From Lachnospiraceae bacterium (GTDB lineage Bacteria; Bacillota; Clostridia; Lachnospirales; Lachnospiraceae): DNA of 64,000 nucleotides. The translations under genes and the position numbers were made by a program. This document shows, in pieces, positions 1 through 64,000 of this stretch. Position 1 is the first letter of the stretch. The number at the start of each line of letters is the position of its first letter. The stretch lies in assembly GCA_017535945.1 (NCBI GenBank), contig JAFXTJ010000007.1:1911-65910 (forward strand), in the 5' to 3' direction. Under the pieces are notes generated by a model that was not told where the DNA came from, ran no database searches, and saw nothing but the letters and a program-made list of their open reading frames with translations.

Positions 1-7
1 TGCCTGT

Positions 8-2074
8 TTGAACGATCATTCCTTACAAAACGCGAGAACCCATAATACCGTGATCGGCATCCTGACGGTCGCCAGCCTCGGCGCGATCTCGGGCAGTATC
101 TCACTCGGGTGGGAAAACTGGGTGACGCCGCTCATGATCATCGGCCTCATCGCCGCATGGATCCTGCATTTTTCCCAATACGGAGAGGAGAGGACCAGAG
201 AGAATTATTATCTGATCTTCACGATGCTGGTCTCGTTTTATCACGGAATCCACCGGTCCAGTTTCTTTGATATCGTCGTCGTATCCGCACTGATGATGGT
301 CAATGTGACGCTCCTTCGCCGCAAGGAATTCGTGGCGCTCATGCTGATCGAATTCTTCGCGCTCATGACGGAGCAGATTCTGGCCGGTGTCCGCATGGGC
401 ACGCTCACTCTCGATACGATGACCGTCGCACGGATCCTCCTGCATGTGGTTGCTGAGCTGTGCATCTACAAGGGACTGAGCGATGTGATCCGCAACAACC
501 GCAAGGATGCAGAGGAACTGGAGATCCTCCGGCAGGAAAAGGAGTCCGTCCGCAACGAAATGGAGGATTTCCTGGTCAACATCTCGCACGAGCTGCGTAC
601 GCCCGTCAATGTCATCAACGGGATGTCCGCGATGCTGCTTAACAGGGAAAACAGCAAGGATGTGCTTTCGATCAGGGAAGCCGGCATCCGTCTTTCCCGT
701 CAGATCGAGGACATTCAGGATTACAGCGAGATCCAGCGCGGGGATGTGCATCTGGAGGAGGAACGTTATCAGATCACGTCGGTGATCAATGATATCATCG
801 CGGATTACCGGGCGGCCGGGGCAGAGAGCGGCAAGGATTTTGTCATCGACCTGGATCCGGACGTGCCTGCGATCTTAAAAGGTGATGCGGGCAAGATCAG
901 CAAGATCATACGGCATCTTCTGGATAACGCATACAAGTTCACCGCACAGGGCGGCTTTATCCTCAAAGTGCGCGCTGACAGGAGAGAATACGGAATCAAT
1001 CTGATCATCGAAGTGACTGATACCGGTATCGGCATGAGCCGGGATGAGATCGACGGCATCGCGCGCGGGCTGTATCAGGGAGACAAGAAACGCAACCGCA
1101 AAACCGGCGGTGTCGGACTCGGGCTTTCCATTGTCTATGGCTTTGTACGCAGGATGAACGGGTTCGTCAATATCGAAAGCAGGCGCGGCAAAGGTACGAC
1201 CGTCAGGGTCTGCATCGCACAGGAGATCATCGATCCGGCACCCTGCCTGCACGTGGATGGGGAACGGTTCCTTAATGTCGCCGTGTATCTGGATCCCGAG
1301 AGGTTTGCGGTTCCGGAGGCTGCTGAATTCCACCGGCTTATGGCCGCGCATCTCGCTGCGGGTCTCAGGATCAATCTTTACTCCGCTCCGAATCTTTCGG
1401 AGCTTGGCAGACTCATGGAACATGAGGATATCACTCATGTTTTCACCAGTGAGGAGGACTATCTGAGATCGCCGGATCATTTCGAAGAACTGGCCAAAGG
1501 CGGTGTGACAGTTGCGGTGTCTGCCTGGGACGGATTCCAGCCGGCACCCGGAAGTCCTGTGATCACCATGCCGAGACCCCTGTGCTCCTGTACGGTCGTG
1601 CGGATCCTTTCCGGAGAGAACGAACCTTTCATTCTGCCCGAGGGCGAGGAGGAGAGAAGGATTGTCCTGGACGGCATCCGTGCACTTGTGGTGGATGATG
1701 AACCGATGAACCTGGTGGTGGCCGAGGGACTCTTCAGGGGCTATCATATGATCATCGATACGGCTGAGAGCGGCCCCCAGGCACTCAAAAAATACGCGCA
1801 CAATCAATATGATGTGGTCTTCATGGACCATATGATGCCGGGCATGGACGGGATAGAGGCTGCGGGCCGGATCCGCGAGATCGCCGCATCCCGCGGGAGG
1901 AGCGCGCGGATCGTGGCACTGACTGCCAATGCGGTGAGCGGTGCGCGGGAGATGTTCATGCGTGAGGGATTTGACGGTTTCATCAGCAAGCCGATCCGGA
2001 TCAGCGAATTTGAGAGGACGATGGGCAGATTATTCCCTGCCGGCGGATCCGTTCCGGCGAGGAGCGTCTCATGA
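8..2074 (+). CDS. Membrane-bound hybrid sensor histidine kinase (multi-TM, HisKA, HATPase_c, degenerate REC, REC); the start may lie upstream of the window edge
   Basis: H-box NISHELRTPVN, N-box HLLDNAYKFT, G1 DTGIGM, G2 GGVGLGLSI; C-terminal receiver LVVDDE...FMDHMMPGMDG...LTAN...ISKP; about 5 hydrophobic N-terminal segments. Confidence 0.93.
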   Translation: MNDHSLQNARTHNTVIGILTVASLGAISGSISLGWENWVTPLMIIGLIAAWILHFSQYGEERTRENYYLIFTMLVSFYHGIHRSSFFDIVVVSALMMVNVTLLRRKEFVALMLIEFFALMTEQILAGVRMGTLTLDTMTVARILLHVVAELCIYKGLSDVIRNNRKDAEELEILRQEKESVRNEMEDFLVNISHELRTPVNVINGMSAMLLNRENSKDVLSIREAGIRLSRQIEDIQDYSEIQRGDVHLEEERYQITSVINDIIADYRAAGAESGKDFVIDLDPDVPAILKGDAGKISKIIRHLLDNAYKFTAQGGFILKVRADRREYGINLIIEVTDTGIGMSRDEIDGIARGLYQGDKKRNRKTGGVGLGLSIVYGFVRRMNGFVNIESRRGKGTTVRVCIAQEIIDPAPCLHVDGERFLNVAVYLDPERFAVPEAAEFHRLMAAHLAAGLRINLYSAPNLSELGRLMEHEDITHVFTSEEDYLRSPDHFEELAKGGVTVAVSAWDGFQPAPGSPVITMPRPLCSCTVVRILSGENEPFILPEGEEERRIVLDGIRALVVDDEPMNLVVAEGLFRGYHMIIDTAESGPQALKKYAHNQYDVVFMDHMMPGMDGIEAAGRIREIAASRGRSARIVALTANAVSGAREMFMREGFDGFISKPIRISEFERTMGRLFPAGGSVPARSVS

Positions 2075-5000
2075 AGTTCTACACGCGGTTAAAGACTCTG
2101 ATCCTTGATCCGGCCCGGAATTTCAGGGAGCGGCTATTTATCCTGCTGACGCTCGTCGCTGTCATGATCGCCGGGATCGCGCTGCTCGGCGATATCCTCT
2201 ACGGCGAGAATATCGTTGAGATCATCACCCTGATCGCTACCGTGATCATCGTACCGTTATTGACCTATATCGGCTTAAAATGCGACCGGACGCGCTACGC
2301 TGCCAGAACGATCGCATTCAGCAACAGCCTCTTCATCATGCCGGTCATATTCTTTTTCGGCGGCGGTATGCAGGGCGGTGCGATCCCCTGGCTGGTTTTC
2401 TCCTATCTTTACATCGGCCTCGTGCTCGCAGGCAGGTGGCGTGCCTCTGCACTGCTTGTTCATACGCTGGTAGTTTCGATCTCGTTCACTCTCGGATATC
2501 TCCATCCGGAACTGGTGCATCCGCATTCCGAAAGACTGTTCTATTTCGATGCACTGGGAGGCGTGCTGGAAGTCGGACTGGCCTGCGTGATCATGACCTG
2601 GTTCCAGAGTTTTCTGTATATGCAGGAGAATGAGCGCGTCAAAGGGGAAACGCGCAAGGTCGAGGATCTCTACCGTTCGCAGAACAGATTCTTCTCGAGC
2701 ATGAGTCATGAGTTCAGGACACCGATCAATTCCATTCTGGGACTAAATGAGATCATCATCCGTCAGGAGGATGCATCGGAGGAGATCGTACGCGATGCGC
2801 GGAATATCCAGGGCGCCGGCCGGATGCTGCTTGCCCTGATCAACGATATCCTGGATTTCTCCAAGATCGAAGCGGGACGGATGGACATCGTGCCTGTCAA
2901 CTACAGTGTGGCATCGATGGTCTCCGACATCGTCAATATGATCTGGCTTCGCGCGGACCAGAAGGGGCTTGATCTAATAGTTGAGGTGGATCCGTCCATC
3001 CCGTCGGAGCTCTTCGGCGATGAGGTCCGCATCAAGCAGATCCTGATCAACCTGCTCAACAATGCGGTGAAATATACGACAGAGGGATCCGTCACGCTCC
3101 ATATCGAAAAAGAAGATATCAGGGACGACCGGGTCCTGCTGATGTTCTCCGTTATCGATACGGGAGCCGGGATCAAGCAGGATTCCCTGCCGTATCTGTT
3201 TGACGCATTCCGGCGTGTGGATGAAGAGAACAATACCGGGATCGAGGGGACCGGACTGGGACTTTCCATCGTGAAGCAGCTCGTTGAACTGATGGACGGC
3301 AAGGTCACGGTCAACAGCGTCTACACACAGGGCTCCACCTTTATGGTCACACTCTGGCAGAAGATCGCCCGTTTTGATCCCGTCGGGGAGATCCGGGTCA
3401 CCGGCGCGGGCGGATCCGTCAGGGAGGAAAGATACCATGCGGGGTTCACCGCTCCCGATGCAAGGATCCTGATCGTGGATGACAACGAGATGAATCTCGA
3501 GGTCGAGAAGAAACTTTTACGTGAGACCCGGATCGCTGTGGATACGGTATCCGGCGGTGAAGAAGCGCTCTCCATGACAGGATACGTGCGTTATGATCTG
3601 ATCCTGATGGATCATCTGATGCCGGGAATGGACGGGATCACCTGCATGCAGCAGATCCGCAAGCGGGAGGACAGTCTCAACGCCCATGTGCCGATCGTCG
3701 TGCTGACGGCAAATGCGGGCAGCGAGAACCGGGAGCTCTACGGCAACAGCGGATTTGACGGTTATCTCGTAAAACCGGTGACCGGGCTGCAACTCGAAGA
3801 GTGTATCCTGAATCATCTTCCGGTCTCCAAGGTGAACCGGACGGAAGAAGCACAGAAGGACGTACACAGATTAATTACCGCCGGCAGTTACATCCGCAAG
3901 ATCCCGGTGCTCATTGTCACGAATACGGCGGCAGAACTGCCGGCAGAGGTGCTGGAAGCACACGGGATCGATGTCATCCCCTTCAATATCCATCTGGGGG
4001 ATAAAGTCTATCATGACTCCATGGAGACCAACACGGAGGAGCTGATACGCTACGCGGCCGCGGGAATGCAGATGTATGCCGATGCTCCAGCAGTCTCTGA
4101 ATTCGAGGTCTTCTTCGGGCGTGCGCTGAAAAAGGCGCACAATATCATCTACATCACGGCATCCGCCGCCATCAGCCCCGAATATGACAAAGCGGTCTCG
4201 GCGGCAAAGGCTTACGGGAACGTGCTTGTCTATGATTCGGGTGCCAGCTCCGCCAGCATCGGTCTGATGGCGCTTTTTGCGAATAAACTCAGTTCCCAGG
4301 GCAGATCTCCGGAACGGATCATCGTCGAACTGGATCATATGAAAAAGCGGCTGCACAGCAGTTTCATGACGGACGGCTCCTATTTCGCCCAGAGCAGGAG
4401 CAGGAGGGATACGGGGATCTACAATCTCATGCAGCTGTTCAGCGTCCGCCCCATCATCGGGATCCATGGCGGCAGATACCGCATGGAGCGGATCGTCATG
4501 GGCGAGCAGAAACGCTGTTACGAGAAATATATCGATCAGGCGCTGCCTGTTTATGTACAGCCGGATCCGGATCTGCTCATCGTCGTCTATGTGGGGCTTA
4601 CGGACGGGCAGAAGGAATTCATCAGAGAGCGGATCGCAAAAAGATGCGCTTTCCGTTCGGTGGTGTTCTTAAAGGCCTGCGGCGCCTTTGCGATGAACTG
4701 CGGGCCCGGTTCCGTCGGACTCGTCTATTCCGAAGCCGGAGATCAGGAGTATCATCTGAGCAGCATGTTCCGCATTCTGGAGGACGAGGATACCGGCACG
4801 AAGCCCGGGGAGCCGGATGACACAGCGGGGAGTGCGCAGCCTGCTCCGCCGCGCGATCCGGAACGGATCCCTGTCGAGGAAAAGAAGTGGTATGAGACGA
4901 TACCGGGCATCAACGGCAGGCAGGGTATCGAATACAGCGGTTCAGAGGAGGCCTATCGGGAACTGCTGCAGATCTTCTGCGGATCTGTCGGACAGAAGCA

Positions 5001-5511
5001 GGCGGAGATCGAGGGATACTATACCGCGGAGGACTGGGAGAACTATACGATCAAGGTCCATGCGCTCAAGAGTTCCGCGCGTCTGGCCGGAGCCGAACAG
5101 CTCGCAAAGGAAGCGCAGGCGCTGGAGGATGCCGGTAATGCGGCGGATATCGCGTACATCAGGTCTCATCACGCCGGAGTCATGTCAGGGCTTGCCGAAC
5201 TGGCGGGCAGACTCTCTCCGCTGTTTGCACAGGATGCGGGCGGGACCTCCACGGAGGACGTTACCGCGGCGAAACACCGGATCGATCTCTCCGATGCGTT
5301 TGACCGGGAACTGATCGGCTGCCTGTATGAGGTCCTGAGGAACGGGGCGTCCGAAAAAGACGGGGCTGTCATCGAAGAAGCCCTGCATGAGATCGGCGAA
5401 TATGAACTGCCTCCGGAGATGGCAGAGTTTATCACGGATATCAGGGAAAAATATGCGGCAGAGGATTATGACGGGATCCGGTCCCTGATCGACGGGAGAG
5501 ACGCCCTATGA
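2071..5511 (+). CDS. Hybrid sensor histidine kinase with TM region, HisKA, HATPase_c, REC, an inserted DegV (FakB-like) domain and Hpt
   Basis: SMSHEFRTPIN, NLLNNAVKYT, DTGAGI, GTGLGLSI; REC LIVDDN...LMDHLMPGMDG; DegV-like block at about 3898-4731 (IVTNTAAELP...IDVIPFNI...YDSGASSASIG...NCGPGSVGLVY); Hpt IKVHALKSSARLAGA; ATGA overlap with the upstream kinase. Confidence 0.9.
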   Translation: MKFYTRLKTLILDPARNFRERLFILLTLVAVMIAGIALLGDILYGENIVEIITLIATVIIVPLLTYIGLKCDRTRYAARTIAFSNSLFIMPVIFFFGGGMQGGAIPWLVFSYLYIGLVLAGRWRASALLVHTLVVSISFTLGYLHPELVHPHSERLFYFDALGGVLEVGLACVIMTWFQSFLYMQENERVKGETRKVEDLYRSQNRFFSSMSHEFRTPINSILGLNEIIIRQEDASEEIVRDARNIQGAGRMLLALINDILDFSKIEAGRMDIVPVNYSVASMVSDIVNMIWLRADQKGLDLIVEVDPSIPSELFGDEVRIKQILINLLNNAVKYTTEGSVTLHIEKEDIRDDRVLLMFSVIDTGAGIKQDSLPYLFDAFRRVDEENNTGIEGTGLGLSIVKQLVELMDGKVTVNSVYTQGSTFMVTLWQKIARFDPVGEIRVTGAGGSVREERYHAGFTAPDARILIVDDNEMNLEVEKKLLRETRIAVDTVSGGEEALSMTGYVRYDLILMDHLMPGMDGITCMQQIRKREDSLNAHVPIVVLTANAGSENRELYGNSGFDGYLVKPVTGLQLEECILNHLPVSKVNRTEEAQKDVHRLITAGSYIRKIPVLIVTNTAAELPAEVLEAHGIDVIPFNIHLGDKVYHDSMETNTEELIRYAAAGMQMYADAPAVSEFEVFFGRALKKAHNIIYITASAAISPEYDKAVSAAKAYGNVLVYDSGASSASIGLMALFANKLSSQGRSPERIIVELDHMKKRLHSSFMTDGSYFAQSRSRRDTGIYNLMQLFSVRPIIGIHGGRYRMERIVMGEQKRCYEKYIDQALPVYVQPDPDLLIVVYVGLTDGQKEFIRERIAKRCAFRSVVFLKACGAFAMNCGPGSVGLVYSEAGDQEYHLSSMFRILEDEDTGTKPGEPDDTAGSAQPAPPRDPERIPVEEKKWYETIPGINGRQGIEYSGSEEAYRELLQIFCGSVGQKQAEIEGYYTAEDWENYTIKVHALKSSARLAGAEQLAKEAQALEDAGNAADIAYIRSHHAGVMSGLAELAGRLSPLFAQDAGGTSTEDVTAAKHRIDLSDAFDRELIGCLYEVLRNGASEKDGAVIEEALHEIGEYELPPEMAEFITDIREKYAAEDYDGIRSLIDGRDAL

Positions 5512-5617
5512 AGAAGGGAAACACGGTATGCCAATGAGCCCATGCGCAGGGATACGGTGAAAGATGAAAACACTGCGCAAACAGAATAATTTTTGTCATA
5601 GTTTTTCGTCAGAAATA

Positions 5618-5626
5618 TGTTATAAT
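5618..5626 (+). promoter_or_regulatory. Extended -10 promoter (TGnTATAAT) for degV
   Basis: tgttataat in an AT-rich intergenic region; RBS aggaaggag precedes ATG 5668. Confidence 0.6.
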
Positions 5627-5667
5627 TTCTAAATGGTTTCAGAGTTTGCATCAAGGAAGGAGCAGAC

Positions 5668-6522
5668 ATGGTCAAGGTGATCTCAGACAGTACCAGCGAT
5701 CTCGGCAGGAGCCTGATGGACCGGTATGATGTGGAGATGATCCCGCTGCATGTGTATCTGGGTGAGGAAGAATATCTGGACGGAGTGAACATATCCCCGG
5801 ATCAGATCTACAGATGGGCGGATGAACATAACACGACTCCCAAGACCTCCGCACCGAATCTGGAGGATGTGATCGGTGTGTTTGACAGTCATTTAAAGGC
5901 CGGCGACGATCTGATCGTGTTTACGGTCTCCTCCTCCATGAGTTCCAGTTACAATGTCTGCCGTCTGGCGGTGGAGGAACTGGAGGCCGCGGACAGGATA
6001 AAGATCATCGATTCCGCCAATCTCTCGACCGGTGTCGGTCTGCTTGTCATAGAAGCTGCCATTATGGCTTCGAAAGGGCAGGATCTCGGAGCAATCGAGG
6101 AGCAGATCCTGAAATACCGTCCGCTCGTCCGGGCGAGTTTCGTCGTTGATACGCTGGTCTATCTCTACCGCGGCGGACGCTGCTCCGGACTGGCAGCCCT
6201 TGCTGGAAGCGCGTTGAAGATCCATCCCAGGATCGTCGTGGAGAACGGAGCGATGCGCTCCGACCGGAAATACCGCGGATCTCTGGACAAATCGATCCTA
6301 ACCTATGTACAGGACATGGAGGAGCAGCTGGTACGCGCCAAGAAGGACCGCGTCTTTATCACGCACTCCGGGTGCGAATCCCATATCGTTGATCAGGTAC
6401 GCGCCTATCTCTCCGGACTGGAGCGCTTTGACGAGATCATTGAGACGCGTGCGGGCGGTGTCATCTCTTCGCACTGCGGTCCCGCGACACTGGGCGTTCT
6501 GTTCATCGCCGGGGAAGACTGA
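5668..6522 (+). CDS. DegV family fatty-acid-binding protein (FakB-like)
   Basis: KVISDSTSDL, PKTSAP, SSSMSSSY, IDSANLSTG, LYRGGR, SHCGP motifs. Confidence 0.95.
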   Translation: MVKVISDSTSDLGRSLMDRYDVEMIPLHVYLGEEEYLDGVNISPDQIYRWADEHNTTPKTSAPNLEDVIGVFDSHLKAGDDLIVFTVSSSMSSSYNVCRLAVEELEAADRIKIIDSANLSTGVGLLVIEAAIMASKGQDLGAIEEQILKYRPLVRASFVVDTLVYLYRGGRCSGLAALAGSALKIHPRIVVENGAMRSDRKYRGSLDKSILTYVQDMEEQLVRAKKDRVFITHSGCESHIVDQVRAYLSGLERFDEIIETRAGGVISSHCGPATLGVLFIAGED

Positions 6523-6527
6523 TACAC

Positions 6528-6893
6528 ATGGCGACCGACGAGACAACACAGATCATCATCGACAATGCGGCTGCGGCGGATGAGTCCGTCTACATGAAGT
6601 ACAAGCAGCTGAAGAAGGTGAACAAAGCGAAGCTGACTTCTTATCTGGAGCGGCTGATCGAACTGCAGCAGGTCGAGGATGAACTCTCTGAGGATCTCTC
6701 CGAAAGAAAACGGCGCCATGAGGAGGCCATGCTGGAAGCGATCAATGCCATGGGAGATGAGGTGGCCTGCTCTTTCTGCGGCAAGAAGAAATCCGAGGGC
6801 ACCAATATCGTCACATCACCGGCCGGCGCCTGCATCTGCGAGGAGTGTGTCGCTCTCTGCGGCGACATCTTCGCGGGACGCGCGCGGCGATAA
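6528..6893 (+). CDS. Small protein with a coiled coil and a ClpX-type C4 zinc-binding domain
   Basis: CSFCGKKKSEGTNIVTSPAGACICEECVALC matches the ClpX N-terminal zinc-finger pattern; no ATPase domain. Confidence 0.8.
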   Translation: MATDETTQIIIDNAAAADESVYMKYKQLKKVNKAKLTSYLERLIELQQVEDELSEDLSERKRRHEEAMLEAINAMGDEVACSFCGKKKSEGTNIVTSPAGACICEECVALCGDIFAGRARR

Positions 6894-6902
6894 AGATCAT
6901 AC

Positions 6903-6948
6903 TGTCAAGAGAAAATACTTGACACCATACACACCCCTGTGGTATCGT
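6903..6948 (+). promoter_or_regulatory. Sigma-A promoter of ylxM-ffh with an overlapping palindrome
   Basis: TTGACA 6919-6924 and TGgTATCGT 6940-6948; inverted repeat TGTCAAG-N8-CTTGACA at 6903-6924. Confidence 0.7.
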
Positions 6949-6958
6949 AATCTCCGCT

Positions 6959-7303
6959 ATGGAGAAGAAGATCGAGCAGGGGCGTCTTTATGATTTCTAC
7001 GGAGATCTGCTGAAACCCCATCAGAAGAGGATCCTTGAGGCGGCGGTCTATGATGATCTGTCCCTTGCGGAGATCGCGGCCGAGGAGGGCATCTCGAGAC
7101 AGGGCGTCCACGATCTGATCCGCCGCGTGACGGACAATCTCCAGGAATATGAAGACAGTCTGCACATGATCACACGTTATGACAGGATCACGGCACATGC
7201 GATGCGCCTCAAGGAGATGGCGATGGAGCAGGACGGGATCAGTGAACAGGCGGCGAGCACCTTATACTCCATTGCGGATGATATCCTGCGGGATCTGGTA
7301 TAG
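6959..7303 (+). CDS. ylxM: YlxM/UPF0122 HTH protein, SRP-associated
   Basis: LYDFYGDLL...DDLSLAEIA...ISRQGVHDLIRR; immediately upstream of ffh. Confidence 0.93.
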   Translation: MEKKIEQGRLYDFYGDLLKPHQKRILEAAVYDDLSLAEIAAEEGISRQGVHDLIRRVTDNLQEYEDSLHMITRYDRITAHAMRLKEMAMEQDGISEQAASTLYSIADDILRDLV

Positions 7304-7305
7304 AG

Positions 7306-8700
7306 ATGGCATTTGAATCGTTAACGGACAAACTGACAGGCGCGTTCAAAAACCTCCGGGGCAAGGGGAAACTCACCGAAGAGGATGTGAAGGGCGCGCT
7401 CAAAGAGGTCAAGATGGCCCTCCTGGAAGCGGACGTGAGCTTCAAGGTCGTGAAGCAGTTCGTGAAGTCCGTGGAGGAACGGGCGGTCGGAGAGGAAGTC
7501 TTAAACGGTTTAAACCCCGCGCAGACCGTCATCAAGATCGTCAATGAGGAGATGACGAAGCTCATGGGCGGTGAGGTCACGGAGCTGACCTTAAACCCCG
7601 GCGGCAAGACCACGATCCTCATGATGTGCGGCCTGCAGGGTTCCGGTAAGACGACGTCCGCAGCCAAGATCGCTTCAAAGATCAAGAGCAAGGGCAAATC
7701 TCCGTTACTTGTCGCCGGTGACGTCTATCGTCCGGCCGCCATTGACCAGCTCAAAGTCAACGCGGAACGGGTCGGCGTAGCCTGCTTTTCCATGGGAACG
7801 GAGGTCTCTCCGGTGACGATCGCCAAAGAAGCGGTCGATTACGCGGAGAAGAACCATCACAATGTGATCATCATCGATACGGCGGGGCGTCTGCAGATCG
7901 ACGAGACGCTGATGCAGGAGCTGCAGGATATCAAGGCGGCGGTCCCGGTGGATCAGACGCTGCTCGTTGTGGATGCGATGACCGGTCAGGAAGCCGTCAA
8001 TGTGGCGGAGACCTTTAACGGGCAGATCGGCATAGACGGGATCGTTCTCTCCAAGCTCGATGGCGATTCCAGAGGCGGTGCGGCGCTTTCCGCCAGAGCC
8101 GTCACGGGGAAACCCATTCTCTTTGCGGGTATGGGGGAGAAACTGCAGGATCTCGAGCCTTTCTATCCGGACCGCATGGCGAGCCGGATCCTGGGCATGG
8201 GCGATGTGCTCACTCTCATCGACAAGGCCATGGAAGCGCAGGAGCAGGCCGATGAAGCCAAAGAGCGGGAGATGGCTGCCAAGCTCCGCAAGGGCACCAT
8301 GGATTTCAACATGTATCTGGAGAGCATGAAGCAGATGCGCAGCATGGGCGGCCTCGGCGGGATCCTCGGCATGCTGCCCGGCATGGGCAAGATCTCGGAC
8401 GAGGATCTGCCGGATGAGAAAGAGATGGCCCGCATGGAAGCGATCGTGCTGTCCATGACACCTAAGGAGCGCGAGAATCCAAAGCTCCTGACCCCGCAGC
8501 GGAAATACCGCATCGCCAAGGGCAGCGGCAATGACATCGCCGTGGTGAACCGCTTCATCAAGCAGTTCGAACAGGCCGGCAAGGTGATGAAGCAGATGGG
8601 CGGCATGCGCCGGGGCAGGCACGGCGGTTTCGGAGGTTTCGGCGGCATGGGGGGATTCGGCGGTTTCCCGAAGCCCGGCGGCCGGGGCAAGTATTTCTGA
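7306..8700 (+). CDS. ffh: Signal recognition particle protein Ffh
   Basis: MAFESLTDKL, GLQGSGKTT, DTAGR, SKLDGDSRGG, Met-rich M domain. Confidence 0.98.
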   Translation: MAFESLTDKLTGAFKNLRGKGKLTEEDVKGALKEVKMALLEADVSFKVVKQFVKSVEERAVGEEVLNGLNPAQTVIKIVNEEMTKLMGGEVTELTLNPGGKTTILMMCGLQGSGKTTSAAKIASKIKSKGKSPLLVAGDVYRPAAIDQLKVNAERVGVACFSMGTEVSPVTIAKEAVDYAEKNHHNVIIIDTAGRLQIDETLMQELQDIKAAVPVDQTLLVVDAMTGQEAVNVAETFNGQIGIDGIVLSKLDGDSRGGAALSARAVTGKPILFAGMGEKLQDLEPFYPDRMASRILGMGDVLTLIDKAMEAQEQADEAKEREMAAKLRKGTMDFNMYLESMKQMRSMGGLGGILGMLPGMGKISDEDLPDEKEMARMEAIVLSMTPKERENPKLLTPQRKYRIAKGSGNDIAVVNRFIKQFEQAGKVMKQMGGMRRGRHGGFGGFGGMGGFGGFPKPGGRGKYF

Positions 8701-8770
8701 GCTCACAATTGCATCCCGACGGATGCGTGAGGAGATACAAGTACACAGTTGTTGGAATGGAGGAAAAGAA

Positions 8771-9016
8771 ATGGTCAAGATCAGATTAAAGCGCATCGGC
8801 AAGAAGAAGACCCCTTACTATCGTGTGGTGGTCGCGGATTCTCATTTCCCGGTGCAGGGCAGAGCCATCGCGGATCTGGGCAGCTATGATCCCAACACCG
8901 ATCCCGCCAAGGTGCAGATCGATGTCGAGGAGGCGAAGAAGTGGCTGAACAACGGCGCACAGCCGACCGTTACCGCTGCAAAGGTCTTAAAGCAGGCCGG
9001 CGTGACCCGCGGCTAA
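8771..9016 (+). CDS. rpsP: 30S ribosomal protein S16
   Basis: MVKIRLKRIGKKKTPYYRVVVADS...GAQPT; RBS ggagg before ATG 8771 (the track start at 8723 is over-extended). Confidence 0.97.
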   Translation: MVKIRLKRIGKKKTPYYRVVVADSHFPVQGRAIADLGSYDPNTDPAKVQIDVEEAKKWLNNGAQPTVTAAKVLKQAGVTRG

Positions 9017-9026
9017 GGGGGTTGCG

Positions 9027-9254
9027 ATGAAGGAACTGGTGGAAGTGATCGCCAAAGCGCTGGTCGACGATCCCTCTCAGGTGGTAGTCGAGGAGAAGCG
9101 CGACGGCAAGAATATCGATCTGACGCTCCATGTGGCGCCGGATGATATGGGCAAGGTCATCGGCAAGCAGGGACGCATCGCCAAGGCGATCCGCTCGGTT
9201 GTCAAGGCCGCGTCCACGAGAGATCATCTGCGTGTGGATGTGGAGATCGTCTGA
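9027..9254 (+). CDS. khpA: KH-domain RNA-binding protein KhpA (YlqC)
   Basis: MKELVEVIAKALVD...DMGKVIGKQGRIAKAIR; canonical position after rpsP. Confidence 0.95.
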   Translation: MKELVEVIAKALVDDPSQVVVEEKRDGKNIDLTLHVAPDDMGKVIGKQGRIAKAIRSVVKAASTRDHLRVDVEIV

Positions 9255-9263
9255 CGGGTCCTG

Positions 9264-10061
9264 ATGCACTTTTATGTGATGACGCTGTTCCCGGAGATGG
9301 TCGAAGCGGGACTGGGCGCCGGGATCCTTGGGAAAGCCCAGGATAAGGGCCTCGTCACCTGCGAGATCGTCAACATCAGGGACTATACCAAAGAGCGGAA
9401 GCATCTTAAGGTCGATGATTATACCTATGGCGGCGGCGCAGGGCTTCTGATGCAGGCACAGCCGATCTATGACTGCTACCTCGCGATCCTTGACAGGATC
9501 GAAAAGCGCAGGATGCGGCGCGCAGCCAACGGCCTTAGCGCAACCGGAAACGGCAGACGGCCGAGAGTGCTCTACATGACCCCGCAGGCCGCCGTGTTCA
9601 CGCAGGGACAGGCGGAGGAACTCTCCGCCGAAGAGGATCTGATCCTCTTATGCGGCCATTACGAAGGCGTGGACGAGCGTGTCCTTGAGGAGATCGTCAC
9701 GGACTATGTCTCGATCGGGGATTACGTACTGACCGGCGGCGAACTGGCAGCCATGGTGATCATCGATGCAGTCTCGCGTTTTGTTCCGGGCGTACTGCAT
9801 AACGAGGACTCGGCGCGGACGGATTCCTTTCAGGACGGTCTGCTGGAATATCCGCAGTACTCGAGGCCGGAGGTGTGGAACGGAAAGCGTGTTCCCGAAG
9901 TTCTCCTGTCCGGCGATCATGAACGCGTGGCGGCCTGGCGGCTGGAAGAAAGCCTGAAAAGGACGAAGGAACGCCGGCCGGAGCTGTATGAAGCCTGGCG
10001 CGAGGCACATCCGGAGACCGGACAAAAGACCGGCAGGAGGAAAGGAAAGAAACGTCCATGA
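9264..10061 (+). CDS. trmD: tRNA (guanine37-N1)-methyltransferase
   Basis: VDDYTYGGGAG, LCGHYEGVDER, SIGDYVLTGGE, LLEYPQYSRP. Confidence 0.97.
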   Translation: MHFYVMTLFPEMVEAGLGAGILGKAQDKGLVTCEIVNIRDYTKERKHLKVDDYTYGGGAGLLMQAQPIYDCYLAILDRIEKRRMRRAANGLSATGNGRRPRVLYMTPQAAVFTQGQAEELSAEEDLILLCGHYEGVDERVLEEIVTDYVSIGDYVLTGGELAAMVIIDAVSRFVPGVLHNEDSARTDSFQDGLLEYPQYSRPEVWNGKRVPEVLLSGDHERVAAWRLEESLKRTKERRPELYEAWREAHPETGQKTGRRKGKKRP

Positions 10062-10588
10062 GCCGGGAACTGACACAGGAATTCAGAGTCGGTGTGGTGG
10101 CAAAACCCCACGGGATCCACGGAGAGGTCTGTGTATTCCCCACGACCGACGATCCGGAACGCTTCCGGGAGCTTCGGGAGGTAACCCTCGATACGCCCCG
10201 CGAGGGACGGCTCACCCTCACCATTGAGAGCGTCAAACGGGTGAAGAAATTCGTGGTCCTGAAATTTAAGGGTTACGATACTCCGGAATCGGTGGAGCGC
10301 TACCGCTCCTGTCCGCTCTATGTACCGCGTGAGATGGCTGTCCCGCTGGAAGAAGGCGAGTACTATGTGGCGGATGTCATCGGGCTGCGTGTGCTGAATG
10401 AAGAAAACGGAGAGACACTCGGAGAGATCACCGATGTCATCGAGACCGGTGCCAATGATGTCTATGAGATGAAGAGTGCGGACGGGAAACAGATCATGAT
10501 CCCTGCGATCAAAGAATGCATCCGCCGCATCGACATCGAACAGGGGATCATGGAGATCCATGTGATGAAGGGACTGCTGGAGGATTAA
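10058..10588 (+). CDS. rimM: 16S rRNA processing protein RimM
   Basis: [40 protein letters not shown]. Confidence 0.96.
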
Positions 10589-10589
10589 G

Positions 10590-11354
10590 ATGCTCTACGC
10601 GGGAGAAAACGAACAGTATCATCTGGAGATCAAAGACGGCTCGATCGGACGTTACGTGATCCTGCCGGGCGATCCGGGCAGATGCGAGAAGATCGCTTCC
10701 CGTCTGGAGGGTGCGAGACAGCTTCATCAGAACAGGGAGTACAATACCTGGACCGGGATGCTGGAAGGGACACAGGTCAGCGTCGTCTCCACCGGGATCG
10801 GCGGACCCAGCGCGGCGATCGCACTGGAGGAATGCGTGAACGCCGGCGCGGATACCTTTATCCGGATCGGCACCTGCGGTGCCATGCAGGAGGAGATCCT
10901 GGGCGGCGATCTTGTGATCGCAACGGGTTCCGTACGGATGGAGGGGACGAGCAGGGAATATGCCCCGATCGAATATCCCGCCGTGGCGGATCTTGCCGTC
11001 ACCAATGCGCTCGTTACCGCGGCGCGGGAATCCGGTGTGCGTTTCCATACCGGTGTGGTGCAGAGCAAGGACAGCTTCTACTCCCAGCATTCACCGGAGA
11101 CCAAGCCGGTGAGCGCGGAGCTCATGGCCAAATGGGAGGCCTGGAAGCGGATGGGGTGTCTCGCTTCCGAAATGGAAGGTGCGGCCCTGTTCATCACGGG
11201 AGCCTACCGCAGAGTCCGGGTGGGCGCATGTTTCCTCGTGATGGCCAATCAGGAGCGGGCCAAAGCGGGACTCGACAACCCTGTCGTCCATGACACGGGT
11301 GCGGCCATCGATCTGGCGGTCGGGGCCATGAGGATCCTGATAAAGAATGCTTGA
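10590..11354 (+). CDS. udp: Uridine phosphorylase
   Basis: [45 protein letters not shown]. Confidence 0.93.
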
Positions 11355-11379
11355 CGTAGCGGCGTTTTTTTGTTAATCT
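11351..11379 (+). promoter_or_regulatory. Sigma-A promoter for rplS
   Basis: TTGACG, 17-bp spacer, TGtTAATCT; strong RBS aaggaggt. Confidence 0.6.
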
Positions 11380-11406
11380 GTAATTTGTCGTCGTAAGGAG
11401 GTAGTC

Positions 11407-11754
11407 ATGAACAAGATCATTGAAGAAATCGAGAGCGCACAGAAGAAGGAAGAACTGCCGGTGTTCAATACCGGAGATACCGTGCGCGTACACAACAGGA
11501 TCAAGGAAGGCAACCGCGAGCGTGTCCAGATCTTTGAGGGTACCGTGCTCAAGATCCAGGGCGGCGGCAGCCGTCAGACCTTTACCGTCCGCAAGGAATC
11601 GAGCGGCATCGGCGTTGAGAAGACCTGGCCGATCCATTCCCCCAATGTGGAAAAGGTTGAGGTTGTCCGCAGGGGTAAGGTCCGCAGGGCCAAGCTAAAC
11701 TATCTGCGCAGCCTGACCGGCAAGAAGGCCAAGGTCAAGGAGATCATGCGCTGA
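11407..11754 (+). CDS. rplS: 50S ribosomal protein L19
   Basis: FNTGDTVRV...RERVQIFEG...GIGVEKTWP...[12 protein letters not shown]. Confidence 0.98.
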
Positions 11755-11778
11755 ACCTGTTTTCTTTTCGTGCTGACG

Positions 11779-11816
11779 GGAGGGCAATCCATGCGGTTGC
11801 CCTTCTTTCACATTTT
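11779..11816 (+). terminator. Probable intrinsic terminator after rplS
   Basis: ggagggcaatc...ggttgcccttc hairpin followed by tttcacatttt. Confidence 0.6.
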
Positions 11817-11836
11817 CCCGTATTGAGGTCCAGTTT

Positions 11837-12412
11837 TTGAAGAAGAAGCAGAGCGGACTCATATTCTATGAGAAAAAAAACCGCGTCTCCTCGGAACTGA
11901 TATCGGAGATGCTGTCTCTGTTATTCTATACCGCGATCGCCGTGGCGATCGCTTGGCTGCTTGTGATGGGGTTTGGCTTCCGTGTGCGGATGATCGGTGC
12001 CTCCATGCTGCCGGAGATCAAAAGCGGGCAGTTCGTATTCATCGACCGCGTGCTGTACCGGCTGAAATCACCGAAGCGCGGCGACATCGTCGCTTTCTAT
12101 CCCAACGGCAATGAAAATGCTCATGTGATGATCCGCAGGGTCATCGCGATGCCGGGGGAGACTGTGCGTATCGAGGAAGGGACCGTTTATATTGACGACC
12201 AGCCCGAAACGGATACTGGTTCCGGCTACGACCGTGTTGCTGATCCCGGGATCGCCTCCGGCGGACTGACACTCGGAGAGAGGGAATACTTCGTACTGGG
12301 CGATCTGCGCAGTATAGGAGAGGATTCCAGAAGTCCGGGGATCGGAGCCGTCAATAAGGATTTCATTATCGGCAAGGCCTGGATGTGGACCGGGGAAGGC
12401 GGAGAACAGTGA
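11837..12412 (+). CDS. Signal peptidase I (S26) paralog; catalytic Lys apparently replaced by Arg
   Basis: N-terminal TM, GASMLP (Ser), PKRGDIV, MIRRVIAMPGE instead of IKRV, YFVLGDLR...EDSR. Confidence 0.85.
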   Translation: MKKKQSGLIFYEKKNRVSSELISEMLSLLFYTAIAVAIAWLLVMGFGFRVRMIGASMLPEIKSGQFVFIDRVLYRLKSPKRGDIVAFYPNGNENAHVMIRRVIAMPGETVRIEEGTVYIDDQPETDTGSGYDRVADPGIASGGLTLGEREYFVLGDLRSIGEDSRSPGIGAVNKDFIIGKAWMWTGEGGEQ

Positions 12413-13269
12413 ACTACGAATGGTATCCGGGGCATATGACCGCCGCGATCCGCTCCATGCGCGAGGATCTGAAACTGATCGATCTCGTGATCGAGCTTGC
12501 GGATGCCAGGATCCCCGCGGCGAGCAGGAATCCCGATATCGATGAGCTCTGCAGGGGCAAAGCGCGCCTGCTCATCTACGGCAAGGCGGATCTCGCGGAT
12601 CCTGCGATGCTCGCTGAATGGATCCGGTATCAGCGCGCAGGCGGCATTACCGCGATCAGCGCGGATGTGCGCTCCGCCGGAGCGCTGAAAACGATCCGTG
12701 CGGCGATCGATGAAGCTTCGGCACCGCTCAGGATCAGAAATGAAAAGCGCGGTCTGAAGAACCAGGCGGTCCGTGCCCTGGTGGCGGGGATCCCCAATGT
12801 GGGCAAATCCACGCTCATCAATCTGCTCGCCGGCAGGAAAGCCGCAAAAACCGGCAACAAACCGGGCGTCACCAGGGGGCGTCAGTGGATCGCAACAGGA
12901 AAAGGACTGCAGCTGCTGGATTCCCCCGGGATCCTATGGCCCAGGATCGGAGACCCCGAAACCGGTGAACTGCTCGCTGTCATCGGCAGCATGAATGATG
13001 AAAATCTGGATCCCGAGGCGCTGGCGCGTGCGATCCTGGCCAGGCTGGATAGAATCGCGCCGGAAGCGGTCATGACCCGGTTTTCGCTGCCGGAGGAGGC
13101 TCGGGCTGTCCCTCCGGAGGAAAAACTCTCCCTGATCGCGGAAAAACGCGGCTTTCTCGGAGAGGGAGGCAGACTCCTGACCTCCCGGGCGGCGGAGGTG
13201 CTGATCGACGAATTCAGAAAAGGCAGGCTCGGTGGCTTTGTGCTGGAGCCGGTGCCGGACAATACGTGA
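12409..13269 (+). CDS. rbgA: Ribosome biogenesis GTPase RbgA/YlqF
   Basis: WYPGHM, DARIP, GIPNVGKSTLIN, PGVTRG, DSPGILWP; GTG start at 12409. Confidence 0.96.
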   Translation: MNYEWYPGHMTAAIRSMREDLKLIDLVIELADARIPAASRNPDIDELCRGKARLLIYGKADLADPAMLAEWIRYQRAGGITAISADVRSAGALKTIRAAIDEASAPLRIRNEKRGLKNQAVRALVAGIPNVGKSTLINLLAGRKAAKTGNKPGVTRGRQWIATGKGLQLLDSPGILWPRIGDPETGELLAVIGSMNDENLDPEALARAILARLDRIAPEAVMTRFSLPEEARAVPPEEKLSLIAEKRGFLGEGGRLLTSRAAEVLIDEFRKGRLGGFVLEPVPDNT

Positions 13270-13292
13270 ACAGGACAGATGAGGGATACGGT

Positions 13293-13850
13293 ATGAGTGG
13301 CGAAGTCAGAAGGACCATCGGACAGGGGATCCGCAGTATCATCGGGACGATCATCTATCTCGCCGTCGTCTTTGCGGTGACGTTTCTCTTCATCATTTTT
13401 GTGGCGCAGCGTACGGATGTGGACGGCAAGTCCATGGAGAACACACTGCATCACGGAGATTCCCTGATCGTTGACAAGATCAGCTACCGGTTCCGCGACC
13501 CCAGGCGCTTTGAGATCATCGTATTCCCGTTCCGCTATGCGGAGGATGTGCTCTACATCAAGCGGATCATCGGCCTGCCGGGGGAGACCGTGCAGATCGA
13601 TAACGACGGCAATATCTACATCAACGGCGAGATCCTGCACGAGAGCTACGGACGGGAGGTCATCAAAAGTCCCGGACGTGCCGTCGAGCCGATCGTGCTG
13701 GGTGAGGATGAGTATTTCGTCCTGGGCGACAACCGCAACAATTCTTCCGACGGGAGAGATCCCTCCGTCGGGAATATTCACAGGAAGGACATCATCGGTC
13801 GCGCATTGCTCAGGATCTATCCCTTTGCCGATTTCGGTCCCGTGCACTGA
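13293..13850 (+). CDS. lepB: Signal peptidase I
   Basis: GKSMENT (Ser), YIKRIIGLPGE (Lys), GDNRNNSSDGR; RBS gaggg before ATG 13293 (alternative GTG at 13266). Confidence 0.93.
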   Translation: MSGEVRRTIGQGIRSIIGTIIYLAVVFAVTFLFIIFVAQRTDVDGKSMENTLHHGDSLIVDKISYRFRDPRRFEIIVFPFRYAEDVLYIKRIIGLPGETVQIDNDGNIYINGEILHESYGREVIKSPGRAVEPIVLGEDEYFVLGDNRNNSSDGRDPSVGNIHRKDIIGRALLRIYPFADFGPVH

Positions 13851-13851
13851 T

Positions 13852-14529
13852 ATGACCAAAGCAGAAGAAGCACGGATCCGGAAGCAGCAGAAGCTCGAGG
13901 CGGAGTATGCAAGACTCGACGCTCTGTGCGCGATCGAACGGGAACACAAGGAAGCATCCCTGATCTGCGGTGTGGACGAGGTCGGAAGAGGACCGTTAGC
14001 CGGCCCGGTCGTTGCCGGCGCCGTGATCCTGCCGGATGATCCGGATGTCATTCATGAACTTCTGTATCTAAACGATTCCAAGAAATTATCCGAAAAAAGA
14101 AGAGAAGAGTTATATGATAAGATCCTGAAGCTGTCGGTCGCCTGCAGCACCGGGAGTGCCGATGAGAGCAGGATCGATGAGATCAACATCCTGCAGGCGG
14201 ATTACGAAGCCATGGCGGAGGCTGTCGGGGCACTTGAAGTGCGTCCCGATCTGCTTCTGCTCGATGCGGTCCATGTGCCGCAGCTATCGGCTTATCCACA
14301 GGTCTCCATCATCAAAGGGGATGCGAAAAGCGCATCCATCGCCGCCGCGAGCATCCTGGCCAAGGTGACGAGAGACCGCTACATGACGGAGATCTCGGAG
14401 AAGTATCCGGAATACGGATTTGCGAAGAATAAAGGTTACGGGACGGCGGAGCATATCGCGGCGCTGAAGAAATACGGCCCCTGTCCCATTCACAGGAGGA
14501 GTTTCATCGGAGGGATCCTCGGATCTTGA
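13852..14529 (+). CDS. rnhB: Ribonuclease HII
   Basis: GVDEVGRGPLAGPVVA, LNDSKKLS, KGDAKS, SIAAASILAKVTRD, KGYGT; real start is ATG 13852. Confidence 0.97.
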   Translation: MTKAEEARIRKQQKLEAEYARLDALCAIEREHKEASLICGVDEVGRGPLAGPVVAGAVILPDDPDVIHELLYLNDSKKLSEKRREELYDKILKLSVACSTGSADESRIDEINILQADYEAMAEAVGALEVRPDLLLLDAVHVPQLSAYPQVSIIKGDAKSASIAAASILAKVTRDRYMTEISEKYPEYGFAKNKGYGTAEHIAALKKYGPCPIHRRSFIGGILGS

Positions 14530-16460
14530 TCACAGATATGATCGATCATCTGGCATACTCGGGAACCATACAGAACACGACCGGGGTCACAAAGACGACT
14601 CCGACATCCTCTGCGCAGGAGGCTGCTCTCGCGCGCGGCAGGGAGGCGCTCTCCGGGATGTCCGACGGGGAGACGATCACGGGCAAGGTCGTGAACATCA
14701 TGTCCGGTGAGGACGGCAGCCGGACGGCCCGTGTGGATATCGGGGGCGGCGCCCTCGTGGATGCGAAGCTTACCGGCAATATGGCACTGTCGGAGGGACA
14801 GGAACTCTCCTTCAGTATCCGCAGCGGATCGGACGGTCAGGGGACGATCGCGCTCCGTCCGCTCTATGCGAATACCGCCGCGGACTTAAACGGCATGAAG
14901 GCACTCACGCAGGCGGGTCTGCCTGCCACGATGGACAATACGGCCATGGTGCGGGAGATGATGAGCGAGGGGATGCCGATCGACCGCGGCACCCTGCTCG
15001 GCATGAGCAGACACATCATGGCCAATCCGGGCCACGCCACGAGCATCGTACAGATGAGCAATCTCGGGATCCCCGTCACACCGGAGAATATCGAACAGTT
15101 CGAGAATTATAAGAATTTCGAGCATCAGGTCACGCACTCCATCGATTCGATCATGGAGGAACTGCCCGATGCCTTCCGTGCAATGCAGTCTGCCGGCAAC
15201 AGCGAAGGAGCGATGGATCTGTACGGAGAGCTGCTCAAGCTGTTTTCGGGACAGGATGAAGCACAGGGAACGGAACAGGCGGCCGCAGCCGCGGACGGGA
15301 GCGCTCCGGCGGAAAACGCCGCACAGGCTTCCGGTGACGCGGCGTCAACGCAGGTAACGACCGTCATCACGGAAGAGATCCTGGAAGAAGGGCCGGTACA
15401 GCAGACAGCTGCCGAAAAAGAGGCGCCGGAGGCTGCAGCTGAAAACGGACAGGCAGTGAGGGAACAGACGCCGAAAACACCGGAGGAGGCCCTGCGGGAT
15501 GCGCTGAGCAGGCAGAGTCCGGCGGAGAATACGCAGACACAGCCTGCCGCCGGCAATGCCCGGGCGGATGTCCTGCAGGCAGCGATGAAGGCACTTTCAC
15601 AGGCGGGAGAACAGACACAGCAGACACAGGGACAGCCACTGCCGCAGAATTTCACGGATCTGCTGCGGGCGCTGGAGATCCCCGAGGAAGTGATCAGAAA
15701 CGCCCAGCAGGCCGGAACGGAGAATGCCGCTCAGACTGAATTGCTGCGGGCACTTTCGGATGCCTACGGGAAGACGGCGCATCAGGATTCGCGAACGGAC
15801 GAGCTGTGGACAAAACTCTTCTCAGGAAAGCAGTTCACCGGGATCCTCAAGGAAGCGATCGGCAAGGACTGGCTGTTAAAGCCCGATGATGTCAGCGAAA
15901 AGGACAATGTCCGCAATCTGTATGAACGCCTGCAGAATCAGACGAGGCAGCTCTCCAATATCCTGTCCGCCACAAAGGGCAGCGGCACACCGCTCGCGGC
16001 CCATGTGGAGAATCTGCAGAATAATCTGAATTTCATGAACGATCTGAATCATATGTTCCAGTTCGTGCAGCTGCCGCTTAAGATGAACGGACAAAACACG
16101 CACGGCGATCTCTATGTCTATGCGAACAGGAAAAACCCGCTGCACGAAGACGGGACCGTGAGTGCCGTTTTGCATCTGGACATGGAGCATATGGGCCCCG
16201 TCGACGTGTTCATCAAGATGCGGGACAATAATGTGAAGACCAATTTCTACCTCGCCGATGACGAGATGATCGATTTCCTCATGGAGCATATCGATATCCT
16301 GAACAAACGCCTCGAAAAACGCGGCTACAATATGGACGCGAAACTGATGCTGCATGAGGAGATCGACAACACCCCCGACGCACCGGTCAAAGAGATGCTC
16401 GACGGCAATGTCTCAAGGCTCTCCGCACTTTCCCATACGGCGTTTGACGCACTGGCCTGA
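14526..16460 (+). CDS. FliK-like (hook-length control C-terminal domain) protein, YlqG-like
   Basis: Long Ala/Gln/Glu-rich middle; C-terminus QLPLK...HGDLYVY...LHLDMEHMGPVDV...LNKRLEKRGY...FDALA; followed by an FlhB-C-like gene. Confidence 0.8.
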   Translation: MITDMIDHLAYSGTIQNTTGVTKTTPTSSAQEAALARGREALSGMSDGETITGKVVNIMSGEDGSRTARVDIGGGALVDAKLTGNMALSEGQELSFSIRSGSDGQGTIALRPLYANTAADLNGMKALTQAGLPATMDNTAMVREMMSEGMPIDRGTLLGMSRHIMANPGHATSIVQMSNLGIPVTPENIEQFENYKNFEHQVTHSIDSIMEELPDAFRAMQSAGNSEGAMDLYGELLKLFSGQDEAQGTEQAAAAADGSAPAENAAQASGDAASTQVTTVITEEILEEGPVQQTAAEKEAPEAAAENGQAVREQTPKTPEEALRDALSRQSPAENTQTQPAAGNARADVLQAAMKALSQAGEQTQQTQGQPLPQNFTDLLRALEIPEEVIRNAQQAGTENAAQTELLRALSDAYGKTAHQDSRTDELWTKLFSGKQFTGILKEAIGKDWLLKPDDVSEKDNVRNLYERLQNQTRQLSNILSATKGSGTPLAAHVENLQNNLNFMNDLNHMFQFVQLPLKMNGQNTHGDLYVYANRKNPLHEDGTVSAVLHLDMEHMGPVDVFIKMRDNNVKTNFYLADDEMIDFLMEHIDILNKRLEKRGYNMDAKLMLHEEIDNTPDAPVKEMLDGNVSRLSALSHTAFDALA

Positions 16461-16468
16461 GGCGGACG

Positions 16469-16777
16469 ATGGCAGAGCAGCAGAAGCACAAGATCAAACA
16501 GGCGATCGCCCTCGGCTATGATCCGGGACAGGATGACGCGCCGCGCATCATCGCTTCCGGCCGGGGCGCACTGGCGGAGCGGATCCTCGAGCAGGCTGCG
16601 GAACATGATATCCCGATCCATGAGGACAGCAAGCTCGCGGATACACTGGCGCGTCTGGAAATCGGCGAGATGATCCCGCCGGAACTCTATGAGGTCGTGG
16701 CCGAGATCCTGGTCTTTGTGGACGCGATGGACAAGATCCGCGCGAAGTCTCAGATCAAACTGCCCGGTCAGCAATGA
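16469..16777 (+). CDS. FlhB C-terminal-like protein (EscU/YscU/HrcU family, FlhX/YlqH-like)
   Basis: AIALGYD...APRIIASGRG.LAERI...IPIHED...IPPELYEVVAEIL. Confidence 0.92.
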   Translation: MAEQQKHKIKQAIALGYDPGQDDAPRIIASGRGALAERILEQAAEHDIPIHEDSKLADTLARLEIGEMIPPELYEVVAEILVFVDAMDKIRAKSQIKLPGQQ

Positions 16778-17142
16778 ACAAGCGGAGCGTCGGGACACAA
16801 TATGAACAGCTCGCCGCGGAGGAACTAAGGAAAGAAGGCGCCGTACCGGTAGAAACCAATTTCCGCTGCAGGATGGGGGAGATCGATCTGATCTACAGGG
16901 AGGATAAGTACCTCGTCTTTGCGGAGGTGAAATACCGCAGCGGCAGCCGCTTCGGCAGCGCGGCGGAGGCGGTGACTTCCGCCAAACAGCGTAAGATCTG
17001 CAAGGTCGCGGCTTTCTATTTACAGGTGCGCGGGATCCCGGATGGGACACCGGTCCGTTTTGATGTGATCGCGATCGACGGCGGCGGAGAGGGACCCGTC
17101 CGGATCGGGAGGATCCGGGACGCCTTCCCGTTTGCGATGTAA
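16774..17142 (+). CDS. yraN: YraN (UPF0102) endonuclease-like protein
   Basis: GTQYEQLA, NFRCRMGEIDLI, VFAEVKYR, AVTSAKQRKI, RFDVIAI. Confidence 0.93.
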   Translation: MNKRSVGTQYEQLAAEELRKEGAVPVETNFRCRMGEIDLIYREDKYLVFAEVKYRSGSRFGSAAEAVTSAKQRKICKVAAFYLQVRGIPDGTPVRFDVIAIDGGGEGPVRIGRIRDAFPFAM

Positions 17143-17182
17143 ATTCCCGATGAAGACCTTTTCCCCGGACGGGGTTCTGCAA

Positions 17183-17223
17183 CTTAAAGATTTCTTAAGG
17201 ATTCTGATGTCCGCTTCTTAACA
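17183..17223 (+). promoter_or_regulatory. Candidate OmpR-family direct-repeat binding site
   Basis: CTTAA at 17183 and 17194 (11-bp period), third copy at about 17217, upstream of the response regulator gene. Confidence 0.45.
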
Positions 17224-17271
17224 TTTCCGTGTTTTAATGATATTGTCACTTTTAACCTACGGAGGAATGCC

Positions 17272-18006
17272 ATGCAGGGAAACAGAGAAACAGGGACGAT
17301 CCTCGTATGCGATGACGATCACGCGATCGTTGACGCGATCCGGATCTATCTGGAGCAGGAAGGCTACACCGTCGTCACCGCGGACAACGGGGACGATGCC
17401 TATAAACTGGTCCGAAAGGGTCATATCGATCTGGCGATCCTGGATGTGATGATGCCGGGACTCGACGGCATCCATCTGACGCTCAGGATCCGGGAATTCT
17501 CGCGGATCCCGGTGATCATCCTGTCCGCCAAGACGGAGGACGCGGACAAGATCCTGGGACTTAATGTAGGCGCCGATGATTATGTGCCGAAGCCGTTCAA
17601 TCCGCTCGAACTTGTCGCGCGTGTGCGGTCCAATCTCAGACGCTACAGGGAACTCGGGAGCGCAGCGGAGCTGACGGGCGATCACGTATACCGGACGGGC
17701 GGTCTGACCGTCGATGACGATGCCAAGGAAGTCACGGTGGACGGCGAGGCTGTCCGTCTGACGCCCATCGAATATCAGATCCTGCTGTTCCTCTTAAAGA
17801 ACAAGGGCAAGGTCTTTTCCATCGAGCAGATCTATGAATCGATCTGGAATGAGGATGCGATCGGCGCGGACAATACCGTTGCCGTACATATCCGTCATAT
17901 CAGGGAAAAGATCGAGATCGATCCCAAGGAACCCCGTTATCTCAAGGTTGTCTGGGGCGTCGGCTATAAGATCGAGGCGGATAAGCAGGAGGGAGAGGGA
18001 AGATGA
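17272..18006 (+). CDS. OmpR/PhoB-family response regulator
   Basis: LVCDDD, LDVMMPGLDG, GADDYVPKPF, winged helix LTPIEY...TVAVHIRHIREKIE...VWGVGY. Confidence 0.96.
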   Translation: MQGNRETGTILVCDDDHAIVDAIRIYLEQEGYTVVTADNGDDAYKLVRKGHIDLAILDVMMPGLDGIHLTLRIREFSRIPVIILSAKTEDADKILGLNVGADDYVPKPFNPLELVARVRSNLRRYRELGSAAELTGDHVYRTGGLTVDDDAKEVTVDGEAVRLTPIEYQILLFLLKNKGKVFSIEQIYESIWNEDAIGADNTVAVHIRHIREKIEIDPKEPRYLKVVWGVGYKIEADKQEGEGR

Positions 18007-20528
18007 AGGAGAAGAATACCGGAAAAAAGAGCCGGCTGATCCTCGCGGCCGCGGAACATCTGCTTGCCGCGGCGCTTGCTTTTGTGCTGGTCTTTCTCTC
18101 AGCCGGCAAGAGTGTGATCCTGACCGGTCCTCACGGGGATGTGTCCTACGATCTCTATGAATCCGACAGGAACCGCAGTTATAAGGATTCCGTTCTGCTC
18201 AACAATATCTTCGGCAACAATATGGCAGAGGCGGTCAGACTGTGTGCCTGGTCCACATTGTTTGAAACAAACGGGCAATATGACGGCGAGAAACTGATCG
18301 ATGTGACGGCTTATGTCAACAGAGGCAGCACCCTGCCCGGGGAATACATCACAGCCTCCTATACCGTCTCCAATCTGCTGAAATGGGCACAGAACGGATT
18401 TGCCTTTGAAGAGAGACAGATGACGGCGGTACAGAGCAGGCAGTTTCTGTCGGATTTCTCCACCCGGACCCGGATCGTGAACAACTCTGCCGCGGGAGGG
18501 ATGAACAGTTTCCTGAACACACAGATCGCCGGAAATACGGAAACCGGACGCGATGCGGTGCAGCGGGCGGAAGGGGAGGATTATGTTTTTTTCAATGATC
18601 CTGCGGAGGATGAGGAGCCGGAAACGAGGCGCATCCTGATCAACCGGTACCGGACAGCGGACGGCCACAATATCGAGGATCTCGTATCTGACTGGGGAGA
18701 ATACCGTACACTGTGCGCCAATGTGGAGGAAGCGGCAAACAGTCTGTATGAGAGTTATTCGGAGTATCTGTCTCTGAAACAGTACTATGCGGAGAACAAT
18801 ACCTCTTTCCGGTTTTATCTGCAGCGGAACATCGGCGGCAACAAGGAGATCTACACCAATGTACAGGCTCTCGGTACGACAGCGGATGCCGCGGGACTCA
18901 AGGGATATTTCGGAGGGCTTGACCGCTTTCTGTATTACTGTCCCTATGATATGGCCTACGAAACGGATCTGATACTCGATGAGCCGACGATCCGGTCGAT
19001 GTTCAGGGAATACAGCTATATCTATCCGGACCAGATCCGGGTTTATGCGGGGATCGATCTGAACACACCTGCCATGGACGATTTTTCCGGTGCCGCAAGG
19101 AAGTTTGCGGATTATGTGCCGGCCGCCTCGGCACTGCAGTTTGCCGCGATCCTGCTTGCCGTCATGCTGTGTCTGTTGTTGTTCATCCGTCTGGTGAGAG
19201 CCGTTCCGGCGGTTTCGGAGAAGAGGATCCCGACGGAGCTGCTGGTCCTGTTATGGCTTGTGTTTTCGGGTAATCTGATCATCTTTACGGTATTCCTCAT
19301 CATCGGCCGGATCGATGAACTGCCTGCCGGGAATACGATCCTGACGGCAGTACTTGCGGCGGTTTCCGCGTTCCTTGCGGATCTTGCTTTTTCCGCGGGA
19401 GCTGTCGGGATCGCGCGGAAATCCCGTGCCGGCGTGCTGTGGCAGGACAGCCTGATCAGAAGAGCGGTGCAGGGACTCGGCCGCATGGCCGTCTACACTG
19501 CTTCCCATACAGGGCTGGTCGTATGGACGCTCTTGCCCTACACATTGTTTGTCCTGCTCAATGCCATCGTGACAGCCGTTCTTTTCGGTCTCAGGAATGA
19601 TGCGAGGTTCTCGGTGCTCCTGCTGGTGCTCGCAGCGGATATCGTCATCGGCATCCTGTTCTGCCGCGCACGGATCGACCGTCACGCGATCATCGAACAG
19701 ATCGAACGGATCAACGCCGGCGAAGATGCCGGAGAGATCGATACCGGGAAACTTCACGGAGAGAACCGGCGGCTGGCGGAAGCGGTCAATGATATCGGAG
19801 AAGGGATCCGCGAAGCCGTGAACAGGAGCATGCAGGATGAGCGGATGAAAACGGATCTCATCACCAATGTGTCGCATGATATCAAGACTCCTTTGACTTC
19901 CATCATCAATTACACGGATCTGTTGAAGCGCGAGCAGATCGATAATGAACGGGCCGCGGAATATATCCGTATCCTGGAGGAAAAAGCCGGACAGCTCAAG
20001 CATCTGACCGAGGATCTGGTGGAGGCCTCCAAGATCTCCTCCGGTAATATCGAGGTGAATCCGGTCCGGCTGGATCTGCAGGAATTCCTGAACCAGATGC
20101 TGGGAGAATTCGGCGGGATGCTGGAGGAACGCGGACTTACGCCGATCCTGAGAGCTCCCGAGGAAGCGGTGCCCTGTATGGCGGATCCGCATCATCTCTG
20201 GCGCGTGGCGGAGAATCTCTTCACAAATGTCTCGAAATACGCGCTGGAGAATACCAGGGTTTATATCGATCTGTGGGAGGAGGAAGACGGAACGGGTGCG
20301 GTCTGTGCCTGCTTCTCGATCCGGAATATTTCCGGCACCGAACTGCATGTCTCGCCTGAGGAACTGACGGAACGTTTCATCCGCGGTGATGAGACGAGAG
20401 GCGGAGAGGGCAGCGGTCTGGGGCTGTCCATTGCGGAAAGCCTGGTGCGCGCGCAGGGCGGCACGCTGCATATCGATATCGACGGGGATCTCTTTAAAGT
20501 GACGGTGGCACTCGAAGGGGCGGAGTAA
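18003..20528 (+). CDS. Sensor histidine kinase with a large extracytoplasmic domain and multiple TMs
   Basis: NVSHDIKTPLTSI, ENLFTNVSKY, ERFIRGD, GSGLGLSIA; ATGA overlap with the regulator. Confidence 0.94.
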   Translation: MKEKNTGKKSRLILAAAEHLLAAALAFVLVFLSAGKSVILTGPHGDVSYDLYESDRNRSYKDSVLLNNIFGNNMAEAVRLCAWSTLFETNGQYDGEKLIDVTAYVNRGSTLPGEYITASYTVSNLLKWAQNGFAFEERQMTAVQSRQFLSDFSTRTRIVNNSAAGGMNSFLNTQIAGNTETGRDAVQRAEGEDYVFFNDPAEDEEPETRRILINRYRTADGHNIEDLVSDWGEYRTLCANVEEAANSLYESYSEYLSLKQYYAENNTSFRFYLQRNIGGNKEIYTNVQALGTTADAAGLKGYFGGLDRFLYYCPYDMAYETDLILDEPTIRSMFREYSYIYPDQIRVYAGIDLNTPAMDDFSGAARKFADYVPAASALQFAAILLAVMLCLLLFIRLVRAVPAVSEKRIPTELLVLLWLVFSGNLIIFTVFLIIGRIDELPAGNTILTAVLAAVSAFLADLAFSAGAVGIARKSRAGVLWQDSLIRRAVQGLGRMAVYTASHTGLVVWTLLPYTLFVLLNAIVTAVLFGLRNDARFSVLLLVLAADIVIGILFCRARIDRHAIIEQIERINAGEDAGEIDTGKLHGENRRLAEAVNDIGEGIREAVNRSMQDERMKTDLITNVSHDIKTPLTSIINYTDLLKREQIDNERAAEYIRILEEKAGQLKHLTEDLVEASKISSGNIEVNPVRLDLQEFLNQMLGEFGGMLEERGLTPILRAPEEAVPCMADPHHLWRVAENLFTNVSKYALENTRVYIDLWEEEDGTGAVCACFSIRNISGTELHVSPEELTERFIRGDETRGGEGSGLGLSIAESLVRAQGGTLHIDIDGDLFKVTVALEGAE

Positions 20529-20535
20529 GCGTGCT

Positions 20536-20718
20536 GCGACGATACGCAGAGCCTAAACGCCTTCGCACACGACCGCTTCGCGGTCTTTCCCGCACTTCGT
20601 GCTAAGTCTGCTCAGTCGTTTAGGCTCCTGCTTCGCAGGCCATCCACAAAACAACCCCGGGGTATTCAAGCAAGCTTGAACCCCGGGGATTGTTTTGTGT
20701 CTGTCTGCGTATCGTCGC
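20536..20718. repeat. Nested palindromic element (MITE/REP-like) with 15-bp terminal inverted repeats; may also act as a bidirectional terminator
   Basis: gcgacgatacgcaga (20536-20550) / tctgcgtatcgtcgc (20704-20718); inner IR gagcctaaacg / cgtttaggctc; three C-TTC-G hairpins; long hairpin 20645-20699. Confidence 0.75.
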
Positions 20719-20729
20719 TTTTATTCGTT

Positions 20730-21941
20730 CTATTCAGCCTCATCCATCATCCGTGCAGCTGTCTGGATCTCGTGCCGGTTGTAGCGGCCGACGATCTCGC
20801 GGATCTTCTCCGTGGGCAGTGTCACACCGGAGAGAGAGGCGTCGTGGTTGATGAAATCGATGATCGTCGCGAGGAACTTGCTCATATCGGCTTCCAGGAA
20901 CCATTCCCGCTGCTTTAACTCCTCGGGCTGCCAGGTGAGATTCGTGGAGATCACGCGGTCAAAGCTGCCGGCCGCATAGGCCTCGTCGAATTTCTCCAGA
21001 CCATTCGTGAAAAGCCCGAAGGTGGTGCAGAGGAAAACGCGTTTTGCGCCTTTTTCCTTGATCTTGGCCGCGGTATCAATGATGCTGCCGCCGGAGGAGA
21101 TCATATCGTCGATGATGATGGCGTCCTTGCCGACGATCGAGGACCCCAGGAATTCATGGGCCACGATCGGATTGGACCCGTTCACGATCCTGGAATAATC
21201 CCTTCTCTTATAGAACATCCCCGTATCCGCGCCGAGAACGCCCGCGAAGTACACAGCGCGGTCCAGCGCGCCTTCATCCGGGCTGATGACGATCAGATGA
21301 TCCTTATCCACGGTGAGATCATCGATGTTCTTGAGCAGTGCTTTCAGGAACTGATAGGAAGCGAGGAAATTATCGAATCCGCCGATCGGAGCGGCATTGG
21401 AGATCCGGGGGTCGTGCGCGTCAAAAGTGATGAAATTGTGGATCCCCATGTCGTGGAGCTCCGCAAACATCACGGCCGCGTCGAGGGATTCCCAGCCGTT
21501 TCTCTTGTGCTGCCGGCCCTCGTAGAGGAAGGGCATGATGACGGTGATCCGCTTGGCCTTGCCGTCCGCCGCGGCGATGACACGCTTGAGATCCTGATAA
21601 TGATCGTCCGGCGACATATGATTCGTAAATCCGTGCATCTTATAGGTGACGCTGGGATTGCACACATCCGTCAGGATGAAGAGGTCCTTGCCGCGGACGC
21701 TCTCCTTGATCTCCCCTTTGCCTTCGCCGCTGCCGAAGCGCGGGCAGGCATAATCCATGAGGTAGGTGTCTTCGGTATATCCCTTGAAGGCGGGATCTCC
21801 GGCAGGCATCTTATGAAGGGTGTGCCTGAACCGCACGAGATATTCATTGACGCGGCTGCCCATGGCGAGAGCGGACTGCATCGCGATGAGCCTGAGGGGC
21901 GCTACGGGGAGGGCTTCTTCGAGCTGTTGAAAGTCGGGCAT
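20730..21941 (-). CDS. prs: Ribose-phosphate pyrophosphokinase
   Basis: FGSGEGK...ESVRGKD, PFLYEGRQHK, DAHDPRI, SPDEGA, IIIDDMISSGGS. Confidence 0.95.
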   Translation of the reverse strand: MPDFQQLEEALPVAPLRLIAMQSALAMGSRVNEYLVRFRHTLHKMPAGDPAFKGYTEDTYLMDYACPRFGSGEGKGEIKESVRGKDLFILTDVCNPSVTYKMHGFTNHMSPDDHYQDLKRVIAAADGKAKRITVIMPFLYEGRQHKRNGWESLDAAVMFAELHDMGIHNFITFDAHDPRISNAAPIGGFDNFLASYQFLKALLKNIDDLTVDKDHLIVISPDEGALDRAVYFAGVLGADTGMFYKRRDYSRIVNGSNPIVAHEFLGSSIVGKDAIIIDDMISSGGSIIDTAAKIKEKGAKRVFLCTTFGLFTNGLEKFDEAYAAGSFDRVISTNLTWQPEELKQREWFLEADMSKFLATIIDFINHDASLSGVTLPTEKIREIVGRYNRHEIQTAARMMDEAE

Positions 21942-22032
21942 GCGAATCTCCTGATATACATTTTGGTGGCCGGGAGAAGAGGCGTTCCCGCGGCGTATTT
22001 ATTTGCACGAGCAGAGACTATGATACCATAAG

Positions 22033-22061
22033 TTGTAAAAAATAGGAATATCCTGTATCAT
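22033..22061 (+). promoter_or_regulatory. Sigma-A promoter of the DUF512-der operon (near-leaderless)
   Basis: TTGTAA, 17-bp spacer, TATCAT, 8 nt before ATG 22070; no Shine-Dalgarno. Confidence 0.5.
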
Positions 22062-22069
22062 GTTACCCT

Positions 22070-23416
22070 ATGGGAAATGCCGAGAATACAACACGCGGAC
22101 ACCTGATAAACGGGGTCGAACCCGGCAGTATCGCCGAGGAGATGGGCGTTGAGGCCGGAGACCGGCTGATCGCGGTGAACGGCGAACAGGTGGTGGACAT
22201 CTTTGATTACCGGTTCCTGATCGATGAGGAAGAACTGACCCTGCTCATCGAGAAACCGGACGGAGAGGAATGGGAACTCGAGATCGAAAAGGACGAGGAG
22301 GAGGACCCGGGCCTCGTGTTCGAGAACGGCCTCATGGACGGCTACCGCTCCTGCAGGAATCATTGCATCTTCTGCTTTATCGACCAGTTGCCGGAGGGCA
22401 TGCGGGATACCCTGTATTTCAAGGATGACGATTCCAGACTCTCCTTCCTGCAGGGCAATTATGTGACGCTCACAAACCTGAGCGACGACGATATCCGACG
22501 GATATCGAAATACCGTATGAGTCCTATCAATATTTCGTTTCATACGACGGATCCCGACCTCCGCTGCCGGATGCTGGGCAACCGGTTCGCGGGAGAGGCG
22601 CTTTCCAAGGTGGACCGGCTCATCGAAGAGAATGACAAGATCGAGCTGAACGGCCAGATCGTCCTGTGTAAAGGTGTCAACGACGGAGAGGCATTAAAGC
22701 GCACGATCGGCGACCTCACAAGATACCTGCCGCATCTGCGCAGTGTGTCGGTCGTACCGGTAGGACTCACCAAATACCGGGACAAGCTTTATCCGCTGGA
22801 ATCTTTTAACGCGGAGGATGCGGCGATGGTCATCGATCTGATCGAGGACTTTCAGGAACGGCTCTTTCCCGTGTACGGGACACATTTCATCCATGCGAGT
22901 GATGAGTGGTATATCCTGGCCGGAAGAGAGGTGCCCGCAGCGGAGACCTATGACGGATATCTGCAGCTGGAGAACGGCGTCGGGATGCTGCGCCTGCTGG
23001 AAGATTCCTTTGCGGAAGCGCTCGAACAGGCACTGCATGACGGAGTGAAGCCGAAGTACCGGGAGATCTCCTGCGCAAGCGGATGTCTGGTATATCCGCA
23101 TATCGTGAAACTCATGGATCGTCTCCATGAGGCATATCCGTCGCTTACGGTGCATTGCCATGAGATCGTCAATGATTTCTTCGGCGAGAAGATCACCGTG
23201 ACGGGACTGATCACCGGACGGGATCTGATCGCGCAGCTGTCCGGAAAGGAGCTCGGGGAGCGGCTGTTTCTCCCCTCGAACATGCTGCGCGCAGGAGAGG
23301 ATGTGCTCCTGGATGATGTGCATCTGACCGATATCGAAGCGGCGCTCGGTACGCCGGTATCTGCCTTTGAGGGAAGCGGCGAAGGCACCGTCGCCGCATT
23401 TCTGGGGATCGAATGA
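22070..23416 (+). CDS. PDZ + radical-SAM-like DUF512 Fe-S protein
   Basis: N-terminal PDZ-like VEPGSIAEE, CRNHCIFCFIDQLP (CxxxCxxC), KDDDSRLSF, QLENGVG; upstream of der. Confidence 0.92.
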   Translation: MGNAENTTRGHLINGVEPGSIAEEMGVEAGDRLIAVNGEQVVDIFDYRFLIDEEELTLLIEKPDGEEWELEIEKDEEEDPGLVFENGLMDGYRSCRNHCIFCFIDQLPEGMRDTLYFKDDDSRLSFLQGNYVTLTNLSDDDIRRISKYRMSPINISFHTTDPDLRCRMLGNRFAGEALSKVDRLIEENDKIELNGQIVLCKGVNDGEALKRTIGDLTRYLPHLRSVSVVPVGLTKYRDKLYPLESFNAEDAAMVIDLIEDFQERLFPVYGTHFIHASDEWYILAGREVPAAETYDGYLQLENGVGMLRLLEDSFAEALEQALHDGVKPKYREISCASGCLVYPHIVKLMDRLHEAYPSLTVHCHEIVNDFFGEKITVTGLITGRDLIAQLSGKELGERLFLPSNMLRAGEDVLLDDVHLTDIEAALGTPVSAFEGSGEGTVAAFLGIE

Positions 23417-23433
23417 TCCCGTAAGGAGGAAAT

Positions 23434-24759
23434 ATGAGGAAGAATATCGTGGCAGTCGTGGGCCGTCCCAACGTGGGCAAATCCTCACTGTTTAACGCAC
23501 TGGCCGGGAAGCGGATTTCCATTGTGGAGGATACGCCCGGCGTCACAAGAGACCGGATCTATCAGGATGTGGAGTGGCTTTCCCACACCTTTACGCTGGT
23601 GGATACCGGCGGGATCGAGCCGGAGAGCTCCGATGTGCTGTTAAAGCAGATGCGGGAGCAGGCACAGATCGCGATCGATACGGCGGATGTGATCCTGTTT
23701 ATGGTGGACGGACGCACGGGACTCGTGGACGCGGACCGTCAGGTCGCGGATATCCTGCGGCGCTCCGGGAGTCCGGTCGTGCTCGCGGTCAACAAGATCG
23801 ACGCATTCCAGCGGGATGAAGCGAATATCTACGAATTCTATGAACTGGGGATCGGCGATCCGCATCCGATTTCTGCCGCGAACCGTCAGGGACTCGGCGA
23901 TCTGATGGATGAAGTGGTCGCACATTTTCCCGAAGATACGGGAGCGGAAGAGGAGGAGGATGACGACAGAATCCGCGTGGCGATCATCGGCAAGCCCAAT
24001 GTCGGCAAGTCCTCCATCATCAACAGGCTCCTGGGCGATGACCGCCTGCTGGTGTCCGATATCGCCGGGACCACCCGCGATGCGATCGACACGGAGATCA
24101 CTTATGAAGGGAAAGACTATGTGTTCATCGATACCGCGGGACTTCGCCGCAAGAATAAGGTGAAGGAGCAGCTCGAGCGCTTCATGATCATCCGTTCCGT
24201 CGGTGCCGTCGAGCGGGCACAGGTCGTTGTCCTCGTGATCGATGCCGCGGAGGGCGTCACGGAACAGGATGCCAAGATCGCCGGGATCGCGCATGAAAAC
24301 GGCAAGGCGGTGATCATCGCTGTCAACAAGTGGGATCTGATCGAAAAGGACAACAAGACGGTGAACGAGTATACGGCAAAGATCCGTTCCGTTCTGTCCT
24401 TCATCCCTTATGCGGAGATCATTTTCCTGTCGGCGAAGTCCGGTCAGCGGCTCACAAAGCTCTACAGCCTCATCGATATGGTGAGCGAGAACCATGCGCT
24501 GCGCGTGCAGACCGGTGTGCTCAACGAAGTGCTCACCAGAGCCATGGTGATGCAGCAGCCGCCGGCGGACAAGGGCAAGCCCTTAAAGATCTTCTATATG
24601 ACCCAGGTGGCGGTGCGGCCGCCGACCTTTGTGCTGTTTGTCAACGACCGGCAACTTGCGCATTTTTCCTATACGCGTTATATTGAGAACCAGATCCGCG
24701 AAGCGTTCGGTTTCAGAGGGACGCCTTTAAAGTTCATCGTGAGGGAAAAGGAACAATGA
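23434..24759 (+). CDS. der: Ribosome biogenesis GTPase Der (EngA)
   Basis: Two G domains (GRPNVGKS, DTGG, NKID; GKPNVGKS, DTAG, NKWD) plus a KH-like C-terminus. Confidence 0.98.
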   Translation: MRKNIVAVVGRPNVGKSSLFNALAGKRISIVEDTPGVTRDRIYQDVEWLSHTFTLVDTGGIEPESSDVLLKQMREQAQIAIDTADVILFMVDGRTGLVDADRQVADILRRSGSPVVLAVNKIDAFQRDEANIYEFYELGIGDPHPISAANRQGLGDLMDEVVAHFPEDTGAEEEEDDDRIRVAIIGKPNVGKSSIINRLLGDDRLLVSDIAGTTRDAIDTEITYEGKDYVFIDTAGLRRKNKVKEQLERFMIIRSVGAVERAQVVVLVIDAAEGVTEQDAKIAGIAHENGKAVIIAVNKWDLIEKDNKTVNEYTAKIRSVLSFIPYAEIIFLSAKSGQRLTKLYSLIDMVSENHALRVQTGVLNEVLTRAMVMQQPPADKGKPLKIFYMTQVAVRPPTFVLFVNDRQLAHFSYTRYIENQIREAFGFRGTPLKFIVREKEQ

Positions 24760-25418
24760 ACGTCATCACTGTGCGCGCACTGTGCCTGATCATCGGATAT
24801 CTTTTCGGGATGGTGCAGACGGCGTTTTTTTACGGAAAACTGAAGGGGATCGACATCCGCAAGCACGGCAGCGGCAATGCCGGCACCACCAATACGCTCC
24901 GTGTGCTCGGTACCGGCGCTGGTTTTGTTGTCCTGATCGGAGATATGCTGAAGTGCATCCTGGCGATCCTGTTCACGGATCTGCTGTTTGGCTCCCGTTT
25001 TCCGGAGATCGTCTATCTCATCCGGATCTATACGGCAGCCGGCTGCGTCATCGGCCATGATTTCCCGTTCTATATGAATTTCAAGGGCGGCAAGGGGATC
25101 GCCTGCACGGCGGGATATCTGTGCGCTTTTCATCCCGCGTTCATCCCGATGTTCCTCATCGCCTTTCTGGTACCTTTTCTCATCACCCATTATGTCTCCC
25201 TGGGATCGTTGTGCATCTATACCGGCTTTGTGATCCAGACGGTCATCATGGGGCAGCTCGGCATCTTCGGCATGACGCAGGGAGAACTGATCGAGCTGTA
25301 TCTCATTGCGATCCTCATGGCCGCGCTGGCATTCTGGCAGCATCGCGCCAATGTGGCAAGGCTGCTGAGCCGCAGCGAACGTAAAACATATCTGTTTAAG
25401 AAGAATCAGGAGGGGTAA
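24756..25418 (+). CDS. plsY: Glycerol-3-phosphate acyltransferase PlsY
   Basis: DIRKHGSGNAGTTN, GHDFP...FKGGKGIA, HRANVARL. Confidence 0.95.
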   Translation: MNVITVRALCLIIGYLFGMVQTAFFYGKLKGIDIRKHGSGNAGTTNTLRVLGTGAGFVVLIGDMLKCILAILFTDLLFGSRFPEIVYLIRIYTAAGCVIGHDFPFYMNFKGGKGIACTAGYLCAFHPAFIPMFLIAFLVPFLITHYVSLGSLCIYTGFVIQTVIMGQLGIFGMTQGELIELYLIAILMAALAFWQHRANVARLLSRSERKTYLFKKNQEG

Positions 25419-25420
25419 AG

Positions 25421-26428
25421 ATGCCCAGTCATCACAGTTCATCGAGTCATTCCAGCCACTCGCATTCCAGCCATTCCTCGCACTCGAGCTATCGCAGCTC
25501 TTCGAGCAGGAGTTCCTCGAGCCGCAGCTACAGCAGCAGTTCGCACAGACCGTCGTCGCACAGTTCTTCTTCGCATTCGTCGGTTTCCCGTTCTTCCTCT
25601 TCGGTAGCGACAACGCGCAGAACACCGCCGCCGCGTCCGCGCCGCAATCAGCCGGGCGGATATCAGAGAAATGACAGACGGCAGTTCCAGTGCAGAACGC
25701 ATGACTATGTCTATTATCCGGTGGCATGGACCTTTGGCAGCATGACTTACCAGCCGGGTTACTACGATGAGGAAGGAAATCATTATGATTCCGTCGCCAT
25801 CAAGGATGAGGAGACGATCTGCAAATGCGAGTACTGCGGATCGCTCGTGAAGATCAAGTGGGACGGCGGTACGCTCCCCAACTGCGAGCACTGCGGAGCA
25901 CCGCTGTCCGTGCAGGTCCGGGATGAGGGCAGCGCGCAGACGGTGGCTGCATCCACGGCAGGTTATAACGGGACACGCAGCTCCGGCGGCGCCAACGGAT
26001 TAAAGATCGCACTGATCGCGATCGCCTGTTTCCTCGGACTCGGTTTCTGCGGTGCGATCCTGGACAGTGATGATGATGACCGCGTGGATGTCTTTGAGAA
26101 CGGCTATGAATCCGGCTATGACGACGATTCCTACGGCGGGGAGTCACTTTCCGACAGCATCTATGTCGATGAGATCGGACGCACCTGTTACCTCGACGGG
26201 GAGGATTATTACGATGAAGAGACCGGCTGCTGGTTCTATCTGAACACGGATGTCGAACCTCCGGTCTGGCAGTACTGGTATGACGGGATCTCAAGCGATT
26301 ACGGCGATTACGGCTGGATGGAGTATGACGAACCGGAGGGCAGATGGTATATCCAGGATGAGAACGGGGACTGGATCGTACTGCCGGGCGGCTATGATAC
26401 TTCCTATCTGTGGTACATCAGGGATTAG
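25421..26428 (+). CDS. Hypothetical membrane protein: Ser/His/Arg low-complexity N-terminus, CxxC...CxxC zinc ribbon, one TM, Asp/Tyr/Trp-rich C-terminus
   Basis: Strong RBS aggagggg; CEYC and CEHC; TM IALIAIACFLGLGFCGAIL; host-like codon usage. Confidence 0.8.
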   Translation: MPSHHSSSSHSSHSHSSHSSHSSYRSSSSRSSSSRSYSSSSHRPSSHSSSSHSSVSRSSSSVATTRRTPPPRPRRNQPGGYQRNDRRQFQCRTHDYVYYPVAWTFGSMTYQPGYYDEEGNHYDSVAIKDEETICKCEYCGSLVKIKWDGGTLPNCEHCGAPLSVQVRDEGSAQTVAASTAGYNGTRSSGGANGLKIALIAIACFLGLGFCGAILDSDDDDRVDVFENGYESGYDDDSYGGESLSDSIYVDEIGRTCYLDGEDYYDEETGCWFYLNTDVEPPVWQYWYDGISSDYGDYGWMEYDEPEGRWYIQDENGDWIVLPGGYDTSYLWYIRD

Positions 26429-26436
26429 TGAGAACA

Positions 26437-27452
26437 ATGACACGACAGAATATCGCGATCATCGGAGCCGGCAGTTTCGGCATCGCGCTGGCGCATCTGC
26501 TGACGAAAAACGGACATGCCGTACGGATCTGGACCAGGAGCGGAGAACGCGCGGAACTGCTGAAACTTGCCCACGGCAATCCGGATAAGCTGCCTGGTGT
26601 GATCCTGCCGCAGGAGGTGGTCTATACCGCGGACATGGAGGCTGCTCTGCGCGATGCATCCGTCGCAGTCCTCGTCGTGCCGAGCATCCATGTGCGGGAG
26701 ACGGTACTCCTCATGAAACCCTATATGCATCGGAATCTGCTGTCGTGAACTGCGCCAAGGGGATCGAGGAGCGGACTCTGTTCACGCTCACCGGCGTCAT
26801 CCGTGATGCACTCGGCGGGGATACGCCGCAGCTTGCGGCGCTCTCCGGACCCTCCCACGCGGAGGAGGTCGGCAGGGATCTGCCCACGGCCATTGTCGCG
26901 GCCTCTGAGGATATGTCCGTATCCGCAAGGGTACAGGAGATCTTTATGAGTCCGGTTTTCCGTGTCTATACCGGCTCCGATCTGCTCGGTGTGGAGCTGG
27001 GCGGATCATTGAAAAATGTCATCGCACTCGCCGCAGGCGTTGCGGACGGCCAGGGCTACGGGGACAACACCAAGGCGGCCATGATCACCCGCGGTATCGC
27101 CGAGATCACGAGACTCGGCGTCGCCATGGGAGCCGAGGCAGGCACCTTTTACGGACTGACCGGGATCGGAGATCTCATCGTGACCTGCGCATCGATGCAT
27201 TCCAGGAACCGTCGGGCCGGCATCCTGATCGGACAGGGCATGAGCGCGGAAGAAGCCTGCGCCGAAGTGAAGATGGTGGTCGAGGGGGTTCATTGCGCGC
27301 GCGCGGCACAACTACTGGCGGAGAAATACGGCGTTTCGATGCCGATCATCTCGGAGGTCTGTCATGTACTGTTTGACGGGAAATCACCGGCGGATGCCGT
27401 GGCGGATCTGATGCTTCGGGATAAGAAAGCGGAACAGGAGGGGGACAGATGA
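26437..27452 (+). pseudogene. gpsA: NAD(P)H-dependent glycerol-3-phosphate dehydrogenase split by a 1-nt frameshift near 26742 (possibly a sequencing indel)
   Basis: First ORF has IIGAGSFG (Rossmann); second ORF has [40 protein letters not shown]; one extra G restores ...LLVVNCAKG... Confidence 0.88.
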
Positions 27453-28180
27453 AGGAAACTGCGGATCAGCGGGTTTACCCGCTCGGCATGTGGGGGAGAT
27501 CCCTCACGGAATTGAAGAATGTACGTGCCATCACATTTTGCGGGCTGATGGCGGCACTCGCGATCGTGCTCAATTACGTGGCGAGCATCGACCTGGGCCC
27601 CTATATCCGCATCACCTTTTCCGGGATCCCGAATCAGATCGTCGCTTATCTCTTCGGACCGGCTGTCGGATGCCTCTTCGGCGGTTTGCTGGATATCCTG
27701 AAATTCATCATCAAGCCGACGGGCGCGTTTTTCCCGGGCTTTACCATTAGTGCCGCGCTGGGCGGCGCGGTCTACGGCATGCTGCTGTACCGCAGGCCGG
27801 TACGGCTCTGGCGCGTATTCCTCTCGCAGCTCATCATTAAGGTCTTCATCAACGTGGGACTCAATACCCTGTGGCTGAAAATGCTCTACGGAAAAGGCTT
27901 TTTCGCGCTCCTGCCGGGGAGGATCGCCTCCAATGCCGTGATGCTCTTTGTTGATACGGGATTCATGTACATCATCCTGAAGATGATCGAACAGTCGGTG
28001 AGGCGTTTCTTTGACACCGACACCGGCAATGATGCCCTGCAGGCCGCGTTATCGCGCAGAAAGGCCGAACAGGAAGCAAAGGCTCTGTCTGAGGAGGTTC
28101 CCGCTGATACCGGTGAAGGAGCTTCTGAAGGAACAGTCGATCCGGGAGAAGCACCCGGAGACGGGAAAAGCGAACAATGA
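27449..28180 (+). CDS. folT: Folate ECF transporter S component (FolT-like) with an acidic tail
   Basis: Multi-[31 protein letters not shown]; coupled to folC. Confidence 0.85.
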
Positions 28181-29514
28181 CCTGGGAGGAAGTAACGGAA
28201 CTCCTGCTGGGTCAGGACTGGACCGGTGTCAAAGCGGGTCTTGAACGGATCACCGAACTGCTGCGTCTTGCCGGAGATCCGCAGAAAAAGTTAAGATATC
28301 TTCATATCGCAGGGACCAACGGCAAAGGTTCGGCAGCCGCCATGCTTTCCGAGATCCTGATCCGCTCCGGTTATCGCACGGGGCGCTATATCTCTCCTCA
28401 TTTGAACCGCATGAACGAGCGCTATACGGTGGACGGCCGCGAGATCTCCGACGGGGATCTGGCCGCGCTTGCGCGCGAGCTTTCCGTACTCTGCAGACAG
28501 ATGGAGGAGAAGCCGACCAACTATGAGATGCTGACGGCGCTCGCGTTCCTGTATTTTGAACGCCGGAAATGCGATATCGTGGTCCTCGAAGTTGGTCTCG
28601 GTGGCAGGTTTGATGCCACCAATGTCATCGAAGCGCCGCTTGTTTCCCTGATCATGCACATCGCGCTGGAGCATACGGAACAGCTGGGAGACACGATCAC
28701 CAAGATCGCCTCGGAAAAGGGCGGGATCGTAAAGCAGGGATGCGATACGGTTCTCTATGCGCAGTCCCCGGAAGCGGAGGAGGTGATCCGCAGGATCTGT
28801 GAGGAGCATCAGGCGCCGCTGGTGATCACGGATCCGTCCAAGCTTGCGGTTTCGGATCCCGGACTGGGTATTGAGCGGTCCGGAGCCGTTTCTCCGCAGA
28901 TCTTTGATTATAAAGATCGGAAGGGTCTGGAACTGTCGCTCTTGAGCTGTTACCAGCCCAGAAATGCGGCAGTGGTGCTGGAAACAGTCGATCTTCTGCG
29001 CCGGAAGCACGGTTTTGACATCCCGGAGCAGGCCGTTCGTGACGGTCTGCGGCAGGTGCGCTGGCCGGGGCGTTTCCAGATCCTCACGGAGGATCCGCTT
29101 TTTGTGCTGGACGGCGCCCACAATCCGGACGGCTGTCAGGCGCTGGCGGAGAGCATAAGCCGGTATTTCGGCGGACGGCGGATCATCCTGCTCATGGGGG
29201 TCATGGCGGACAAGAATTACCGGCGCATGCTTGATATCATGGCGGGGGCCTTTGATCCGGCAGATCCCGGTGCGCCTGTGTTATGCACCTTTATCGCACT
29301 GGCGCCGGAGGGAAACCGTGCACTTCCGGCCGATGCTCTGGAAGCGGAGATCCGGGCACGCTTTGACTGCCCGGTCATGTCCTGCGGCGGTGTGGCAGCG
29401 GGAGTGACGGCTGCACGTGAGGTCGCGGCCGCTCATGCGGAGGAGGATCCCGTTATTCTGGCATTCGGGTCGCTTTACCAGGCGGGAGAGATCCTGGAGA
29501 TCATGCATTGTTAA
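28177..29514 (+). CDS. folC: Folylpolyglutamate synthase / dihydrofolate synthase
   Basis: HIAGTNGKGS, SPHL, LEVGLGGRFDATN, EKGGI, WPGRF, LDGAHNP, FGSLY. Confidence 0.96.
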   Translation: MTWEEVTELLLGQDWTGVKAGLERITELLRLAGDPQKKLRYLHIAGTNGKGSAAAMLSEILIRSGYRTGRYISPHLNRMNERYTVDGREISDGDLAALARELSVLCRQMEEKPTNYEMLTALAFLYFERRKCDIVVLEVGLGGRFDATNVIEAPLVSLIMHIALEHTEQLGDTITKIASEKGGIVKQGCDTVLYAQSPEAEEVIRRICEEHQAPLVITDPSKLAVSDPGLGIERSGAVSPQIFDYKDRKGLELSLLSCYQPRNAAVVLETVDLLRRKHGFDIPEQAVRDGLRQVRWPGRFQILTEDPLFVLDGAHNPDGCQALAESISRYFGGRRIILLMGVMADKNYRRMLDIMAGAFDPADPGAPVLCTFIALAPEGNRALPADALEAEIRARFDCPVMSCGGVAAGVTAAREVAAAHAEEDPVILAFGSLYQAGEILEIMHC

Positions 29515-29601
29515 AAGGCCCCGGAGTTGCAGGCTGCCCCTCCGGCCTGTGCATGGTATATCCATATATGATTTTCAGAATGATTCAGACGGCGGATTTG
29601 T

Positions 29602-30576
29602 GTGAGTTTAATGAAATCTCAAGTTTATGAATATTTGATCTGCATATTTATAATTTCCGCCATGATCTGCGGCTGCGCGGCCAATCCAGGCAGTGTGCCG
29701 TCACCCGGATCGTCCGCGGCCATGGATTCAACTGCTGATGCATATCCGGTTGAGGCAGAAACTCCTGATCTGTCCGAACCGGTTTTATCGGCGGAACCGG
29801 TAACGGATCCGATCGAAACTGGGTCGGCGAAGGATCCGGATCCCATGATTTCCGACAAGGAAAATGCAGTGGAAATGATATCGGTATCCAAACCCGACAA
29901 CATGAAAAACAACGTGCCGGATAACGGCTTCGTCATTGTCATCGATGCCGGGCATCAGGCGCACGGGAATCCGGATAAGGAGCCTGTCGGACCGGGCGCA
30001 TCGGAGAAGAAGGCCAAAGTCTCCGACGGGACACGAGGCGTGTTAACGGGGCTTGCCGAGTATCAGCTGAATCTCGATGTGGCGCTGAAACTGGAGAAGA
30101 TCCTTACGGAGCGAGGCTACCGTGTGATCCAGTGCCGGACGGAGAATGATGTGAACATCAGCAATTCCGAGCGAGCGGCGATCGCCAATGAAAATCATGC
30201 GGACGCCTTTGTGCGGATCCATGCCAACGGAGCGGAGAACCCGGAGAGACAGGGGATGATGACGATCTGCCAGACAAAGCATAATCCGTATAATGCCGTG
30301 CTCTATGAGAAGAGCAAAGCACTTGCGACCTGCATCCTCGACGGCATGGTCGCTTCGACCGGCGCAGTACGGGAAAAAGTATGGGAGACCGATACGATGA
30401 GCGGGATCAACTGGTCCGAAGTCCCCGTCACGATCGTCGAGATGGGGTATATGACCAATCCGGAGGAGGATGCGCGGATGGCCGATCCATCGTATCAGGA
30501 GCGGATCGCGGCAGGGATCGCGGACGGTCTCGATGCGTACTTTCCTCAACGTTGCGCGGAGGATGCCGCATCATGA
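29602..30576 (+). CDS. N-acetylmuramoyl-L-alanine amidase (Amidase_3), probable lipoprotein
   Basis: Lipobox-like MICGC, Pro/Ser/Asp linker, [25 protein letters not shown]. Confidence 0.9.
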
Positions 30577-31562
30577 TGAATTCCATGGTCATCATCGAAC
30601 AGATGCTGGTGATCTGTCTGCTGATCCTGGTCGGCGCCTTTCTTTACAGAAAAAAGTTGCTCACGGATACAGGAGCGGGACAGATCTCTTTCCTGATCGT
30701 TCATGTCACGAATCCGGCGATCATGCTTTCGACCGCGATCAGCGAAGAGGAGGTCATCCCGGCCGCGGAGATCGGACAGGCATTCGCACTTGCTGTCGCC
30801 GCCTATGCACTTTCCGCACTCGCGGGCTTTCTTATCACGCTGCTCCTGCGATCCAAAGCGGGAGAGCGGATCGCCATCATCATGATGACAATGTATCCCA
30901 ATGTCGGCTTCATCGGCATCCCGCTTGTACTTGCAACACTGGGGACGCGCGCGATGGTCTATGTGACGGTCAACAATCTTGTTTATTCCGTCCTGTTCTA
31001 CACCACGGGAATCCCCCTCATCCGCATGGCCGCCACGATGAGCGGCGCGAATCCGGATACCGGCGCAAAGAAACCGAAGTCTGCCGATCTGCGGCATAAC
31101 ATCCTGAAGGGACTCCTGCACACCGGTACGGTCAGCGCATTCCTGAGCATTCTGATCTATCTGACGCATCCCGCAGTGCCGTCCGTCATCAGTGATCCGC
31201 TCCTTTATGCCGGACGCTGCACAACCTTTCTCTCGATGCTGGTGCTCGGTGTCTCCGTGGCCGGATCGCCGCTTGCGAGCTATCTGACGGACAGGAAGAC
31301 CTGGATCTTTATCCTGCTGCGCGGCATCGTATCACCGGTCATCGTGGCGCTCATTCTCTCACCGTTTATCCGGGACGCTGTCCTGAGAGACGCGGTGCTC
31401 CTGCTGGTCGCGGTGCCGTCCGGCTCTCTGCCGATGATCGTGTCCAGGGAACAGGGCCTGGATGATCATGTCTTTGCACGCGGCATCATCCTCTCGACGC
31501 TCGTATCGCCGATCACGATCCCTCTCGCGATGACGCTGTTCCATCTGATCCTGATGCGGTGA
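30573..31562 (+). CDS. AEC (auxin efflux carrier) family transporter
   Basis: About 10 TMs, [31 protein letters not shown]; start ATG 30573. Confidence 0.88.
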
Positions 31563-31972
31563 TGTTCATGCCGGACGAGGAAAAAACATCATCCGATGAG
31601 GCGGTCCGCCGCAGACGGGCGCATGTACTGCGGATCGCAGCGCAGCTCCTGCTCATCGAGATCGCCTATTACATCTTTGTCTCCCTCACCGGTCTCGCAG
31701 TCCCCTGCCTGATCCGCACCTTTACCGGATTTCAGTGTCCGGGCTGCGGGATCACGAGGATGTGCATCTGTCTCTCCAAACTTGATCTTGCGGGTGCTTT
31801 TGCGGCCAATCCCTTTATTCTGTGTCTGCTTCCCGCCGCGGTCCCGTACATCCTCTTCCGTATCCGCATATATATACAACGCGGACCGGAGGAACTCAGC
31901 ATTCCCGAAATGATCATCCTGTCCGCCGTATCTGTCGGTGCGGTCATATTCGGCGTTTGGAGAAATCTCTGA
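31559..31972 (+). CDS. DUF2752 family membrane protein
   Basis: PCLIRTFTGFQCPGCGITR...AFAANP...FGVWRNL. Confidence 0.88.
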   Translation: MMFMPDEEKTSSDEAVRRRRAHVLRIAAQLLLIEIAYYIFVSLTGLAVPCLIRTFTGFQCPGCGITRMCICLSKLDLAGAFAANPFILCLLPAAVPYILFRIRIYIQRGPEELSIPEMIILSAVSVGAVIFGVWRNL

Positions 31973-31988
31973 ATCCACCGCCGGTGGT

Positions 31989-32017
31989 TTGACAATCACG
32001 CCCATAAAACATAGAAT
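31989..32017 (+). promoter_or_regulatory. Sigma-A promoter of tyrS
   Basis: TTGACA, 17-bp spacer, TAGAAT; followed by hairpin cggcgg-aaag-ccgccg. Confidence 0.75.
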
Positions 32018-32070
32018 GAATACACGGCGGAAAGCCGCCGCGGAAGAAACGGAAAGCGAGGAAGAATGAC

Positions 32071-33321
32071 ATGCATGTATTCGAGGAATTACAGGAACGG
32101 GGACTCTTAGCCCAGCTCACGGACGAACAGGAGATCAAAGAGCTCGTCAACGGCGGCGGAGCGACCTTTTATATCGGTTTTGACCCCACGGCGGATTCGC
32201 TGCATGTGGGTCATTTCATGGCACTGTGCCTGATGAAGCGTCTGCAGATGGCAGGAAACAAGCCGATCGCCCTCGTCGGCGGCGGCACCGGCATGATCGG
32301 CGATCCCACCGGCAGGAGCGACTTAAGACAGGTCATGACCGTTGAGACCATCGAGCACAACTGCGACTGCTTCCGCAGGCAGATGAGCCGGTTCATCGAA
32401 TTTGGCGACGGTGATCATCAGGACGGCACGAACAAGGCGATCATGGTCAACAACGCTGACTGGCTCCTGAATCTGAACTACATGGAATTCATCCGGGACA
32501 TCGGCCCGTGCTTCTCCGTGAACAACATGCTCCGTGCCGAATGCTACAAGCAGCGCATGGAGAAGGGTCTCACCTTCCTGGAATTCAACTACATGCTCCT
32601 GCAGAGCTACGATTTCCTGATGCTCTACGAGAAATACGGCTGCCAGATGCAGTTCGGCGGTGATGATCAGTGGAGCAACATGCTGGGCGGCACGGAACTC
32701 ATCCGCAAGAAGCTTGGCAAGGATGCCTATGCCATGACGATCACGCTGCTGCTCAACTGCGAGGGCAAGAAGATGGGCAAGACGGCGAAAGGCGCAGTCT
32801 GGCTCGACCCCGACAAGACAACGCCGTACGATTTCTACCAGTACTGGCGCAATGTCGACGACGCGGACGTCATGAAGTGCCTGAAGATGCTCACCTTCCT
32901 CCCGATCGAAGAGATCCGCGAGGTCGAAAAATGGGAGGATTCCCGCATCAACGAGAAGAAGGAGATCCTCGCAAGAGAGCTCACCACGCTCGTACACGGA
33001 GAGGAGGAAGCGAAAAAGGCGGAAGCCGGTGCCAAGGCGCTCTTTGCGGGCGGCGGCAATGCGGCGGACGTCCCTTCCGTGACACTCTCCGATGCGGATT
33101 TCGGCGAAGACGGTACGATCGGGCTCCTGTCGCTCCTCGTCAAGGCCGGACTCACCCCCTCAAACAGCGAGGCCAGACGGGCCGTTGAGCAGGGAGGCGT
33201 GGTCTTCGGCGAGGACAAAGTCACCGATGTCAAGGCGGTCTACACCAGGGATGCATTTGCCGGAGACGGCGTGATCCTGCGCCGCGGCAAGAAGAATTTC
33301 AAGAGAGTGCAGGTGAACTGA
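32071..33321 (+). CDS. tyrS: Tyrosine--tRNA ligase
   Basis: YIGFDPTADSLHVGH, QFGGDDQWSN, KMGKT, C-terminal S4-like domain. Confidence 0.98.
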   Translation: MHVFEELQERGLLAQLTDEQEIKELVNGGGATFYIGFDPTADSLHVGHFMALCLMKRLQMAGNKPIALVGGGTGMIGDPTGRSDLRQVMTVETIEHNCDCFRRQMSRFIEFGDGDHQDGTNKAIMVNNADWLLNLNYMEFIRDIGPCFSVNNMLRAECYKQRMEKGLTFLEFNYMLLQSYDFLMLYEKYGCQMQFGGDDQWSNMLGGTELIRKKLGKDAYAMTITLLLNCEGKKMGKTAKGAVWLDPDKTTPYDFYQYWRNVDDADVMKCLKMLTFLPIEEIREVEKWEDSRINEKKEILARELTTLVHGEEEAKKAEAGAKALFAGGGNAADVPSVTLSDADFGEDGTIGLLSLLVKAGLTPSNSEARRAVEQGGVVFGEDKVTDVKAVYTRDAFAGDGVILRRGKKNFKRVQVN

Positions 33322-33336
33322 TCCGGGAGGCATAAC

Positions 33337-35262
33337 TTGAACAAGTCTGACTTTTACGTCGCGCAGATGCTGATGGATCTCATCGGCCGCAAGACAGGAG
33401 AGATCAGCCACGTAGAATACAAGCCGCAGAAGCCGGCATTCAGAGAGGACTCCGCCCTTGAGACGCATCTTGCGCGCTCATCGCCGGAGTCCTTGGGCAT
33501 TTCTTCGGAGTGGGTGACCGATCTGTTCTCGAGGCTGTCCGCGCTGCCGGATCACGGACTGCACAGGATCATGGTCCTGCGCGGCAATACGGTCATCGGA
33601 GAGACCTCGTTCGCACCTTACCCAAAGGATGAGTGGCATGTGACGCCCTCCCTGTGCAAGAGCGTCACGGGCATGGCGATCGGCCTGCTGGTGGATGAGG
33701 GGAGGCTGTCCGTCGACGATAAGCTCACGGATCTCTTCCGCGAGGAGCGGAGCCTGTTATCCTATGTCATGCTGACGGACAAGATCACCGTCAGACATCT
33801 GCTCACCATGACCAGCGGCGTCAAATTCAACGAATCCGGCGCCATCGCCGGCAACAGCTGGAAGAGGGATTTCATGGAGGCAGGCTGTTCGTTCGAGCCC
33901 GGTTCCGCATTTGAGTACAACAGTATGAATTCCTATATGCTCTCCGCCATCGTGACGAAGATCACCGGCGAGACGATGATGGAATACCTGCGTCCGAGGC
34001 TCTTTGAACCGCTCGGGATCGACCGTGTCTTCTGGGAATCCAGTCCGGAGATGATCACAAAGGGCGGCTGGGGTCTTTTCATCCGCACCGAGGATATGGC
34101 GAAGCTCGGCCGTCTCCTGATGCAGGACGGCGTGTGGGAGGGCAAACAGATCCTCTCCAGAGAATGGGTGAGGGAATCCACGAGTGTCCATGTCCGCACG
34201 GGGCTGGAGCACTGCGAGATGTACGGCTATCAGCTCTGGATCAACGATGACCGCGGCGTGTTCGCATGGAGCTTCAACGGGATGCTCGGACAGAATGTGT
34301 TCTGTTATCCGGATCTCGATATGGTGATCTGTACCAGTGCCGGGAACAGTGAGGTCTTCCAGCAGGGGGAGATGAGCGGGATGATCCGCCGTGCTCTCAA
34401 TGATCTGCAGGCGGTGGAGGTCCCTCTGCCGGAGAATGAGCCTGCGCTCAACAAACTGAAGATGCTCTGCCGGAGGCTGTCCGGCAGGACTCCGGCCTTT
34501 AAGGGGGTCTCCTCCGGCGGGTGGCAGCACCCGGGTGCCGTCATGAACCGCGGCACGGGCAGGCACGTGCATTCCGCGGGATACAAACGGCGCACACGTC
34601 TGGGAGACAGTGCGGTCGCCTATATCCGCCAGAAGGAGCATCTGCGCAGGGAATGGCTCTCCCGTCTGGACGGCGCGGTTTATGATCTGGACAACAGGGG
34701 AACGGGGATCTTCCCGCTCCTGATGCAGGTATTCCATAACAATTTCACGGACGGGATTTCCGCAGTCGGTTTCCGCAAGAGCCGGGACGGCACCTTTACG
34801 ATCGATGTCTACGAGGGGACCGCTGTCTATCCGATCACCTGCGCTTTCTACGATAATGTATCCAGGGGACAGATCGATATGCACGGCGAGATCTATGACA
34901 TCGCGGTGCGTTCCGATATCACGACGGACGAATATGACAGGCTGGTCTTAAAGAACGAGATCGTCTATGTGGAGGAGGCGGCGAGCCGGATCCTCAATAT
35001 CTTTCTGATCCCGGATCCGGCGCTGAAGGGGAGGCCGAACGCGGCTCCCGCGCAGATCGAGGTCCGTCTCGACGAGACGCCCGGCAGCTCGATGATCATG
35101 CCGAGCCTCGAGATGATCACGACGGAGAAGGCGGCCGGTCTGGACGGCTTTCTCATCCGGCAGTTTGCGGAGCACGGCGGCATGAACGCGGTGAAACTCC
35201 TGTCCCAGGCGACGATCAGACCCGTGATCCGCGGCAGACTCAGAACCGGCAGTCAACGGTAA
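33337..35262 (+). CDS. Serine hydrolase, beta-lactamase/AmpC-like, with a C-terminal extension
   Basis: SLCK (SxxK), HLLTMTSG, FEYNS, PRLFEPLGI, YGYQLW; TTG start with RBS ggagg. Confidence 0.87.
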   Translation: MNKSDFYVAQMLMDLIGRKTGEISHVEYKPQKPAFREDSALETHLARSSPESLGISSEWVTDLFSRLSALPDHGLHRIMVLRGNTVIGETSFAPYPKDEWHVTPSLCKSVTGMAIGLLVDEGRLSVDDKLTDLFREERSLLSYVMLTDKITVRHLLTMTSGVKFNESGAIAGNSWKRDFMEAGCSFEPGSAFEYNSMNSYMLSAIVTKITGETMMEYLRPRLFEPLGIDRVFWESSPEMITKGGWGLFIRTEDMAKLGRLLMQDGVWEGKQILSREWVRESTSVHVRTGLEHCEMYGYQLWINDDRGVFAWSFNGMLGQNVFCYPDLDMVICTSAGNSEVFQQGEMSGMIRRALNDLQAVEVPLPENEPALNKLKMLCRRLSGRTPAFKGVSSGGWQHPGAVMNRGTGRHVHSAGYKRRTRLGDSAVAYIRQKEHLRREWLSRLDGAVYDLDNRGTGIFPLLMQVFHNNFTDGISAVGFRKSRDGTFTIDVYEGTAVYPITCAFYDNVSRGQIDMHGEIYDIAVRSDITTDEYDRLVLKNEIVYVEEAASRILNIFLIPDPALKGRPNAAPAQIEVRLDETPGSSMIMPSLEMITTEKAAGLDGFLIRQFAEHGGMNAVKLLSQATIRPVIRGRLRTGSQR

Positions 35263-35280
35263 CACATAAGGAGGTGGCCT

Positions 35281-36138
35281 ATGAACAGAGCGGCACAGAT
35301 CGCAAGATCCTATGAGATCAGCATCGACGAGGCAGTGTCCTATATCAGGGGGCGGACGGAACTGGAACCGCTCATCGCTCTGGTCCTGGGCTCCGGGCTC
35401 GGCGAATACGCGGCGGAACTCACAGTGGAAGAGGAGATCCCCTATACCGATATCCCTGATTTCCCGACCTCCACCGCGCCGGGTCACGACGGACGATTCA
35501 TCCTCGGCTATCTGGATGATGTCCCCGTTATCTGCATGAAAGGACGCGTCCATCTCTACGAGGGGTACGAACCCTGGGATGTGGTGATGCCGCTTCGTGT
35601 GATGCGGGAGCTCGGCGCGCAGGTGCTGTTTGTCACCAATGCCTCCGGCGGGATCAATTACAATTTCTCCGCCGGCGATCTGATGCTCATCACCGATCAT
35701 ATCTCGTCCTTTGCACCCAATCCGCTCATCGGTCCCAATTTTGACCGCTTCGGAACGCGTTTCCCGGATATGACGCATGTCTATGATGAAGAACTCTCCG
35801 ATCTGATCAGAGAGGCAGCCGTCGAAGAGAAGGTACCGCTCAAGGAAGGCGTCTATGTGCAGCTCACCGGGCCGTCCTTTGAATCGCCCGCAGAGATCCG
35901 CATGCTCAGAACGCTCGGCGCGGATGCCGTCGGGATGAGCACGGTGATCGAGTCAATCGCGGCACATCATGCGGGCATGCGCGTCGTCGGTGTCTCCTGC
36001 ATCGCCAACGCGGCCGCCGGCATGACCAAGGAACTCTTAAGCGGAGACGACGTGAATCTCACGGCAAATGAAACGGCGCCGCTGTTCACGCGTCTCGTGA
36101 ACGCTTCGATCATCCGGATCGGCAAGGCCGTCTCATGA
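35281..36138 (+). CDS. punA: Purine nucleoside phosphorylase (trimeric type)
   Basis: LGSGLG, GHDGRF, GRVHLYEG, TNASGG, GPSFESPAE, DAVGMST. Confidence 0.95.
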   Translation: MNRAAQIARSYEISIDEAVSYIRGRTELEPLIALVLGSGLGEYAAELTVEEEIPYTDIPDFPTSTAPGHDGRFILGYLDDVPVICMKGRVHLYEGYEPWDVVMPLRVMRELGAQVLFVTNASGGINYNFSAGDLMLITDHISSFAPNPLIGPNFDRFGTRFPDMTHVYDEELSDLIREAAVEEKVPLKEGVYVQLTGPSFESPAEIRMLRTLGADAVGMSTVIESIAAHHAGMRVVGVSCIANAAAGMTKELLSGDDVNLTANETAPLFTRLVNASIIRIGKAVS

Positions 36139-39100
36139 GGATATTTGTTTCGAGCACCTTCCGGGATTTTCAGCTCGAACGGGATGTCCTGAGAAATCAT
36201 GTGGAGCCCAGACTCAACGCACTGGGGAAACAGCACGGACTGGACTACTCCTTTACGGATCTGCGATGGGGTGTGGATACGCTTGGTCTTACCGAGGAGG
36301 AGAGCAACCGGCGCGTGCTGTCCGTATGTCTGGAGGAGATCGACCGTGCGGGAGGCATGATGCTCGTCATGATCGGCGACCGCTACGGCTATCGTCCGGG
36401 CAGTGAGCGGATCCGTGACGCGATCGCCGTGCATGAGGCACGGACCGGCATATCCTTTGCGGCGGACATCACGGATCCGGACATCAGTGTCACGGAACTG
36501 GAGATCCTCTACGGCGCATTGTCGGATCCGGATAAACTCTCGAGCACGCTGTTCTATTTCCGGGAAACGCCGGAAGGATCCGGGGAGGAGACTCTGGGCG
36601 ATGACGAAAAGCGCATCAGCGATCTGAAAAACCGTATCATGGCGGCGGCACCGGATCGAGTCCGCAGATATCAGGCACAGGAACCGGGAGATCTGACAGC
36701 GGACGGCGGCTTCGCCGATCTGGTCTACCGGGATCTCGAAGAGATGGTGAACGCCCACAAAGCGCGTCTGGATGCGGCGATCAAAGAAGCGGCGGACGGA
36801 TCCGGTATTTCCGGCGATGTTTATGATGCCGCACGCTATGTGGCGGAACAGCTGAAACAGGAGAAACGATACCGGGAGATCCGGCGTACCCTTGCGGATG
36901 CCCGAAGCTTTGATGCCGGGAGATTTGCCGGACTGCTCGATAAACGGATGCCCTCCCGGATGGACGATGACCTGACTGCGGCGATCCTGATGCATGCTCC
37001 GGCCGGAGCCGGGAAGAGCGCGACCGCTGCTGCCGTGGCTGCGGTCATGGAGCGTCAGGGCTATGAGACCGTGCCGGTGTACTGCGATCTGTCCGATGAA
37101 CTGAAGCAGGCGGACGGGATCATGGATTATGTCCGGCTCACCCTTCAGGAAAAAGGAGACGGGCGGCTGTTCTTTCTTGTGGACGGTCTCGAACAGCTCG
37201 ACAAGGCCGGGGCGATCCGTGTGTTCCGTTTTCTGGATCAGACGGGCGACGGGGATCACCGGTGCCTCGCCGTGGCGGACGACACAGCCGGACTCCACCT
37301 GTATTTTAAACGATCCCGTGCGCTCCAGCCGCTGCAGTTGACGGAGGCGGAACGGATCCTCGAAAGCCTCCAGGGAAGGATCGGACGGAGACTCTCCGGA
37401 CCGGTTCGGGAAGCGCTTTTGGAGAAGTGTTTTGCAGAGCAGGACGAACTGCCTGCCAATCCGAAATGGCTGTATTACGCGCTTGCCTGCCTCTGCCTCA
37501 TGAATGCGGAGGATTTCAGCGAGATCGCCGGGATGGGGGATGATATGGAAGCCATCTCGTCATACCAGCTGAGGGAGATCGGTCAGCTCCCCCGGGATCC
37601 CGATCAGATGGCGGTCCGGCTGATCGACAGGATATGTGAGAGCATCTCCGACACCGCACGGCACGCGGTCGATCTAATTGCGCTGTCGCGTGAGGGACTG
37701 ACAGGCCCGGAACTGCAGCAGATCCTGAAGAACTACAGCGAAGAACTCACACCGCTGGAACTGACCAGACTCATCAATTATACTCCGGGGCTATTCTGTG
37801 AACGCGGGGATGGCCGGATCGACCTGGCGGAAAGCCCTCACGGTCATGTCCGCCGCGGACTCAGAAAGAAGATCGCCAATACGCCGGAGGAAAAGGTATT
37901 CCGCAAACTGATGGCGGATCATTACACGGCTTTGCTGAAAGAGGATCCCCGGCATGACCGCCGCTTTGCCGAACTTCTGCAGATCCTCATCGCATCGGGC
38001 AGATTTTCCGCGATCCCGGAGATCCCCGGCGCGCTGCAGGATGATCTGACGGCGGTACTGCTGACGGACTGGCTCTTTGACTTCAAAGATCCCGAAGAGG
38101 CGGGCTATCTGGAACAGCCGGGGCTGTGGCGTTCCGGGATCGAACGGAGCGCGGGAACCGTCGATCCCGTGCCGGAGGCGACTTACGCGGCGATCCGCAG
38201 GGAATCGATGGAAAGGGACAGCGCGATCCGTCTGTCTGCACTTCCCGAATCTCCTGCGCACAGGGCGGAGCAGGTTATCAAAGGTTTCGCGCTGTGGTGC
38301 ACCATGCTCGCCGGGGACGGGAAACTCTCGGAATTTACTTCCTTCATCAAGCATCATTTCATCCCGGCTTACCGGGTCCACCGCTATGAAGGCTATGAAT
38401 ATCCGGTACGCATGATGTGCGCGATCCTGCTCAAGTGCTTCACTTTTCCGGAGATCGGCCGGGGGATGGCTTCCGGGCAGATCCGTGAGGCGGATCCCGC
38501 GCAGCTGATGCTGCCCTGTATCCGTTTGCTGTTTTCGACAGGATTCGTCAAAGACCGGCTGACTGCGATGCAGTTCGTCTCCCATTCGCTTGGCTTTGAC
38601 AGTGCACAGATCTGCGACGCGATCATGAAGACGGATCCCTATCTGGCCGGGGATGCCGACGGCAGCCGGATGGAACTGACGCTCACGCTGCTTGGGATGA
38701 CATATGAATATGCCACACATGTCAGACACGGGGATCTGAACGGCGGCACCGCCAGGGAACTCCTCAATGTCTGCGTGCTGGCCTCCTATGCGGTCTTTAA
38801 ACACATGGATGATTATCTGGCGCTTGATGCGAGAAGCTTTAACCGCGATGATATTGTCACGCTTGTTCTCACGATCAACGCCGGATACGGAATGACGCTC
38901 GCTGAAGACGGCGATCCCGCAAACGCGGAAGAGGTCTTCTTCTCAGGGATCCGTTCGAGCATTCCGGAGATCGACACGGACGATCTGCCTGTTGAAGATG
39001 CGGATATGTCTCTTGAAACGCGGATGCAGTGGTTTGACAGGATGGACCGGATCGCATGGCTTTATCTGGCTCTTGCGCGCTTCTACATGCGCTTTACCGA

Positions 39101-39497
39101 TGCCCGGGATCCTGAGGAAAAGAGCAGGATCTCGAATTTTGTGCTTTCTGCCGCCGGCAGGTCTCTGAAGATCTCCCGCAAAGCGGAGGAACTCATTGGC
39201 GATACGGTCTATGCCGCGCACAGATCGGCGGAAGCGCTTCTGTGTCTGCTGGAGAGCCTCTGCGGGGTCGATGACGAGGCCTGTCAGGTGCTGGCGGACG
39301 AGGCCTGGAAACGGCTCAACAAGTACCGGATGCAGACCGGCTCGCATCACAGTCTCCTGGATCTCGCCGAACTGATGGATGTCCTCATGCGCTGCAGCTA
39401 TCTCGAAGGCCTGGAGGCCATGATCCAGAAGCAGAGCTACACGGCAAGGCGGGAAGCGCTCCTGCGGAAGGTGGACGCATACGACCCGGCGGACTGA
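36135..39497 (+). CDS. DUF4062-domain STAND/NACHT-like NTPase with a long helical C-terminus (NLR-like)
   Basis: MRIFVSSTFRDFQLERD...DLRWG...CLEEID...IGDRYG...SVTELEI; Walker A APAGAGKS; Walker B FFLVDGLEQL. Confidence 0.82.
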   Translation: MRIFVSSTFRDFQLERDVLRNHVEPRLNALGKQHGLDYSFTDLRWGVDTLGLTEEESNRRVLSVCLEEIDRAGGMMLVMIGDRYGYRPGSERIRDAIAVHEARTGISFAADITDPDISVTELEILYGALSDPDKLSSTLFYFRETPEGSGEETLGDDEKRISDLKNRIMAAAPDRVRRYQAQEPGDLTADGGFADLVYRDLEEMVNAHKARLDAAIKEAADGSGISGDVYDAARYVAEQLKQEKRYREIRRTLADARSFDAGRFAGLLDKRMPSRMDDDLTAAILMHAPAGAGKSATAAAVAAVMERQGYETVPVYCDLSDELKQADGIMDYVRLTLQEKGDGRLFFLVDGLEQLDKAGAIRVFRFLDQTGDGDHRCLAVADDTAGLHLYFKRSRALQPLQLTEAERILESLQGRIGRRLSGPVREALLEKCFAEQDELPANPKWLYYALACLCLMNAEDFSEIAGMGDDMEAISSYQLREIGQLPRDPDQMAVRLIDRICESISDTARHAVDLIALSREGLTGPELQQILKNYSEELTPLELTRLINYTPGLFCERGDGRIDLAESPHGHVRRGLRKKIANTPEEKVFRKLMADHYTALLKEDPRHDRRFAELLQILIASGRFSAIPEIPGALQDDLTAVLLTDWLFDFKDPEEAGYLEQPGLWRSGIERSAGTVDPVPEATYAAIRRESMERDSAIRLSALPESPAHRAEQVIKGFALWCTMLAGDGKLSEFTSFIKHHFIPAYRVHRYEGYEYPVRMMCAILLKCFTFPEIGRGMASGQIREADPAQLMLPCIRLLFSTGFVKDRLTAMQFVSHSLGFDSAQICDAIMKTDPYLAGDADGSRMELTLTLLGMTYEYATHVRHGDLNGGTARELLNVCVLASYAVFKHMDDYLALDARSFNRDDIVTLVLTINAGYGMTLAEDGDPANAEEVFFSGIRSSIPEIDTDDLPVEDADMSLETRMQWFDRMDRIAWLYLALARFYMRFTDARDPEEKSRISNFVLSAAGRSLKISRKAEELIGDTVYAAHRSAEALLCLLESLCGVDDEACQVLADEAWKRLNKYRMQTGSHHSLLDLAELMDVLMRCSYLEGLEAMIQKQSYTARREALLRKVDAYDPAD

Positions 39498-39620
39498 TGA
39501 TGGATAAGGCTGCTGAAATACGCAGCTTGAGTGCCGGCGGACAGCAAAAGCTCCGCTCCGGGACATACCGCTTTCTCACGTTACATATATTGAGGCGCAG
39601 CATAAGTTCATAACTATATC

Positions 39621-39649
39621 TTGAATATTGCGCCGGTTCGTAGTAGACT
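39621..39649 (+). promoter_or_regulatory. Sigma-A promoter, leaderless geometry
   Basis: TTGAAT, 17-bp spacer, TAGACT, 7 nt before ATG 39657. Confidence 0.6.
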
Positions 39650-39656
39650 TGTCGTC

Positions 39657-39833
39657 ATGAGTGATCCCTGTGAAATGTGCATGTATTATCAGTATGACGA
39701 GGAATACGACTGCTATGAGTGCGGCGCGGGCCTCGATGAGGATGATATGTACAGGTTTCTGACGGGCAACGCCGGGGAGTGTGTGTACTTCCGGGCGGGT
39801 GATGAGTATCAGATCGTGAAACATCAGATGTAA
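39657..39833 (+). CDS. Small Cys-rich acidic protein (DUF6472-like)
   Basis: CEMCMYYQYDEEYDCYEC...LDEDDM...CVYF..GDEYQIVKHQM. Confidence 0.75.
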   Translation: MSDPCEMCMYYQYDEEYDCYECGAGLDEDDMYRFLTGNAGECVYFRAGDEYQIVKHQM

Positions 39834-39848
39834 GGGAGGAAGAAGAAA

Positions 39849-40517
39849 ATGAAGGACAGAATGAACAGGGCAATTGAGGAAATGAGGAACGAAGAGGACA
39901 ACTACTTCGAGGCCGGGACCAGAGGCAGGAAGAAGAGCCTTACACTTGTTGGGGCTGTTTTGCTTGCATTTATCATTGCATCCGTTTCTGTGGTTGGAGG
40001 ATTGGGGGGTGTATCGAGTGCTGTTGCAGATGGTACAGATGGTACAAATCAAACTTACAGTCCAGCTGCAAATGGTGACGAACACGATCACGGCGCCGAC
40101 GGAGATCACCAGCACAGTTATGCATGGAGGACCACAAAGGATGCCACCGAGAACGAGGATGGCGAGATGGCATATACCTGCACCGGCTGCGGCCAGGTGT
40201 TGTACCGGATCGCGATCAGCGGTGCCGGCGCCTTCAATGAGAAAATTGCGGATCAGATCAGCAAGGCACCCAAGAACGGCACCGTACAGGTTTCCACCGA
40301 CCGCTGGAGTTCCTTCAACAAAGTTGTGCGCGATGCCCTTCAGGCCAGACCCGATGTCACATTGGAGCTGACCTATCTGGACGGTGCTTACAAGGGTAAC
40401 CAGATGAAGGTTGTGATCCCGGCGGGAACGGACGTGAGCAAGCTCTTTGACGAGAACGGCTATGCCGGCTTCACCTTCCTCGGCAAGACGCTCGGCGCCA
40501 CACAGATCAAGAAGTAA
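39849..40517 (+). CDS. Exported or membrane-anchored hypothetical protein with a His-rich/CxxC segment
   Basis: RBS gggagg; TM/signal LVGAVLLAFIIASVSVV; EHDH...HQH, CTGCG; C-terminus IPAG...LFDENGYAGF. Confidence 0.78.
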   Translation: MKDRMNRAIEEMRNEEDNYFEAGTRGRKKSLTLVGAVLLAFIIASVSVVGGLGGVSSAVADGTDGTNQTYSPAANGDEHDHGADGDHQHSYAWRTTKDATENEDGEMAYTCTGCGQVLYRIAISGAGAFNEKIADQISKAPKNGTVQVSTDRWSSFNKVVRDALQARPDVTLELTYLDGAYKGNQMKVVIPAGTDVSKLFDENGYAGFTFLGKTLGATQIKK

Positions 40518-40525
40518 GACGAAGC

Positions 40526-41830
40526 ATGCATATCAGACTCTACAACGCGAGGATCCTGACGATGGCGGATGACGGCGAGCCCTTTGCGGGCGAGCTGTGG
40601 ACCGCGGACGGCAGGATCCTTTTTGCCGGAACGGATGCGGAGGCGGCGGACAGGCGGCGGGAGCATCCGGCCGATGTACCGGCCTTCGATGAGGAGATCG
40701 ACTGCAACGGCGATCTGATCCTGCCCGGCTTTAAGAACGCTCACACACATTCCGCCATGACGCTCCTGCGTTCGCGGGCGGACGATCTGCCGCTCGACAA
40801 ATGGCTGAATGAGCAGATCTTCCCCGTGGAAGCGAAGATGACGGAGGAGGATATCTACACGCTCACGAAGCTGGCGTTCCTCGAATACCTGACGAGCGGC
40901 ATCACAGCCTGCTTCGACATGTATCTGACCCCGCGTTCCATCGCCAGAGCGGCCAGGGATGCGGGTTTCCGTATGGTGCAGGTCGGCGCTGTGAACAATT
41001 TCTCCCAGTCCCCCGCGCTCGTTGAAGAGATGTACAGGGAACTGAACGGCGCCGATCCGTACAATTCCTACATGCTCGGTTTCCATGCGGAGTACACCTG
41101 TTCCAAAGAGCTTCTCGGGCAGATCGCCGCACTGGCGGAGAAATATCAGGCCCCGGTCTACGCACATATCTCGGAGACGGCGGGAGAAGTAGCCGGCTGT
41201 AAAGAACGATACGGCATGACGCCGGTCGCATTTCTCGATTCTCTCGGCATGTTTGCTTACGGCGGCGGCGGATACCATCTGGTCCATGTGACGGAGGATG
41301 ACATCCGGATCCTCAAGGACCGCGGCCTCTACGCGGTCACCAACCCCGGATCCAATACGAAGCTTGCCAGCGGGATCGCACCGGTATCCGATTATCTGAA
41401 GGCAGGAGTTCCTGTCGCGATCGGCACCGACGGTCCGGCCTCCAATAACGCTCTGGACATGTTCCGGGAGATGTTCCTCGTGACCGGCCTGGCGAAGCTC
41501 CGTGACAACGACGCCTCGAGCGTGGATGCGATCGAAGTGTTAAAGATGGCCACGGTGAACGGTGCACGTGCCATGGGACTTGACGATGCGGATATCCTCG
41601 CGCCGGGCAAGCGCGCGGATCTCATCCGGATCGATCTGCAGGCTCCCAATATGCAGCCTGTGAACAATATCCGCAAGAATCTCGTCTACAGCGGCTCCAA
41701 ATCAAATGTCCGTCTGGTGATGATCGAAGGCCGGATCAAATACCGGGAGGGGAACTTCTTCCTGGATGAATCCCCGGAGGATCTCTACGCGCAGGCGGAG
41801 CGCATCAAAGCGCGGATCGACGGTAAATAA
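40526..41830 (+). CDS. Amidohydrolase, MtaD-like (MTA/SAH deaminase family)
   Basis: PGFKNAHTH, HAEYTCS, HISET, NPGSNTKLASG, GTDGPASNN. Confidence 0.88.
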   Translation: MHIRLYNARILTMADDGEPFAGELWTADGRILFAGTDAEAADRRREHPADVPAFDEEIDCNGDLILPGFKNAHTHSAMTLLRSRADDLPLDKWLNEQIFPVEAKMTEEDIYTLTKLAFLEYLTSGITACFDMYLTPRSIARAARDAGFRMVQVGAVNNFSQSPALVEEMYRELNGADPYNSYMLGFHAEYTCSKELLGQIAALAEKYQAPVYAHISETAGEVAGCKERYGMTPVAFLDSLGMFAYGGGGYHLVHVTEDDIRILKDRGLYAVTNPGSNTKLASGIAPVSDYLKAGVPVAIGTDGPASNNALDMFREMFLVTGLAKLRDNDASSVDAIEVLKMATVNGARAMGLDDADILAPGKRADLIRIDLQAPNMQPVNNIRKNLVYSGSKSNVRLVMIEGRIKYREGNFFLDESPEDLYAQAERIKARIDGK

Positions 41831-41835
41831 CCCGT

Positions 41836-43584
41836 ATGAGCGATCCCGGCTTTTTTCTGATCGGTCTCGTTTTATTTTTCCTGCTCGCGGCTGTCGCAGG
41901 CATCATCAATGCGCGCAGGGAGGAAGCTGCTTTCCGGGAAAAACTGCGCAGCTCCTACGGCGGTCCGCCCATGAAAAAATATTCACCGGAACAGATCGCA
42001 CGGATTCCCCGGTATTTTGAAAAACACAGGGATGCCGCTTCCTGGCCCGTCGATGATATCACAGCCGTCGATCTGGATCTCTGGTCACTTTATGCGAGGA
42101 TCAACTATTGCCTTTCCGCGGCAGGCGAGGAAGTCCTATATCATCTGCTGCGCACCCCCTTGTATGAGAAAAAGCAGCTTGCCAAGAGAGAAGAGGAACT
42201 CTCCTGGCTGTCCGTCAACGGACAGGCCAGACTTGACCTGCAGGCCGCCTTTCATACACTCGGCGGTTCCGGGAAATATTCCGTTTACGATTATCTGGAT
42301 ACGCTGAAGCTCATCGACCGGAAATCAAATCTCCCGCATTATCTCGGTGTCCTCGCGATCATTGCCGCAGCGGCACTCATGCCGTTTCAGTTCGCGGCAG
42401 GGTTTATTCTGCTGCTGGCCGTCATCCTATGGCAGATCATCAGCTATTATCGCGCGAAGAACGAAAGTGACGCTTATCTGTCGACATTTTCCTATATTCT
42501 CCGTCTGAACGGCTGTGCGCAGCGGATCAAAAGCATCCTGGAAAGGGAAGATGAATTGCCGGAGCCGTCAAAAGAACGTCTGACAACACTGGACCACTGC
42601 ATGTCCTCCCTGAAGGACTTCCGCAAGGGCGCTTCCGTCCTCATGAGTTCCTCGAGGATGAGCGGCTCGGGAAATCCGGCGGACCTCATAGCCGATTATA
42701 TCCGGATGCTCCTGCATGTCGATCTCATCAAATTCAACCAGATGGTGCGTGAGGCCGGGAAGCGGAGTGGTGAGATCGACCGGCTGATCACGGCGCTCGG
42801 CGAGCTGGAGGCCCTGATCAGCATCGTATGCTATCGTGCATCCCTCGACCGGATCGATGACAACACCTGGTGCGTGCCCGCTTTCCATGAGGATAAACAG
42901 CTTACGGTCAGGGAACTGAGGCATGTCCTCATCGAAGAAGGAGCCGTGCCGAATTCCATCTCCGTCACGCGTGATGTGCTGCTGACCGGGTCCAATGCCT
43001 CGGGAAAATCCACCTGGCTGAAGGCCCTGGGACTTGCTGCGGTCATGGCGCAGACGGTCCATACGGTGACGGCGGCTTCCTACGAATCGTTTTTCTGCCG
43101 CACCTATTCTTCCATGGCGCTGCAGGATGATCTGCAGGCGGGAGAAAGCTATTATATCGTCGAGATCCGTGCGCTCGGCAGGATCCTGCAGGCGGCGGAG
43201 GAGGAACAGGCACCGGTGATCCTCTGCTTCATCGATGAAGTCCTGCGCGGGACCAATACGATCGAGCGGATCGCTGCTTCCGCACAGATCCTCAGGTATT
43301 TTGCCGGGAAACGGGCGCTTCTGTTTGCGGCGACACATGATACGGAGCTCACGACGCTGCTTGAAGGACTTTATGACAATTATCATTTTGAGGGGACCCT
43401 GACAGAAGAGGATGTCCATTTTGACTATCTGCTGAAAGAGGGTCCTTCCGTCACGCGCAACGCGATCGGTCTCCTCAGACGGTTCTCCTATGATCCGGAG
43501 ATCACAAAGAGAGCCGAAGCGATGGCCACACATTTCATCCGGACCGGAGAATGGGTGGCGGATCCGGCGGAGGCGGGATCGTGA
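41836..43584 (+). CDS. Membrane-associated MutS-related ATPase (MutS domain V, no mismatch-recognition domain)
   Basis: TM segments; [36 protein letters not shown]. Confidence 0.9.
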
Positions 43585-44072
43585 TGCACGTATCGATCTA
43601 TACGGACGGCTCGGCCCGCGGCAACCCGGAGGGTCCGGGCGGTTACGGCGCGATCATCCGTTATGTGGATCCCTCGGGGACTGTCCATGAGCGGGAATAT
43701 GCTCAGGGCTACGATAAGACCACCAACAACCGGATGGAGCTCATGGGAGCCATTGTCGCTCTCGAACACCTGACAAAGCCCTGCGAGGTTGATCTATACA
43801 GCGACTCGCAATATCTCATCAACGCGATGACGAAGGGGTGGCTCGCCAAATGGCAGAGGAATAACTGGAAAACGAGCGGCAGGGATCCGGTGAAGAATAA
43901 GGAACTGTGGCTAAGGCTCACGGATGCCGCGGCGATCCATACGGTCAACTGGCAGTGGGTGCGCGGCCACGCGGGACATCCGGAGAACGAGCGCTGCGAC
44001 GAGCTGGCGACCACTGCGGCGGATGCCGATCCCGAAACACTTCTCCATGATGACGGCGGAGATCTCAAATAA
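43584..44072 (+). CDS. rnhA: Ribonuclease HI
   Basis: [41 protein letters not shown]; ATG 43584. Confidence 0.96.
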
Positions 44073-44075
44073 TTT

Positions 44076-44104
44076 TTTACAACCATCTTTCAATGTGATA
44101 CAAT
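44076..44104 (+). promoter_or_regulatory. Sigma-A promoter of xpaC-telA, leaderless geometry
   Basis: TTTACA, 17-bp spacer, TGaTACAAT, 7 nt before ATG 44112. Confidence 0.7.
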
Positions 44105-44111
44105 ACGTGCT

Positions 44112-45443
44112 ATGGGCGACATTAACGATCTCTTAAATGTAGGCAACGGTATCTTAAACGACGTGACGCACGCCATCGAGACCGGCAATTTTGACGGCCT
44201 CGGAGCGCGTACGAAGGAGCGCGTCACCTTTGCGGCGACCCAGTTCACACAGACAGGCGTTCAGCCAGGCTACCGGGGCCCGATCCCGAGGCATACCGCA
44301 CCGCTCAGACAGACGGCAGGGCAGAGAGGCGGACGGCCCGGTACGCAGCCCGGCAATATGACGGCAGCCTACAGGCAGCCCGGTTATCAGCCCTATCAGT
44401 ACAATACGCCGAACGGCTCTTATTTCCTCGCCAGACCGCAGAGACGGCTTGCGGGTGTCGGTCAGATCGTTCTGGGTTCCATCGGCACCTTTATCGGCGG
44501 GATCGGCGCCCTTTCCTCCTTTGGCGCGGCCGTGACTGCCAGCGCGGTCGGAGATATCGCGGGTGCCGGGATCATCGGAGCAGCGGCCGCGGGGACCGGG
44601 ATCTTCTTCTCCGCGATCCTGTTCATCTCTCTCGGGGTACTGCGTTCCGGTATCAAGATGAAGAATCTGATCAGGCGCTATTATGAATACGGAGCCGCAG
44701 TCGGCGGCGCCGAATATTTCAATATCGAACAGCTTGCGGGTAAAGTCGGGACGACGGCCAGGGAACTGACGAGGGATCTGGAGACGATGATCCGCAAGCA
44801 TATCCTGCCGGGCGCCAGGATGGACCGCAAGAAGACCACCTGCATGCTCACGGACCGCGCCTATCAGCAGTACCAGCAGGCGGAGCAGAGCCGTGTCGAA
44901 CGCGAGGCGCAGGCACAGATGCGCGGAGAGCCGGTGATCGATACCAAGAAGGAAGCGGATTCCGAGGTGAAGCGCATCCTTGATGACGGCAACCGTGCGA
45001 TCATCCAGGTCCGCGCGATCAATGACGAGATCCCGGATACGCAGATCATGTCCGACAAGCTCTACCGTCTGGAAGAGATCATGCGCAGGATCTTTGAGCA
45101 GGTGCAGAAGGATCCGACCAGCGCGCCGGATCTCAGACGTTTCATGGATTATTATCTGCCCACCACCACCAAGCTGCTCACTGCCTATGTGGAACTCGAC
45201 AAGCAGCCGGTGCAGGGCGAGAATATCAAGAAGACCAAGGCGGAGATCGAGACCTCGCTCGACACGATCAACGATGCCTTTGAACAGCTCCTGGACGGCA
45301 TGTTCTCCGATATGGCCATGGATATCTCCACCGATATCTCGGTAATGAAGACAATGATGAAGCAGGATGGCCTGTCGCAGGATGACGCACTGTTCGGGAA
45401 CGGCCCCGTGCCGCAGCCCGAAGGACTGAAATTCGGAGAGTAG
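44112..45443 (+). CDS. XpaC-family (5-bromo-4-chloroindolyl phosphate hydrolysis) membrane protein
   Basis: Two TMs; C-terminus LRRFMDYYLPTTTKLL...AFEQLLD...DISTDISVM...DGL; adjacent to telA. Confidence 0.87.
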   Translation: MGDINDLLNVGNGILNDVTHAIETGNFDGLGARTKERVTFAATQFTQTGVQPGYRGPIPRHTAPLRQTAGQRGGRPGTQPGNMTAAYRQPGYQPYQYNTPNGSYFLARPQRRLAGVGQIVLGSIGTFIGGIGALSSFGAAVTASAVGDIAGAGIIGAAAAGTGIFFSAILFISLGVLRSGIKMKNLIRRYYEYGAAVGGAEYFNIEQLAGKVGTTARELTRDLETMIRKHILPGARMDRKKTTCMLTDRAYQQYQQAEQSRVEREAQAQMRGEPVIDTKKEADSEVKRILDDGNRAIIQVRAINDEIPDTQIMSDKLYRLEEIMRRIFEQVQKDPTSAPDLRRFMDYYLPTTTKLLTAYVELDKQPVQGENIKKTKAEIETSLDTINDAFEQLLDGMFSDMAMDISTDISVMKTMMKQDGLSQDDALFGNGPVPQPEGLKFGE

Positions 45444-45498
45444 ATCTCGCAGATAGAGTAACCGTTCCATCAATCAAACACAAGAAAGGAAGAAGATC

Positions 45499-46659
45499 AT
45501 GGCGGAAGCATTGGAAGAAATGGCAGTACCCACCCTCACATTCAACGCCGAAGAGGCGGCCGCGGAGGCACCGAAACCCGCCGCAGCGCCCGTATCGACG
45601 GAGGAGCGCAATCAGACCATGGCGAACGATGCGCAGCTGACCCCCGAGGAGATGGCGCAGGTCGACGCTTTCGTCACGCAGATCGATCTGTCCAATTCCC
45701 AGGCCATCATGAACTACGGCGTAGGGACACAGAAGAAGATGGCGGATTTCTCCGAGAAGGCCATTGACAATGTCCGTTCCAAGGATATGGGAGAGGTCGG
45801 CGCCATGTTAAGCGGCCTCGTCACCCAGCTCAAGGATTTTGATGTGGACGAGAACGACAAGGGGCTCAAGGCACTCTTCAAGAAGGGCGGCAACAAGATC
45901 GTCGCGATGAAGGCCAAGTATGCCAGGGTCGAGACCAATGTCAATGCGGTCACCTCCGAGCTTGAGAAGCACCAGGTGCAGCTCATGAAGGACGTGGAGA
46001 TGCTCGACCGCATGTACGAGCTCAACGCGAATTACTTCCGCGAGCTCACCATGTATATCATCGCCGGTAAGAAGCGTCTGGAGAAGGCGCGCAATGAGGA
46101 ACTGCCGGCTCTTCAGAAGAAGGCCGAGGAATCGGGCCTGCAGGAGGACGCACAGAAAGCCAAGGATTTCGCCGATCAGTGCGCCCGCTTCGAGAAGAAG
46201 CTGCACGATCTGGAACTGACCCGGACGATCGCGATGCAGACCGGCCCGCAGATCCGCATGGTACAGAGTTCCGATACGGTCATGGCGGAGAAGATCCAGT
46301 CGACGATCGTGAACACGATCCCGCTGTGGAAGAATCAGATGGTCATCGCGCTCGGCGTCGAGCATGCATCTCAGGCGGCCAGGGCGGAGCGTGAGGTCAA
46401 TGACATGACCAACGAACTGCTCAAGAAGAATGCGGATAAGCTCAAGGTCGCGACGATCGAAGCGGCCAGGGAGAGCGAGCGCGGCATCGTCGATATCGAG
46501 ACCCTGCGTCATACCAACGAGCAGCTGATCTCCACGATCGACGAGGTCATGGCAATCCAGAAGGAAGGCCACGACAAGCGTGTCGCGGCGCAGCAGGAAC
46601 TCGTGGATATCGAGAACCAGCTGAAGCAGAAGCTGCTCATCGCGGCAAAGGCACAGTGA
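45499..46659 (+). CDS. Toxic anion resistance protein TelA/YaaN
   Basis: IMNYG..TQ, LHDLELTR, TIPLWKNQ, TNELLKKNA, RGIVDIETL. Confidence 0.93.
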   Translation: MAEALEEMAVPTLTFNAEEAAAEAPKPAAAPVSTEERNQTMANDAQLTPEEMAQVDAFVTQIDLSNSQAIMNYGVGTQKKMADFSEKAIDNVRSKDMGEVGAMLSGLVTQLKDFDVDENDKGLKALFKKGGNKIVAMKAKYARVETNVNAVTSELEKHQVQLMKDVEMLDRMYELNANYFRELTMYIIAGKKRLEKARNEELPALQKKAEESGLQEDAQKAKDFADQCARFEKKLHDLELTRTIAMQTGPQIRMVQSSDTVMAEKIQSTIVNTIPLWKNQMVIALGVEHASQAARAEREVNDMTNELLKKNADKLKVATIEAARESERGIVDIETLRHTNEQLISTIDEVMAIQKEGHDKRVAAQQELVDIENQLKQKLLIAAKAQ

Positions 46660-46671
46660 GGCAGACCGGAC

Positions 46672-46977
46672 ATGGAGACGATCGAATTCCGGTACGATAC
46701 GCAGCTGCTGCTTGACAAGTACGGTCTGGACGAGGATGAAGCGGACGATCTCGTGGATGAGATCCGCGATCATATCATCGCCACATTTCAGGGCGACAGC
46801 CTGCTGGTGGCCGGAGACACGGGTGAGGATGCCGTGGGTGGCGCCAAGGCGGTCATCAAGCTGCATTATCATACCAATGAGCCCTGGCTGGTCCTTGCTT
46901 ATTGCAGGACGCTCGGCGAGATCTACGACATCGTCGTGGAGGACATGCAGCGCCAGACCAACGGACTGCAAGGGTGA
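46672..46977 (+). CDS. Stand-alone DAK2/FakA middle-domain-like protein
   Basis: FRYDTQ...GDSLLVAGD...IKLHYHTNEPWLVLAY...GEIYDIVVEDMQRQ resembles the FakA YCTE...DSLVV...KVHVHT..P...IENM segment. Confidence 0.7.
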   Translation: METIEFRYDTQLLLDKYGLDEDEADDLVDEIRDHIIATFQGDSLLVAGDTGEDAVGGAKAVIKLHYHTNEPWLVLAYCRTLGEIYDIVVEDMQRQTNGLQG

Positions 46978-47651
46978 GCAGATATTACATCTCCGACTGT
47001 CACTTTTTCCATGATGCCCTGAACCGGCAGATGGACTGCAGAGGCTTCGCCGATGCGGAGGAGATGAACCGTGTGATGCTCGAGCGCTGGAATGCGCGCG
47101 TGAAGAAAAAGGACGAGGTCTATATCCTTGGGGATTTTTCCTACGGAAATGCGGAAGAGACGAACCGGATCCTGGATGCGATCCACGGTCGTCTCTTTTT
47201 GCTGCGCGGCAATCATGACCGGTTCATTAAGAGCAGGGAGGCGCACACGGACCGTTTTGAGTGGATCCGGGATTATGCGGAGGTACATGACAACAACCGG
47301 CGTGTGATCCTGTGCCATTATCCCGTCATGTTCTATAACGGACAGTACAGGAGACAGCCGGCGAAGACCGGCGGATTTGGCGATCCGGCTGATATCCCCG
47401 CGGACGACCGCATGCCCCGTACCTGGATGCTTTACGGCCATGTGCATGATACGGTGGACGAACGCCTCATGCGGCGGTTCATCGCGATGACCAGAGAGAC
47501 CGTGCGTACCGACAGGGAGGGGCAGGAGTATCATATCCCCTGCCAGATGATCAACTGCTATTGCGGTTATTCGGATTATGTACCGCTGTCACTGGATGAA
47601 TGGATCGAGAATGACAGAAAACGGCAGGAGGGATCCGAAAACGATACCTGA
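46974..47651 (+). CDS. Calcineurin-like metallophosphoesterase
   Basis: ISDCHF, ILGDF, RGNHD, LCHYP, YGHVH; GTG start overlaps the upstream stop. Confidence 0.9.
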   Translation: MSRYYISDCHFFHDALNRQMDCRGFADAEEMNRVMLERWNARVKKKDEVYILGDFSYGNAEETNRILDAIHGRLFLLRGNHDRFIKSREAHTDRFEWIRDYAEVHDNNRRVILCHYPVMFYNGQYRRQPAKTGGFGDPADIPADDRMPRTWMLYGHVHDTVDERLMRRFIAMTRETVRTDREGQEYHIPCQMINCYCGYSDYVPLSLDEWIENDRKRQEGSENDT

Positions 47652-47660
47652 CCTGCGCTG

Positions 47661-49844
47661 TTACTGACAGAGCGCCAGAACCGCACGTACGATCCCCTCG
47701 GCATCCGTGGGGATCGTTTCCGTTCCGGGGACGGAAACGGATGCCTGTCCGTCGCGGATCACACCTTTCGCATAGCGGAGCAGGATCTCGGAGGAGGTGA
47801 ACCGTACGGTATTGTCTTCCGCGCCCAGGACAACGGCCACGAGATCGTGCGGATTGCCGGCGTCATCCGCCGTGCGCATGACACTCACGAGGCATGAGCC
47901 CGCCATATTCGTGGTGCCCGTCTTCAGACCGATGACTTCCGGCTCATTGTAGAGCAGCGCATTGGTCGTTTTGATGTCCATATGGAAGCTCGTCATCGGG
48001 TATTCCTTCTTTGAGGTGATCTCCGTGATCTGCGGGTAGACATTCAGGATATGCATGCACAGTTTGAACATATCCTCCGCACTCATATGATTCTGCATCT
48101 TGGCGGTGGACACCGCGTCCGCAAATACCGGCAGTCCGTTGCAGTTATAAAAGGTTGTCTCCTCGGAGAGACCGATATCGGCGGCTTTCCGGCGCATCCG
48201 CTCGACAAATGCGGACTCGCTGCCCGATACATATTCGGCGAGCGCCAGCGCGCATTCGTTGCTGGATGCGATGAGCATCCCGTGCAGGAGCTCCGTCACA
48301 TCCGTTACGGTCCCTTCCTCCATGGGGATCATGCGGTCCTGCCCCTGGGAGAGGAGAGCGGCGTTCGCGGAGATCGTGACCGGATCGTGGATCCCGATCT
48401 CTCCGGCGGCGACGGCATCCATGATGACGGCATAACTCATGAGCTTTGTCGTGCTCGCGATCGGGATCGCGAGATTCTGCCTGTGGCCCGCGAAGATCTC
48501 GCCCGTCGTAGCATCACCGACGATCGCGCCGCGCATCTCATCATAGAAGCCGGAGGAGGTCAGGTCCTCGAGATCCACCCGGAAAGGGGCCCCGGTATCA
48601 ATGACGAGGGTCCCGCCCTGCATCGAGAGATCCAGATCAAAGAGCAGTGCGAAATCCAGCAGATTGATGAAGCAGTCGGTCTTGCCCTCGGGATTCTTCC
48701 CGATGAAGGTGTAATACTTCACGTTCTGGCCGTTGAAGGTCATGCTGTTGGCTTTGAGATCCGCAGTGGAATAGGGGGTATCCGGCGAAGCGTAGAAGGG
48801 AATGTTTTCGCCCCCGACGGGACTGTAGGAGCCGGGAGAGTCGATCGTGATCCCTTCGGAGGATACCGACAGCGAGAAGGCACGCTCCGAGCCGTCAAGC
48901 AGCATCGCCAGATCCCGAAGCGACAGATAGCGGTTATTGGAGTATTCGTAATTGATGGATTTGACGGTCAGGCTTTCCCCGCCGTTTTTGACTCTGGCCG
49001 GCAGATTCTCCACGATCTTGTGGTTCTTTGCGGCATGTGCCGTGAGTACAAGAGGGAGCCGGCCTGACGGGGACGTGACGGTATCACCGGAGGATACACG
49101 GGAATAGATATATTGCGCGGCCGGCGTATCGGCTCCCGGCAGCTTTCCGGCATCAAGGATCAGCAGATGCTCGTTCACAGCATAAGAAAATGAACTGCCG
49201 TCTTCAAATGAGAGGATCTCCTCCTCGGTGTGAAATCTGCCGCTGTCCTCGTATCGATCCTTCAGATCGGTCAACGGCGGCATCAGTTCGGGACCGTGGA
49301 GCTTTAAGTATTCCTCCGGAGTGAGGGACAGTGCCTCCTGAAATAGGCTGTTCACATCCAGACCTTCCGGCAGCTCCTTGCCGGACGCTTTGATCCGGAT
49401 GCCGATGAGCTCGAGGACCGCGTCCGCCAGTGCTTTTCTGGCAGTTGTCTCCGCATCGATATAGGAACTGTCGTCCACACGGATGCTGTAATCCGTACCC
49501 TGCAGGGAGAGGGAGATCCCGACCGGGAGATGCCCGATCCGGTCGGAGAGACGCACCTGATAGCCCATGGCCGCACCGTCGATCCAGGATCTGGCGTTTT
49601 CCCGTACGGTCGGAGAGACATCTTCCTCGCGTTCCCAGATGCCCGGCAGAAGTGTCGCGGGCTGCGGGATCCGGCGGTAGAGCAGGACGCAGAGGCAGCA
49701 AAGAGCGGCGATGACGGGCAGCAACAGGATCAGCACCGGCAGCGCACCGGCACCTCTTTTTTTCTTTTTCTTCCTGCGTTTTACCGGACGCGGTCTGCGC
49801 GCCGGTTCCTCGTAGGGTTCGTAATCGTCCAGAAAATCATTCAT
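47661..49844 (-). CDS. D-alanyl-D-alanine carboxypeptidase (peptidase S11) with a long N-terminal extension and TM anchor
   Basis: ASTTK (SxxK), SSN (SxN), KTGTT; basic stretch followed by a TM at the N-terminus. Confidence 0.9.
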   Translation of the reverse strand: MNDFLDDYEPYEEPARRPRPVKRRKKKKKRGAGALPVLILLLPVIAALCCLCVLLYRRIPQPATLLPGIWEREEDVSPTVRENARSWIDGAAMGYQVRLSDRIGHLPVGISLSLQGTDYSIRVDDSSYIDAETTARKALADAVLELIGIRIKASGKELPEGLDVNSLFQEALSLTPEEYLKLHGPELMPPLTDLKDRYEDSGRFHTEEEILSFEDGSSFSYAVNEHLLILDAGKLPGADTPAAQYIYSRVSSGDTVTSPSGRLPLVLTAHAAKNHKIVENLPARVKNGGESLTVKSINYEYSNNRYLSLRDLAMLLDGSERAFSLSVSSEGITIDSPGSYSPVGGENIPFYASPDTPYSTADLKANSMTFNGQNVKYYTFIGKNPEGKTDCFINLLDFALLFDLDLSMQGGTLVIDTGAPFRVDLEDLTSSGFYDEMRGAIVGDATTGEIFAGHRQNLAIPIASTTKLMSYAVIMDAVAAGEIGIHDPVTISANAALLSQGQDRMIPMEEGTVTDVTELLHGMLIASSNECALALAEYVSGSESAFVERMRRKAADIGLSEETTFYNCNGLPVFADAVSTAKMQNHMSAEDMFKLCMHILNVYPQITEITSKKEYPMTSFHMDIKTTNALLYNEPEVIGLKTGTTNMAGSCLVSVMRTADDAGNPHDLVAVVLGAEDNTVRFTSSEILLRYAKGVIRDGQASVSVPGTETIPTDAEGIVRAVLALCQ

Positions 49845-49851
49845 GGGTCAT

Positions 49852-49880
49852 ATTCTAACAATTTTGACTGTTTCTGTCGA
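49852..49880 (-). promoter_or_regulatory. Sigma-A promoter of the carboxypeptidase, leaderless geometry
   Basis: Minus strand TCGACA, 17-bp spacer, TGtTAGAAT, 7 nt before ATG 49844. Confidence 0.65.
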
Positions 49881-49969
49881 GAGCAAGGTGTGATACAATG
49901 TTCAAGTCTTTATACGGAACGATCGAAGATACAATTGCATCCAAACTGACATTAAGGGAATCCTGCATT

Positions 49970-51313
49970 ATGAAAAAAGGCTTATCACTGCGCACGATCC
50001 ATATATGGCTGATCATCACCATGGTCGTCATGTCCGGAACGGTCCTCTATGCGACCTACCGGCTGACGAACACATTTCTGCGCCTTGCGCAGGCAGAGGA
50101 GGTGCACACGGAGCTTGACCGTGCCGCGCGTGAGCTGATGGATGCGTCGGATTATCTGACCGAACAGGTACAGCGTTTTACGATCCGCGGTGACAAGCGG
50201 TTTCTGGATCAATATTTCACGGAAGCCTTTGAGTCCAACAGGCGGGAGGAAGCGATCGAGCGGATGGACGTGAATGCGGAAACGCAGGCAGCGCTCGCCA
50301 AGCTGAAGGAAGCGATGAGCCATTCCGTGTCGCTCATGGATCAGGAATACTATGCCATGCGGCTGGTGATCGATGCCAGGGGCTATAAGAGCTATCCCAG
50401 GGTACTGGATCAGATCGTAATAAGTGATGAAGATGCCGCACTGGATCCGGAGGATAAGATCCGGCGCGCCACGGAGCTGGTGCTCAATGACGATTATTAT
50501 GAACAGAAGGATCAGATCAGACAGGGCATGCGTGACAGCCTGAAGGAAGTCGATCTCCTCATGAACAAGACCAAGACGGAAGAACTGGATATGCTGAACC
50601 GCGAACTGCTGTTTGTCCGGATCGTCATCGTGATCCAGGTACTCTCCATTCTGATCATGCTGCGTCTGACATCAGTACTCGGGATCCGGCCGGTCCTCAG
50701 AGCGGTGGACAGGATCAAGGAGGACAGTCCGATACCGGAGGCAGGCGCGAACGAATTCCGTTATCTCGCCAAGGCTTACAACAAGATGTATGCCCGTTAT
50801 AAGACGAGCCTGGAGCATCTGAGCTACAAGGCGTCCCATGATGAACTGACAGGCGCCTACAACCGGGCGGGGTATGACCTGCTGCTCTCGAGCATCGACC
50901 TGGCGACGACGTATATGATGCTGCTGGACGTCGATAATTTCAAGACGATCAATGATACCTACGGTCATGAGACCGGCGACCGGGTCCTCATCAAACTGGT
51001 GCAGGTCTTAAACAGCATCTTCCGCGACGATGACTGCATCTGCAGGATCGGCGGTGACGAATTTGTCATCTTCATGGTACATTCCTCCGGCATGCAACGC
51101 AAACTGATCGAATCCAAGATCGAGCAGATCAACGAGGAGATGGAGAACATGGCTGATGGTCTGCCGCCTGTCACGATCAGCATCGGGATCGTAAACGGAC
51201 GGGACGTCACGGATCCGGAGAGTATCCTCGACAAAACGGATGCCGCCATGTATGAATCCAAGAAGCGCGGTAAAAACACATATACCTTCTACACAAAACA
51301 GGGGCAGAGATAA
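49970..51313 (+). CDS. Membrane diguanylate cyclase (GGDEF)
   Basis: TM-sensor-TM; HDELTGAYNR, DVDNFKTINDTYGH, RxxD I-site (RDDD), GGDEF. Confidence 0.93.
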   Translation: MKKGLSLRTIHIWLIITMVVMSGTVLYATYRLTNTFLRLAQAEEVHTELDRAARELMDASDYLTEQVQRFTIRGDKRFLDQYFTEAFESNRREEAIERMDVNAETQAALAKLKEAMSHSVSLMDQEYYAMRLVIDARGYKSYPRVLDQIVISDEDAALDPEDKIRRATELVLNDDYYEQKDQIRQGMRDSLKEVDLLMNKTKTEELDMLNRELLFVRIVIVIQVLSILIMLRLTSVLGIRPVLRAVDRIKEDSPIPEAGANEFRYLAKAYNKMYARYKTSLEHLSYKASHDELTGAYNRAGYDLLLSSIDLATTYMMLLDVDNFKTINDTYGHETGDRVLIKLVQVLNSIFRDDDCICRIGGDEFVIFMVHSSGMQRKLIESKIEQINEEMENMADGLPPVTISIGIVNGRDVTDPESILDKTDAAMYESKKRGKNTYTFYTKQGQR

Positions 51314-51317
51314 AGCC

Positions 51318-53153
51318 ATGCGGTTCGAAGGAAGCGCCATCCTGAATATGTCATTTGCTGCGGTTACGGCTCTGACAGGCCGGATCTGGTTACTTATCCT
51401 GCTCATAATTCTCGCGCTGTTTCTGCTGGCAGCCGGTATCAGAGCCTATATCGGAATCCGCACACGCACGCTCGCGAAAAAGAGCAGGGAGGCGGAGGAA
51501 AGATTCAGACAGACAGCGGAAGCCTTTGCCGCGGCCGTGGATTCCCTGGATCCCTGCATTGTCGGGCATTCGTTCCGTGTGGCGGATTATGCGAGACGGA
51601 TCGCCGAGGCGGCAGGCAAGTCAAAAGCGGATTGCGAAAAGATCTATTACGCCGCGCTTTTACATGATACAGGAATGATAGACGTCCCGGCAGAGATCCT
51701 GACAAAGAACGGGAAGCTCACGGAGGAGGAAACGGACAGGATCAGGAAGCATCCGCTCACCGGCTCTCATATCCTGGAGCGGATCGGTTCTTCGCCCTGG
51801 CTCGCTCTCGCCGCGCGCTATCACCATGAGCGCTATGACGGCAAGGGGTATCCTGAGGGGCTGAAAAGAGAAGAGATCCCGGAAAGCGCGAGGATCATCG
51901 CAGTGGCCGATGCCTATGATGCCATGACTTCCGACCGCAGCTACCGGCCTGCGATGCCGCAGCATATCGTGCGTAAGGAACTGATGAAAGGCAGCGGCAC
52001 ACAGTTTGATCCCGTTTTTGATCTGATCATGATCCATATGCTCGATCTGGACACGGATTACCGGATGAGGGATACCAAAACGGACAGTTCAGCCGCCTCG
52101 GACACCATCCGCTGCGAACGGATCTATGAGGATTGCTCCGGCGGGATCTCCGTTACGACGCAGCCGGTCACGATCCGTTTCTGCAGTCAGCCCGATGAGT
52201 GGGTCTCCCCTTCGGACAGTCTGCCGACGCTGATCCTGTTTGATTCGCTGGACGGAAATGTGCATCCCGGCGAAGAAGACAATCAGAATCTCCTCTACTA
52301 TGAATATGCGCGGATCCGCATGGACGGACTTGTGACAGAGCGCAATACGCGAAAAACGGAAGTACGGATCGAAGAAGGAGTAACGGATCTTAACCGGAGG
52401 GACCCCGGAGAGCAGGGCCGGCGTTATCTGATCGAAGGTGTGCGCTACAGGGATCATGCGCGTATCAGGATCTGTGATGAAAACCGTACGATCACGGTGA
52501 TCCTGGCACTGCCGGATATGACCCGTTTCACCTATCTCTCGATCGGAGGAGAGCATTGCTCAGTCAGCAATATCCGTACGGAGACGGCAAACACGGAAGC
52601 GGATAACGATACCATCCCGCGGATCGCCGAAGAGATCAGTTATATCAGGAACTCACGGGAAGGAAATATCCCGAATATCCAGATCAACGGCATGCGGACG
52701 GATGCGACGGAAGGGATCGCGATCGGTGACGGTCTGACGCTGCGTTTCCATATGATGAGCCTGCCGACCGCGAGGCTCATGTGGCACTGCGCTTTCTTAA
52801 GCCTGTTCTCTTCCGGAAACGGCCGGATGGACGGAAAGGGATTCCGCGAATACCTGCTGCTGCGTCTGGACGGCGAGAGTTCGGAGTCCGATGAACATGT
52901 GCAGAATGAGGTCCATGTCGAGAAAAACAATTATTTTTACGGCTGGGATGACTGGATCAGGCGGAACAAAGAGGGTGTGGACTGCGCCGTGACGATCGCT
53001 GTGGAGGACAACCGGATCATCATGCAGACGGAGAACAATGGGATCGCCATCCGGAGCGTCACGATGATCCGCGACAAGGTCAAAGATCTGTATATTGCCC
53101 TCACCGGAGACCAGTGCGCGATCACGGATATCCGGATCGAGAGGGCAGTGTAA
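51318..53153 (+). CDS. HD-GYP phosphodiesterase with a TM anchor and a duplicated C-terminal beta-rich domain
   Basis: GHSFRVA, LLHDTG, HHERYDGKGYP, ADAYDAMTSDRSYR, GTQFDP. Confidence 0.9.
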   Translation: MRFEGSAILNMSFAAVTALTGRIWLLILLIILALFLLAAGIRAYIGIRTRTLAKKSREAEERFRQTAEAFAAAVDSLDPCIVGHSFRVADYARRIAEAAGKSKADCEKIYYAALLHDTGMIDVPAEILTKNGKLTEEETDRIRKHPLTGSHILERIGSSPWLALAARYHHERYDGKGYPEGLKREEIPESARIIAVADAYDAMTSDRSYRPAMPQHIVRKELMKGSGTQFDPVFDLIMIHMLDLDTDYRMRDTKTDSSAASDTIRCERIYEDCSGGISVTTQPVTIRFCSQPDEWVSPSDSLPTLILFDSLDGNVHPGEEDNQNLLYYEYARIRMDGLVTERNTRKTEVRIEEGVTDLNRRDPGEQGRRYLIEGVRYRDHARIRICDENRTITVILALPDMTRFTYLSIGGEHCSVSNIRTETANTEADNDTIPRIAEEISYIRNSREGNIPNIQINGMRTDATEGIAIGDGLTLRFHMMSLPTARLMWHCAFLSLFSSGNGRMDGKGFREYLLLRLDGESSESDEHVQNEVHVEKNNYFYGWDDWIRRNKEGVDCAVTIAVEDNRIIMQTENNGIAIRSVTMIRDKVKDLYIALTGDQCAITDIRIERAV

Positions 53154-53184
53154 AGGGCGATCACCGGTATAAGGAGGAACTGAT

Positions 53185-53952
53185 ATGGCTCTGTTACAGG
53201 TAAACTATCTGTCCGCCGCATTATTCCGGACGGTGCCGGTGAATGTGATCCTGCCGGTCGACAGGATCGACTTCGAAAACGCGGCCTATCTCACCGGCGG
53301 ACCGCGCAGGTTCAAAACGCTCTATCTGCTGCACGGTCTGCTTGGCAACTACACGGACTGGGTGAGCCGCACCCGGATCCAGTTGTGGGCGGAGGAGAGA
53401 GATCTCGCCGTCGTCATGCCCTCCGGCGACAATTCATTCTATTTCAAGGGAAAACTGCCGAATTCCGATTACGGCGCGTTTATCGGTAAAGAACTGCCGG
53501 AGATCACGAGAAGGATGTTCCCGCTTTCCGACAGACGTGAGGATACCTTTATCGCGGGACTGTCCATGGGCGGGTACGGCGCGATCCGGAACGGCATCGT
53601 CTATTCCGGGACATACAGTCATGTGGCGGGACTCTCCGCAGCGGTCCATCTGTTTGAGAACGCCGAAAGAAATGTGTTCGACCGTCTTCTGTTTGATGAC
53701 GATGAGGCTGCCGCAAAGACCGACTTAAACCCCAGGGTGGCCTACGAAAACATGCTTGCGGAGAAGCGTCCGGAGCCGAGGTTCTATCTGGCCTGCGGGA
53801 CACAGGACGATCTGTACGGCGTGAATGAAACCTATCGCGATTTTCTGCTGTCGCACGGTGCGGACGTGACCTGGGATGAGTCGGATGCCGGCCACGAATG
53901 GGACTTCTGGGATGAGCAGATCCGCAAAGTCCTTGACTGGCTGCCTTTGTAA
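53185..53952 (+). CDS. Alpha/beta-hydrolase esterase (acetyl-/tributyrin-esterase-like)
   Basis: LYLLHG, GLSMGG nucleophile elbow, CGTQD, GHEWDFW. Confidence 0.9.
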   Translation: MALLQVNYLSAALFRTVPVNVILPVDRIDFENAAYLTGGPRRFKTLYLLHGLLGNYTDWVSRTRIQLWAEERDLAVVMPSGDNSFYFKGKLPNSDYGAFIGKELPEITRRMFPLSDRREDTFIAGLSMGGYGAIRNGIVYSGTYSHVAGLSAAVHLFENAERNVFDRLLFDDDEAAAKTDLNPRVAYENMLAEKRPEPRFYLACGTQDDLYGVNETYRDFLLSHGADVTWDESDAGHEWDFWDEQIRKVLDWLPL

Positions 53953-54047
53953 CCGAGACCCGTCACCGGGCGTCATGGGAGGCGGACAGGAGGCTCTTGA
54001 CCGGATCGGTCTGATACGCAACAACTTCTGAGAATGCATACTTTCTG

Positions 54048-54076
54048 TTGACATCCCTTTTCCGGGCAACTATAAT
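54048..54076 (+). promoter_or_regulatory. Perfect-consensus sigma-A promoter
   Basis: TTGACA (54048-54053), 17-bp spacer, TATAAT (54071-54076). Confidence 0.85.
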
Positions 54077-54088
54077 CACGTTAAGCAA

Positions 54089-54125
54089 CGGGGCTGTATC
54101 CATGTGATGCAGTCCCGCTTTTTTT
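54089..54125 (+). terminator. Intrinsic terminator-like hairpin directly downstream of the promoter
   Basis: cggggctgtatc-catgt-gatgcagtcccg followed by a T7 tract. Confidence 0.65.
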
Positions 54126-54214
54126 GCGGACAAAGGCGTTCTGCGGCAGTGATGCGGGACGCCTTTTGCGTTGTGTCGGAGAAATACGCGAGTATGCGGG
54201 ATAAGGGAGGCGGT

Positions 54215-54925
54215 ATGAGCGGAAATATTGCGGTCATCACGGCAAGAGGCGGTTCCAAGAGGATCCCGAAAAAGAATATCCGGCCGTTCTGCGGGGTACC
54301 GATCATCGCCTATTCGATCAGAGCAGCTCTTGAGAGCGGACTTTTCGATATCGTCATGGTCTCCACCGATGATGAGGAGATCGCAGACATCGCCGGTAAA
54401 TACGGCGCAGAGATCCCGTTTTTCAGAAGTGCCGCGAATTCCGACGATCATGCCACAACGGAGGATGCCGTGACCGAGGTACTGGAAAAATACAGGGAAC
54501 AGGGCAGGACATTTGACGTCACCTGCTGTATCTATCCGACGGCGCCCTTCATCACGGGAAAAAAACTGCAGGAAGCATACCGGATCCTGACCGCGGAAAG
54601 CTGCGATACGGTATTTCCTGTGGTCCGGTTCTCATTTCCTCCGCAGAGAGGGCTTTATCTGACAGACGGATCCCTGAAGCCCGTGGAGCCGGATGCCTAT
54701 ATGATGCGCTCGCAGGATCTCATGCCGGTCTATCACGACTCCGGACAGTTCTATTTCTACCGTGTCGTGACCTTTTTAAGGACAGGCTCCACGATCGAAA
54801 ACGCCAGAGGGATCCCCGTTGACGATCTGGAGGTACAGGATATCGATACGCTCACCGATTGGGAGATGGCGGAGATCAAATACCGGATCCTCCATAAGAA
54901 CGATCTGCCGGAAGCGCACTTTTGA
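54215..54925 (+). CDS. Acylneuraminate/pseudaminic acid cytidylyltransferase (PseF/NeuA family)
   Basis: ITARGGSKRIPKKN, VSTDD, IYPTAPF, RSQDL, HDSGQFY, QDIDT; RBS gggagg before ATG 54215. Confidence 0.9.
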   Translation: MSGNIAVITARGGSKRIPKKNIRPFCGVPIIAYSIRAALESGLFDIVMVSTDDEEIADIAGKYGAEIPFFRSAANSDDHATTEDAVTEVLEKYREQGRTFDVTCCIYPTAPFITGKKLQEAYRILTAESCDTVFPVVRFSFPPQRGLYLTDGSLKPVEPDAYMMRSQDLMPVYHDSGQFYFYRVVTFLRTGSTIENARGIPVDDLEVQDIDTLTDWEMAEIKYRILHKNDLPEAHF

Positions 54926-55007
54926 GACTGCCGCTCCTGTTTGCGTTATTCCTCTGTTTGTGATAATATAACCTTTCGTGCGACAACTGTCACAAAGGAG
55001 GTGTGGG

Positions 55008-55343
55008 ATGTCGATCAAAGACGTGTTATTCGGCTCCGAGGAGGAGCGTGCTGCGGACGAGAAGAGGATCGCGGACCTGGAAGAGGGGCATATCACCAAG
55101 GATATGCTGGTCGGCCAGATCGTCATGAAATATCCGGCTGCCGCGGATTTCCTCATGAGCTGCGGGATGGGATGCATCTTCTGCCCGTCGGCACAGATGG
55201 AAAGCCTTGAGCAGGCCGCCATGGTCCACGGGCTCGATGCGGATGATATCTGCGATGCCCTGAACGATACGATCTCCGGTAAAAAGGACGCGCCGGCCGA
55301 AGAGGAGCAGGGAACGCTCGCGGCTTCCTCGGAGGCGCTGTAA
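55008..55343 (+). CDS. DUF1858 domain protein
   Basis: ITKDMLVGQIV..YP...GMGCIFCPSAQMESLEQAAMVHG; RBS aaggaggt; promoter TTGCGT-17-TAATAT upstream. Confidence 0.88.
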   Translation: MSIKDVLFGSEEERAADEKRIADLEEGHITKDMLVGQIVMKYPAAADFLMSCGMGCIFCPSAQMESLEQAAMVHGLDADDICDALNDTISGKKDAPAEEEQGTLAASSEAL

Positions 55344-55344
55344 G

Positions 55345-56652
55345 ATGTGGTACGAGGAGAGCGTTTATTACCAGATCTACCCTCTGGGATTTGTCGGTGC
55401 GCCTTATCAGAATGACGGTGTGGAGCGGCACGGGATCCTCGCGGTCAGGGACTGGATCCCGCATCTCACAAAACTCGGCATCAACGCCGTCATCTTCAAT
55501 CCGGTCTTTGAATCCGATACCCACGGCTATAATACGAGGGACTACCGGCTGATCGATAAGAGGCTCGGGAGCAACGAGGATTTCGCAGAGGTCTGCAAGT
55601 CCCTGCACGACGCGGGGATCCGGGTGCTGTTGGACGGTGTGTTCAATCACGCCGGCCGCGGCTTCTTTGCGTTTCAGGATGTTCTGCAGAAGCGTTGGGA
55701 TTCCGAATACAAAGACTGGTTCCATATCAATTTCGACGGCAATGACGGCTATAATGACGGCCTGTGGTATGAAGGCTGGGAGGGCAATTTTGACCTCGTG
55801 AAACTGAACCTCCGCAACGAGGCCGTGGTGAACTATCTGCTGGAGAGCGTGAAATACTGGATCGACACCTTCGGGATCGACGGACTGCGCCTCGATGTCG
55901 CCTACATGGTGGACCGCGATTTCCTGAAGCGCCTGCGCAGCGCCACTGCCTCATGGAAGGAGGATTTCTTCCTCTACGGCGAGATGCTGCACGGGGACTA
56001 CAAGCAGATCATGAACCCGGAGATGTGCCACAGCGTCACCAACTACGAGTGCTATAAAGGTCTGTATTCCAGCTTTAACTCCGCAAATCTCTTCGAGATC
56101 GTGCATTCCCTGAAACGGCAGTTCGGTCCGGAGCCCTGGTGTCTCTATACGGGCATGAAACTCATGAATTTTGTGGACAACCACGATGTAACGCGGGTCG
56201 CGAGCATTCTGCAGAATCCCGCGCATCTGCCGTTGATACATGCGATGCTCTTCGGCATGCCGGGCATGCCGATCCTCTATTACGGCAGCGAGTGGGGAGC
56301 GACGGGCGATAAATCCGCAGGAGATCCCGCGCTCAGGCCGCATTTTGACAAGCCGGAGTGGAATGAACTGACGGATCAGATCGCGGCCATGGTCAAAGCA
56401 AGACGCGAAAGCCGGGCGCTGGCGTACGGCTCCTTTAAAGACCTTGTACTGCAGAACAGATTCTGCGTCCTGGAACGGGAGACCGACGGGGACCGCGTTA
56501 TGATCGCCGTCAATATGGACGATCATGAGGTTACGGCGCATTTTGATGCCAGAGCGGGACGCGCAAGGGATCTGATCTCCGGCGAGACCATCGATTTCGG
56601 CGGTGGCCTCAGGATCCCGTCCATGGGCGCTTATCTGCTGCAGCCCTATTGA
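55345..56652 (+). CDS. GH13 alpha-amylase family glycosidase (maltodextrin glucosidase / neopullulanase-like)
   Basis: YQIYP, HGY, DGVFNH, DGLRLDVA, GE, FVDNHD, YYGSEWG. Confidence 0.92.
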   Translation: MWYEESVYYQIYPLGFVGAPYQNDGVERHGILAVRDWIPHLTKLGINAVIFNPVFESDTHGYNTRDYRLIDKRLGSNEDFAEVCKSLHDAGIRVLLDGVFNHAGRGFFAFQDVLQKRWDSEYKDWFHINFDGNDGYNDGLWYEGWEGNFDLVKLNLRNEAVVNYLLESVKYWIDTFGIDGLRLDVAYMVDRDFLKRLRSATASWKEDFFLYGEMLHGDYKQIMNPEMCHSVTNYECYKGLYSSFNSANLFEIVHSLKRQFGPEPWCLYTGMKLMNFVDNHDVTRVASILQNPAHLPLIHAMLFGMPGMPILYYGSEWGATGDKSAGDPALRPHFDKPEWNELTDQIAAMVKARRESRALAYGSFKDLVLQNRFCVLERETDGDRVMIAVNMDDHEVTAHFDARAGRARDLISGETIDFGGGLRIPSMGAYLLQPY

Positions 56653-56661
56653 GGAACAGCC

Positions 56662-57099
56662 ATGCAGGAAGTGATCCGGATCAAATATTTCTCGGATGCG
56701 ATCGAGCATCTGGCCTATATCGACGGCAAGAGCGACTGGATCGATCTGCGTGCCGCCAAACGCGTGGAACTCAAAAAGGGGGAGTGGAAACTGATCCCGC
56801 TCGGGGTAGCCATGCAGCTGCCCGAGGGATATGAGGCGCATATCGTGCCAAGAAGCTCCACCTATAAGAATTTCGGCATCATCCAGACGAACCATATGGG
56901 CGTGATCGACAATTCCTACAGCGGGGACAACGATCAGTGGTATTTCCCGGCGCTTGCGATGCGCGATACCGTGATCGAGGTCAATGACCGCATCTGCCAG
57001 TTCCGCATCATGAAGAACCAGCCGGCCATCCTGTTCGAGGAATGTGAACATCTGTCTGATACGGACCGCGGCGGCTTCGGGAGCACGGGGAAGAACTGA
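56662..57099 (+). CDS. dut: dUTP diphosphatase (trimeric)
   Basis: [31 protein letters not shown]. Confidence 0.94.
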
Positions 57100-57118
57100 T
57101 CATATTTTTTTCAGATAT

Positions 57119-57140
57119 TGAACACAATTTGTACACATTT
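57119..57140 (+). promoter_or_regulatory. Candidate direct-repeat regulator box upstream of the ABC operon
   Basis: tgaacacaatt / tgtacacattt with an 11-bp period. Confidence 0.4.
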
Positions 57141-57200
57141 GCGTGATTTAATCATGCGGTAACATAAGATCTGACGGAACTTGTCAACAGGAGGAGAGAC

Positions 57201-58523
57201 GTGATCGAGGTAAAGGGGATCGTAAAGCGCTACGGCGGTCATACGGCCGTGGACCATATCAGCTTTACGATGGAGAAGGGCAAGATCTACGGATTCCTCG
57301 GACCCAACGGTGCCGGGAAATCCACGACGATGAACATCATGACGGGCTATATCGCCGCCAGCGAGGGCACCGTATCCATTGAGGGTTTTGATATCCTGAA
57401 GAAGCCCGAGGAAGCCAAGAAGCATATCGGCTATCTGCCGGAACTGCCGCCGCTTTATCAGGATATGACGGTGCTCGAGTATCTGCGCTTCGTGACGGAA
57501 TTAAAGCGTGTCCCCAAGGCGGAACGCCGCGATCAGATCACGCGGGTCCTCAAGATGACCATGCTGGGTGACTATCAGGGACGCCTGATCAGGAATCTCT
57601 CCAAGGGTTACAAACAGCGCGTGGGCCTCGCACAGGCCCTCATCGGTTCTCCCGAGGTGATCATCCTGGATGAACCCACGGTCGGACTCGATCCGCAGCA
57701 GATCCTCGAGATCCGGGATCTCCTGCGTTCCCTTAAGGAAGACCATATCATCATGCTGAGCTCCCATATCCTGTCGGAGGTGAATGAGATCTGTGATGAG
57801 GTGATGATCCTGTCGCACGGACATCTGGTGGCCAGCGGGACACCGCAGGAACTGGAGAAGATGATGGATCAGTCCGTCACCGTCAAGATCGTCGTGCTCG
57901 GCAATGAGGATGCCCTGCGTGCCGCGCTGGAAGGCGTTGAACATATCGCCGGGATCAGCTGCGTGACCGACGGCCCGGCTGTATCCGCGACGATCACAAC
58001 GGAAAACCTGTCTGCGAAAAAGCAGGAGACCGCCCGGACGGAAACGGAAGAAGAAACGGCCCGGGCGGAAGAAACCTATGCCGAAGAGCCGCAGGAGCAG
58101 GTTCCCGACAGTACTGAGATCACCGGCACGGATGAAACCGCAGAGAATAAGGATGTACAGGAACCCGCGGAGAACGATGAGATCCCTGCGGCCGATGAGA
58201 CTCCCGCACAGAGCGCATCGGAGCAGGATGCCGCACAGATCCGCGTCGAGATCGCCCGTGCGATCGCATCCGCAGGACTCCCCGTCCTGTATATGAACAC
58301 TGAGACCCATTCACTGGAAGAGGTCTTCCTCGAACTCACCGGTTCCGAAGGTGCGCAGTTCTTACCTGCCGATATGCTCGCGCAGGAGGAGACGGACGAT
58401 GCTTCGGATGCTCCGGAGACGGAGGAAGCATCTGACGGATATGCGGAGTCCGTGGAAGAGGATCCGTCTGCGGATACGCAGCCTGACACAGAGGATGAAG
58501 CTGGAGAGGAGGCAGCACAATGA
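57201..58523 (+). CDS. ABC-2 type transporter ATP-binding protein with acidic insertions
   Basis: GPNGAGKST, LSKGYKQR, ILDEPT, SSHIL. Confidence 0.93.
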   Translation: MIEVKGIVKRYGGHTAVDHISFTMEKGKIYGFLGPNGAGKSTTMNIMTGYIAASEGTVSIEGFDILKKPEEAKKHIGYLPELPPLYQDMTVLEYLRFVTELKRVPKAERRDQITRVLKMTMLGDYQGRLIRNLSKGYKQRVGLAQALIGSPEVIILDEPTVGLDPQQILEIRDLLRSLKEDHIIMLSSHILSEVNEICDEVMILSHGHLVASGTPQELEKMMDQSVTVKIVVLGNEDALRAALEGVEHIAGISCVTDGPAVSATITTENLSAKKQETARTETEEETARAEETYAEEPQEQVPDSTEITGTDETAENKDVQEPAENDEIPAADETPAQSASEQDAAQIRVEIARAIASAGLPVLYMNTETHSLEEVFLELTGSEGAQFLPADMLAQEETDDASDAPETEEASDGYAESVEEDPSADTQPDTEDEAGEEAAQ

Positions 58524-60652
58524 TCGCGATCTATAAGAGAGAGCTGAGCTCCTATTTCCGCACCGTTATCGGAGAAGTCTTTATCGGACTGAATTTCCTG
58601 ATCTTCGGGTTCTTCTTCTTAAGATACAACCTGCTCGGACTGTCCTCCAACCTAAACGGTGCGCTGTATAACACGGCCTTTATCGGACTGATGTTCATGG
58701 TCCCGCTTCTCTGCATGCGGTCTTTCTCGGAAGAGAAGCGGTTAAAGACCGATCAGCTCATCATGACAGCGCCCGTGAGCGTGGCCGGCATTGTTTTCGG
58801 CAAATTCCTAGCGATCGCTACAGTGTTTTCGCTCCCGACCGCACTTACCCTGATCCTGCCGCCCATCATGGGCCGGTTCGGAGATGTGCCTTACCTCTGG
58901 AACTATGCGGATATCCTGGACTACTGGCTCTACGGCCTCATGATCATCTCGATCTGCATCTTCATCTCCTCGCTGACGGAGAATCAGATCGTTGCCGCGG
59001 TCATCTCCGTGGTCGTGCTCCTTGCCTGCAATCTGCTCGGAGAGACCTTTGAGGGGATCAAGATCTCATGGCTCAAGGACATCCTGAATTCGACGATCAA
59101 TTTCAACGGCAGGCTCATGACGATCTATATGGGCAGCTTTGATCTCACCAGCATCGTCTTCTTCGTCTCGGTTACGGTCCTCTTCCTGTTCCTCACCGGA
59201 CAGGTCCTGCAGAAGCGCCGCTTTACCGTCTCCAAGGGGAATCTTACGATGACCGCCTACAGTTCCGCGACGATCCTGCTCGTGATCGCGCTTGTGGTAG
59301 GCGCCAATGTGGCGATCCTGCAGATACCGGATGAGATCCGCGAGGTCGATCTCACTTCGAGCCGTATGTATTCCCTCTCCAAAGAATCCAAAGAGATCGC
59401 GGCGGGGATCACGGACGATGTGACACTGTATTTCCTTGCAAGGGAGAATGACGAGGCTTCCGAGACAAGAGATCTCACGGTCGACAGGATCCTGAAGAAT
59501 TACGCGGCAGCGGGCAGTCATGTGACGCTCACCTATATCGATCCCGCCGCCAATACGAAGTTCTACCAGAAATACACGGACACGGATCCCGGCTATTCCG
59601 GTGTCATCGTGGTCAACGGCACGAACGGCAGGAGCAAGGCCGTCCCGTATAATGACATGTATCAGAAGGACTTCGATTATCAGACCTATTCCCAGCGCAC
59701 CACGGGCTCCGATATCGAGGGACAGATCACCGGCGCTCTGCAGTATGTGACGATGACCGAATCGGATCTGGTACAGGCCTATGCCACGTCCGGGCACGGC
59801 GAAATGGAGCTGGAGAACTATTACACGAAGATCCTGGAGAATGCGAACATCCATCTGCAGGGACTGGAGCTCTTAAAGGAGGGACAGGTCCCGGAGGACT
59901 GCGGCCTGCTCATCATCGATGCACCGCGTTATGACTTCACCCCCAGCGAAGAGGAAGCCGTTGAGGACTATCTGTCAAAGGGCGGCGATATCCTGATCGT
60001 CTCCGCGCCGAATGCGATGCCGGGCTCCATGCCCAATTTCAACAAGCTCCTGGCATGGTACGGCCTCTCCCTGACGGACGGTGTGGTACTCGATTATACG
60101 CAGGGCAATTACTATGCGACCTTCGGGACTCCGAGCTACCTGCTGCCGAACCTGAGTCTCGATGACGAGATCACCTCCGAGATCGCGAACAGTGCGCTGC
60201 AGACTGTCTTCATGCCGGAAGCGCAGGGCATCCTGTTTGATGAGCAGGATAAGATCTCCTATACGAGACTCCTTACCTCATCGGATGAGTCCTTCATCAG
60301 TTCGGACCCGCAGGATGCGGAATCCGCGAGCTATACGATGGGTATCCGCGCGGAGAAGACGCTCGATTCCGGCATGTCGATCGCCGTTGTCTACACGAGC
60401 GCGATGATGTTCACCAATCAGGCGGACGATCTGATCGCCGGCATGAACCAGAAGCTCTTTGATCATACGATCCGGGCGCTGGCCGAACTTTCGACCGATT
60501 TTGTGACGATCCCCGTGAAGTCGATGGATTCGTATCTCACGATCCCCATGACCATCGGAAATGTCCTTTCAGTCGTCGGATTCATCTTCATCGCTGCCGT
60601 TGTCATCTTTGCCATGGGCATCGTCATCTGGGCGGGCCGCAGAAAGAAATAA
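58520..60652 (+). CDS. ABC-2 permease fused to a GldG-like auxiliary domain
   Basis: MIAIYKRELSSYF, SEEKRLKTDQL, TENQIVAA; DLTSSRMYSLS, GHGE; C-terminal TM. Confidence 0.88.
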   Translation: MIAIYKRELSSYFRTVIGEVFIGLNFLIFGFFFLRYNLLGLSSNLNGALYNTAFIGLMFMVPLLCMRSFSEEKRLKTDQLIMTAPVSVAGIVFGKFLAIATVFSLPTALTLILPPIMGRFGDVPYLWNYADILDYWLYGLMIISICIFISSLTENQIVAAVISVVVLLACNLLGETFEGIKISWLKDILNSTINFNGRLMTIYMGSFDLTSIVFFVSVTVLFLFLTGQVLQKRRFTVSKGNLTMTAYSSATILLVIALVVGANVAILQIPDEIREVDLTSSRMYSLSKESKEIAAGITDDVTLYFLARENDEASETRDLTVDRILKNYAAAGSHVTLTYIDPAANTKFYQKYTDTDPGYSGVIVVNGTNGRSKAVPYNDMYQKDFDYQTYSQRTTGSDIEGQITGALQYVTMTESDLVQAYATSGHGEMELENYYTKILENANIHLQGLELLKEGQVPEDCGLLIIDAPRYDFTPSEEEAVEDYLSKGGDILIVSAPNAMPGSMPNFNKLLAWYGLSLTDGVVLDYTQGNYYATFGTPSYLLPNLSLDDEITSEIANSALQTVFMPEAQGILFDEQDKISYTRLLTSSDESFISSDPQDAESASYTMGIRAEKTLDSGMSIAVVYTSAMMFTNQADDLIAGMNQKLFDHTIRALAELSTDFVTIPVKSMDSYLTIPMTIGNVLSVVGFIFIAAVVIFAMGIVIWAGRRKK

Positions 60653-60661
60653 GGAGGATCC

Positions 60662-62116
60662 ATGAAGATCAGGACCAGATACGCACCAAGCCCCACCGGG
60701 CGCATGCATGTAGGCAATCTGCGCACCGCGCTTTATGAATGGCTCATCGCCAGACATGAGGGCGGGGACTATATCCTGCGCATCGAGGACACCGATCAGG
60801 AACGCTTTGTGGAGGGCGCCACGGAGATCATCTACCGCACCCTGCAGGCGGCAGGGATGGATCACGATGAAGGTCCCGATGTGGGCGGTGATTTCGGCCC
60901 CTATGTCCAGAGTGAGCGTGTAAAGAGCGGTATCTATCTGGAATACGCGAAAAAGCTCATCGACAAGGGCGAAGCCTATTACTGTTTCTGCACGCAGGAG
61001 CGCCTAAACAGCCTGAAGCAGAATATCGACGGCAAGGAGATCATGGTATACGACAAGCACTGTCTCTCGATCGATCCCGCAGAGGCACAGAGGCGTGTGG
61101 ATGCCGGCGAGCCCTATGTCATCCGCCAGAACAATCCCAGGGAGGGCACAACCAGCTTTACCGATGTCCTCTACGGCGAGATCAGCGTGGATAACGTGGA
61201 ACTGGACGATATGATCCTCATCAAGTCCGACGGCTATCCGACCTATAATTTCGCCAATGTGGTGGACGACCATCTGATGGGGATCACCCATGTCGTGAGA
61301 GGAAATGAGTATATCTCCTCCACGCCGAAGTACAACCGTCTCTATGAGGCCTTCGGCTGGGAGATCCCGCAGTACATCCATCTGCCGCTCATCACGGACA
61401 GCGAGCACAAGAAGCTCTCCAAGCGCGCCGGCGACACCTCCTTTGAGGATCTGGTGGAGCACGGATATCTGTCCGAGTGCGTGGTCAACTTCGTGGCGCT
61501 GCTCGGATGGTCCCCGGAGGACAACAAGGAGATCATGTCCTTGCAGGAACTTGTGGAGAAGTTTGATTACCACCGCATCAGCAGGTCGCCTGCCGTCTTT
61601 GATTATCAGAAACTCAAGTGGATGAACGGCGAGTACCTGAAGGCGATGGATCCCGACAGATTCTATCAGATCGCGGAATCTTTCATCAAAGAGACGCTGC
61701 CCGGTCTTACGGAAGCGCAATACCGCAAAGTCTCCGCCATGGTGCAGTCCCGCGTGGAACTGCCGCAGGAGATCCCGGATATGATCGACTTCTTCCGCGC
61801 ACTTCCGGAATATGACACCGCACTTTACTGTCATAAGAAGATGAAGACGGACGAAGCTTCGTCGCGTCAGGTTTTGCAGGAGATCCTGCCGTTCCTCGAG
61901 GGCCTTGACGATTATTCCAATGATCCCGTGTATGCCGCGATCAGCGGTTGGATCGCCGACAAGGGGTATAAGAACGGTTATGTCCTCTGGCCGCTCCGGA
62001 TCGCATTATCCGGGCAGGCGACAACACCCTGCGGTGCGACGGAGATCCTGGAACTGTTAGGTAAAGAGGAATCTCTCTCCCGGATACGAAAGGGGGTCGA
62101 AATGCTTGGCGGATAA
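60662..62116 (+). CDS. gltX: Glutamate--tRNA ligase
   Basis: RYAPSPTGRMHVGN, LRIEDTD, YCFC, PTYNFANVVDD, KLSKR. Confidence 0.98.
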   Translation: MKIRTRYAPSPTGRMHVGNLRTALYEWLIARHEGGDYILRIEDTDQERFVEGATEIIYRTLQAAGMDHDEGPDVGGDFGPYVQSERVKSGIYLEYAKKLIDKGEAYYCFCTQERLNSLKQNIDGKEIMVYDKHCLSIDPAEAQRRVDAGEPYVIRQNNPREGTTSFTDVLYGEISVDNVELDDMILIKSDGYPTYNFANVVDDHLMGITHVVRGNEYISSTPKYNRLYEAFGWEIPQYIHLPLITDSEHKKLSKRAGDTSFEDLVEHGYLSECVVNFVALLGWSPEDNKEIMSLQELVEKFDYHRISRSPAVFDYQKLKWMNGEYLKAMDPDRFYQIAESFIKETLPGLTEAQYRKVSAMVQSRVELPQEIPDMIDFFRALPEYDTALYCHKKMKTDEASSRQVLQEILPFLEGLDDYSNDPVYAAISGWIADKGYKNGYVLWPLRIALSGQATTPCGATEILELLGKEESLSRIRKGVEMLGG

Positions 62117-63992
62117 GATACCGCATATCGGCGCGAACGCTTCGCAGATGAAAGCGATCGCGCACCGCGCGGGTCCCGCAATGGTGCTGGCGGGACCCGG
62201 CAGCGGAAAAACCTTTGTCATCACACAGCGCATCCGATATCTCATCGAAGTCAGTCACACAGATCCTTCCACCATCCTCACCATCACATTTACCAAAGCC
62301 GCCGCCGCTGAAATGCGCAGCCGTTTCATGAAACTCACGGAGAACCGATATCCGGAGTGTGTATTCGGTACTTTTCATTCTGTATTTCTCCATATTCTCA
62401 CTACATACAGGGACAGCACGGGACAGGAGCAGGTAAAGATCATCCCGGAGCAGGAGAAATACCGGATCATCAGGATGAGTCTCACGGATCAGAAGGTGCA
62501 ACATCCGGAACTTGTCGTCACATCGGAGCTTGCTGGACAATATCTGTCTGAGATCGCGAAAAGAAAGGGAGGCATGAGAGATTGCGGGATCCCGGATGCA
62601 GGCAGGCGGAGTAAGATGCGGGAACATGCTGCGGATTGCGCTGTCCCTTACCCGGAAGTCTTTGAACAAGTCTATCGGGACTATGAGGCGCGTCTGAAAG
62701 AACTGGGCTATATCGACTTCGAGGATATGCTCCTGGACTGTCTGCGGCTTTTTTCAGAAAACGCGCAGGTATTGGATCTCTGGCGCAGACGATTCCGTCA
62801 TATCCAGATCGATGAATATCAGGATATCAACCGGGTCCAGTACGAGGTGATCTGGCTGCTTGCATCCCCGGCGGACAATCTGTTCGTGGTCGGTGATGAT
62901 GACCAGTCCATCTATGCGTTCCGCGGATCGGATCCGTCCTATATGCTCGGGTTTGAGCAGGCATATCCGGAGGCAAGGGTTTACCGGCTTGACCGCAATT
63001 ACCGCTGCAGAAAAGAGATCATCGATGTGGCCTCCCTCGTCATCGGGCAGAATAAGAACCGGATCGGGAAGACGCAGACCGCAGGGCGCGATGATGCCGG
63101 AGAAGTGTTGCTCAACGAATATCCGACAGCGGCAGAGGAGACCGCGGCGATCGCAGCCTGGCTGCGGGACGGCACAAATGACAAAGCCATCATCGTTCGC
63201 ACGAATCATCAGGCGGCATCCCTTGCGGAACAGCTCCGCGTCAGCGGGGCGGATGTCTGCGGCTATGAACAGATCACCGGCCGTAAGACCGGAAGAGAAC
63301 AGGTCAAGGATCTGATCGCATATTTAAAGCTTGCCTCACCGCATGCGACACAGGCGGACTATTACCGCGTAATGAACCGGCCCGTCCGGTATCTGTCCAG
63401 AGAAAGCCTGACACAGAGCACCTTCTCCATGGAACAGGTTGAGGCCTGGTACAGGGATCGTCCGTCGATGCGTGAGACGATCGCACGGTTCAAAAAGGAC
63501 TTAAAGCTCATCGGGACGATGCGGCCGGCCCTTTCGATCCGCTATATCCGCACGCAGATGGGTTATGATGCCTGGCTGAAAAAGGAGATCGGTGCGGATG
63601 CCTATGAAAAAGCCGCAGCCGTTCTGGATGAGCTGCAGAACAAAGCCTTGCAATACACCGGTTCCGACGCTTTTATCAGAGCCGTCACGATGGAGGAAGA
63701 GGAGCATAAAGAACGCCGGAAAGAACCTGTTTCCGCAAGGAAAGGTACCGGCGTCCGGATCCTCACGATGCATGCCTCCAAAGGACTCGAGTATGATGCC
63801 GTGTGGCTCCCTGCGGTCAACGAGGGGCAGATCCCGTCCCGCAAGAGCATCCTGCCGGATGAGATCGAAGAGGAACGCCGTCTCTTTTATGTGGCCATGA
63901 CGCGCGCCAGACACAGCCTGATCATTTCTTACCAGACCGGCACGGACAACTACCGCTGTGTGCCGTCGAGGTTTCTGAGACCGCTGTTGTAA
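62106..63992 (+). CDS. UvrD/PcrA-family ATP-dependent DNA helicase
   Basis: AGPGSGKT, ITFTKAAA, GTFHS, IDEYQD, VGDDDQSIY, NYR, TMHASKGLE, EERRLFYVAMTRA. Confidence 0.93.
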   Translation: MADKIPHIGANASQMKAIAHRAGPAMVLAGPGSGKTFVITQRIRYLIEVSHTDPSTILTITFTKAAAAEMRSRFMKLTENRYPECVFGTFHSVFLHILTTYRDSTGQEQVKIIPEQEKYRIIRMSLTDQKVQHPELVVTSELAGQYLSEIAKRKGGMRDCGIPDAGRRSKMREHAADCAVPYPEVFEQVYRDYEARLKELGYIDFEDMLLDCLRLFSENAQVLDLWRRRFRHIQIDEYQDINRVQYEVIWLLASPADNLFVVGDDDQSIYAFRGSDPSYMLGFEQAYPEARVYRLDRNYRCRKEIIDVASLVIGQNKNRIGKTQTAGRDDAGEVLLNEYPTAAEETAAIAAWLRDGTNDKAIIVRTNHQAASLAEQLRVSGADVCGYEQITGRKTGREQVKDLIAYLKLASPHATQADYYRVMNRPVRYLSRESLTQSTFSMEQVEAWYRDRPSMRETIARFKKDLKLIGTMRPALSIRYIRTQMGYDAWLKKEIGADAYEKAAAVLDELQNKALQYTGSDAFIRAVTMEEEEHKERRKEPVSARKGTGVRILTMHASKGLEYDAVWLPAVNEGQIPSRKSILPDEIEEERRLFYVAMTRARHSLIISYQTGTDNYRCVPSRFLRPLL

Positions 63993-64000
63993 ATAATATT

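Follow-up and report, generated by a model that had tools for sequence, protein, structure and literature searches.

The locus examined here opens a 64,000-nucleotide stretch of DNA (the window) from a rumen Lachnospiraceae bacterium, and it raises the question of what a domain of the DegV/FakB family, i.e., a fatty-acid-carrier fold, does inside a histidine kinase. Two-component systems are the main sensing devices of bacteria, and to our knowledge no cytoplasmic lipid-binding input module has been established for them. Rumen bacteria of the Butyrivibrio type face toxic unsaturated fatty acids, which are biohydrogenated in the rumen and gut. The initial annotation knew of no characterised signalling system with this layout, and a literature search likewise found no paper describing a DegV–kinase fusion or a DegV domain inside a hybrid kinase. 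The reading developed below, to which we give slightly less than even confidence, is that the domain and its kinase-linked relatives, termed DegV-S, may constitute a module, derived from FakB, that regulates a two-kinase relay to c-di-GMP or senses lipids for it.

Layout of the locus and its neighbours

The features of the locus are collected in Table 1. The two hybrid kinases, HK1 and HK2, are coupled as initially annotated, with the ATGA overlap located at positions 2071–2074 (CATGAAG). Behind the TM helices of HK2, Pfam reproduced the proposed domain order HisKA-HATPase-REC-DegV-Hpt, with HisKA at residues 204–269, HATPase at 316–429, REC at 466–577 and Hpt at 964–1023. A complete DegV domain had been placed at about 3898–4731 and was matched by PF02645 at 3907–4731 (HK2 residues 613–887), while the Hpt histidine, expected near 5059, is exactly His997 (5059–5061). 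The sensor region of HK2 weakly resembles MASE11 (Pfam E = 0.011, below the cut-off).

Table 1. Coordinates of the kinase cassette and the genes downstream of it (window positions)
Feature	Position	Strand	Description or basis
HK1, membrane hybrid histidine kinase	8..2074	+	TTG start, 688 aa; at least 4 TM, HisKA, HATPase, predicted pseudo-receiver, REC; no Hpt
HK1 catalytic core	560..1219	+	Pfam: HisKA 560–742, HATPase 881–1219
HK1 predicted pseudo-receiver	1214..1681	+	Receiver fold without Pfam REC signature
HK1 true receiver, phospho-Asp D609	1685..2011	+	Pfam
HK2 "long form", TM-HisKA-HATPase-REC-DegV-S-Hpt	2071..5511	+	1146 aa
HK2 sensor region in the membrane, ~6 TM helices joined by short loops	2134..2592	+	Hydropathy
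HK2 kinase core and receiver	2680..3801	+	Pfam: HisKA 2680–2877, HATPase 3016–3357, REC 3466–3801
Embedded DegV-S (FakB-derived) in HK2	3907..4731	+	Pfam, PDB sequence matches, residue-level and family alignments
HK2 Hpt, sole tail Hpt of the kinase pair	4960..5139	+	Pfam; His997
HK2 C-terminal tail beyond Hpt, weakly conserved	5140..5508	+	Mean pairwise identity 0.29
Promoter-like element and Shine-Dalgarno before free degV	5593..5667	+	Consensus matches only
Canonical free DegV/FakB, outside the conserved system	5668..6522	+	PF02645; synteny
Lineage-specific 121-aa ClpX-type zinc-finger protein, outside the conserved system	6528..6893	+	PF06689; synteny

The cassette is one of five paralogous two-kinase cassettes in the source genome. 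At least 250 database relatives share the same fused order, mostly from rumen Lachnospiraceae and including cultured Butyrivibrio and Lachnospiraceae isolates. Among the cultured carriers of the cassette are Butyrivibrio sp. MC2021 and LC3010 and Lachnospiraceae NC2004 and AD3010. A unique event and an assembly chimera are both ruled out, since the fusion recurs in independent assemblies and isolates that number in the hundreds, and in the five paralogues of the source genome.

The two genes downstream of the kinases were also correctly recognised, the free DegV matching PF02645 (E = 2.5e-64, 217.8 bits) and the zinc-finger protein matching PF06689 (E = 3.2e-12). The former keeps all canonical FakB sites (T-S-R-R-H). 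The latter is not ClpX, since it consists of the finger only, at its C-terminus (residues 80–115 of 121), with no AAA+ ATPase; the real ClpX is encoded elsewhere in the source genome, on C74. The proposed kinase-kinase-degV neighbourhood is conserved only in its first part: in 57 pairs HK2 is immediately preceded by an HK1-type gene, and in 39 of these the two overlap by 4 nt in the ATGA manner, but a free degV was found within 10 kb in 2 of 43 loci and never adjacent, and the zinc-finger gene in none of the 43. A search of 60 other genera did not recover this small zinc-finger protein. The free degV is preceded by its own promoter-like element and Shine-Dalgarno sequence (consensus matches only) and is likely a separate transcription unit. 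Synteny thus rules out both genes as components of the relay; the degV gene, which encodes an ordinary FakB, and the zinc-finger gene are unrelated bystanders.

One Hpt per kinase pair and a companion pseudo-receiver

The elements of hybrid kinases, namely the H-box histidine, the N and G boxes of the HATPase, the receiver aspartate and the Hpt histidine, are all present. In HK2, H213, D514 and H997 are invariant in 59/59, and in HK1, H196 and D609 are invariant in 43/43 orthologues. The paralogue types of HK1 and HK2 are concordant in 48 of the 57 pairs. The two genes are coupled in translation, and they have been duplicated and have diverged together.

HK1 had been described as lacking an Hpt, and Pfam indeed detects HisKA, HATPase and REC only. 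A C-terminal Hpt is present on HK1 in 17/18 cassettes with a DegV-ending HK2 and in 0/~40 cassettes with an Hpt-tailed HK2; each kinase pair therefore has one tail Hpt, on either HK1 or HK2, and in the window it is on HK2. This complementary distribution, together with the co-divergence of the pair, supports the earlier idea that the Hpt-less HK1 relays through HK2, which it probably does via the HK2 Hpt. In P. aeruginosa, the hybrid kinase LadS, which has no Hpt, reportedly uses the Hpt of another kinase, GacS. The HK1/HK2 pair resembles this multikinase phosphorelay in having two membrane kinases and one Hpt, with the Hpt-less kinase probably using that of its partner. Unlike LadS and GacS, HK1 and HK2 show translational coupling and joint duplication, their Hpt has moved between the partners in evolution, and their relay incorporates a pseudo-receiver and a domain derived from FakB.

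In the middle domain of HK1, between the catalytic core and the true receiver, Pfam detected no REC at a cut-off as loose as E ≤ 10. Its AF2 model (pLDDT 84.6) was aligned with structures by VIA-align at Z scores of 10.6–12.1 and an rmsd of 2.3–2.9 Å over about 108 residues, and the top 50 were almost all receivers; Foldseek returned weak receiver matches only, whereas the wide VIA-align comparison was clear. The consensus after strand 3 is F-M-G-Q-E, and no Asp occurs among the nearly invariant columns. The missing REC signature and the missing Asp mark the domain as a pseudo-receiver, with a receiver fold predicted by the model and no phospho-accepting Asp signature. Across 151 genomes, matches to this domain adjoin a DegV-S in 33/34 cases, and a direct fusion of pseudo-receiver and DegV was seen once, in L166. 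The HK1 pseudo-receiver is thus almost always the companion of the kinase-linked DegV branch.

The DegV-S branch and its candidate ligand site

The embedded domain of HK2 belongs to the DegV/FakB family, matching PF02645 over its full length (E = 4.5e-32, 112 bits, profile positions 2–278 of 280) as well as the solved chains 2DT8 (2.8e-17), SaFakB2 4X9X (8.5e-14) and SaFakB1 (~1e-9). Phylogenetically, DegV-S, the branch linked to kinases, is separated from the canonical DegVs with an SH-aLRT of 100, and its members score 101–137 bits, vs. 198–247 bits for the canonical DegVs of the source genome. The exhaustive profile search for DegV-S gave 17,384 matches, 1,290 of them at E ≤ 1e-30, which may include some canonical DegVs; it recovered many stand-alone forms that a word-index search for shorter relatives had missed.

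DegV-S occurs as a stand-alone protein, at the kinase C-terminus, at the kinase N-terminus (the input position), or between REC and Hpt, and both DegV subdomains are kept at full length in every architecture. The stand-alone forms are basal, the DegV-terminal kinases come next, and the long form with DegV followed by Hpt is a single nested clade. The REC-DegV-Hpt order, from which the initial annotation derived a gating layout, is conserved within this one derived clade of more than 100 proteins, whereas most family members have a terminal, stand-alone or N-terminal DegV and no Hpt after it. The HK2 DegV domain has an identity of 0.46, similar to the sensor parts, vs. 0.80 for the kinase core; evolution as fast as that of linker-poor sensor parts could equally mean weak constraint.

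The roles of FakB residues at the carboxylate site, the tunnel mouth and the site of FakA docking have been described (PMC10848957, PMC9136124). At these positions, the window copy carries Ala670 for T61, Ser702 for S93, Arg779 for R170 and Asn for H264 (Ala-Ser-Arg-Asn), and it therefore lacks the Thr61/Ser93/His264–266 triad of a functional FakB. The branch consensus at the carboxylate triad is Ser/Ser/Asn, vs. T/S, S, and H or Y in canonical DegVs, with Asn replacing the carboxylate-binding His in 74–92% of kinase-linked forms. Ser, Ser and Asn are kept almost without exception, by 43, 43 and 40 of 44 members of the C24-type subclade and by 13, 13 and 12 of 13 members of the C139-type subclade, although overall the DegV domains are only ~50% identical. 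Among 40 stand-alone forms, 37 keep S/T, 30 keep S and 29 keep R/K. The subclade of the window shows a looser triad (S/T in 46/62, S in 40/62 and N in 36/62), and DegV-terminal forms frequently have Gly in place of the second Ser (23/57). A basic residue (R/K) at FakB Arg170/173, the tunnel-mouth position required for phosphorylation by FakA, is found in 28/39 short, 29/40 stand-alone and 13/119 long forms.

The FakA-docking Arg202/205 is Met in the window copy and hydrophobic in essentially all kinase-linked forms; a single Arg occurs in one long-form subclade, and the Arg is present in 0/40 stand-alone DegV-S vs. 11/12 canonical DegVs. Because this position is hydrophobic in the kinase-linked forms, a link of DegV-S to FakAB chemistry appears unlikely, and DegV-S is probably not a FakA substrate. 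An invariant His of the long forms ("KAH" motif) was considered as the phospho-acceptor of an EDD-type phosphotransfer domain and rejected as a catalytic residue of the whole branch, since the short forms have Q, N or E at this position.

Compared with the known FakB and DegV proteins (S. aureus FakB1 and FakB2, S. suis FakB2 7W7H and T. thermophilus DegV 2DT8), DegV-S shares the full-length two-subdomain fold; its carboxylate site also has a Ser, a hydroxyl-bearing residue and, in many members, a basic one. It differs in forming a separate branch encoded inside or beside histidine kinases, in its hydrophobic docking position and in the exchange of His for Asn. Judged from these alignments, fatty-acid sensing by DegV-S is plausible, and it is weakest for the window copy, with its Ala-Ser-Arg-Asn in a subclade of relaxed sites.

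A candidate route to c-di-GMP and competing explanations

DegV-S cassettes recurrently lie near the c-di-GMP enzymes GGDEF, EAL-like and HD-GYP proteins and near X-REC, a frequent partner predicted to be a tandem of a pseudo-REC and a REC. X-REC aligns with the PleD receiver pair (Foldseek 3e-12) and is thus similar to its tandem receivers (REC-REC'). Unlike PleD, it has no GGDEF or other output domain, and the GGDEF, EAL-like and HD-GYP proteins are encoded separately nearby. The window cassette differs from its orthologous loci in having no adjacent X-REC or GGDEF gene; since its headgroup site is also partly degenerate, it may depend on partners encoded elsewhere.

According to the proposed mechanism, DegV-S would no longer be a substrate carrier of FakA and would instead regulate the kinase pair, either as a subunit or as a domain. 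Its conserved positions suggest that it would most likely still bind a fatty-acid-like amphiphile from the nearby membrane, and, given the co-occurrence and the one fusion, it may dock on the HK1 pseudo-receiver. The ligand state would tune the flow of phosphate from the HK1 and HK2 receivers to the shared Hpt, which would then pass the phosphate to the tandem receivers of X-REC and to the GGDEF, EAL or HD-GYP enzymes, with c-di-GMP as the output. The more specific proposal that DegV-S is a dedicated cytoplasmic lipid sensor, which reads a fatty acid, or possibly an acyl-phosphate, at the membrane, docks on the pseudo-receiver and directs the two-kinase, one-Hpt flow to c-di-GMP, is tentative, and we hold it to be possible rather than probable.

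DegV-S could instead be a ligand-free scaffold that binds no lipid and tethers HK1 and HK2, or the Hpt and X-REC, with signalling through the membrane domains alone. Each kinase has its own multi-TM sensor region, the strict pairing with the pseudo-receiver needs protein–protein contact only, and the headgroup site is relaxed in the window subclade and in many short forms. However, two subclades of the long form have kept Ser-Ser-Asn almost unchanged despite an overall divergence of ~50%, the basal stand-alone forms keep S/T-S-K/R-N, and full-length DegV subdomains persist in all architectures, and we therefore regard a scaffold as rather unlikely.

The model of the initial annotation, in which DegV gates in cis between the REC and the Hpt of HK2 and reads fatty acid or acyl-phosphate together with the two proteins encoded downstream, is improbable: the order is derived and absent from most members, the two downstream genes are not syntenic with the kinases elsewhere, and the FakA-docking Arg is lost, although the REC-DegV-Hpt order itself is real and conserved in its clade and the window copy keeps the FakB Arg that stabilises acyl-phosphate.

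We consider it just as doubtful that DegV-S is an effector under receiver control, whose output (for example, sequestration or release of fatty acid, or interference with FakA, PlsX or PlsY) would be switched by the phosphorylated HK2 REC. A terminal DegV after REC, as in most members, occupies the usual place of an output domain, and the source genome encodes FakA (Dak2 domain), on C1, and four canonical FakBs. However, the FakA-docking Arg is absent, the stand-alone and N-terminal DegV-S have no REC in cis, a low-copy membrane kinase would presumably be a poor lipid buffer, and the cassettes carry X-REC, GGDEF and HD-GYP as separate output candidates.

Finally, receivers use small acyl phosphates such as acetyl phosphate, and a basic residue stands at the FakB R170 position in 29/40 stand-alone forms, many short forms and the window copy, but the notion that DegV-S holds an acyl-phosphate whose phosphoryl group is taken by a neighbouring receiver, coupling the acyl-phosphate pool to signalling, is highly improbable given that only 13/119 long forms still have this Arg, that the ATP-dependent cores of both kinases are intact, and that there is no evidence for acyl-phosphate loading of DegV-S without FakA docking.

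The preferred reading of DegV-S as a FakB-derived module of the relay has partial parallels. DesK is a membrane-fluidity sensing kinase. SaeRS of S. aureus depends on fatty acid kinase (PMC5539427). As in these systems, lipid or fatty-acid status is proposed to connect with a two-component system; unlike them, in which no lipid-binding fold is known to be part of the kinase or dedicated to it, a FakB-type fold is wired into the HK1/HK2 relay. Kinases have thereby acquired a fatty-acid-carrier fold that forms a branch of its own, has a pseudo-receiver as partner and is repeatedly linked to c-di-GMP enzymes. If DegV-S senses lipids, two-component systems would have a further, new class of sensory input, one that is common among Clostridia of the rumen and gut, and Butyrivibrio-type bacteria of the rumen could adjust their lifestyle directly to fatty-acid status. 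The comparative rules, i.e., one Hpt per pair, the pseudo-receiver accompanying DegV-S and an ancestral stand-alone form, make the system testable. Cultured isolates carry the cassette as well, and the simplest DegV-S systems consist of an HK1-Hpt kinase and a 283-aa stand-alone DegV-S.

The kinase pair and the HK1 pseudo-receiver

The two coupled membrane hybrid histidine kinases, HK1 and HK2, contain at least four and about six predicted transmembrane helices, respectively, the latter with short loops. HK1 begins with a TTG codon 7 bases into the window and is complete on the contig, C100 of G000, of which the window covers positions 1911-65910. The ATGA overlap of the two genes and the position of the Hpt histidine (base 5059) are exactly as claimed in the initial annotation, and Pfam recovered the order HisKA-HATPase-REC-DegV-Hpt in HK2 with a full-length DegV domain, which by sequence alone also matches the solved chains 2DT8 (2.8e-17) and S. 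aureus FakB2 (8.5e-14). No variation was seen at the Hpt His or at the catalytic His and Asp of either kinase.

Features and their locations (domains of the first four from Pfam; G, C and L denote genomes, contigs and loci, G000 being the source genome)
Feature	Location	Length	Description
HK1	window 8-2074	688 aa	HisKA, HATPase, REC
HK2	window 2071-5511	1146 aa	HisKA, HATPase, REC, DegV (residues 613-887, E = 4.5e-32), Hpt
Free DegV	window 5668-6522	284 aa	DegV (E = 2.5e-64)
Zinc-finger protein	window 6528-6893	121 aa	ClpX C4 zinc finger
HK2 His690	window ~4138-4140		'KAH' motif
Promoter-like site	window 6919-6948		strong; TTGACA, 18 nt, TG-TATCGT; 10/12 matches; just before ylxM-ffh
TIR_2 + SAM-dependent methyltransferase fusion	G000:C100:483-1802 (L009:483-1802)	439 aa	directly upstream of HK1
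HK1-type kinases with DegV-S	L166:7249-9834 (G142); G058:C32:43219-44559		pseudo-receiver followed directly by DegV-S; true receiver missing
X-REC paralogues, source genome (at least six)	C24:55473-56252; C21:14785-15531; C55:3405-4157; C139; C107; C1		two adjoin Hpt-bearing kinases without DegV
dCache-HisKA-REC-Hpt without HATPase	L011:10561-12837 (source genome, C24); also L040, L043, L044	~750-770 aa

The 150-residue middle domain of HK1 has no Pfam match. Its confident structure prediction (pLDDT 84.6) gave a receiver fold, with VIA-align Z up to 12.1 and receivers making up almost all of the top 50; because the phospho-acceptor signature is missing, this domain is termed a pseudo-receiver. 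Run against 151 genomes that each represent a different genus, its profile found 34 matches in 24 genomes, 33 of which lie within about 4 kb of a kinase-linked DegV on the same contig and strand, and no match in genomes with canonical DegVs only.

Architectures and their evolutionary order

With the DegV-Hpt half of HK2 as query, at least 250 proteins of the same five-domain order were found (33-50% identity), labelled by NCBI only as 'DegV family EDD domain-containing protein'. The 43 genomic loci with the fusion are nearly all from rumen Lachnospiraceae, including the cultured isolates Butyrivibrio sp. MC2021 and LC3010 and Lachnospiraceae bacterium AD3010, NC2004 and V9D3004. The source genome (2.65 Mb, 82% complete) carries five paralogous HK1-HK2 cassettes, on contigs C100, C139, C24, C107 and C1, besides four canonical free DegVs and one FakA; thus the fusion is not a one-off, as the initial annotation had allowed. 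No paper on a DegV-kinase fusion was found in a literature search.

When 1.84 billion representatives were searched exhaustively with a profile for the kinase-linked DegV branch (DegV-S), 17,384 matched at E <= 0.001, of which 1,290 reached E <= 1e-30. DegV-S also occurs as stand-alone proteins of about 285 aa, with dCache kinases, and at the kinase N-terminus (DegV-6TM-HisKA-HATPase-REC-Hpt), the usual position of an input domain. At locus L166 it is fused directly behind an HK1-type pseudo-receiver; the true receiver of this kinase is missing, and its HisKA is undetectable by Pfam. The best 141 representatives matching most of the profile comprise 57 short forms (HK2 ending in DegV), 40 stand-alone, 8 N-terminal and 5 long forms (REC-DegV-Hpt), and 31 fragments or others. 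All four stand-alone genes examined in genomes (L169-L172) directly follow an HK1-Hpt kinase.

In a maximum-likelihood tree of 102 DegV domains (quick method, SH-aLRT support only), the canonical DegVs are split from the kinase-linked branch (100), in which stand-alone forms are basal, short forms come next, and N-terminal forms mostly group together (98). All long forms fall into one clade nested deep in the tree (99), and the arrangement in the window is therefore the most derived one rather than the ground plan of the family. A DegV domain between REC and Hpt, on which the originally proposed gate was built, is thus not the family design, accounting for only 5 of the 141 best representatives.

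One Hpt per kinase pair, and the neighbouring genes

In the 43 loci, HK2 is immediately preceded by an HK1-type kinase wherever the contig extends far enough. Among 57 pairs, the spacing is always between -28 and +31 nt, with a 4-nt ATGA-type overlap in 39, and the paralogue types agree in 48, indicating that HK1 and HK2 duplicate as a unit. Where DegV is the last domain of HK2, a C-terminal Hpt is present on the HK1 upstream of it (17 of 18 loci, and also the C107 and C1 cassettes of the source genome); an HK2 with an Hpt tail is paired with an HK1 of 680-726 aa that lacks one (about 40 loci). As judged from this distribution, the placement of Hpt relative to DegV is not essential. The single tail Hpt per pair is also the best support for the earlier suggestion that HK1 may relay through HK2.

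The kinase-kinase-degV neighbourhood is conserved in its kinase pair, but not in its free degV: just 2 of the 43 loci have one inside 10 kb, in neither case adjacent; the ClpX zinc-finger gene occurs in 0 of 43, and neither gene is borne out as part of the system. Since the free degV is non-syntenic, follows a 156-bp spacer with a strong Shine-Dalgarno as well as a promoter-like element, and encodes the full set of FakB signature residues, it is an ordinary FakB gene and a chance neighbour. The zinc-finger protein, starting 6 nt past it, carries its finger at the C-terminus, behind an N-part that is acidic and probably helical; across 60 further genera of the family its only match is to the N-terminus of full-length ClpX, and it is therefore a lineage-specific stand-alone ClpX zinc-finger protein.

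About half of the fusion loci have X-REC close by, a protein of about 255 aa with a tandem pseudo-REC and REC, like the receiver pair of PleD but without an output domain. Other recurrent neighbours are REC-GGDEF, dCache-HisKA-REC-Hpt, EAL-like, ~705-aa GGDEF-like and HD-GYP-REC genes. The HATPase-less dCache-HisKA-REC-Hpt genes, conserved upstream of C24-type cassettes and adjoining the REC-GGDEF gene, look like kinase-dead sensor or phosphotransfer proteins. The window cassette is atypical in having neither the X-REC nor the GGDEF-like gene found after HK2 in the cassettes most closely orthologous to it; for the GGDEF-like gene, the best homologue is on contig C124.

FakB sites and the proposed role of DegV-S

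In FakB, Thr61, Ser93 and His264 bind the carboxylate (PMC10848957), and Arg170 (Arg173 in FakB1) lies at the tunnel mouth, where the FakB1 mutant R173A keeps fatty acid exchange but shows no activity when assayed with the kinase (PMC9136124); Arg202 and Leu181 serve FakA docking (PMC10848957, PMC9136124). The FakA-docking features are lost in DegV-S.

Residues at FakB functional sites (second tally: exhaustive-search representatives, one per 50%-identity cluster)
Group	Thr61 site	Ser93	Arg170	His264	Arg202
Canonical DegV (n=12)	T/S 12	S 12	R 12	H 10, Y 2	R 11
Short form (n=39)	S/T 32	S 20	R/K 28	N 36	hydrophobic
Long form (n=119)	S/T 103	S 96	R 13	N 88	hydrophobic
Stand-alone (n=40, second tally)	S/T 37	S 30	R/K 29	N 32	docking Arg 0
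Short form (n=57, second tally)	S/T 37	S 18, G 23	R/K 28	N 45	

Aligned residue by residue with S. aureus FakB2 and T. thermophilus DegV, the window copy has Ala670, Ser702 and Arg779, with Asn in place of His and Met in place of the docking Arg. A companion note to the initial annotation described the Thr and His sites correctly, but not the Arg, which it gave as lost although Arg779 is present. The headgroup site of this copy, the second atypical trait of its cassette, is by alignment partly degenerate.

Our tentative reading, held at somewhat less than even confidence, is that DegV-S is a regulatory module that would dock on the HK1 pseudo-receiver, probably still hold a fatty-acid-like ligand, and thereby adjust how much phosphate passes via the shared Hpt to X-REC and the c-di-GMP enzymes. 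The triad at the Thr61, Ser93 and His264 sites is nearly invariant in C24-type (43, 43, 40 of 44) and C139-type (13, 13, 12 of 13) long forms and relaxed in the C100-type subclade of the window (46, 40, 36 of 62). A scaffold holding no ligand is the less likely alternative. Both the cis gate from REC to Hpt, a layout confined to the long form, and a receiver-controlled effector, with DegV terminal as in the short form, are improbable, and about equally so.

The HK2 His690 column is His in 113 of 119 long-form DegV domains, mostly Asp or Tyr in canonical DegVs, and Gln, Asn or Glu in short forms.
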